This document shows positions 1-34,682 of a stretch of 34,682 nt of DNA, one piece after another. Every line of letters begins with the position of its first letter. Positions within the stretch are counted from its first letter, which is position 1. Under the pieces are notes generated by a model. That model was given only the letters and a program-made list of their open reading frames with translations, ran no database searches and was not told where the DNA came from. A program made the position numbers and the translations under genes. The stretch is taken from UHGV virus genome UHGV-0105223. One strand, given 5' to 3'. This DNA is from a virus.

Positions 1-100
1 GAACACAGGCGACTGGAACACAGGCTACAGGAACACAGGCTACAGGAACACAGGCAACAGGAACACAGGCAACAGGAACACAGGCGACTGGAACAGTGGT
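1..100 (+). repeat. 15-bp coding tandem repeat AACACAGGC-NAC-WGG (6 full units at 2-91 plus a degenerate unit), encoding NTGxx pentapeptides
   Basis: Frame 2 reads NTGDW NTGYR NTGYR NTGNR NTGNR NTGDW NSGSF. The same unit recurs at 34639-34682. Confidence 0.95.
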
Positions 101-466
101 TCGTTCAATACCTGTAATCATTCTGCCGGTATGTTCAACACAAAAGAGCAGCCTTTATACCTATTCAACAAGCCTACAGATTTCACGTGGGAAGAATTTA
201 AAAATATTTTTCCAAACGAATATAATCTACTCTTTTATTCATCATTCCCTCTTACGGAATGGGTTGAAGAAGAATATATGTCTGATAAAGAAAAAGAAGA
301 AAACCCTTCATACAAAACAACTGGCGGATATTTAAAGAAAAGAACATATCACGAAGCGTGGCAAATAATGTGGGATAGCTGGACGAAAGAGCAGCGGGAG
401 TCAATTAAAAAACTGCCTAACTTTGACAAGGATATTTTCAAAGAGATAACAGGAATCGAGGTTTAA
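2..466 (+). CDS. C-terminal part of a phage NTG-pentapeptide-repeat protein that starts at 34318 and wraps across the window ends
   Basis: Frame 2 is open from base 2 and in frame with ORF 131..466. The tail GGYLKK...WQIMWDSW...LPNFDKDIFKEITGI is typical of this phage family. Confidence 0.85.
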   Translation, partial: NTGDWNTGYRNTGYRNTGNRNTGNRNTGDWNSGSFNTCNHSAGMFNTKEQPLYLFNKPTDFTWEEFKNIFPNEYNLLFYSSFPLTEWVEEEYMSDKEKEENPSYKTTGGYLKKRTYHEAWQIMWDSWTKEQRESIKKLPNFDKDIFKEITGIEV

Positions 467-509
467 TTATGAATAACAATTTATCAAGACAGAGAGGCAG
501 AGTGGGTGT

Positions 510-968
510 ATGAGTAAACAAATCCTTGACGCTTGCTGCGGTTCACGAATGTTTCATTTTGACAAAACAAATCCGAATGTTGTTTTTATGGATAACAGGG
601 ATTTTGAAGATACACTATGTGACGGCCGTAAATTAAAAGTTCACCCTGATATTGTAGCGGACTTTAGAGATATACCTTTTAAAGATAATACTTTTTCTTT
701 AGTTGTATTCGACCCGCCGCATTTATTGAAAGTTGGGCAAAACAGTTGGCTCTGCAAGAAATATGGGAAATTATCAAAAACGTGGACGAATGATATTAGA
801 AAGGGTTTTGATGAATGTATGAGGGTTTTAAAACCCAACGGTACATTGATTTTCAAATGGGCGACCCGAGATATAACACTCAAACAAATCCTTGATGTTA
901 TAGAAACATGGCCGATAATTTTTCACAAGAATAACAATACATTTTTCTTAGTATTTATGAAAGGCTAA
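510..968 (+). CDS. Class I SAM-dependent methyltransferase (amino-MTase-like)
   Basis: ILDACCGSRMF SAM-binding motif, VVFDPPH motif IV-like, ECMRVLKPNGTLIFKW. Confidence 0.85.
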   Translation: MSKQILDACCGSRMFHFDKTNPNVVFMDNRDFEDTLCDGRKLKVHPDIVADFRDIPFKDNTFSLVVFDPPHLLKVGQNSWLCKKYGKLSKTWTNDIRKGFDECMRVLKPNGTLIFKWATRDITLKQILDVIETWPIIFHKNNNTFFLVFMKG

Positions 969-971
969 CAG

Positions 972-1226
972 ATGATTAAAACCTTAATAGATTTTTTAAC
1001 AAAACTCTCAAATATACTGGCATACATCGCTAATTTTTTAAGAAATACCCAATTTCATAAAAGATATTACGTATATGTTCCAACCAGGAACAAACCAAGA
1101 TTTGTACATCATAGCTATAAATCCGCACGGCAAGAGGCAGAAAGAATATATAAAAAACTCAACAAAGATGAAACTGTTGAAATTTTGCAAATTGTTGACA
1201 GTTTTGAACCGGAAATACCATTTTAA
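972..1226 (+). CDS. Hypothetical phage protein
   Basis: ORF packed in the + strand operon; PRFVHHSYKSARQEAERI resembles small phage early proteins. Confidence 0.7.
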   Translation: MIKTLIDFLTKLSNILAYIANFLRNTQFHKRYYVYVPTRNKPRFVHHSYKSARQEAERIYKKLNKDETVEILQIVDSFEPEIPF

Positions 1227-1238
1227 GGAGAAGAAATA

Positions 1239-1679
1239 ATGACTAACCATATCGAACAACTAATGAAAGTGGCAGGAGTGAAGCCATATAAACGCTCATA
1301 CTTTGAATGCAAGGGCGGACGCAGCACGATTTGTCTTTGCCCTCAAATAGGTGACCCAAATGCTTGGTGTAAAGATGAATGCGAAGAAATGCAGGAAAAA
1401 GTTGAATATCTTCCCCCCGTCTTCACGCCAGAAAAGCAGCTGGAGTTGGAAAAATTATTAATGGATAAAATTGGTTATATAAAAATTTTTCATATACCGG
1501 AAATCCCAGCTAAAATGCCTGAAAGCTACACATACAATATTTATGGTGGAAAATTTGAGTTTAATTCAAAAAACTATATAGGAGAAACAAGACCGCAAGC
1601 ATTAGCGTTGCTGGCTATAAAAGCTATTGAGTTTAATGAACTCGACAAATCAGAAGTAAAGAAAATATTGGAGGATTAA
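1239..1679 (+). CDS. Hypothetical Cys-containing phage protein
   Basis: AAGGAG RBS upstream; operon packing. Confidence 0.75.
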   Translation: MTNHIEQLMKVAGVKPYKRSYFECKGGRSTICLCPQIGDPNAWCKDECEEMQEKVEYLPPVFTPEKQLELEKLLMDKIGYIKIFHIPEIPAKMPESYTYNIYGGKFEFNSKNYIGETRPQALALLAIKAIEFNELDKSEVKKILED

Positions 1680-1681
1680 AA

Positions 1682-2098
1682 ATGAGTGACAACAACATTG
1701 TGTCAATGAATATTAATGAAAGCCTTATCAAACCAATAGTTGAAGCACAAATGAAGCAGGCTATTTTGGATAATATGGGCGATGTAAAAAGCTATATGGA
1801 ACAATTAATTTCAATTGCTTTGAATGAAAAGTGTGATATTGAAGGCAGAACAGATTGTTCTAATTGGGATAAAAAATATACATACATAGATGTATTGATT
1901 AATAATGCGATTCGCTCAGCAGCAAGAGAAGCCATAAAAGAATTTATGGAGCAAGAAACAAAAACATTTAAAAAAGCATTCAGAAATTATTTAAAACAAA
2001 AACAAACCTTAGATAAATTATTCGATTCATTTGTGAATTTTGCCGACAAAACCATGGTTGAAAATAATTACAAAATGGATATAATTTTACAAAGATAG
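1682..2098 (+). CDS. Hypothetical phage protein
   Basis: GGAGG RBS upstream; operon packing. Confidence 0.75.
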   Translation: MSDNNIVSMNINESLIKPIVEAQMKQAILDNMGDVKSYMEQLISIALNEKCDIEGRTDCSNWDKKYTYIDVLINNAIRSAAREAIKEFMEQETKTFKKAFRNYLKQKQTLDKLFDSFVNFADKTMVENNYKMDIILQR

Positions 2099-2123
2099 TG
2101 ATTATTAAAGAGGATTTTGGAAG

Positions 2124-2390
2124 ATGAGTAAATACATAGTAAAAAGCTGTCCTCGAATAGAGCCTTATACAAATAATTGTTGGGATAGTGAATTACCTGA
2201 TGAAATTCCTTGCAAAGACCGTACAGACTGCTCAATAAAGCAGATTGTAGAGCTATGTAAGAGTGCTGTAGATATTTGTAATTGTAAAGATGCAGATAAA
2301 GACATAGATTGCCATTGGTGCAAAGAAGGTGGTCGTGCAGATATAGGACGAAAAATCCTGCAAATCTTAAAGACACAGGAGGTAAAGTAA
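2124..2390 (+). CDS. Cys-rich hypothetical protein, paralog of 2678..2881
   Basis: MSKYIVKSCP...TDCSIKQIVELC...ILQILKTQEVK. Confidence 0.75.
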   Translation: MSKYIVKSCPRIEPYTNNCWDSELPDEIPCKDRTDCSIKQIVELCKSAVDICNCKDADKDIDCHWCKEGGRADIGRKILQILKTQEVK

Positions 2391-2482
2391 TGGAATTAAT
2401 TTTATGTTTGATACTGATTATTGTTACCGTTGCTTGGCTACAGACCGAAAAATATTTAAACAACGATGATGATTGGATTTAA
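2390..2482 (+). CDS. Small single-TM membrane peptide (30 aa, not in the ORF track)
   Basis: TAATG overlap with the upstream stop, GGAGG RBS; MELILCLILIIVTVAWLQTEKYLNNDDDWI. Confidence 0.6.
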   Translation: MELILCLILIIVTVAWLQTEKYLNNDDDWI

Positions 2483-2502
2483 CTTAGGAAGGAAGTGGAA
2501 CA

Positions 2503-2685
2503 ATGACAACTAACTACGAACGAATAAAAGCCATGAGCCTTGACGAGATGGCGAAGTTTTTAAGGCTATTAGTGAATTGTTTTGAAAAAGAAGATTGTAC
2601 CGATTGTCAGAATCGTGTTTTGTGCAGCTGTGCAAATAACAGAGCAGTTAAACAATGGCTTGAAAGCGGGGCAAGAAATGACTAA
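2503..2685 (+). CDS. Small Cys-rich phage protein
   Basis: MTTNYERIKAMSLDEMAKFL...C..C..C...KQWLES, a common small phage family pattern. Confidence 0.75.
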   Translation: MTTNYERIKAMSLDEMAKFLRLLVNCFEKEDCTDCQNRVLCSCANNRAVKQWLESGARND

Positions 2686-2881
2686 ATACATAGTAAAAAA
2701 CTGCCCTGCGTATGGTGTAACAACACCGACAAGTTGCGCTTTGACAAGTGATGATTCTTGTAAATTTACCGACTGTCCGATAAAGCAAGTCGTAGAGCTG
2801 TGTATGAACTATCCGGAAAAACCGGTTAATTCATTAAGCAATAGAATCCTGCAGACCCTGCAGGTGGAAGAGGTGGAGTGA
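2678..2881 (+). CDS. Cys-rich hypothetical protein, paralog of 2124..2390 (start re-called to ATG 2678)
   Basis: MTKYIVKNCP...TDCPIKQVVELC...ILQTLQVEEVE. Confidence 0.7.
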   Translation: MTKYIVKNCPAYGVTTPTSCALTSDDSCKFTDCPIKQVVELCMNYPEKPVNSLSNRILQTLQVEEVE

Positions 2882-3039
2882 TGAAAATAGCAGTTATTTT
2901 TATATATCTTTTTGTATTACTTCTGGGAGCTTTATTCATTAGTTGCATAATGGCAGTTGTACCTTTATCTCAGATAGTTGGTTTTGTTCTGGGCGGTCTT
3001 TGGGGCTGGAAAATTACACAAGTATTTATAAAAAAATAA
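2881..3039 (+). CDS. Small two-TM membrane protein (52 aa, not in the ORF track)
   Basis: TGATG overlap; MKIAVIFIYLFVLLLGALFISCIMAVVPLSQIVGFVLGGLWGWKITQVFIKK. Confidence 0.65.
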   Translation: MKIAVIFIYLFVLLLGALFISCIMAVVPLSQIVGFVLGGLWGWKITQVFIKK

Positions 3040-3065
3040 AAGATTTATAGAAAGAGAGCAGATAA

Positions 3066-3683
3066 ATGGCAGATAAAGAACTAAAAGATTGGTGTAAAAC
3101 TTGCAACGTAGAGCCGCCGGCTATGAAATTCAAATGTCCAGAATGTGAGCATAACCCTGATAAAGAACAGATAATAATTTCTAACCGAAGACAAGGAAAA
3201 AATATTTATACAATAAAGGAAGATGTTGCAGAATTAGAAATAAATAGTAAAAAATATGGGAAATTATTGTTCATTATTGATGCTAGCCTCTTAGATATTA
3301 TAACTAAGCATTATTGGGGTGCACGTTGTTATAGAGGGCATTTTTATGCCTATACACATCTAGGCGGATATAAATACATATCCTTACATCGGCTAATAAC
3401 TCAATGCCCTAATAATTTAATGGTTGACCATATAAATCATGATACTTTTGATAATCGTTCAAAAAATTTAAAAATTTGTACAAATAAAGAAAATCAACAT
3501 AATAGAAAAAATTTTGAAGGTGTTAAGGTGACGAAATGGGGATATCAAGTACAAATGAGGGTTAAAGGCAAATTAAAATGCTTTGGAACATATAAAACCC
3601 TAAGCGAAGCAAAACAAGTAAGAATAAGTGCAGAAAAAGAGTACAGACCTTATGTAAAGGAGATTAATAAATATGGAACATAA
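3066..3683 (+). CDS. HNH homing endonuclease with AP2-like C-terminal domain and an N-terminal CxxC...CxxC extension
   Basis: SLHRLI...VDHINHDTFDNRSKNLKICTNKENQHN (HNH_3 type); GV...WGYQVQM...FGTYKTLSEAKQVR (AP2-like). Confidence 0.9.
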   Translation: MADKELKDWCKTCNVEPPAMKFKCPECEHNPDKEQIIISNRRQGKNIYTIKEDVAELEINSKKYGKLLFIIDASLLDIITKHYWGARCYRGHFYAYTHLGGYKYISLHRLITQCPNNLMVDHINHDTFDNRSKNLKICTNKENQHNRKNFEGVKVTKWGYQVQMRVKGKLKCFGTYKTLSEAKQVRISAEKEYRPYVKEINKYGT

Positions 3684-4068
3684 ATCTATATATCTGGACG
3701 GCGTGGATGTGAGTGGGTGTGAATATTATGACCACGGTATTTGTAATATTCCTGATGTAATAGAAACTTACGACAGTTGTATAGATAAAGACACCTGCCA
3801 CTACAAACAACTCCAACGAAAAACAGCAGAGTGCGAGGAGCTGAAAAAGCAGCTTGAAACCTCTGAAGAATGGCGAATTAAAGCAGAAAGTTTAAACGAA
3901 AAATTGGAACTTAATAACTGCCGCTACCGCAAGGCTCTTGAGGAGATTGAGTCAATATGTTTAGAAGATGTTCATACATTCGCAGACGGAACAGAATTAA
4001 GATATGATTCACTTGATGACATCCTCTACATCATCAACAAAGCGAAAGGGGGAGAGGATAAACAATGA
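3673..4068 (+). CDS. Hypothetical Cys-rich/coiled-coil phage protein
   Basis: AAGGAG RBS; DGVDVSGCEY...CHYKQLQRKTAECEELK. Confidence 0.75.
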   Translation: MEHKSIYLDGVDVSGCEYYDHGICNIPDVIETYDSCIDKDTCHYKQLQRKTAECEELKKQLETSEEWRIKAESLNEKLELNNCRYRKALEEIESICLEDVHTFADGTELRYDSLDDILYIINKAKGGEDKQ

Positions 4069-4220
4069 CAGAACTTGAACTTACAAAATGTGAGCTAAAC
4101 ATGGCGAAAGCACATATAAAATTTTTGAATGACAAAATAAAACGCCGTGATTTTGTAATCGAGGAATTAAAACAAAAATTGAGGGAAGCAAAATGCGCAA
4201 ACCAATTGAACAGAGGATAA
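4065..4220 (+). CDS. Small coiled-coil hypothetical protein (51 aa, not in the ORF track)
   Basis: GAGGA RBS, ATGA overlap with the upstream stop; fills the operon gap. Confidence 0.6.
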   Translation: MTELELTKCELNMAKAHIKFLNDKIKRRDFVIEELKQKLREAKCANQLNRG

Positions 4221-4408
4221 ACAACTATTTTGAACGTGGCAAAGGCGACTGGGATAAACTTTATGACTTTATGGACAAAGAGAGCTTTACACGCTTAGAC
4301 TTCTTAGCTTGCGTGTGCGCAAGCTTATTAAGAGAGCCGGACAATGAGTTTGAAACAGAACTTGGCATCGGCGGAATAAAGTTTGGAATAAATATAAGGA
4401 AAAAATAA
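4193..4408 (+). CDS. Hypothetical phage protein
   Basis: ORF in the operon with a purine-rich RBS. Confidence 0.65.
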   Translation: MRKPIEQRINNYFERGKGDWDKLYDFMDKESFTRLDFLACVCASLLREPDNEFETELGIGGIKFGINIRKK

Positions 4409-4410
4409 CA

Positions 4411-4671
4411 ATGGCAAAACAACATTTTGAAGAAGATGAAGACAAGGGCGTTTCATTCGTAACTCTGTTTTTCGCAATGCTCATCGCATTTACACTGGGT
4501 ATAAAAATTGCAGGGTATCACGCTGAAAAGCATTTAAAAGAAATCATCCTGCCCAAGTGCAATTGCACAATTAAAGACATCGAACACCTGCCCAAAGTAT
4601 TACCGAACCAAGAAGCACAGGCAGTTGAAGATATTGCGCAACTGGAGGTATTTGTTAATGGAAAATCTTAG
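4411..4671 (+). CDS. Hypothetical membrane-anchored protein
   Basis: AAGGA RBS; hydrophobic segment VSFVTLFFAMLIAFTLGIKIA. Confidence 0.7.
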   Translation: MAKQHFEEDEDKGVSFVTLFFAMLIAFTLGIKIAGYHAEKHLKEIILPKCNCTIKDIEHLPKVLPNQEAQAVEDIAQLEVFVNGKS

Positions 4672-4846
4672 TTGTTTATTGATTTTGACAAATGATGAGG
4701 AAAACTTTTTAAATCGAATAGTCAAAGAAAGAAAACGCAAACGGCTATTAGACAGAGTTAACCAGCTGGGCTTTTACATAAGAGAAATGCAAAAAGAACA
4801 GCTCAAAATTTTAAAAGAATTGGATAGAACATCTTTAGCGGGTTAA
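4658..4846 (+). CDS. Hypothetical protein (start re-called to ATG 4658)
   Basis: GGAGG RBS upstream of ATG 4658; stop lies inside the terminator. Confidence 0.65.
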   Translation: MENLSCLLILTNDEENFLNRIVKERKRKRLLDRVNQLGFYIREMQKEQLKILKELDRTSLAG

Positions 4847-4866
4847 ACTCCCGCTTTTTCATTTTA
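4837..4866 (+). terminator. Intrinsic terminator ending the early operon
   Basis: AGCGGG-ttaaact-CCCGCT followed by TTTT. Confidence 0.75.
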
Positions 4867-4991
4867 GGAGTGCCGACCGGATGTATTCCTTCAGTGTCGT
4901 GTACCTGTTGCGATTCTAGATAGCGCAGGCGGTTTCGGGGTGCCGCTCATTACCCCGTCTTTACAAAATTACATGAATGAAAGGCGGTTTT

Positions 4992-5069
4992 ATGAAAGAA
5001 ATTGAACTTATTATTTTGCCGCCAAAAGACAATGAATCCAAAAATGAAGTTGATGTTTTGCAAAATTAA
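4992..5069 (+). CDS. Possible 25-aa peptide
   Basis: AAAGGCGG RBS then MKEIELIILPPKDNESKNEVDVLQN*. Confidence 0.35.
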   Translation: MKEIELIILPPKDNESKNEVDVLQN

Positions 5070-5105
5070 TATATTTGTTGACATTAGAGGAGTGGTGAAC
5101 TACCC

Positions 5106-6302
5106 CTAGCTAAAGCAAGGAGCTTCTAACTTCATTGAGGTTTGCCTATTAGTATTGCTACTGATAGGTCTTATATCCTCTCCATTAGTGTAATCGACAG
5201 TTCCTGCCGATATTTCTCTTTTACCTTCAAACAAAATATTTATTGAAGCGTTTACATCTCTATCGTGTTCAATTTTACAATTAGGGCAAGTCCATTTTCT
5301 TATGTCTAATGGCATTTTATCCATAATGTAACCGCAACTATGGCATGTTTTACTTGAAGGGTAAAACCTATTTATCTCATGAATGTAAGTATCATCCCAA
5401 TCACCTTTATAATGTAATTGTCTTGTTAATTCTCCCCAAGAACAATCATTTATACTTTTGGCTAAGTTTGACCTTGACAATCCTTTGATATTAAGGTTTT
5501 CTAAATACACAACATCATTCTGCATTACTAATTTATGTGATATTTTATGTAACACATCCGACCTACAATTAGCAATTTTTTCATGTATCAAGGCAACTTT
5601 TAGTCTTTGTTTTTCAAACCTCTTACTGCCTTTTGTTTTACGTGATAAATGCTGTTGTGCTTGTTTTAACTTTTTAGCATACTTTTGTGTGAATTTATGA
5701 TTTTTATATTTATCACCATTTGAAGTTATTACTAAATCTTTTATACCTAAATCTATACCCACCTCTTGATTTGTATGATTTTTAGAATTATAATCTTGCT
5801 TTACTGTTATAGATACAAAATACTTATTTGTTGGTGTTTTACTTATAGTTGCAAATAATATTTTACCCTGTAACTGTCTATGTTCTACCACTTTTATTGC
5901 TTCTTTAAACTTTGGAATATATAATTTACCATTTTCAAATTTTACATTTTGTGGAACTGTAAAACTATTTTTAGACTTTTTCTTTTTGAAAACAGGAAAT
6001 TTTGCTCTACCTTGAAAAAAGTTTGTATATGCACTTTCTAAATGTCTTAAACTACATTGTAATACTTGTGAATTTATCTCTTTTAACCAATAATAGTTAT
6101 CATCTTTTTTTAGCAATGTTAATGCCTTTGCTTGCCCGTAATAATTATCAGACTTCCCTGTTTCTTGATATTGCTTTTTCCTCTCAAAAAGAAATTTATT
6201 GTATACAAATCTTACACATCCAAAATACTTATCGAACATTTCTATTTGATATTTATTAGGATATAACCTATATTTGTATGTTTTTGTTATTTCTTTTTTC
6301 AT
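5106..6302 (-). CDS. tnpB: RNA-guided endonuclease TnpB
   Basis: TYKYRLYP N-terminal motif, FGCVRFVYN, RuvC GIDLGIK / YLENL / DRDVNASINI, Zn ribbon CHSCG...CPNC; catalytic D-E-D all present. Confidence 0.95.
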   Translation of the reverse strand: MKKEITKTYKYRLYPNKYQIEMFDKYFGCVRFVYNKFLFERKKQYQETGKSDNYYGQAKALTLLKKDDNYYWLKEINSQVLQCSLRHLESAYTNFFQGRAKFPVFKKKKSKNSFTVPQNVKFENGKLYIPKFKEAIKVVEHRQLQGKILFATISKTPTNKYFVSITVKQDYNSKNHTNQEVGIDLGIKDLVITSNGDKYKNHKFTQKYAKKLKQAQQHLSRKTKGSKRFEKQRLKVALIHEKIANCRSDVLHKISHKLVMQNDVVYLENLNIKGLSRSNLAKSINDCSWGELTRQLHYKGDWDDTYIHEINRFYPSSKTCHSCGYIMDKMPLDIRKWTCPNCKIEHDRDVNASINILFEGKREISAGTVDYTNGEDIRPISSNTNRQTSMKLEAPCFS

Positions 6303-6308
6303 ACTACT

Positions 6309-6337
6309 ATTTTAGCATATTCTCTATGTAAAATCAA
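6309..6337 (-). promoter_or_regulatory. Sigma70-type promoter for a probably leaderless tnpB mRNA
   Basis: TTGATT-17 bp-TAAAAT, 6 nt before the ATG, no SD. Confidence 0.65.
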
Positions 6338-6401
6338 GTGTTTTTGTAAAAATTCATCTCTCAGCTAAAGCGGAGAGTCTTCTTTTTACAATTTGGATAA
6401 A

Positions 6402-6587
6402 ATGAATATTATGCAGTGTGTTATTTATGCTAGAGTGTCGAGCAAAGAACAAGAAAAAGAGGGCTATTCAATACCTGCGCAAATTGATTTGCTGACAAAT
6501 TACGCTAAAAATAAAGGCTTTGAAATTGCAAAAATATTTTCAGAAAGCGAAACAGCAAGAAAAGCAGGGTTGAGTGGTCTAAGTTAG
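6402..6587 (+). pseudogene. Truncated serine recombinase/integrase (N-terminal catalytic-domain fragment, ~60 aa)
   Basis: CVIYARVSSKEQEKEGYSIPAQIDLLTNYA...FSESETARKAG, then an abrupt stop. Large serine recombinases are normally several hundred aa. Confidence 0.85.
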
Positions 6588-6660
6588 AACTATTAAGAAA
6601 GAATTCACCACCCGAAATTTACACGAAATTAAAACTATTGGCAGCATAAAAATTTTTCAA

Positions 6661-6690
6661 TAAAAAACCGGTAACAAATTGTCACCGGTT
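6661..6690 (-). terminator. Intrinsic terminator of the late operon (possibly bidirectional)
   Basis: AACCGGTaACA-aat-TGTcACCGGTT hairpin with a T run on the - strand, between convergent genes. Confidence 0.7.
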
Positions 6691-6713
6691 GTACTGCATC
6701 ATATAAAGAGGGT

Positions 6714-6959
6714 CTAATTAAAATCTAAAAAGTCATCGTAGAGTTTTTTGAATCTTTCCTGCTCTTTTTCCGGCAAGCATTCAAAGTTACGAAACACGAT
6801 TTTGAACGCCTCTTCCGCCTTGTTCGTTGCTTTTTTCAGGTCTCGTTTCTCTTTGATGACTTCGGTTTCGGACTGGTGTTCTTTGGCTGTTGAAGCGAAA
6901 TCAAACAGTCCTTTTATTGCGTTTGAGAGTGCTTCAACGGCTTTTGGAATATCAAGCAT
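6714..6959 (-). CDS. Hypothetical protein, last gene of the late operon (lysis region)
   Basis: ORF overlapping the upstream gene; GGAG/AAAG RBS. Confidence 0.7.
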   Translation of the reverse strand: MLDIPKAVEALSNAIKGLFDFASTAKEHQSETEVIKEKRDLKKATNKAEEAFKIVFRNFECLPEKEQERFKKLYDDFLDFN

Positions 6960-7215
6960 TGTCTTTGACTCCGTTTATCTGGTCGGCGAGTTCAAGCAAA
7001 AAGCTTTCTGCTGTTTGCAACAGCGGGATAGTTGCTTTTAAGATAGTGTTGCCGTATTTGTTTATTGCTTTTATTGCAAACTCAAACACGTGTTCGATTG
7101 ATTCTTTTGTAACGTCTTCTGCAAGGTCGAGAGCTTCTTGTTTTGCGTCTTCTTTAAGTTCTTGTTTTTCATTTTCGTCCATAAATTCCGCCTTTCTGTT
7201 GTGTCGGGTTAGCAA
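6952..7215 (-). CDS. Hypothetical protein (true start probably MDENEKQ, ~7182)
   Basis: AAAGGCGG RBS before the internal ATG; amphipathic helical sequence downstream of the endolysin. Confidence 0.65.
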   Translation of the reverse strand: MLTRHNRKAEFMDENEKQELKEDAKQEALDLAEDVTKESIEHVFEFAIKAINKYGNTILKATIPLLQTAESFLLELADQINGVKDNA

Positions 7216-7260
7216 AACCCGACTTAGTTATTGTTTTTTTACCCAAAATGAGGGGATGAG

Positions 7261-7725
7261 TTAAATTGCTTTATATTGCCTGCCGTCATAGCTTAGACAT
7301 TGCTTTCTGTTATGGTCAAAGTTGTATGATACGTGAACCCATTGAGAGCCGTTAACGGATTCTAATATCAGCTGGTCAAAGTCGCAGTTCTTCCGTATCC
7401 AGTTGAATATAGCCATATTTGATTGGCCTGTAACAGTGATGTCTGCCGCCTGTCCGTTGCAATGTTGAGAAGTCGGCTTTCCGTTTTTATCAACAGCACC
7501 GCCCACTTTTGAATTTAAATCCGGACATCTGTAACCGCTTGTGATGTTTACGGGGTGTCCGATGAGTTTTCTCAAAGGATAAAGTACATTGTCGTGCAGC
7601 CTTACAATGTTAGGGATAAGGCTTTTGGGCACAGAGTTATCAATGCCGTATGCCCGTGCTGTGTCAGAGTATTCAAATTCTTCAAGTTTAAAATATTGAG
7701 ATAGTTGCATAATAATCACCTGCAT
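7261..7725 (-). CDS. Endolysin, peptidase M15A family Zn metallopeptidase
   Basis: LSQYFKLEEF, ITSGYRC, SQHCNGQAADI, DQLILE, WVHVS motifs. Confidence 0.92.
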   Translation of the reverse strand: MQVIIMQLSQYFKLEEFEYSDTARAYGIDNSVPKSLIPNIVRLHDNVLYPLRKLIGHPVNITSGYRCPDLNSKVGGAVDKNGKPTSQHCNGQAADITVTGQSNMAIFNWIRKNCDFDQLILESVNGSQWVHVSYNFDHNRKQCLSYDGRQYKAI

Positions 7726-8135
7726 TTTACCTTCAACGCAGCAACATCTGACAACAGGGTCGTTATTTGCTGTGAATGTTCGTTTACCTTATTTGTATTG
7801 CTTTCCAGCTGCTGGGCTTTTTGCCCTATGGTTATAAATCCGGATAAAACAACTACAACCAAACCAACCACACAATTTTGTATAAATTTGCGGTTATTTT
7901 CCTGCTGCTGCTTGTTTTCTGCCAGCTGCTTTAAGATTTCTTCCTGTTTTTCTTGAATTACCGTTACCTTGTCGATAAAAGACAACTGCCCGTCTAACTG
8001 GTTTAAACCGCCAAAAAGCCGTGAGTGAGTGTCTGCACAGTTTTTGCACATTTCGTTGAATTTCGCTTCAAATTCGCTCAGTCGGTTGCTTAATGCTTTG
8101 TGCTCTTCGCTGCATTCGTGGCTTTGTTCTACCAT
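7716..8135 (-). CDS. Single-TM coiled-coil protein, holin/lysis-associated candidate
   Basis: Directly upstream of the endolysin; TM segment CVVGLVVVVLSGFITIG. Confidence 0.5.
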   Translation of the reverse strand: MVEQSHECSEEHKALSNRLSEFEAKFNEMCKNCADTHSRLFGGLNQLDGQLSFIDKVTVIQEKQEEILKQLAENKQQQENNRKFIQNCVVGLVVVVLSGFITIGQKAQQLESNTNKVNEHSQQITTLLSDVAALKVKCR

Positions 8136-8422
8136 TTGCCGCCCCTCATTTCTTTAACCGCTTTGCCTCTGCTGAAGTATTGCAGCTTTGATTTTACCCA
8201 GCTGCCGGCGGCATCTTTCAGATAAAACAGCTTTGTGTATAAATCTCCATAGTGGTATTCTTTAGTAATTGCCAACTTTTTGCCATTTACAAAACGTACT
8301 GTGTCCGTTACACGCTTAATCGCCGGTGACACATAGCGGGTTTGGTTTTGCACGTGCAGGCCGAACCCGACATTTTGCGGCCCCTTTTTTAATTTAAACT
8401 TATTCAACGGTTGTATCTTCAT
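8129..8422 (-). CDS. Hypothetical basic protein
   Basis: GAGG RBS; overlaps both neighbours. Confidence 0.7.
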   Translation of the reverse strand: MKIQPLNKFKLKKGPQNVGFGLHVQNQTRYVSPAIKRVTDTVRFVNGKKLAITKEYHYGDLYTKLFYLKDAAGSWVKSKLQYFSRGKAVKEMRGGKW

Positions 8423-9146
8423 CTGTCACCTCGTTGTTTTCTTCAATAGATTCTTCGGCTAAAGCCTCAGAATGACTGTCAGAGGTTGTTTCTTCGTCAT
8501 CCTGAGGAGGTGTAACACCCGAAGGTTCTTCTTCATGTTCTTCCTGTCCGCCCGCAGGTGCTATGTTTATATCCACAACCTCAGACGGATTCTGGTATTC
8601 AATATTTATTGCGTTAACTTCGTCTGCTGTTTCGCAGGTATCAATCTGTGCAAGGTATGTCGGAAAGTCTACTGTCCAGAGCTTTGCATTCATCTGGCTC
8701 ATTAGAGAGGTCAAAGTCTGACAGGCTGTCTTGTTCAGCAGTATGTTGACGTTTTCCTTTGTATTCCACGGCAACGTTTCTGATTCATCCAGCGCTTGAG
8801 CGTAAGCTGACAGTTTGATGTTGTTTGTGAGTGTGGCTTCGATGTGGTAAGTTTCAGAGCTTCGACTCATCATGTTTGTTGCGCTGACAGTGATGAGTGC
8901 ATCTTTGTTTTCAAAAGAATACGCTTTGTCTGTTGCCTCGTCGAGCTTTTTCTGCTTTGCTTCGGCAAGCTTGTCTTCATTGGATTTCATCGGGCATTTG
9001 TCTGACAAATACCACTTGCCGTCTATGTCTGATTGAGAGACGTCCTGCTCTTTCATGCCGATTGATTTGTAGAACTTACTGTTTGTACCGATTCCTACGT
9101 CACACAGGCCAGTTTGTTCGTTTATTACTTTTGCGTATTTAATCAT
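8400..9146 (-). CDS. Tail fibre-associated/assembly protein (DUF4376-like), acidic low-complexity C-terminus
   Basis: Follows the tail fibre gene; LAEAKQKKL...WNTKEN...AQIDTCETADEVNAINIEY pattern. Confidence 0.55.
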   Translation of the reverse strand: MIKYAKVINEQTGLCDVGIGTNSKFYKSIGMKEQDVSQSDIDGKWYLSDKCPMKSNEDKLAEAKQKKLDEATDKAYSFENKDALITVSATNMMSRSSETYHIEATLTNNIKLSAYAQALDESETLPWNTKENVNILLNKTACQTLTSLMSQMNAKLWTVDFPTYLAQIDTCETADEVNAINIEYQNPSEVVDINIAPAGGQEEHEEEPSGVTPPQDDEETTSDSHSEALAEESIEENNEVTDEDTTVE

Positions 9147-10365
9147 TGTTGCTTCCTTTCAATGGATATTGCTGATACTGCCATGGAGACCCATACAAAC
9201 CTTTAAAATACATTCCTTTGGGTATCCAGGCGTATAATGATCCTGCGATATTTGCATAACCGGAACCTAGGGATAGAGCTAACCAATTCACTTTGTCATA
9301 AGAAACATAAATGGTAGGCACACTATTAGATAAAGAAGTGCCAAATCCATATAAATAAGAGTCATATGCTGCAAGATATTCAATGTTGCTATTTCTTGTA
9401 ATACCCGCACTATAATCCGGCATACCCCAGCTTACAATTTCTGCCTTGTCGCTTCGTTTCAAAAGCTCTACTGGTTGGTATGGGATAAAAGATGTAACAA
9501 CACCGTTTTCAAGTTTACCTTGACCTAATTTTATAAAAGTTCTTTTTTCCCATGAAGATGAGCTTGAAATATAAAAATACATTTGATTTTCGGTTGTATT
9601 TAGATATATTGGATTCGCACCACTAAAATTAGTAGGAGCAACATCACTTTCTTGATAATTTTGTGAAATATAACTATAATTTATATTACATCCGAACATT
9701 AATTCAAAATCGAATGTTTGACCTGAATGAGGCGATAAATCTATAATAAAATCACTGTCAAGTGTTAATTCACCATTTTTTAATGTTTTATCTATATTAC
9801 GACCATTAGGGTATAACATTTTTAAGCCTTGTTTTAGTGTTATATTTGAACCACTAAACGTAGCCACCCCGTTAGGCGCTTCCAGAATACAATTTGTAAT
9901 TTGGGTTTTGTTGACAAAATGCTTCTCGCCCGTTGCGGTAAGGTTGGAGAGGTCAGTGTTAGCATTCGCACCGCTTAGCGTACCCTCTGAAATTGCGGTA
10001 ACCATACCTTGTGCATTGACTGTCACACTGGAAGGATAAGCATAGGTATCTGCGCTAACACCGCTTTCGGGTAAGTCTGTTATTTCAATATCAGGCAATT
10101 TGTCTTTAGGAATATCAGGTAAAACCGAAACAGGTAAAGTGCCCTCTGTTATATTTGAAGCATTGCCAAAATCGGTCACAAACAGCTTGCCATCTGTACC
10201 TTTTGTCAATGCGTTATTCTCGTTTGTTGAGGTTAAATCTGTTATAAAATCCGATATTTTTTCTTTCTTTAACCGGTTATGCTCTGAATCAGTTATTATC
10301 ATTATTTCATCGTCATTGTTCGACTGAGTTAAATCAGGCAATTGTCCTACAGGCTGTTTGTCCAT
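9139..10365 (-). CDS. Tail fibre / receptor-binding protein candidate
   Basis: SGVSADTY..SVTVNAQGMVT fibre repeat, ANTDLSNL motif, WGMPDYSAG C-terminal module; beta-rich. Confidence 0.7.
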   Translation of the reverse strand: MDKQPVGQLPDLTQSNNDDEIMIITDSEHNRLKKEKISDFITDLTSTNENNALTKGTDGKLFVTDFGNASNITEGTLPVSVLPDIPKDKLPDIEITDLPESGVSADTYAYPSSVTVNAQGMVTAISEGTLSGANANTDLSNLTATGEKHFVNKTQITNCILEAPNGVATFSGSNITLKQGLKMLYPNGRNIDKTLKNGELTLDSDFIIDLSPHSGQTFDFELMFGCNINYSYISQNYQESDVAPTNFSGANPIYLNTTENQMYFYISSSSSWEKRTFIKLGQGKLENGVVTSFIPYQPVELLKRSDKAEIVSWGMPDYSAGITRNSNIEYLAAYDSYLYGFGTSLSNSVPTIYVSYDKVNWLALSLGSGYANIAGSLYAWIPKGMYFKGLYGSPWQYQQYPLKGSNND

Positions 10366-10380
10366 TATTTTTTTCTCCTT

Positions 10381-10410
10381 AAAAAAGCCCCCTCAATAAA
10401 GAGAGGGCTT
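10381..10410 (-). terminator. Intrinsic terminator after the major capsid gene
   Basis: - strand AAGCCCTCTC-tttatt-GAGGGGGCTT followed by a T run. Confidence 0.8.
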
Positions 10411-10420
10411 AGAACTGTTA

Positions 10421-11398
10421 CTAAGTTGATGATTCCGGCGTAAGAACCGCAAACGGATATCTGGTTGAAGATGTTGCGTTTGCTCTTGTAATCGGATTTG
10501 CGATTTGTACGCCCAATCTCATTACGCAGCGCAAAGCAACCATATCCTGCTGAGCTAAGTTATAAGCGATTGTGCCGTCTGTGTTCTGTATAACGGCTTC
10601 TGTTAATACTTTATAAGTCATATCCTGACGTATAGAGTAGACTGCTTTTGTCCAGTCACCTGCAACCATCAAGGCTTCTGTTGTATCAAAAATGCCTTGA
10701 TTGTCATATTGTACAGGTCTGCCAAGGATTGTAGACGGTACGCCGGATGTCATTGACGGGATATATAAGAAACTGTTATCAGTTGTTCTTAAATCTCTCA
10801 ATTGAGCTTCAAAAGCACCGGCACCAAAGAAGCCGTTAACTCTATAGCCATCGGATTCCACTTTATCCATAAGACCGCCTACGCCGATAATATCGGATGC
10901 AAGGTCTTTGTTTGTTCCGACTTCAACTGTGTTACTTGCAGCTTTTGCACCCGGAATAATAGCAGTAGGCCATGAAGTCGGTTTGCCAGTTCCGTTCAAA
11001 ATAGCATTGTCAATCGCAATTCCGAACGCTTCTTCAATCTGTGGTCTTAACTCACCCCAGATGTCATAATCAGCGTCAGCGAGTACAGCTTCCGGAATTG
11101 GAACGATAACGGCCAGTTCTTCCGCAGTGAGAGTTAAGCCTTCCCATTCGGCTTGTGTAGTTGTTTTTTGTCCTGCGGTGTTTGTTGTTCCGTTTGCTTC
11201 GCCGTTAACAAATTGTGCAACCGGCAATGCTGACAATACAGGGATTGTGTACTGTTTTCTTGACATGTTCGGCAAGCGTCTCATCATCGGTAAAAGTCTG
11301 GATTGCTGCGGAACGTTTTGTATAATTTCTCTGGAATACTCTTCAGGAATCAGAGCTTCTGCATCTGTTCTTGATATCATTTTTGCATCTAATGCCAT
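10421..11398 (-). CDS. Major capsid protein (HK97 fold)
   Basis: ALIPEEYSREII, LTAEELAVIVPIPEAVLAD, AIDNAILNGTG, GDWTKAVYSIRQD, NLAQQDMVALR. Confidence 0.93.
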   Translation of the reverse strand: MALDAKMISRTDAEALIPEEYSREIIQNVPQQSRLLPMMRRLPNMSRKQYTIPVLSALPVAQFVNGEANGTTNTAGQKTTTQAEWEGLTLTAEELAVIVPIPEAVLADADYDIWGELRPQIEEAFGIAIDNAILNGTGKPTSWPTAIIPGAKAASNTVEVGTNKDLASDIIGVGGLMDKVESDGYRVNGFFGAGAFEAQLRDLRTTDNSFLYIPSMTSGVPSTILGRPVQYDNQGIFDTTEALMVAGDWTKAVYSIRQDMTYKVLTEAVIQNTDGTIAYNLAQQDMVALRCVMRLGVQIANPITRANATSSTRYPFAVLTPESST

Positions 11399-11410
11399 AA
11401 TTAAATCTCC

Positions 11411-11926
11411 TTATCTATTGAACGCACCCCTAATCAGTGCATTAACATCAGCGTGCGTTTTTGCTATTGTCTTATCTGTGGTCTGCGGAACTCCCCCCTT
11501 TTTCTCAAGCTCTTTTGTTTTGAAATCTTCAAGAGCTTTTTTTACGCTCTCGTCTGAACGTTCTTTAAGTAGAGCCGCAAACTTCTCAGCCTGTAATTTC
11601 GGCTCTTTTTCGTCCACGATTTCAATAAACTCATCAGGGTTTAGTCCGATTTCCTTAAATGCCTGCCGAAATGCTTCTTTACGCTCGTAAGCAGCAGTTT
11701 GCTCTTTAAAATAAGCAAGCTGTTCATCCGCTGTTTTGTTAGCCAAAGACGCCGCTTCAATTTCTTTTTGGTACTTAGAAATCGCCTTGTCTTTGCCTGC
11801 ACTCTCTTTTTTGAGTGCTTCAAGTTGTGCTTTCATTTCGTCAAGCTGTGTTTGTACGTCTGTGTCAGCTCCGCCGTTCTCTTGAACGTCAGCAGCTTGA
11901 ACACCGCCGTTTTCTGGTTGTGTCAT
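11411..11926 (-). CDS. Capsid scaffolding protein
   Basis: Acidic N-terminus plus coiled coil, immediately upstream of the MCP; GAGGAG RBS. Confidence 0.75.
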   Translation of the reverse strand: MTQPENGGVQAADVQENGGADTDVQTQLDEMKAQLEALKKESAGKDKAISKYQKEIEAASLANKTADEQLAYFKEQTAAYERKEAFRQAFKEIGLNPDEFIEIVDEKEPKLQAEKFAALLKERSDESVKKALEDFKTKELEKKGGVPQTTDKTIAKTHADVNALIRGAFNR

Positions 11927-11958
11927 AAATAAATCTCCTCTGTTATGTGTAAATACCC
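11915..11958. repeat. 44-bp perfect direct repeat, copy 1 (scaffold RBS and first codons)
   Basis: TGGTTGTGTCATAAATAAATCTCCTCTGTTATGTGTAAATACCC, identical at 12303-12346. Confidence 0.95.
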
Positions 11959-11993
11959 CTTTATTTATAGGGTTTTTGTGTTAAAATGAATTT

Positions 11994-12320
11994 ATGAATG
12001 AATTAGATTTAAAATCATTGGGCATAAATCATGAAATAGTTGAAGATATCTACTTTTTAAATTCTGTGTATAATATAGATTTAGAACCACTTTTGATTCG
12101 TTGGAAAAGTATTTATTGCTTTACAGAAAACGAAATACGTGAAATTCGGTATTTGTTTCCTTTTGCAAAAAATATTCAAAATTATAGTGAGTTTGAAAAT
12201 CAATTAATTTATGCACTAAATCAGAATAAAGAAACTATTTATTATACGGTTTGGAATATAAATAAAAAAATTTATAAAGTTTTATCTAATTTTCTAAGAA
12301 AATGGTTGTGTCATAAATAA
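11994..12320 (+). CDS. Counter-oriented AT-rich moron gene, unknown function
   Basis: Only credible + strand gene inside the late operon; TGTTAAAAT extended -10 box 6 nt before the ATG; flanked by the 44-bp repeats. Confidence 0.7.
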   Translation: MNELDLKSLGINHEIVEDIYFLNSVYNIDLEPLLIRWKSIYCFTENEIREIRYLFPFAKNIQNYSEFENQLIYALNQNKETIYYTVWNINKKIYKVLSNFLRKWLCHK

Positions 12321-12346
12321 ATCTCCTCTGTTATGTGTAAATACCC
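12303..12346. repeat. 44-bp perfect direct repeat, copy 2
   Basis: Identical to 11915-11958. Confidence 0.95.
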
Positions 12347-12357
12347 AATTCAGGGAA

Positions 12358-13206
12358 TTAATCTAAAAAAATCACCGCTGCGGTTTCACGGTCATTAATT
12401 ACCCATTGTTTTGGCTGCTCGCCTAACCTGTAATAAACCCCGTCAGGGTATTTAAACCGCCCTCTTTTGTCTGAAATCTGTCCGTGCATTGCTGCAGACT
12501 GCCAGCGTGTCCGGCTGTCTAAAACCGCATAGAGTTTTAAGCGTTTGTCATCTCGTTCAACGCCTTCAAAAATCTCATATTGCCTTATATGCGCCATTCG
12601 CATTGTTTCTGTGCGTGCAATTCTGTAGGTCTGGTAAATATGTCCGTTACGGTGTGAGAATTTGCCCTGAACAATAAGGGCTTTGGCTCTTTCGTTTATC
12701 CTGCCGTCTTTATTGCGAAAACCCATTATAATATCGATTTTCCGCTGTACTGCCTGAATACTAGAACCTGTTGCAAAGCTATCCGCAATAGCCTGTGTTA
12801 CTTGATTAGCCATTTTTGTACAGCGTTTCAAGATTGATTTTTCAGCAAGTATGCGGTTAGTTATTTTAAAAGGTTTTGTTTCGGGTAGAACCGCTACTAA
12901 TGCAGGCTCGAAACGCAATTTCTCACCCATTGTGTTTTCTGCAAAATTCGTTTCTATAATTCCTGCCTGATTGTAGTTTTCGATAATATCGGTCTTTAAT
13001 TGCAGAAACATTGAGTTATAGCGGTTTATGATGTATGTTTCAAGTGCCTGATAAAGTGCGTCATTTTCTTTTAAGTTCGCTAACTCATTGAAAACATAAT
13101 CCCTGACCGCCTGAAAATTATTTATACATTTAGCTTGAGCCTGTGCGATAAGCTCGTTATATTTCCGGCGTAAAGCCTCTATATCTCTATCAGACGGTTG
13201 TCTCAT
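12358..13206 (-). CDS. Minor head morphogenesis protein (MuF / SPP1 gp7-like)
   Basis: RIARTETMR, AVLDSRTR...MHGQ, INDRET motifs; downstream of the portal. Confidence 0.85.
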   Translation of the reverse strand: MRQPSDRDIEALRRKYNELIAQAQAKCINNFQAVRDYVFNELANLKENDALYQALETYIINRYNSMFLQLKTDIIENYNQAGIIETNFAENTMGEKLRFEPALVAVLPETKPFKITNRILAEKSILKRCTKMANQVTQAIADSFATGSSIQAVQRKIDIIMGFRNKDGRINERAKALIVQGKFSHRNGHIYQTYRIARTETMRMAHIRQYEIFEGVERDDKRLKLYAVLDSRTRWQSAAMHGQISDKRGRFKYPDGVYYRLGEQPKQWVINDRETAAVIFLD

Positions 13207-14482
13207 CTAACATCTCATAGCTTTCGTTTTCGGCTTCCTGTACAAGTTCATCCGCTTTCTGTTCGGTGTAGCCGGCTTTGATAAATATTTCTTTTTGCGG
13301 CAGTTTTCCGCCTGCTTGCAGCATATCTTTTAACCACGTCATTACGTCATTCGGGATATTACGTTTAAAATCATAGTTGATATCTTCAGTTGAATAATCA
13401 TTAACGCTTCTAACGTCTAACCCTGTCCAGTAGGATTTTAAGATTCTGTCGAGGTATTCAAGGGATATTTTCCATTCTGCTTCCGTGTCTTTGCAGTCCT
13501 CTTCCATATTCCGATACATTTGAGAAATCTGGAATGCTGTAGCGTTTGTTAGGCTTGCTAAGGCTTTCGGGTCAACGGATGAGGAGACAACCCATATCCC
13601 TGCCCACGTTTCGGACATAACAAATTTTATAAATTCAGGGTTAATGTCTTTTGTTAAAAATCTTGCGTCAGCGTCTGCACCGCCTGAAAATACTCCTGTT
13701 TTCGCCATTTGAGCTTTTGTATCATCATCTAAAAAGCCCATATTTTTGAGCAGTAAATAAGCGGCTCTGAATGTTGCACTCTCTGTTATGTTATCGGATA
13801 TTAAGCGGTCGTATGCGTCCATTAGAGGGACTGCAAGCTCTGAATTGCCTTGCTTGTTGTCGTTATTACACCATTCAATCAGCGGAATGCCTTTAAATCC
13901 GTGTTCTTTTGGCTCTGTGAGCGGAATATAAGAAGCCCCGCTTTTTGAAGCTATCCACTCGGTGACATATACGCCGTCATATTCCCAGACGTGCATTCTT
14001 TCATCTATCGGGTAATATACATAACCTTTTAGCGGCTCACCGTTGTCGTCATATTCAACTTTAGCCTGCCACGATTGAACCTGCTTTATTCTTACGTTGT
14101 TTGCTTCGTCAAGGTAGCATAATGAGTATGTGTTACCCCACCCAGAGCAGGAGAACATGAGCTTTTTAAGGAAACTCTTAAAATGATTCAAATTGTCAAA
14201 TTCTGAATACTTCTCTTTTACCTCATCGGGGATATTATCTGAATAAGTCCGTTGAATATCTCCTGCCAGATAGCCTGCTTTTGTTCTTTGAATTACCTGA
14301 AAATTATTATAACCTACTCTGATATTCGGGTCTGAATATGTGGTTTTTTGTCTTGCGTAAATCGGTATGCCATCCGCCATTAGCGGATTATGCCACTCAA
14401 AACAAGAAGCCGGTTTGTTTAATGACCTCAAATGAAGTCTGAATGTAATTTCATCTTTTTCAAGTAATTTTTTGTCTATCAT
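13190..14482 (-). CDS. Portal protein (SPP1 gp6-like)
   Basis: NNFQVI...AGYLAG, EHGFKGIPLIEWCNN, LMDAYDRLISD, AYLLLKN, ARFLTKDIN, FKRNIP. Confidence 0.9.
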   Translation of the reverse strand: MIDKKLLEKDEITFRLHLRSLNKPASCFEWHNPLMADGIPIYARQKTTYSDPNIRVGYNNFQVIQRTKAGYLAGDIQRTYSDNIPDEVKEKYSEFDNLNHFKSFLKKLMFSCSGWGNTYSLCYLDEANNVRIKQVQSWQAKVEYDDNGEPLKGYVYYPIDERMHVWEYDGVYVTEWIASKSGASYIPLTEPKEHGFKGIPLIEWCNNDNKQGNSELAVPLMDAYDRLISDNITESATFRAAYLLLKNMGFLDDDTKAQMAKTGVFSGGADADARFLTKDINPEFIKFVMSETWAGIWVVSSSVDPKALASLTNATAFQISQMYRNMEEDCKDTEAEWKISLEYLDRILKSYWTGLDVRSVNDYSTEDINYDFKRNIPNDVMTWLKDMLQAGGKLPQKEIFIKAGYTEQKADELVQEAENESYEMLDETTV

Positions 14483-14483
14483 T

Positions 14484-17222
14484 TTAATAATCCCTGCAAG
14501 TTATAGTCGCCGTGCAATCCTCGTTATATTTGATATCGGTTATAACGCAATCGTAGATTGTATCTTGACCTAACGTAAACAAATCGCCGTCATAGTGCCA
14601 TTTATCCTCTAATCCTTGAATTTCACCCGCACCTTTTATAACGCCTGAGTTGGCTATAGGGTCAATCTCCACGACATTGCTTAAACCTTCATTTGTAACG
14701 TCATAAATATTGATAACAGGCTCTTGTGCTTCATAATCCAGTGAGCGGATTATGATTTTAGCGTCTGTCGGGATTTCAATATCTGAATACAGTTCAAACC
14801 CTGTTATATTCCCGTTATCAGTTAAGACACGCTTAATAAGACCGGTGCTTTCGTTTTGCATATTTGAGCTATTTGAAACATAAACCCGGTCTAAAAGAGT
14901 CATATTCAAGGCTTCGAGGTTAACCGAAAACTCAAAGTTATTGCGTTTTGTCTGGGTGCATAAAAGCTCATAAGTGATTGATTTTATTACGCTTGCTCGG
15001 TCGGTAACGTATTTTAAATCTTTTTTTACAAGCAGATAATCAGAATCTGTCGTGCCTTCTTTTATCTCGTTATGTACTGCCCCATCATACCAGTAAACAG
15101 TGACTTCATCCTGTGTGTAATCTTCACTGTCGGTAAAACTGGCTCTTATGGCTTCTGTCTGCCTGCCCAGAGTCGGCGACCATGTGAAATCCCAAGAGTT
15201 ATGCTGATTGAACATCCCTTTCGGTGTTTTTTCGTTTCCGTCTATTGCAAAGGTGTGCTTGCCGTTTAAAAGCGGTATCATTGCTCCCTGACAATTTTTA
15301 AGGATTTCATTTACAACATCCATTGTCTTTGTGGCTTCTGATACTATCCCATCGGCTTTGTAGCCTTCCTGCTCGCACCAGTTGTAAAGCATGACAAGGC
15401 TGTCATTGTCGATTAAGTCAGGACTTATCGGGCGTGGGTTGGCAAGAGAATCAGTTAATAAATATCTGATAATAGCAGCCGGATTTTCGCTCTCTGTAAT
15501 CGTGTTCCAGTCTGCACCGTTCCATACGGGTATACGGGCCTCGCCGATATAGTTAAACTTTTTGATTGTACCGGACAAACCTTTGTACGCCGTAGCCTCA
15601 ACGGCTATCTGGTTAACGCTCGGCAAGATAGACTTGTCTAAGACGTCACCGTTGACGTAAAACTGGACTTCCGCACACCTCGGGTAGCCTATATCATAGT
15701 TGGATTTGTCCGCATAGTCTGCAGAACGGACACGCACCGTGTATTTGCCAGCACTCGGCAGAGTAAAGCCTATTGGTCTGAAAAACAACTGGTCGGCTAC
15801 GTTCATATCCGCCGGGCTTTTTACGGTCATATTTGCACCGTTCACCGTAGTCGTTGAACTGCTAAGCGGTTGTTTTACTCCGTTTATATCTCTTATGTAA
15901 AGCTGTGTGTTTTCGGTAAAAGGCACATATTCGCCGTCACCCTGCTTATACATAATTTCAACTACAACTGAACGGGAAGAACGTGAACCATCGTTATTTT
16001 GGTGAAATAATCCGGAAGGAAAACTGATTATTACGTCTACTTCTTGTGTATTTTCGGGACTTGTCAATACAACTTCTGATACAGTGCCTTTGTAGCGGTT
16101 AATTGAAAGATTTAGTGTTTGTTTTTTTGTAAATCCTTCTGCTGATACAGTTTCAGACACGTACAAAGCGTCTAATTCATTTGTTGATTCAGTCGAATTG
16201 CCTCTTGTGTCAGAAGTTGGCGCAAAGTTTGTATAGATAATTTCAGAAAAATTATCCTCTAACAAACCTCCCTTTTCGTATGTAATACTGCCGTTATAGG
16301 TATAAGTGCCGTCACTTTGGGCAGTAAGCATTGATGAGGTAATTGTAATATCGGTGGTTAAATCTTTTTGCCCATCCTGATTTACTCTTGTGAGCTGCCT
16401 GAAGGTCTTGTTTGCCCAGTTGTTTAAGTCAACATTGGAAAATTGCAGCGTGTAATTGATAGTAATATAATCGCTGTCAATCTGCTGATTGTAGTCATAA
16501 TGTGCGTTCTGGTTGACTGTCTCGTCAGGATTGTAAGATAATTCTTCATCGGCGTTTACGGCTTTGACGTTATCAAACCCGATAAAGTTTGATGTTCCGT
16601 AAGCAGTCAGGATATCCAGATAGTCAATAGAGTAGTCAGTTCTCGGGGTTTCTCCGAGTTTGAAATCGGAATAGACTACGTTGTTGTAATTAGCAACAAA
16701 ATACTGTCTGTATTTGTTCGTTGAAGCACCGTCAACGACCAGTCTGTACGGCTGCTGTCCATATGAAGGTGTTTGTTGTATTTTTCCAAACAAAACAGGA
16801 AGGCATCCGCTTGAGATATCATTGCTAGCCCCTCTAAGCTCTGGCTGCGTACTTGAGCTGTATTCTTTAGCCTGAGTTGTACCGCTATGACCGCCGCCTG
16901 AAAATATAGATATTGCACCTGCGGCAACTACACCTGCTGCCAAAGACAATGCCGCAATACCTGTAACAATAGCTGCTGTTGTTGAAAAAGCACCAGCACC
17001 AAGCGTAACTAATATAGTTGCGCCAATAATTTCAAATATGCCGTTTGGTCTTTCTATGACTTCTACAATATCACTGCTTTTGAGTATATGCCACGGTTTA
17101 AGCGGTTTACCGTTAATGTATGCATTTTTAAAGTTTCTAAAATGAAAAAAAGCAAAATGCCAGTCCCATTTATGAAAGCTTAACGTCTTTTTATCAAGAT
17201 TTCGTCTTATTACTCTTATCAT
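14484..17222 (-). CDS. Tail tip / host-specificity protein (lambda gpJ-like with a fused gpI-like N-terminus)
   Basis: LPVLFGK, VIISFPSGLF, GKYTVRVR, SENPAAIIRYLLT, WCEQEG...DGIV; follows NlpC/P60. Confidence 0.8.
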   Translation of the reverse strand: MIRVIRRNLDKKTLSFHKWDWHFAFFHFRNFKNAYINGKPLKPWHILKSSDIVEVIERPNGIFEIIGATILVTLGAGAFSTTAAIVTGIAALSLAAGVVAAGAISIFSGGGHSGTTQAKEYSSSTQPELRGASNDISSGCLPVLFGKIQQTPSYGQQPYRLVVDGASTNKYRQYFVANYNNVVYSDFKLGETPRTDYSIDYLDILTAYGTSNFIGFDNVKAVNADEELSYNPDETVNQNAHYDYNQQIDSDYITINYTLQFSNVDLNNWANKTFRQLTRVNQDGQKDLTTDITITSSMLTAQSDGTYTYNGSITYEKGGLLEDNFSEIIYTNFAPTSDTRGNSTESTNELDALYVSETVSAEGFTKKQTLNLSINRYKGTVSEVVLTSPENTQEVDVIISFPSGLFHQNNDGSRSSRSVVVEIMYKQGDGEYVPFTENTQLYIRDINGVKQPLSSSTTTVNGANMTVKSPADMNVADQLFFRPIGFTLPSAGKYTVRVRSADYADKSNYDIGYPRCAEVQFYVNGDVLDKSILPSVNQIAVEATAYKGLSGTIKKFNYIGEARIPVWNGADWNTITESENPAAIIRYLLTDSLANPRPISPDLIDNDSLVMLYNWCEQEGYKADGIVSEATKTMDVVNEILKNCQGAMIPLLNGKHTFAIDGNEKTPKGMFNQHNSWDFTWSPTLGRQTEAIRASFTDSEDYTQDEVTVYWYDGAVHNEIKEGTTDSDYLLVKKDLKYVTDRASVIKSITYELLCTQTKRNNFEFSVNLEALNMTLLDRVYVSNSSNMQNESTGLIKRVLTDNGNITGFELYSDIEIPTDAKIIIRSLDYEAQEPVINIYDVTNEGLSNVVEIDPIANSGVIKGAGEIQGLEDKWHYDGDLFTLGQDTIYDCVITDIKYNEDCTATITCRDY

Positions 17223-17239
17223 TTTAAAGCCAAAATATT

Positions 17240-17572
17240 TTAAACAATAACCTCATAGAACGATGCATATCTGGGAATTGGACTTATTTTAACTCCCTGA
17301 TTAATTGTTTTATGGATGTACTCTTTTTCGTTAATTGCATATCCGATATGCTCTATACTGCCAACACTGACATGTACTGCAACCCCTTTTTTAGGTTTGT
17401 CTACAGTTTTGTGTTTGATATTGCTTCTTACAAAGCTTTCCTCATCTTCAAAAATCGGAATATCAGGTAAAATAATCCCGTGTTCGTTTTTGTAGATATC
17501 TTGCAATAATGTCCAGCAGTCATTTTTAAACTTTTGGTACTTGTCATTTTTGAAATATTTTAAATAATCCAT
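17240..17572 (-). CDS. NlpC/P60 (C40)-like tail assembly protein
   Basis: DCWTLLQDIY...GIILPD, HIG...YIH Cys/His motifs; lambda gpK-like position. Confidence 0.8.
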   Translation of the reverse strand: MDYLKYFKNDKYQKFKNDCWTLLQDIYKNEHGIILPDIPIFEDEESFVRSNIKHKTVDKPKKGVAVHVSVGSIEHIGYAINEKEYIHKTINQGVKISPIPRYASFYEVIV

Positions 17573-17578
17573 AAAACC

Positions 17579-18049
17579 TCACAAAAATAAGTTCGGGAAT
17601 GTTTGGCGGTAGTAATTAATGGTTCCCATATTGATATCTAAGTTATGCCTGATATTTATGGTCGCTGTTATGCTTTCAGGTGTGATTTGTGAGTCAAAGA
17701 CTTCAAAAAGCCCTGCCGGATACTTTTCTGCTGTTTCGGTTTCGATATTTACAATGTACAAATCAAGCTTTATATTCTCGTTTGTGTTTATTGTCTTTCG
17801 TATCTCGTTTGCTGCAAGATTTTGAATATTTGATAAAACAAGCTGTGTTCCCTGTGTTTCCGTCTGAGAAGGCAGGATGATGTCAAAGGGATAAGGCTGG
17901 TATGTTTTGCCGTCAAGCTCCAGTGTTTTTGTGTCGTTGATAAAATAAAACGGCTCATCAAATGCACTGTGCGTTAGTTCAATAAGCATTTTGACCGTAC
18001 GTCCGAGATAACGGGAATATGAGTTTTTGTCCAGTTCAAAACGTGTCAT
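17579..18049 (-). CDS. Minor tail protein (DUF1833 / gpL-like)
   Basis: LIELTHSAF, YQPYPFDIILP, LVLSNI, TFPNLF C-terminus. Confidence 0.75.
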   Translation of the reverse strand: MTRFELDKNSYSRYLGRTVKMLIELTHSAFDEPFYFINDTKTLELDGKTYQPYPFDIILPSQTETQGTQLVLSNIQNLAANEIRKTINTNENIKLDLYIVNIETETAEKYPAGLFEVFDSQITPESITATINIRHNLDINMGTINYYRQTFPNLFL

Positions 18050-18489
18050 AATGAGCGCCTTACGTCTGTAGTTAAATAACCGCCGTTTGCAACAATTGGC
18101 AGCAGATAATTCGCTGCAAGTACCCTATCAAAATAAAATACTTCACTGTCAAATGTCAGAGAGATAGACATTTCATAGTATTTTGAATTGCTCGACCATG
18201 TGGGTTTGCCGACAATGCGGGCTGTTCTTTCCCGCTCGATGCGGCAATCGTAGTATTTAAAAGGGATTGCGCCTTGTCTAATGTTAAACTTATACCAGCT
18301 CATAAAGTCGATATATTGAAGCTTTGAAAGCGTAAATGTCCCTTTAATAATGTCTTGAATATCCGAGAAGCGTTCACGCCTGAATGGAATGCCTGCATCA
18401 GGCGTTACCTCAATATAGCCTTCCTGAAATTCGTTTCTGAATCCGTCAAGCTTGATTTGACCCCATTTCCATTTTTCCATATCTGCCAT
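18046..18489 (-). CDS. Distal/minor tail protein (gpM/Dit-like)
   Basis: Immediately after the tape measure; DAGIPFRRERFS...FMSWY...GAIPF. Confidence 0.7.
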   Translation of the reverse strand: MADMEKWKWGQIKLDGFRNEFQEGYIEVTPDAGIPFRRERFSDIQDIIKGTFTLSKLQYIDFMSWYKFNIRQGAIPFKYYDCRIERERTARIVGKPTWSSNSKYYEMSISLTFDSEVFYFDRVLAANYLLPIVANGGYLTTDVRRSL

Positions 18490-18491
18490 AA

Positions 18492-21158
18492 TTATGAAGC
18501 CTGTACTCCTCTTGACTTGTTACGCTGCAAAGCTGATGAGAACCCGGCTTGAGTTCTTTCGTTTCTCAAGGCATTGTTTACACGTCTTATGAATACATCC
18601 GTTTCGCCGTCCGGTCTTTGAACAGTCTCTATCCTTGAATCTGATTGATTGTAAATATTGACTGTTGCCGGTGCGGTTTGAGCCTGTACACCTAACTGTC
18701 CGTTTGGTGCACGTTTTAAAGGCATAATCGCCTCTGCACCCTTTTCGCCCATAATGCCCGTTCTGTTGCCAGCCATGGGGAACATTGTAGGACTTGAAAC
18801 AACCCCGCCCTGAGCAAAAGGAAGAACACGCCCGTGTGAGAATGCGTTTCCGTTTGCGTTGAAGAGTTTTCCGACAGTATTTCCGAAAAAACCGCCTACG
18901 GCTGAACCTATTGGACCGAAAAAGCTGCCGACAGCACCGCCGATAGTGCCTAATATGCCGGAACCGCCGCCGGAACCGCTACCGTTAAATAAATTCGTCA
19001 ATTTACTGGATAACCAGGCTTGAGCAATCTGTCCGATAACGTTTAGTGCGACATTACCGAGTCTTTCAAAAGCGTTTTCGCCTTGTTGTAATGGTGTTGT
19101 AAGAGCATAAGACAGCTGGCTGGATATAGTACCAGAAATACTTGACCACGTAAGACCCACTGAATTTTGAACCGCTGCATTGGCTTTAGTGATTTCGTTT
19201 TGTGCTTGTTTTAATTGATTTTTAAGAGCATTAAACCCTGCAGAACCGGTTTGGCCGGATATTGCCATATCCTGCAATTGACCTTGCAGGTAATTAACTT
19301 GATTCTGCTTCTGTTGATACGGACTTGTAGTGGCTGCCTGCTGAACGTCATACAGCTTTTTTTGAAGAGTTGTTAATTCCGTTTTAGCTTGTTTTAATTC
19401 ATTAAGATTTACAATCTTTGAGGCCGCAAGGTTGTTTACACGCTCTTGTGCTTTTTGAATTTCTGTATTGAGTGCTTGAAACGGCGGTATAACAGACAGG
19501 TCTGTCGCCTGTTTCATTCGCTCCAGTGCGTTTGAAAGATTGTTAACCTTTGCAACTTGACTATCCCAGACTTTGCCGCTTGTTATGCCCTGAACTGCTA
19601 AATCTTGCAAACGTCTGTATTCTTCATTATATGATTTTTGAAGTTTTTCAGAGATAGTAAGCTGTCGTTTTTGTCTGCCTTTTTTGTCGTCGCCGGAGCT
19701 TAAAACAGTAGCATTAAACCCTGTATTCGCTCCGGATTGACTCAATACACTTTTTTGTGTATTTTTTTCTATCTGCTGTGCTTTTTGTTGTAATCTTGTT
19801 GCCTCATCTAGAAATTGCTGAGCTTTTTTCCTGTAAGAAGCCGCCCAATTTGCGTTACCTCTTTGTTCATAATCTTTTGCAACTTCTTGCAAATGCGCCG
19901 CTTGTTTTCTCAAACCTTCTGCCAGTGCATTGTTAGAATCTGCCGTTTCGTGTCGTAATCCGGCAGTAAAAGCTTTCATTTTGTTTTGAAGATTTAAAAC
20001 AGCTTCGCCTAGACGTATTAACCCCTGCACGGCAGATTTCGCAACAGGCAAGAATAAATCACCTATATTTTTAGCAACCTGCTCCCAAGTATCGCCCATA
20101 GTTGATAACAACCCGTTTAAAGATTGAGATTGCTGTTCCATTAAACCAAAATAGCGTCCGCCCTCACTTGCCGCGTCTTTCATGGCTTGTGCAACCATTT
20201 GGAAGGAAATGCGTCCTTCTTCCATTTCTTTTCGCAGTTCACCCATAGATTTACCGGTTGTTTGTGACATTATCTGCAACGGGTTAAATCCGGCATTGAC
20301 CATCTGCAACAGGTCTTGACCCATTAACTTGCCGTTTGCTCCGACTTGAGCAAAAGCTAAGGATAATTGGTTAAAACGGTTGACTTCACCGCCTGTTATA
20401 TCGCCTAAAAGTTTTAAATCAGGTATTATGTTTCCAGCACTTTCACCGAAAGACAATAGTAATTGTGCAGCTTTAGACAGTTGCTGCGCTGTCATTGGAG
20501 TTTCTGCACCGAGTTTGATAATAGCGTCTGTGAGTTCCTGTCCTGTTTGAGCCGACCCTGTCATTACCCTGAATGAAATTGCTAATTGTTCAAAAGATGC
20601 TGCGGTTTGAAGTGCATACTGACCGTAGTCTTTTAATTTCATAGCGGCAAAACCTGCAGCGGCCGCAACAGTCAATCCTTTTAAAGAACCTAGAGAGCCG
20701 CCTAAACTACCAAGAGCGCCTGACAAGCCTTTACTACCGCTTATTGCTGCATTAACTACATTATTTGCATTCTGCATTTGGGAATTCGCACTTCTCACGA
20801 CAGAAGCAAGATTTTGAAACTCTGCACTGTTTTGTCTGCCCTGAAGTGCAAGATTTCTCAATCTTTCTATTGCAGACCCTGTAACAGAATTAAGCTGATT
20901 AAAACCAATTCCACTTTTTTGTGCGTTTGCTAATTTTTGATATGAGGTAATAGCAGAATTTGCAGCGGCTTGCTGCTCTTTTAATTTAGCTCGAATTTTG
21001 TCATAAATAGGTAAAGTTGCGTTAGATGTTCCGGCAACATTTCTCAAAATACGCTCATATTTTGAGGTATCATTTGTAAGATTTTGAAAATCTCTTGCTA
21101 CCTTTGAAGCATTGCTATCAATATTAATTATTACTCTACCATCGTTATTTGAAGGCAT
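18492..21158 (-). CDS. Tail tape measure protein
   Basis: 888 aa, Ala/Gln/Gly-rich; AETPM...GKLMGQDLLQM domain; C-terminal FAQGGVV...MGEKGAEAIMPL. Confidence 0.95.
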   Translation of the reverse strand: MPSNNDGRVIINIDSNASKVARDFQNLTNDTSKYERILRNVAGTSNATLPIYDKIRAKLKEQQAAANSAITSYQKLANAQKSGIGFNQLNSVTGSAIERLRNLALQGRQNSAEFQNLASVVRSANSQMQNANNVVNAAISGSKGLSGALGSLGGSLGSLKGLTVAAAAGFAAMKLKDYGQYALQTAASFEQLAISFRVMTGSAQTGQELTDAIIKLGAETPMTAQQLSKAAQLLLSFGESAGNIIPDLKLLGDITGGEVNRFNQLSLAFAQVGANGKLMGQDLLQMVNAGFNPLQIMSQTTGKSMGELRKEMEEGRISFQMVAQAMKDAASEGGRYFGLMEQQSQSLNGLLSTMGDTWEQVAKNIGDLFLPVAKSAVQGLIRLGEAVLNLQNKMKAFTAGLRHETADSNNALAEGLRKQAAHLQEVAKDYEQRGNANWAASYRKKAQQFLDEATRLQQKAQQIEKNTQKSVLSQSGANTGFNATVLSSGDDKKGRQKRQLTISEKLQKSYNEEYRRLQDLAVQGITSGKVWDSQVAKVNNLSNALERMKQATDLSVIPPFQALNTEIQKAQERVNNLAASKIVNLNELKQAKTELTTLQKKLYDVQQAATTSPYQQKQNQVNYLQGQLQDMAISGQTGSAGFNALKNQLKQAQNEITKANAAVQNSVGLTWSSISGTISSQLSYALTTPLQQGENAFERLGNVALNVIGQIAQAWLSSKLTNLFNGSGSGGGSGILGTIGGAVGSFFGPIGSAVGGFFGNTVGKLFNANGNAFSHGRVLPFAQGGVVSSPTMFPMAGNRTGIMGEKGAEAIMPLKRAPNGQLGVQAQTAPATVNIYNQSDSRIETVQRPDGETDVFIRRVNNALRNERTQAGFSSALQRNKSRGVQAS

Positions 21159-21435
21159 TAATAATCCCTTTACTTTCCGCTAAATCAACTTCAACTAAAT
21201 ACCTAATTCCTATAGCTATCTCATAGGGTAAATGGTTTATATCAATGAGCCCCGCCCTGTGCCACCGCCAGAGCTCTAATATTTGGAAGAATTCATCATC
21301 GAGATTTGCCCATAAATCCCGTTTTTTGCCTACTGCAATAGGATTTTTGACATCACCTAAGAAGGTGAGCTTGTCACCTTCTCGAGATGTCAGCTTTAAA
21401 TCCCCAGATTTATAAATCTCCCAAGCTATTTTGAC
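21145..21435 (-). CDS. -1 frameshift extension of the tail assembly chaperone (gpGT-like, 96 codons, not in the ORF track)
   Basis: Slippery A AAA AAG at 21441-21435. The -1 frame is open (VKIAWEIYKSG...AESKGIINAFK*), has no ATG start, and overlaps the TMP start. Confidence 0.85.
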   Translation of the reverse strand, partial: VKIAWEIYKSGDLKLTSREGDKLTFLGDVKNPIAVGKKRDLWANLDDEFFQILELWRWHRAGLIDINHLPYEIAIGIRYLVEVDLAESKGIINAFK

Positions 21436-21779
21436 TTTTTTTCAGTCTTTTCCGCCTTTTCCTTAATCCCGAGAATTACGGGCAAGAGCTTTGCACAGCA
21501 TTCGGCGTGGATTTCGTTAATAACGCCGCTTGCACCAAGCCCGATAAATTCCGCATAAGTGTTATATTCAAGGGCTTTTCCGTCTTTCTGCAATGTAGGC
21601 TTGTTTTCAAACCTCAAAAAACAGCGGTTGGCAGTTCTTGATATATCGTTAAAAATCTGAAAGTCGATGACATCGGCTGCGTTCGGTGTTTTGAATATAA
21701 ACTTTGGCGGGTTTTCTTCATTCTTGAATTTTTCGGGTACGACCGTTATTTCTTCAAGGTTTTCGATTTCAATTTGCAT
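21426..21779 (-). CDS. Tail assembly chaperone (gpG-like)
   Basis: Between the major tail and tape measure genes; ends ...EKKSK* over the slippery site. Confidence 0.85.
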   Translation of the reverse strand: MQIEIENLEEITVVPEKFKNEENPPKFIFKTPNAADVIDFQIFNDISRTANRCFLRFENKPTLQKDGKALEYNTYAEFIGLGASGVINEIHAECCAKLLPVILGIKEKAEKTEKKSK

Positions 21780-21862
21780 TTCTTTCTACCATTTCTGCCG
21801 GTTTATGCCGGACTTTACTTATTAATGTCCGGAACTTCGCTTTTTAAAGCTCGTTCCCGTTT

Positions 21863-22519
21863 TTACGCTTCTGCTATTTCCTTTAAAATACAAGGTTTCA
21901 AATCGTCATCAGGTGTGTTTCTGAAATTAGCTGTATAGGTTTGAGCATCGTCAACAGAAGCCCCGATGTTGTAAGAAGTTAGTGCAATCGGCGCAAAGTA
22001 GGACATTACGGTACCGCCGGCGGATTGTTTGTTAAGAACTAATCTCACAATCAATGCGTCGCCGTTGATTTCTGTAACTTCGACAGTTTCGCCTGTCTGC
22101 TCTATAATCGGAATGAATTTTTCCATTAAGTATTCAGAAAGTCCGATTGTAGTAACGCCTTCCAGTGTTCCGGTAGCGTCTGTAAAGCCTGCTCTGTAGC
22201 TTCTTTGAGTATCGCATAAAGTAGTAACATCGATTTCATCTGCTGAATATTCGACAGAAAAACTTGTAATGTCACATTTACGGGTTAAAGTCAACGGAAT
22301 AACATTATCACCTTCTGCAGGGGTGATTTCTGCTGAACCTTTGAATACGTAACCTGCCTGCAATCCCGTAGGAAGCGCAGAGGATGTGGAAGCAACAGCG
22401 GCTACAATGTAATAACCGTCTGTCAAAGCTGTTGAACCGTTACCCTCAATCAAAGTTCCTTTTGTAGCGGCGTAGACTTCGCCGTCTTTACCTACTAATC
22501 TTTTTGTTTGGTCTGCCAT
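21863..22519 (-). CDS. Major tail (tube) protein
   Basis: ITSFSVEYSADEIDVTTL...YRAGFTDATGTLEG tube motif; AAGGAG RBS. Confidence 0.85.
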   Translation of the reverse strand: MADQTKRLVGKDGEVYAATKGTLIEGNGSTALTDGYYIVAAVASTSSALPTGLQAGYVFKGSAEITPAEGDNVIPLTLTRKCDITSFSVEYSADEIDVTTLCDTQRSYRAGFTDATGTLEGVTTIGLSEYLMEKFIPIIEQTGETVEVTEINGDALIVRLVLNKQSAGGTVMSYFAPIALTSYNIGASVDDAQTYTANFRNTPDDDLKPCILKEIAEA

Positions 22520-22536
22520 TTTTAAAATCTCCTTGT

Positions 22537-22926
22537 TTATTTGTAATATTGAATCTGCATCGCTAATATACTTGAATAAAGCCCAATATTAGGGTTTGTC
22601 ATTGTTCGGCTTGAGTTATATTGATTTAAGCCGATTTTATATTCTCCTAGCTGTTTTATTCCTTCGACAAAAGTAAATAACTGTTGATAGATAAAATCCG
22701 CTGTTGATTGTGAGCCTGTATAAATGTTCCACTGCGTAAAGCTTTCGCCGTCTGTGTAGTTATCTTCATTGCAGAGAACCTGCCTTGTGCCGTCCATACC
22801 GAGTGAGTACTGGATTATATAAGGCTCTTTTGTTTTCGGCTCGATTTCCCCGTAGCCAAAAGACAAATTAAAGCCCTCGACTTTGAAGTTTTCTTTTATA
22901 TACTCAAATAAAAGCTGTTCAAACAT
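22537..22926 (-). CDS. Tail completion/terminator protein
   Basis: Position before the major tail gene; EPYIIQY...TQWNIY pattern. Confidence 0.65.
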   Translation of the reverse strand: MFEQLLFEYIKENFKVEGFNLSFGYGEIEPKTKEPYIIQYSLGMDGTRQVLCNEDNYTDGESFTQWNIYTGSQSTADFIYQQLFTFVEGIKQLGEYKIGLNQYNSSRTMTNPNIGLYSSILAMQIQYYK

Positions 22927-23344
22927 TCTTAACTCTGTATTTTTTCAAGTCGTTTTTAAAATTCTTTTGGAATAGTCCGCCCACTTGTTTCTGAACCTTT
23001 AAGGCAGCGTTTCGCATAATCGCAAGCGGTTTTGTTCCGGGGTGATTTACCCGTTTTGTGAATACGTCCTGCCCGTCTGATTTAAAATGCAGGGCTTTTG
23101 CTGCTTTAGGCTCTATTACGTGCGGTTTTGTTCCGTATTCCAAGGCTGCTGAATAGTCTGCATTTGCAATAACCTTATTTTTTCCGTCAAAGCCAATGTT
23201 ATTGCGGTAATAGCCGCTATCAACAGGGGCGGTCTTTTTCGCTTCATCCTCAACTTTGAACCCTGCTTCTTGCAGCGTTTGAGTTGTTGCATTTTTAACA
23301 ACAAGCGAAAAATCAGGTAAATCAAAACTAATCTTTGTCGACAT
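22919..23344 (-). CDS. HK97 gp10-like neck protein
   Basis: AKKTAPVDSGYYRNNI, YSAALEYGT, VNHPGTKP. Confidence 0.88.
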   Translation of the reverse strand: MSTKISFDLPDFSLVVKNATTQTLQEAGFKVEDEAKKTAPVDSGYYRNNIGFDGKNKVIANADYSAALEYGTKPHVIEPKAAKALHFKSDGQDVFTKRVNHPGTKPLAIMRNAALKVQKQVGGLFQKNFKNDLKKYRVKNV

Positions 23345-23504
23345 TTTTAAACTCTTTATTAAAGTAATCCTGTGTTACAATTATTTGATACGGTGTGCCT
23401 TCGCTTGATACCTCACTGTAGACTTCTTCTTTTGTGAATATCCGCCAATTAAATAACTTCCAGTTGGTTAATTTCGTAAAACTTAAATTTTCAGTCTTTG
23501 ACAT
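23328..23504 (-). CDS. Small hypothetical protein (58 aa, not in the ORF track)
   Basis: TGATG coupling to the upstream gene, GAGGGG RBS; MSKTENLSFTKLTNWKLFNWRIF...; fills the gap. Confidence 0.6.
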   Translation of the reverse strand: MSKTENLSFTKLTNWKLFNWRIFTKEEVYSEVSSEGTPYQIIVTQDYFNKEFKNVDKD

Positions 23505-23845
23505 CAAAGCCCCTCTTGAGTGTAAACAAGATTGTATTCAGCGTGCTGCCCTCTTTTTGGTGTTACTCCCGTTATCCCGTCAGGCTTTACGGGTGCACCT
23601 GCAATCTTGTAACGTATTCCTTTAAATTCCAGTATGTCTTTTTCTTCAAACACAACGGAAATATCACAGAATAACAAAGCGTCTACATTTGTTGTGTCTT
23701 TGCCGTTGTTGTAGACCTTTGAACCTGTAGAAGGCTGTATAAGACCTTTAAAAATCCCTTTTGTAACCCATTCGCCGGGATTAGAAAAATAAGGCTCTTT
23801 GTATTCAAGAATTTTTATTGTTTTGTAGCGTGATTTTAAAGACAT
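23504..23845 (-). CDS. Head closure / head-tail joining protein (SPP1 gp16-like)
   Basis: FKGLIQP, LFCD...D.L...G.RYKI, HAEYNL pattern; position. Confidence 0.7.
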   Translation of the reverse strand: MSLKSRYKTIKILEYKEPYFSNPGEWVTKGIFKGLIQPSTGSKVYNNGKDTTNVDALLFCDISVVFEEKDILEFKGIRYKIAGAPVKPDGITGVTPKRGQHAEYNLVYTQEGL

Positions 23846-24562
23846 TTAAGTAAATCTCACTCTTTTAAAACTTTCCAACCCTGAAACAATTTCAGAGGGA
23901 TAAGCCATTGAACCGATTAAGTAATCGGCTTTTGTATAGCTGTAATTTCCGATATGTTCGCTCTGCAAGTCTGTCGGGGCTTCACGGTCAAACACATCAT
24001 AAGAAATCATTTTTGAAATGATGTTTTGAACGGATTGCGGAAGTCCTGTCACAAATACCATTGCAGGCTCTGTAGTGTTCACCATAATTGGATTATCGAC
24101 AGTTACCGAGGAATCCTCGGTAGTTGAAACATAACTAAAAAAGCGGTTACGCTGACCGTAGACGAATATTAAATCACCTGCATTTATATTGCTTACTGGT
24201 GATATTTTACCGTTATCAAAGGTCAATGAACCGCTTGTATAGATATAATTGTAATCATAGGGAAAATCCTGCAAAGTGTTACAATCCCAATACATCGGAA
24301 AACTTGCAGCAAGATTTTTTACAAAGAACATATTGTTAAGGTAGCTGCAAACGTTTTCAATCGTTGGATAGATAGAATTGTTGATTAAATAATCCTGTGA
24401 TTGTTCAATACGTGCTGCTACACCTTCAACAACTTCATAAGAATAGCCTTTTACATAATCGCCGTTTGTTTCGGTACAAAGCCAAGTACCGGAACCTGTC
24501 GGAACTTCGGCTTGTAGGAAGTCATAGTCGTTATTTAATTTTACGCTTAATAAATCAATCAT
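23846..24562 (-). CDS. Head-tail connector/adaptor protein (gp15-like) with inserted domains
   Basis: VCSYLNNMF, LPQSVQ, LQSEHIGNYSYT, YPSEIVSGLESFKR. Confidence 0.7.
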   Translation of the reverse strand: MIDLLSVKLNNDYDFLQAEVPTGSGTWLCTETNGDYVKGYSYEVVEGVAARIEQSQDYLINNSIYPTIENVCSYLNNMFFVKNLAASFPMYWDCNTLQDFPYDYNYIYTSGSLTFDNGKISPVSNINAGDLIFVYGQRNRFFSYVSTTEDSSVTVDNPIMVNTTEPAMVFVTGLPQSVQNIISKMISYDVFDREAPTDLQSEHIGNYSYTKADYLIGSMAYPSEIVSGLESFKRVRFT

Positions 24563-24603
24563 CAGAACGGTCTCATTCCTACTAATTTTGTTGTATTAAA
24601 GTT
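24562..24603 (-). repeat. Diverged duplicate (36/42 nt) of the TerL 3' end at 24938-24979
   Basis: Encodes NFNTTKLVGMRPF* versus NFNTTKVIGMRPF* in TerL; its TGA overlaps the adaptor ATG. Confidence 0.9.
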
Positions 24604-24614
24604 AAGTCAATCAT

Positions 24615-24917
24615 TTAAAACATTTCTTTATTTTTTAATTTTTCAAATTCTTCTTTATTGTCGGCTATTACTATATTCGGACAGCCAAAATGCATAACCT
24701 CATCATTACAATCAGCGAATAAATAGTATAAAGCCGCGTAAAAGTTATCGTATGTTACGTTTAAATCATTCTCTATAATCATTTTGTATTTGATTGAATA
24801 ATCATTGTTGTAAAGTTTCAGTTTATCGAATAAACCTTCAAACCATTGTATCTGTTCTACTGTTGCCAGCTCGGATAATTTATAAAATTTCTTTTCTCGT
24901 TTTTTGTAATTCACCAT
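24615..24917 (-). CDS. Hypothetical protein, inserted AT-rich gene
   Basis: 100-aa ORF between the two TerL 3'-end copies. Confidence 0.7.
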   Translation of the reverse strand: MVNYKKREKKFYKLSELATVEQIQWFEGLFDKLKLYNNDYSIKYKMIIENDLNVTYDNFYAALYYLFADCNDEVMHFGCPNIVIADNKEEFEKLKNKEMF

Positions 24918-24937
24918 TTTTTAAAAATTCCGTTAAA

Positions 24938-27031
24938 TTAAAATGGTCTCATTCCTATTACTTTTGTTGTGTTAAAGTTCATTTCATCTTCGAGGCTATA
25001 CCTGATTGCGTCGACCAAATGATTAAACGCATCCACAGGCTCATCATTTACAAAATCGCCGTTTTTATCCCGTTTGTATTGATAATTTTTAAATTCTGCA
25101 ATCGCATTTGTGCAGCTTGGATGAATGATTATTTTATCAAACTGCTGCATATATTTAAGACCGCTTAAAACACTACCTTTGCCTTTTTTTGCGGCAACTG
25201 CATTTAAACCGTAGCTTTGATATTCCTGAACACTCTTTGGCTCTGCGCTGTCACAGATAATACGTTCATTTCTTACGTATTTTTTAACAAGTTCTGAACT
25301 CTCTTTGTTCAAAAGTTTTGTTTGATAAATCTCATTACAGATATAAAGTCTGTTTTGTTCTATTGCACATTCAACAAATGCGAACGGGTCGTTTGAAAAT
25401 CCCCAGTCAATCCCGTATCTGTATTTTGAAAATCTGTTTTTGTCAAAGTCAGCAACTTCAAAGTTTTCAAATACAAGCCCTTCCGCAATCCCCAGTTCAC
25501 CGAGTCCGTAAACCCGCCAAAAATTATTATCGCCTTTTCTGGCTTCGATACTGTCTATTATTGTCTGTTCAAGAAAGGGATTGTCTTTATACGTCGATTT
25601 TATTAAAGTAGCTTTTTGAGGCTCGTCTTTGAAAATCTTATCGTGAACCCAGAACTCATTTGTCGGGTTATAGTCAATAAAAATGTTTTTTCGAGTTCTT
25701 ACAAGAAGTTGTTCAACAATATTATAGTGCTGGTGATTTGCTTCATTCAGATATAAAAAATCACGTCTGCCGCCATGTGCTGAACCCAGTTTATCAAAGG
25801 AAAGAAAAGTTACAATTCCTTTTCCTGCCTGAAAGATTTTATCCGATGATTTGTAGTGTTTGTAAAAATCTATGCCGAACTGATTACAGACATCGGGCAT
25901 ATCATTTAAAACGCCAGTTTTTAGATGCGGAACAGATAAACCGACTATATCAATTTTAACTTTGTATTTGAGCGACAAGGTAACAAGTAGTTGAAGGATT
26001 GAGAATGTTTTCGTTGAATTATGTACTAAAATATCTTTTCCTGCATAAATGCAATAATTGTGGTTATTTTCTACTTCAATATCATATACAACAGACTGAT
26101 TATAAATTTCATAACTTAATATATCATCAATACTTAAACATCTCGCCACATATTCTTTCGGTGATTTACAATTTCTTTTATGCAACATTCCGAAACACCA
26201 TATTTTCCCGCAAGTTGCTTTCTTCCATAAAATCTGCCACCACTTTGAGCAATTTGTCTTATTTCTCTTACTTGTTCCCCTGTTAGTTTTGAATTGCCAT
26301 TGAGAGAGCCACGTTTCGGAGTTATTAAGTTGTGTTTGTATGCGTGTAATAAATTCTCTGATTTTGTTACATATTCCAAATTGTCTATTGCATTGTTTAA
26401 TTTGTTTCCGTCTTTGTGATTTATTTCTAATTTTTGTGGTTTTTCTCCTAAAAATGTTAATGTTATAAATCTGTGAACAGTCCAACTGCAATATTTTCCA
26501 CAATCGTTTAATAACATTGTTTTTAAATATCCGTCTTTCGCAAGTGCAGGTTTCAATATTTTTACTTTGCCAGAATTCTTGTAATTTGTTGACCTTATTC
26601 TCCCCAAATTTGACGCCTCGTATCTGCTGAAATTCGGTATCTGTTTCCATTCCTCTTGCATTTTGTATTTCTCCTTTTTCTTTTAATTCTATCATACTTT
26701 TTAGAGAGATACAACCACCCTCAACAAAAAACTTGTGGTCTGATGTCGCAATAAAACTATTACCATTATTTAATTTTACTTTGTATGTTTCTTTGTGATT
26801 TTTATATCTAAATACATTTTTTACTTTTTCATAATCAAACTTTTTATATTTTTCGTTATAAGATAACACAAAATCACCTATTTGCACTTGTGAAATAGGT
26901 TTATAACCATTTGCAGTATTTATTAGCGTTTCAGGAGCAAAGCACGATGTTCCGCCTTGATTAATAATGTATCTGAAATTATCTTTTAATGCTCCTGCGT
27001 TTTTTCTAAATACAGGCGATAACTTTAACAT
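24938..27031 (-). CDS. terL: Terminase large subunit (PBSX-like), intein-containing; 388 aa after splicing
   Basis: Spliced Walker A NQGGTS|STKT, LYLNEAN, IDYNPT, STYKDNPFL, GIDWGFSNDP, CDSAEPK, NHLVDAIRY. Confidence 0.95.
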   Translation of the reverse strand: MLKLSPVFRKNAGALKDNFRYIINQGGTSCFAPETLINTANGYKPISQVQIGDFVLSYNEKYKKFDYEKVKNVFRYKNHKETYKVKLNNGNSFIATSDHKFFVEGGCISLKSMIELKEKGEIQNARGMETDTEFQQIRGVKFGENKVNKLQEFWQSKNIETCTCERRIFKNNVIKRLWKILQLDCSQIYNINIFRRKTTKIRNKSQRRKQIKQCNRQFGICNKIREFITRIQTQLNNSETWLSQWQFKTNRGTSKRNKTNCSKWWQILWKKATCGKIWCFGMLHKRNCKSPKEYVARCLSIDDILSYEIYNQSVVYDIEVENNHNYCIYAGKDILVHNSTKTFSILQLLVTLSLKYKVKIDIVGLSVPHLKTGVLNDMPDVCNQFGIDFYKHYKSSDKIFQAGKGIVTFLSFDKLGSAHGGRRDFLYLNEANHQHYNIVEQLLVRTRKNIFIDYNPTNEFWVHDKIFKDEPQKATLIKSTYKDNPFLEQTIIDSIEARKGDNNFWRVYGLGELGIAEGLVFENFEVADFDKNRFSKYRYGIDWGFSNDPFAFVECAIEQNRLYICNEIYQTKLLNKESSELVKKYVRNERIICDSAEPKSVQEYQSYGLNAVAAKKGKGSVLSGLKYMQQFDKIIIHPSCTNAIAEFKNYQYKRDKNGDFVNDEPVDAFNHLVDAIRYSLEDEMNFNTTKVIGMRPF
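26018..26944 (-). mobile_element. Intein (309 aa, TerL residues 30-338)
   Basis: Block A CFAPETLI, block B ATSDHKF, block F VYDIEVENNHNY, block G ILVHN followed by Ser+1. Confidence 0.95.
26134..26661 (-). CDS. NUMOD4-HNH homing endonuclease with C-terminal HTH, nested in the +1 frame of the intein
   Basis: EEWKQIPNFSRYEASNLGRIRS; VHRFI...INHKDGNKLNNAIDNLEYVTKSEN; SKLTGEQVREIR...QLAGKYGVS; AAGGAG 9 nt before the ATG. Confidence 0.93.
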   Translation of the reverse strand: MQEEWKQIPNFSRYEASNLGRIRSTNYKNSGKVKILKPALAKDGYLKTMLLNDCGKYCSWTVHRFITLTFLGEKPQKLEINHKDGNKLNNAIDNLEYVTKSENLLHAYKHNLITPKRGSLNGNSKLTGEQVREIRQIAQSGGRFYGRKQLAGKYGVSECCIKEIVNHRKNMWRDV

Positions 27032-27414
27032 CAGATACCCTCTAAAATTTCTTTATCCTCATCGCTTCCGACTACAATATTTATTCCTTTAGCATCAACA
27101 TTCAAATCTTGCTTATCACGCCATTTATCAGGCTGTCTGTTTTTTAGCCAGAAGATACAAGCTGTAGTGTCAGGCGGAGTTTTTTCATCGCCGCAAGCTT
27201 TTTTATAAAGAGATTTAACAACTTTAAAATCTGCTTCTTCTTTTCCTCTTTTTAAGGACTGGAAAAAGTCAGGGTGTTTATGTTTCCAGTTATTTAAAGT
27301 TTTCTCGTCAATTGAGAAATACTCACATAGCTGTTTATCAGTGGCACCTAACAAAGAAAGCTTATAAGCTTGTTCAATATATTCTTCTTTAAATTTTGTC
27401 GGTCTGCCCTTCAT
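27031..27414 (-). CDS. terS: Terminase small subunit
   Basis: GRPTKFKEEY, LGATDKQL, WK..HPDF, PPDTTACIFWLKNRQPDKWRDK; TGATG-coupled to TerL. Confidence 0.9.
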   Translation of the reverse strand: MKGRPTKFKEEYIEQAYKLSLLGATDKQLCEYFSIDEKTLNNWKHKHPDFFQSLKRGKEEADFKVVKSLYKKACGDEKTPPDTTACIFWLKNRQPDKWRDKQDLNVDAKGINIVVGSDEDKEILEGI

Positions 27415-27535
27415 AAGATATACTCTTTAAATCATTTTTGATATAATCTTGAGATTTTTTTATAAAAACCCCGTATTTTTGTAACCTAACTTAACATTGA
27501 TATACTGATGTGATATAAACTTTATTTGTCTTAGT

Positions 27536-28003
27536 TTATTGTTTTGGGATATACAATCCTGTTTCTTCACACAGCGGACTATCCGCTATGACTTTAACTT
27601 TTATCCCTTTGCCTTGAGCGAACGCAATCCACTGTTCTAAACATTCTTTTTGTTTTGTCCGGCTTTCATCTTTTGTTTTAAAATCACATCCGCAATAAAG
27701 AATCTCATCATAGCCTTTGAGTATTGCATAAGCTGTCATATACGACATTGATGAGGCAAAATATCTGTATCTTATATTGCTGCGCCCTTCAACAGGGATA
27801 TTGCGCAGTTTGTACGCTTGTTCATAAGGGTAATTGATTTGTGTAATAGTGTTTTCTATAAACTCATTAGTGTGCAAATTCCACCACAAATCCCAGCGTT
27901 TGAATTTGTTTTTATGATGGTTCAGTCCCCAGACTTCGTAATCTAAATCCCAGTCAAAGTTTCTTAAGGAGCTGCCTACTCCGCATATTGCTACTTTTTT
28001 CAT
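27536..28003 (-). CDS. Putative MptE/Maf/sialyltransferase-like Rossmann-fold transferase
   Basis: KKVAICGVGSS, EVWGLN, SSMSYMTAYAILKGYDEILYCGCDF. Confidence 0.55.
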   Translation of the reverse strand: MKKVAICGVGSSLRNFDWDLDYEVWGLNHHKNKFKRWDLWWNLHTNEFIENTITQINYPYEQAYKLRNIPVEGRSNIRYRYFASSMSYMTAYAILKGYDEILYCGCDFKTKDESRTKQKECLEQWIAFAQGKGIKVKVIADSPLCEETGLYIPKQ

Positions 28004-28039
28004 AACTAAAAAAATACGGCCAGAAAAAAACAGTTGCCA

Positions 28040-28432
28040 TTACACATAAATCTGGCCGAGCCTATGTATTGTTGTTTGGATTTCGTTCAAAATTTCGTAG
28101 TCACCGTTAAAGTTCTTCCTAAGCTGCAAATATACAGGATTTCCGTTTTTATCCTTTTTTCTTGTTTTTTGAAAATCCCCGTAATAAACGTTTTGGTTGC
28201 TTTTGCTGCCTTGTTTGGTGTTGTTTTTGAGTCTTTGATATTTTTTAAATTCATTTATGGCAATTTTCCCGGAAAAGTGTTTTTCCCTGTCGTGGCCGTC
28301 CTTATACATTGTATAAATCAAGGTATGAGCTGTTCCGCAGCCCTGACAAAAACCAAAATCAACACGCTTGTAATACCCGTTATTGCGAAAAACCAAACGG
28401 GTAACGCTTAAACGTTCACCACAGCAATACAT
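28040..28432 (-). CDS. Hypothetical Zn-binding basic protein (start re-called to MYCCGE)
   Basis: CC...CQGC motif; the 50 upstream codons of the track ORF look like leader sequence. Confidence 0.6.
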   Translation of the reverse strand: MYCCGERLSVTRLVFRNNGYYKRVDFGFCQGCGTAHTLIYTMYKDGHDREKHFSGKIAINEFKKYQRLKNNTKQGSKSNQNVYYGDFQKTRKKDKNGNPVYLQLRKNFNGDYEILNEIQTTIHRLGQIYV

Positions 28433-28636
28433 AAAAAATCCCCAAAAAATAAAGTAAACAACAAAGCCCTTTTTTACCTTCCGGCTAACCACCATAGCTC
28501 CAGTCCGCCTCATACGTGCAACTTTAAGTCCGGCATTAGATGGTTCAGGCTTATTCATATTATACAATATTGCTATAGACATTTGTACATAACATGAAGA
28601 AACATGAAGTTGAGTTTAAAAATATAATTTACGAAA

Positions 28637-29002
28637 TTAAATCTGATATTCCTGTTTAGTATTATCGCCGATAATGCTTGTACGTTCAATTCCCTGCTGT
28701 TTTGCCAATTCTTTTAATGCATATCTTATTAAATTTCGATTATTGCCTTGCAATTGATTTAGCCACATATACTCGTTAACAACGATAGTATATTTGCCGT
28801 TTTCTACTTTTCGGGATTTAATAAGTCCGGTAGCTTCGTATGTTATAATAAAATCTTCGACATTAGCAGCAACTTGATGAATTTCTCTCATTTGCCAGCT
28901 TTCAGTTGGCGGCTCATTTTTCGAGCCGATAAAAGAAAGAAAAACAAATAAAATCGCTAAACCACATATTATAGGCACCCAGTTTGTTTTATTTTCCGAC
29001 AT
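28637..29002 (-). CDS. Membrane-anchored hypothetical protein (superinfection-exclusion-like position)
   Basis: N-terminal TM WVPIICGLAILFVFLSFIG; divergent from the early promoter. Confidence 0.6.
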   Translation of the reverse strand: MSENKTNWVPIICGLAILFVFLSFIGSKNEPPTESWQMREIHQVAANVEDFIITYEATGLIKSRKVENGKYTIVVNEYMWLNQLQGNNRNLIRYALKELAKQQGIERTSIIGDNTKQEYQI

Positions 29003-29019
29003 TAATTAAAATTAAAGTG

Positions 29020-29048
29020 TTGACAGTATGATTTATATGTGATATAAA
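29020..29048 (+). promoter_or_regulatory. Strong sigma70-type early promoter
   Basis: TTGACA-17 bp-TATAAA with extended TG. Confidence 0.85.
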
Positions 29049-29081
29049 TATATGCATACAATACAAATAAAGGATTTCACA

Positions 29082-29231
29082 ATGTCTAAAGATTTTTTGT
29101 ACAGATTTCCGGACGAGAATGTTAAACGAGAATTTAAAATTCACGCTGCAAATCAAGACAAAACTATGACCGAACTACTGGGAGAAATAGTAACCCGGTA
29201 TTTAGAGGAGACAAAGAGGGTTAAAGCTTAA
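29082..29231 (+). CDS. Ribbon-helix-helix (Arc/ParG-like) regulator, 49 aa, not in the ORF track
   Basis: AAGGA RBS; MSKDFLYRFPDENVKREFKIHAANQDKTMTELLGEIVTRYLEETKRVKA has the strand-helix-helix RHH pattern. Confidence 0.75.
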   Translation: MSKDFLYRFPDENVKREFKIHAANQDKTMTELLGEIVTRYLEETKRVKA

Positions 29232-29454
29232 CCCCCGTAATCTCCCGTAAAAATTCTATCCAAAACAAGCCTGAATGTCAATTTTAAGGGCTTATTTGGT
29301 ATGCAAAATTTACATTTATCTATTAACTTACAGCGCACTTTGACAATTAAAGATACTTGAAAAAATCCGCTAAATGTGTAAGCGGCGGCAACAGCCAAAG
29401 TCGTGTCAGCTTCTAATCACAGACCGGCGGTTTAGAGAGGCAAAAAAGATTTAT

Positions 29455-29540
29455 GAACCTTGATTATTCAAGGCGGGGTTTGTTTGTATCTTGCCGAAAC
29501 TGAAGAAACAATCTGACAGCCCGGAAAGACGGGCATTTAA
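29455..29540 (+). ncRNA. c4-like antisense RNA candidate
   Basis: CTGACA-GCCCG-GAAAGA-CGGGC 3' module (29513-29534) matches the c4 RNA motif as I recall it, preceded by a TTGTTT...AAACAA stem-loop. Boundaries approximate. Confidence 0.6.
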
Positions 29541-29670
29541 AATAGAAATGTTTTTTACTTAATTTCTATTCAAAAAAAGTTTGCGCAAAGCGGGCGGAAG
29601 GAATTTTTAAGCATTTTGCATTCGCCTTGAAAAAATAATAACGAAAATGCTTGTAAATCAAACAGACCTT

Positions 29671-29714
29671 GCCCGTGCATTTTCTACTCATATCCCTTGC
29701 ACGGGCTTTTATTT
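29671..29714 (+). terminator. Terminator/attenuator in the early leader
   Basis: GCCCGTGCA...TGCACGGGC followed by TTTTATTT. Confidence 0.6.
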
Positions 29715-29737
29715 CAAAATCCGCAGGAGTTTACAAA

Positions 29738-30004
29738 ATGAATGAAGATTTTATCTATGAAGCGATTGTATGTTTTATATGGTTAATGCTTCTTATTCCG
29801 TTTATGATTCGTGAGCTTTTACAGAAAAGAAAAGTACTTGATGAGTTCACACGCACAAAGCTTATGAAAGTAGGACGTTTTGCCTATGACGTGTTTGAAA
29901 AAGAAAACAAAGCAACAGCCAAACAGCGCACAGCGCAGTTTATGCGTGAAGTTTACAACAACGGCGAATTGAACAACAAATACGACCTTATTAAGGGAGC
30001 TTAG
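29738..30004 (+). CDS. Hypothetical membrane-anchored protein (start re-called to ATG 29738)
   Basis: AGGAG RBS; TM segment AIVCFIWLMLLIPFMI. Confidence 0.7.
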   Translation: MNEDFIYEAIVCFIWLMLLIPFMIRELLQKRKVLDEFTRTKLMKVGRFAYDVFEKENKATAKQRTAQFMREVYNNGELNNKYDLIKGA

Positions 30005-30005
30005 T

Positions 30006-30200
30006 ATGTATAACGAAAAGATTTTATTAAAAATGCTTGATGAAACTATTGATTTTATGGTTGAGCAGGGCTGCTGCAGGGATTGCATATATTCAGGCAC
30101 TGCAGACTGCCAAACAAATCTTGCAAACAATATGTGTGCTGACGGCATTTTTGAAGGAATGTACAGAAAATACAAAAAACAAATAAAGAAGGTGTCGTGA
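30006..30200 (+). CDS. Small Cys-rich hypothetical protein
   Basis: GGGAG RBS; CCRDC...C...C. Confidence 0.7.
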   Translation: MYNEKILLKMLDETIDFMVEQGCCRDCIYSGTADCQTNLANNMCADGIFEGMYRKYKKQIKKVS

Positions 30201-30826
30201 TGAATATTTATGAAAAATTATTAAAGATAAAAGAATCTGTCGAATATTTAAAAAAAGCTCAAAAGAGCCAGCAATACGACTTTGTTTCAAGCTCGCAAGT
30301 TATTGCCGCATTGAGGTCAAGTATGAATGAGCAAAAATTATTGCTTGTGCCTAATGTGGAAGAAGCAAAATTCAGCACAATTGTTGAAAAAACAAATGCA
30401 AAAGGTAACTTAACAGCTGATTTGTTAACAGAAGTATTTATCACTTATACCTGGATAAATGCTGAAAAACCAGAAGAAACATTATCGGTTAAATGGTATG
30501 GACAAGGACTTGATACAAGCGGTGAAAAAGGTGTAGGTAAAGCTTATACCTACGCTGAAAAATATTTTTTATTGAAATTTTTCAATATCCCTACCGATAA
30601 AGATGACCCGGACTTTTTTGAGCAAAAACAGAAAAGAAAAGTAAAAGCGAACAATATCGATGACACAGATATTTACGCCGGCATTGATTGCTTGAACTCA
30701 TTTGCAGAACTTCAATCATATTATCAGAAATTTAAGACCCAAGTGTCTGACAAGGCAGAGTTTAACAAAGCTATAAATAACCGCAATAAAGTCTTGAAAG
30801 AGGGTAATAATGAAAATTTATACTAA
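30197..30826 (+). CDS. erf: ERF-family single-strand annealing protein
   Basis: NIYEKLLKIK, GQGLDTSGEKGVGKAYTYAEKYFLLKFFNIPT. Confidence 0.88.
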   Translation: MMNIYEKLLKIKESVEYLKKAQKSQQYDFVSSSQVIAALRSSMNEQKLLLVPNVEEAKFSTIVEKTNAKGNLTADLLTEVFITYTWINAEKPEETLSVKWYGQGLDTSGEKGVGKAYTYAEKYFLLKFFNIPTDKDDPDFFEQKQKRKVKANNIDDTDIYAGIDCLNSFAELQSYYQKFKTQVSDKAEFNKAINNRNKVLKEGNNENLY

Positions 30827-31442
30827 TCTTGAACAAAAAAGCGATGAGTGGCTGCGAATCCGCAGCGGAAAACTCACTGCCTCAAATGCCCAAGCAATAG
30901 CAACGGGCGGAAAAGGTTTACAGACTCTTTGCCTTGAGACAACTGCCGAGTTTTACTCGACAGTTCCAAAAGAACAGATAGAGAACGAACATATTCAAAG
31001 AGGTATTGAGCTTGAAGCTGAAGCCCGTTCTGTCTACGAAATGGAAACCGGCAACAAAGTTATTGAAGTCGGATTTGTTGAGCTGAATGAATATGTCGGC
31101 TGTTCACCTGACGGAATACTTGAAGGACAGCCAGTAGGCATAGAAATAAAATGTCCGTCTGACAGGGTTTATTTAGATGTTTTGCTAAACAAAACAATAG
31201 ACCCCAAATATTATGCACAAATGCAAATGCAGATGATGATTTGCGAATGGACAGCGTGTGATTATGTTGTCTATAACCCGAATTTTGAAATTTGTATTTG
31301 CATTCAAAGAGTTTACCCTGATGATGAATTCAGAAAAAAGCTGACCGCAGGGTTAAAGAAGGGAACGGAGATTATTAAAGATTTGCACGAGAAAATGAGG
31401 GAAATAAATGAGCATAGAGGATTACAGCAGCGAGCTTCTTAG
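30810..31442 (+). CDS. YqaJ / lambda-exonuclease family recombination nuclease
   Basis: EQKSDEWLRIRSGKLTAS, RGIELEAEAR, GCSPDGI, IEIKCP, YYAQMQMQM. Confidence 0.93.
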   Translation: MKIYTNLEQKSDEWLRIRSGKLTASNAQAIATGGKGLQTLCLETTAEFYSTVPKEQIENEHIQRGIELEAEARSVYEMETGNKVIEVGFVELNEYVGCSPDGILEGQPVGIEIKCPSDRVYLDVLLNKTIDPKYYAQMQMQMMICEWTACDYVVYNPNFEICICIQRVYPDDEFRKKLTAGLKKGTEIIKDLHEKMREINEHRGLQQRAS

Positions 31443-31782
31443 CACGGCAAAGGAGCTTAAAGAACTTGCTTTTGAATACAAAAATGCACGCAGTGACTAT
31501 TCGCAGGCATTAAACGGCTTGATTGCGCTTATACATAAATCAGGGCTGGCAAAAGACAAAGCAGCATTTGAAAATAAAATCCCGAAACTGCTTGAAACAG
31601 AGTTTAAACCTGAAGCACAAAGACTGATAAAGCAGTTTTATGATTCTCAATCGCTGTACAAGGGGCTTGAAGAGGTTTTAAAAGCCTATCAGGCTCATAT
31701 ATCGGGGATTCAATCGGTTATTAAATACAATCTGTCAGGAGAAGTGGCAGAGGCTACCAGATTAAAGTATGGAGGTTATTAA
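31408..31782 (+). CDS. Hypothetical helical protein
   Basis: GAGG RBS; operon packing. Confidence 0.7.
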   Translation: MSIEDYSSELLSTAKELKELAFEYKNARSDYSQALNGLIALIHKSGLAKDKAAFENKIPKLLETEFKPEAQRLIKQFYDSQSLYKGLEEVLKAYQAHISGIQSVIKYNLSGEVAEATRLKYGGY

Positions 31783-32013
31783 ATGAAAATAGGTAATGCT
31801 TGGACAAAGACATCAGAAGAAGGAAGAACGTTTCTTTCCGTTGCATTAGACGAGGTTATTCTAGAAAAATACCCGTTTTTAAAAAACTGTTTTATAAATC
31901 TATGGCGTATACCTGCAGAAGAAAGAAAAAACGAAAACTCTCCGGGGTGGAACGTCAATCTTTCTGTTAAAAAGCAAAAAGAAGAAACAGTCGAAGAAGA
32001 AATTATTTCATAA
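31783..32013 (+). CDS. DUF736-like putative ssDNA-binding protein
   Basis: KIGNAWTKTSEEGRTFLSVALD, acidic tail; GGAGG RBS. Confidence 0.65.
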   Translation: MKIGNAWTKTSEEGRTFLSVALDEVILEKYPFLKNCFINLWRIPAEERKNENSPGWNVNLSVKKQKEETVEEEIIS

Positions 32014-32028
32014 CTCCTTAAGGTATCA

Positions 32029-32064
32029 CTGCGGAGCGTTCGATGCAGACGCTCCGTTTTCTTT
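32029..32064 (+). terminator. Putative intrinsic terminator
   Basis: CGGAGCGT...ACGCTCCG followed by TTTTCTTT. Confidence 0.65.
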
Positions 32065-32076
32065 AGAAAGGTAAAT

Positions 32077-32742
32077 ATGAGAGAATATTTCAAATTTTAC
32101 AGAAATTTTTATGAAGCTATCGAAAATTTAGGCGAAAAATCTCAGCTGCTTTTATACAAAAGTGTGATGAAATTGTACTTTAATCGGTGCAAAAACGTCA
32201 CGGAATTGGAACAGCTTTGTTCCGAAATTGAAACGAAATTGGAACAAAAACGGAACGTTTTCGGAACGTTTTTAGCAATAAAACCTTTGATAATGAAATC
32301 GGCAAAAGCCTACTTACAAAACGATTCTGCAGGACACAAAGAGGAACAAAAAAACAACGTGACCCCAGGGGGGTTAATAAATAATAAAGAAAGAATAATA
32401 AAGAATAAAGAAAAAGAAATATATAAAGAAAAGAAAACACACATTGACCCTTACTCTAATTCAATCAAAAAAAATTTTTGTGATGAGTACAAAAAAATAT
32501 TTGGATGCGTTCCAATTTTGACACGTTTTGATTGTGAAAAACTCACAAGCTTATCAATAGACATAGACAACTTTGAAGAATTGATACCGATTGCAATAGC
32601 GCGGCTGAAAAAAATTGAATTTGACGATATCAACTACAAACCCAGCGCTAACTGGCTGTTAAAAGATAACAATTTTGCCAAAGTCATAAACGGAGAATTT
32701 ACAAAAGATGAGATTAAGGAGATAGACGGATGGCACTTATGA
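32077..32742 (+). CDS. Replication initiator (DUF6291-like N-terminus)
   Basis: FKFYRNFYEAIENL, K/E/N-rich linker, NWLLKDNNFAKVING C-terminus; upstream of the DnaC-like gene. Confidence 0.75.
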   Translation: MREYFKFYRNFYEAIENLGEKSQLLLYKSVMKLYFNRCKNVTELEQLCSEIETKLEQKRNVFGTFLAIKPLIMKSAKAYLQNDSAGHKEEQKNNVTPGGLINNKERIIKNKEKEIYKEKKTHIDPYSNSIKKNFCDEYKKIFGCVPILTRFDCEKLTSLSIDIDNFEELIPIAIARLKKIEFDDINYKPSANWLLKDNNFAKVINGEFTKDEIKEIDGWHL

Positions 32743-33455
32743 AGTGTCCGCACTGCGGAAAGCCTTACGAGATAAAAACATTCACTGTTATGGGTGTCAC
32801 AAAAAACTTGAGCGTTTCTCAGTGCAATTGTATTGACGAAATAGCGGAAAAAGAAAGGCTAAAAAACGAGTTAGAGGAAAAAAAACGGATTCTTGAAAAA
32901 AAGTTCAAAAACTCAATGATGACTCCAGTTTTTAGAGAAAAAACTTTCTCAATGATTGATGATAGTCCGCAAAAAAGAAAATGCATTGAGTATGCAAAAA
33001 ACTTTAAACGACATCAATCTGTAGGCTTGAGTCTTATCGGTAAAGTCGGAACCGGTAAAACAACATTGCTTGCCTGCGTTTGTAATGAGCTTATGATAAA
33101 GGGCTATAACTGTTTGTTTACACAGGTTACAGATTTGTTAGACAAGTTTATTGCCGCAAGGCGTTCTAATGATGAAAGAGCAGAAGAAAAACTCACTAAC
33201 TGGCTGTTAGAGTTTGATTTTGTAGTATTGGATGACATCGGCAGAGAGAAGTACACAGAAACTAGACTTGAACTTGTTTTTAAAATCGTTGATAAACTTA
33301 TTTCTCATAAAATCCCGATTTCAATAACCGCCAACCCCGAAATGATAGCGAAGTTAAAGAAAATACCTGATTTTGAGGCAATATTAGACAGACTAAACGA
33401 AGCTTGTCAGCTTAAATTTGAATTTAACGGCGAAAGTTACAGAAGGGTGAGTTAA
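32730..33455 (+). CDS. DnaC/IstB-like AAA+ helicase loader
   Basis: N-terminal CPHCG...CNC, GKVGTGKT Walker A, VVLDDIGRE Walker B, ILDRL. Confidence 0.92.
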   Translation: MALMKCPHCGKPYEIKTFTVMGVTKNLSVSQCNCIDEIAEKERLKNELEEKKRILEKKFKNSMMTPVFREKTFSMIDDSPQKRKCIEYAKNFKRHQSVGLSLIGKVGTGKTTLLACVCNELMIKGYNCLFTQVTDLLDKFIAARRSNDERAEEKLTNWLLEFDFVVLDDIGREKYTETRLELVFKIVDKLISHKIPISITANPEMIAKLKKIPDFEAILDRLNEACQLKFEFNGESYRRVS

Positions 33456-33470
33456 AAAGGAGTATCGAAA

Positions 33471-33734
33471 ATGGAAGTTTACAAAACATACCGCCAGCTG
33501 CTGTTGGACTGGGTAAAAAATCACGTGTATTTTACGCACAAAGACATTGCACGGGTAACAAACTGCAATTGTCCTTACAGCGTACTCAGAGATTTAAAAA
33601 GAGTGGCCGTGGTAACTGAAGAATCTAAAACAAAAACACAAAAGCTTGTCGATTCAAAAGGCAACGTGGTAAACGTCACAAAACGCTACACAGAGTACAA
33701 GTTTGAGGGCTTAAAAAATGCCGTCAATGAATGA
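33471..33734 (+). CDS. Hypothetical protein, possible winged-helix DNA binder
   Basis: AAGGAG RBS; FTHKDIARVTNCNCPYSVLRDLKR. Confidence 0.65.
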   Translation: MEVYKTYRQLLLDWVKNHVYFTHKDIARVTNCNCPYSVLRDLKRVAVVTEESKTKTQKLVDSKGNVVNVTKRYTEYKFEGLKNAVNE

Positions 33735-34098
33735 AGACATTGAACGTTATCCGGTGTTTATGGTCAATTCAAACGGAATTTTAAAACAAATTGACATAAA
33801 ATCCACTGATGATTACAACCATTACGAGTTTGAACTGCACCACTTTATCCCGAAAAGCATACGAAAAAACAATCCCGAACTGTACGAAAGAATCGTACAC
33901 CTGCAAAAGCTTATACTTTTACCAAAAGACGTACATCACAGCATACACGCAGGTAAAGGCTACAGAGGTTTGGACAATTGGGAACTATTATTTAACAGAA
34001 AACAATGGAGAAGCGGAGTTTATGAAAACAGGACAGGCAATGACGCTATCAGCAGTTTATCTGTCAAAGCTGCTTGGGGTCACAATCAAGACAATTGA
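33718..34098 (+). CDS. HNH-like nuclease candidate
   Basis: ELHHFIPK...KLILLPKDVHHSIH. Confidence 0.55.
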   Translation: MPSMNEDIERYPVFMVNSNGILKQIDIKSTDDYNHYEFELHHFIPKSIRKNNPELYERIVHLQKLILLPKDVHHSIHAGKGYRGLDNWELLFNRKQWRSGVYENRTGNDAISSLSVKAAWGHNQDN

Positions 34099-34237
34099 TA
34101 TGTATATGTGTGGCTGGGGTTTTTCTCACGTTCAAACGATGTTCAAAAATGATGAAAAATATTATCAATTTTTGACCGAAAAAGACCTAATAGCATTAGA
34201 AAAACTTGCAAAAAGGAGACGGCGAAATGGAAGATGA
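34022..34237 (+). CDS. Small HTH-like protein (start re-called to ATG 34022)
   Basis: GCGGAG RBS; LSKLLGVTIKTIDMY helix-turn-helix pattern. Confidence 0.55.
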   Translation: MKTGQAMTLSAVYLSKLLGVTIKTIDMYMCGWGFSHVQTMFKNDEKYYQFLTEKDLIALEKLAKRRRRNGR

Positions 34238-34325
34238 AAAAGAATATAAACAGCTCATGAAAAAGCTAAAGAGCTGTGATTTAACCAATGTTGTTAATTT
34301 AAGAAAAGGTAAGACAAATGAGTAA
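34227..34325 (+). CDS. Small hypothetical peptide (32 aa)
   Basis: AAGGAG upstream; overlaps both neighbours. Confidence 0.45.
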   Translation: MEDEKEYKQLMKKLKSCDLTNVVNLRKGKTNE

Positions 34326-34682
34326 AAAGAAAATAACAGGATATAAAGCGTTCAATAAAGATTGGACTTGCAGAGGTTTCCAGTACGAAGTAGGTAAAAC
34401 TTATACAATGAAAGAAAAACCGGAATGTTGTAATCAGGGCTTTCATTTCTGTACAAATGTTGCGGATTGTTTTAAGCATTACGCTAATAACCCTGAACTT
34501 ACAAAAATAGCACTGGTCGAAGCACTTGGAGATATTGACAAAGAGGAAGAAGACAGCAAGTGCTGTACAAATAAAATTAAGATTGTGAAAGAAATCAGCT
34601 TTTCAGAAGCTTATGAACTGGGTAATCAGGGTAGAAGTAATACCGGTTTTTGGAACACAGGCGACTGGAACACAGGCGACGG
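34318..34682 (+). CDS. N-terminal part of the NTG-pentapeptide-repeat protein (continues at base 2); not in the ORF track
   Basis: MSKKKITGYKAFNKDWTCRGFQYEVGKTY...CCNQGFHFC...KCCTNKIKIVKEI...NTGFWNTGDWNTGD, open to the window end. Confidence 0.9.
   Translation, partial: MSKKKITGYKAFNKDWTCRGFQYEVGKTYTMKEKPECCNQGFHFCTNVADCFKHYANNPELTKIALVEALGDIDKEEEDSKCCTNKIKIVKEISFSEAYELGNQGRSNTGFWNTGDWNTGD

Follow-up and report, generated by a model that had tools for sequence, protein, structure and literature searches.

How can a complete homing endonuclease gene lie inside an intein but outside the reading frame of that intein, with both frames open, and where does such an arrangement come from? The gene for the terminase large subunit (terL) in the UHGV virus genome UHGV-0105223 raises this question. 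The stretch of DNA that we analyzed, referred to below as the window, is 34,682 nucleotides long; terS, portal, capsid, and tape measure genes were found on it, as expected of a tailed phage, and the sequencing runs that contain it are mostly chicken-gut metagenomes. An earlier note, made from the sequence alone, had described a 309-aa intein with all splicing blocks in the Walker A motif of TerL, and had seen no recognizable endonuclease motif in the intein frame. Both observations were borne out. Compared with intein-less homologues, the intein is an in-frame insertion (98% identity for L001 and 88% for L002-L007 over 388 aa), and TerL minus the intein is a protein of 388 aa in which the Walker A string QGGTSSTKT is restored. 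The splicing residues, in TerL numbering, are C30 (C1), T96-S-D-H99, H337, N338, and S339 (+1), and C30, T96/H99, H337, N338, and S339 are unchanged across seven precursors. The Pfam family Intein_splicing (PF14890) matched with 50.8 bits against a cutoff of 35.8. The 176-aa linker between the two splicing regions is rich in K, N, R, I, Q, T, and C, and a Pfam search matched it to no family. The features of the locus are collected in Table 1. After terL, a 100-aa open reading frame (24615-24917, minus strand) has no family match and is absent from the close relative L001.

Table 1. Features of the terL locus, in positions of the window
Feature	Position	Strand	Description
terL open reading frame	27031-24938	-	697 aa
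TerL N-extein, aa 1-29	26945..27031	-	Ends QGGTS, the first half of Walker A; matches intein-less alleles L001-L007
Whole intein	26944-26018	-	309 aa, TerL aa 30-338, inside Walker A
Intein N-terminal splicing region	26662..26944	-	C1; block B T96-x-x-H99; Pfam PT-HINT, Hint, Intein_splicing
Shine-Dalgarno AAGGAG of the nested gene	26671..26676	-	9 nt before ATG; written within intein codons K-G-E
Nested NUMOD4-HNH endonuclease gene	26134..26661	-	175 aa, 528 nt, +1 relative to the terL frame; I-HmuI-like; N81, H82, N90, N103
Stop-free linker, read in the frame of the intein (the HNH gene's shadow)	26135..26662	-	176 codons; P 2.8e-11; 0 Pfam hits
GTG overlapping the final Trp codon of the HNH gene	26147..26149	-	Same-frame split relatives start the C-half there with ATG
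Intein C-terminal splicing region	26018..26133	-	VYDIEV, penultimate H, terminal N
TerL C-extein	24938..26017	-	S+1 followed by TKT from Walker A; Terminase_3 and Terminase_3C
Terminase small subunit	27031..27414	-	Same operon, upstream of terL; phrog_309, E 2.5e-49

The gene nested beneath the linker had been read in the earlier note as a NUMOD4-HNH-HTH protein with its own AAGGAG, ATG, and stop. The first two domains were confirmed by Pfam (NUMOD4 at aa 3-47, E 4e-12; HNH_3 at aa 62-104, E 3e-14), and the Shine-Dalgarno motif and the open reading frame also stood; the C-terminal HTH is visible just as helices in the structure model (pLDDT 92), and a family profile search gave no HTH family match in the C-terminus. 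AAGGAG also precedes the major capsid gene and three others among the 19 further ORF starts listed. No occluding hairpin was found at the start of the HNH gene (z -0.13 and 0.27), and no promoter-like site was found upstream of it on its own strand (promoter count 5 versus 7.2 expected). The gene's own Shine-Dalgarno and ATG thus support the proposal that the HNH protein is initiated separately, as far as the letters of the DNA can indicate.

I-HmuI is a nicking HNH homing endonuclease from a group I intron of phage SPO1, and it is the single significant PDB match of the nested HNH protein (PDB 1U3E; sequence E 1e-16, fold E 1e-8). The two proteins share length and domain order and differ in their C-terminal halves, with 24% identity in the structural alignment; moreover, I-HmuI sits in a group I intron, whereas the HNH of the window sits in an intein. 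Residues H82, N90, and N103 are invariant across 42 HNH relatives, and we take the functional roles of the His and Asn residues of the HNH motif to be those of I-HmuI. Asn81 aligns with the Asp that precedes the catalytic His in I-HmuI, a position at which Asn is common in the HNH family. The HNH protein has no CxxC motif. Three familiar kinds of locus were ruled out: a canonical intein with an in-frame endonuclease, by an HNH in the +1 frame and a linker with no Pfam hits; a fractured gene or natural split intein, by a linker with no stops; and a group I intron-encoded HNH, by the absence of Rfam matches at gathering score within the window. Elsewhere in the window, there is a second, free-standing HNH_3 gene (3066-3683, plus strand, 205 aa) and an IS605-family TnpB gene (5106-6302, minus strand; PF01385, PF07282, PF12323) on the strand opposite to its neighbors.

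Could two frames remain open over 176 codons by chance? When the HNH protein was kept and its gene recoded 100,000 times with the codon usage of the window, 18.5 +/- 3.3 stops were expected in the intein frame and none of the recodings was stop-free (exact P 2.8e-11). In the remaining alternative frame of the HNH gene, there are 20 stops. None of the 63 HNH codons that stand before AA, AG, or GA ends in T, compared with 42 of 112 elsewhere. In a set of 320 related HNH loci, which contains near-duplicates, the frame equivalent to that of the intein was open in none of the 211 loci below 40% GC, the exception being the later-added locus L330. The overlap is cheap for the HNH protein, as leaving out T at third positions before AA, AG, and GA maintains an open intein frame with no amino acid forced.

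Comparison with relatives points the same way. DNA of nested forms comes from the window, near-identical alleles, and L330, all others being known from protein alone. The linker of P0001 differs from that of the window in one of 176 residues. Between the window and P0002, 19 of 25 linker changes fall on first codon positions, which are third positions of the HNH gene, and this first-position excess is moderately above that of the extein (19:5 versus 47:25). A +1 HNH fits beneath the linkers of P0002-P0006 with scores of 273-319, where shuffled sequences reach at most 19, and also beneath those of P0129 and P0134 (244 and 286); the fit is weaker for P0130-P0133 (36-65). In the allele from run X16, both frames are open, and among the differences listed, 12 of 21 lie on HNH third positions, with 7 changes in the HNH protein and 12 in the linker. 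Therefore, these results show that both frames were kept open through selection, in line with the dual selection that the earlier note had proposed from the open frames, and the HNH frame is kept in seven other protein clusters.

The HNH gene is spanned by contigs of runs X1, X5, X6, X7, X11, and X16, which come from six studies, and none carries a net indel: five runs' contigs have no indel over the gene, and in that of X16 two indels 6 nt apart compensate each other. Run X1 is a possible source of the window, and its contig lacks the first 19 bases of the intein; run X17 gave pieces only and run X18 only an empty junction. That compensating indel errors pushed an in-frame HNH out of frame has a negligible chance of being true, in spite of the in-frame N-half-HNH fusions of relatives P0078 and P0079, given these contigs, the identical shifted linker layout in seven other protein clusters, and the fact that errors would not keep two frames open over 176 codons.

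Does the element move? The histories of intein and exteins disagree. P0001 and the window are 99.4% identical in the intein and 64.5% in the exteins, and P0005 and the window are 58.4% identical in the intein and 96.1% in the exteins. Empty and occupied alleles that are 89.5-97.4% identical to each other occur in three terL lineages, and runs X1 and X6 contain both, the empty alleles being seen as joints that skip the intein. This discordance and the co-occurring empty alleles support the earlier idea of a mobile composite homing element and show, at the level of sequence comparison, that the intein moves between divergent terL genes; its homing looks recent. The intein of P0003 combines parts that resemble the window with parts that resemble P0005, in the manner of a mosaic.

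The nicking substrate suggested in the earlier note, GGAACATCG|TCAACGAAA, proved to be wrong, since it is the joined flank of an occupied allele. In its natural empty form, the site is ACATCA|AGCACA, as opposed to ACATCG|TCAACG in the window, and the seven empty alleles compared, as well as contigs of runs X1, X6, and X18, read ACATCA|AGCACAAAA. The codon of the +1 Ser is AGC in empty alleles and TCA in the window, which suggests that flanking bases travelled with the intein. The nearest annotated terL, that of Dulem virus 31, is intein-less and 69.5% identical. A search for a cultured phage that carries the intein of the window found none, with a best HNH match of about 40%, and searches of viral_contigs with the intein and with P0006 found no locus.

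A terminase-associated HNH of the type of HK97 gp74 would be expected to accompany terL in all relatives and to have zinc-binding CxxC motifs. The nested HNH lies within the terminase operon, and it could be conceived as a cofactor of this type, kept for packaging and not for homing, a reading also raised for brucellaphages in the accessible part of a published report (PMC4422536). We regard this as very improbable. Related HNH genes are found near terL in none of the seven empty alleles L001-L007, and none lies directly downstream of terL in the annotated Dulem virus 31; the protein is I-HmuI-like and devoid of CxxC; and the histories of intein and extein are discordant. Its absence near seven of seven empty alleles and the missing CxxC set the HNH of the window apart from the gp74 type.

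Homing remains the preferred reading of the locus. We are confident that it is a contiguous Walker A intein with a +1 NUMOD4-HNH gene, that the intein likely splices to yield a 388-aa terminase, and that the HNH, likely translated separately, is predicted to nick empty terL and so to spread the element. The terL mRNA would give the 697-aa precursor, whose splicing would follow the C1/His-Asn/Ser+1 route, the standard chemistry of inteins, and the linker would be discarded with the intein. Ribosomes would also initiate at the internal AAGGAG-ATG. The HNH would nick near the empty site like I-HmuI, and repair would copy the intein together with a few flanking bases, so that homing into empty alleles during co-infection would be driven by a nicking enzyme. 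According to the accessible text of one study, I-HmuI-type enzymes nick DNA and I-HmuI cuts occupied and empty alleles alike (PMC3428280); since I-HmuI cuts both, discrimination between alleles by the HNH of the window is not assured.

What are the relatives of this element? A protein search with the intein region returned eight proteins, six of which are terL precursors that share this layout, with 46-99% identity in the intein; the other two are a mini-intein in another gene and an unrelated helicase intein. The K/R/N-rich linker of the helicase intein P0008 does not belong to the HNH family of the window (score 15.9 versus at most 15.4 for shuffles), and it may hide a different nuclease. 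In total, the same nested lineage was found in seven other protein clusters. One member, P0129, looks like a TerS-TerL fusion that carries the nested intein. A second nested +1 NUMOD4-HNH was found in the terL intein of L330 (546-2618), inserted one residue upstream; this HNH is 45% identical to that of the window, and its overlap has no stops at 31% GC. The relatives of L330 are P0130-P0133, among which P0132 lies in a non-terminase P-loop protein.

The remaining relatives are arranged differently. Three collections, each divided into 64 parts, were scanned with HNH profiles, which covered 6 parts of viral_contigs, 3 of metagenome_contigs, and 41 of genome_contigs, so that counts of split and nested forms are not frequencies. 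Among the matches listed, the 12 loci whose HNH shares 50% identity or more with that of the window (L010-L016, L090-L093, and L170; 10 distinct) all have terL split at the position of the window's intein, in the order N-extein plus intein N-half, HNH gene in +1, and then C-half. L250 (2-2581) carries a split intein with a NUMOD4-HNH between its halves in a primase-helicase gene. The N-half stays in the nested frame relation to the HNH in 11 of 11 distinct split loci, and in 6 of 11 the two halves share a frame and the ATG of the C-half overlaps the HNH's final Trp codon; the codon there is GTG in the window and TTG in L330. The linkers of the 11 split loci contain 12-34 stops (11-27 expected) and none shows a deficit; with as many stops as expected or more, these loci hold no relic of a nested past. 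In P0078 and P0079, the intein N-half is fused in frame to the HNH.

Several further arrangements were encountered alongside these. In L062, L063, L073, L078, and L083, an HNH_3 gene lies in +1 of a DUF5131 gene that lacks intein motifs, a ShiLan-like layout. L086 (1523-3724) and L089 (1352-3457) have inteins near the C-terminus of TerL with an HNH_3 gene nested in +2. In L171 (1362-1960), the peptide IIRPTPKQI occurs on either side of an HNH situated at the 5' end of terL, like a recent insertion with duplication.

In a combined tree, which includes the shadow frame, for which the protein model was not designed, nested forms fall into two clades: one of seven rows (98/98) adjoins the 10 split terL loci, and one of four rows (99/98) adjoins the split L250. 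A single clade of split terL forms was neither recovered nor rejected (AU p 0.19, or 0.39 with the fused forms). In the best HNH tree, the sister group of the nested pair is one split subgroup (84/91), and the remaining split forms lie outside; a common origin of the nested HNHs of the window and L330 is rejected (AU p 8e-5). Trees from the splicing halves alone did not separate the order of the states. Together, these comparisons indicate that the nested and the split layout are related by descent, the direction of which the trees do not settle. Because the intein-plus-HNH lineage also occurs split and as N-half-HNH fusions at the same site, it is likely that a single element changes back and forth among the nested, split, and fused layouts.

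Which state came first? We lean, with a conviction just short of even, to a nested ancestor from which the split forms derived, because an open frame is easily lost and hardly gained: the chance of a stop-free frame for the NUMOD4-HNH family is about 1e-6 to 1e-18. There are two separate nested clades, each with split relatives, and two losses suffice, since the tests do not reject a tree in which the 10 split terL loci form one clade. The shared frame relation of the N-half in every distinct split locus fits this order, as do the C-halves of all six same-frame split loci, which begin at the ATG over the Trp codon where the window has GTG and L330 has TTG. Against it stand the absence of a stop deficit in all 11 split loci, with no recently split form with few stops among them, and best trees that place the nested clade amid split forms. 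In addition, the free-standing relatives L171, L017, and L019 also have a start codon over that Trp, and a nested ancestor leaves the first rise of nesting unexplained.

The reverse order, in which the split (fractured) form came first and re-fusion, with the loss of all linker stops, gave the nested form at least twice, is a serious possibility to which we give somewhat less credence. It accords with the model of Dassa et al. 2009, as set out in the accessible part of that paper (PMC2677866), with the best HNH tree (84/91, other split forms outside), with the split layout, among the matches listed, of 12 of 12 loci whose HNH reaches 50% identity or more, and with the rejection of a single origin for the nested HNHs of the window and L330 (AU p 8e-5). 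It would, however, require the removal of about 12-34 stops with no evident benefit before the last one goes; no intermediates were seen, and the decisive branches are without strong support.

Unlikely, in our judgment, is a third course, in which a free HNH gene inserted into a mini-intein and by luck left the frame open, perhaps in a GC-richer ancestor. GC-rich relatives are indeed stop-free or nearly so in the frame concerned (L089, 63% GC, 0 stops; L040, 58% GC, 3 stops), and L171 is a free relative at the 5' end of a terL. Yet the close family has 27-41% GC and 12-34 stops when split, and no mini-intein was found at this terL site among the relatives compared. The earlier note had favored just such an out-of-frame invasion of a mini-intein by a free HNH; with a stop-free probability of 1e-6 to 1e-18 and split inteins as nearest relatives, this was not borne out.

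If the nested state came first, as we lean to believe, nested-HNH inteins may be a source of natural split inteins. We put this forward tentatively: the linker would be dispensable, and a start codon for the C-half would already be in place over the final Trp codon of the HNH gene, so that one nonsense change in the linker would turn the nested intein into a trans-splicing fractured gene. The terL lineage would then hold, at a single site, the nested parent along with its split descendants and the N-half-HNH fusions.

How much of this was known? The novelty of an out-of-frame HNH in an intein, which the earlier note had left to a literature check, did not survive: such arrangements are already published (PMC4422536 and 10.1101/2025.01.02.630785, in their accessible parts; 10.64898/2026.09.14.751524). 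An intein-encoded HNH gene out of frame within terL was described in 2015 for all annotated brucellaphages, in the part of the report available (PMC4422536). Their ORF 8 (Tb, Pr, and others) resembles the nested gene of the window as a same-strand HNH out of frame inside a terL intein; it differs, in a comparison by description only, in being of the zinc-ribbon type and 687 nt long, whereas the gene of the window is a NUMOD4-HNH of 528 nt without CxxC. Some inteins of actinobacteriophages, among them inteins in terL, contain out-of-frame EndoVII-like and antisense nucleases (Gosselin, Arsenault, and Gogarten; bioRxiv 10.1101/2025.01.02.630785, accessible portion). They share with the window a separate-frame endonuclease in an intact intein and signs of continued transfer; their same-strand case, in contrast, is EndoVII-like and lies in frame 3, the HNH that they describe is an in-frame one, and the text does not mention NUMOD4. 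The accessible portion proposes split inteins as a result of invasion or decay, and reports no lineage with both nested and split forms.

A cyanobacterial dnaX intein carries a +2 LAGLIDADG ORF with Shine-Dalgarno motifs and frame-specific selection (Phillips, DeSimone, and Gogarten; bioRxiv 10.64898/2026.09.14.751524). It shares with the window a same-strand overlapping nuclease ORF with its own Shine-Dalgarno, purifying selection on the frame of the nuclease, and coexisting empty and occupied alleles, and differs in its LAGLIDADG nuclease, its bacterial host gene, the presence of mini-inteins, and the lack of reported split relatives. For their own cases, the 2025 preprint (in its accessible portion) and the 2026 preprint favor a lucky invasion of a mini-intein (10.1101/2025.01.02.630785; 10.64898/2026.09.14.751524).

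Fractured genes, in which an N-half is followed by an endonuclease gene and by a C-half that starts in the 3' end of the endonuclease gene, with terminase among the hosts, were described by Dassa et al. 2009 (PMC2677866, available part). They match L010-L016, L090-L093, L170, and L250, whereas the intein of the window is contiguous. The nucleases described there are GIY-YIG and Vsr-like, and the rejoining envisaged runs via an in-frame nuclease and not via an open overlapping frame. The ShiLan domain, from the accessible description (PMC11855218), is likewise a hidden out-of-frame HNH with the host frame open; it differs in the absence of a splicing domain and Shine-Dalgarno and in its host, a non-essential methylase.

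The layout is therefore known, and the window contributes a clear and well-supported example in which the nuclease belongs to another family, NUMOD4-HNH. What appears to be new is the presence of nested, split, and N-half-HNH fused states within one lineage at one terL site. In a literature search that lay outside most subscription journals and preprint supplements, no paper was found that joins nested and split states in one lineage, and none that describes a split intein with NUMOD4. The at least 11 split-intein pairs are candidate protein-ligation tools, and linkers of inteins regarded as "decayed" are worth reading in every frame. The series of nested, split, and fused forms offers a matched set on the origins of natural split inteins and on the gain of nucleases by inteins.
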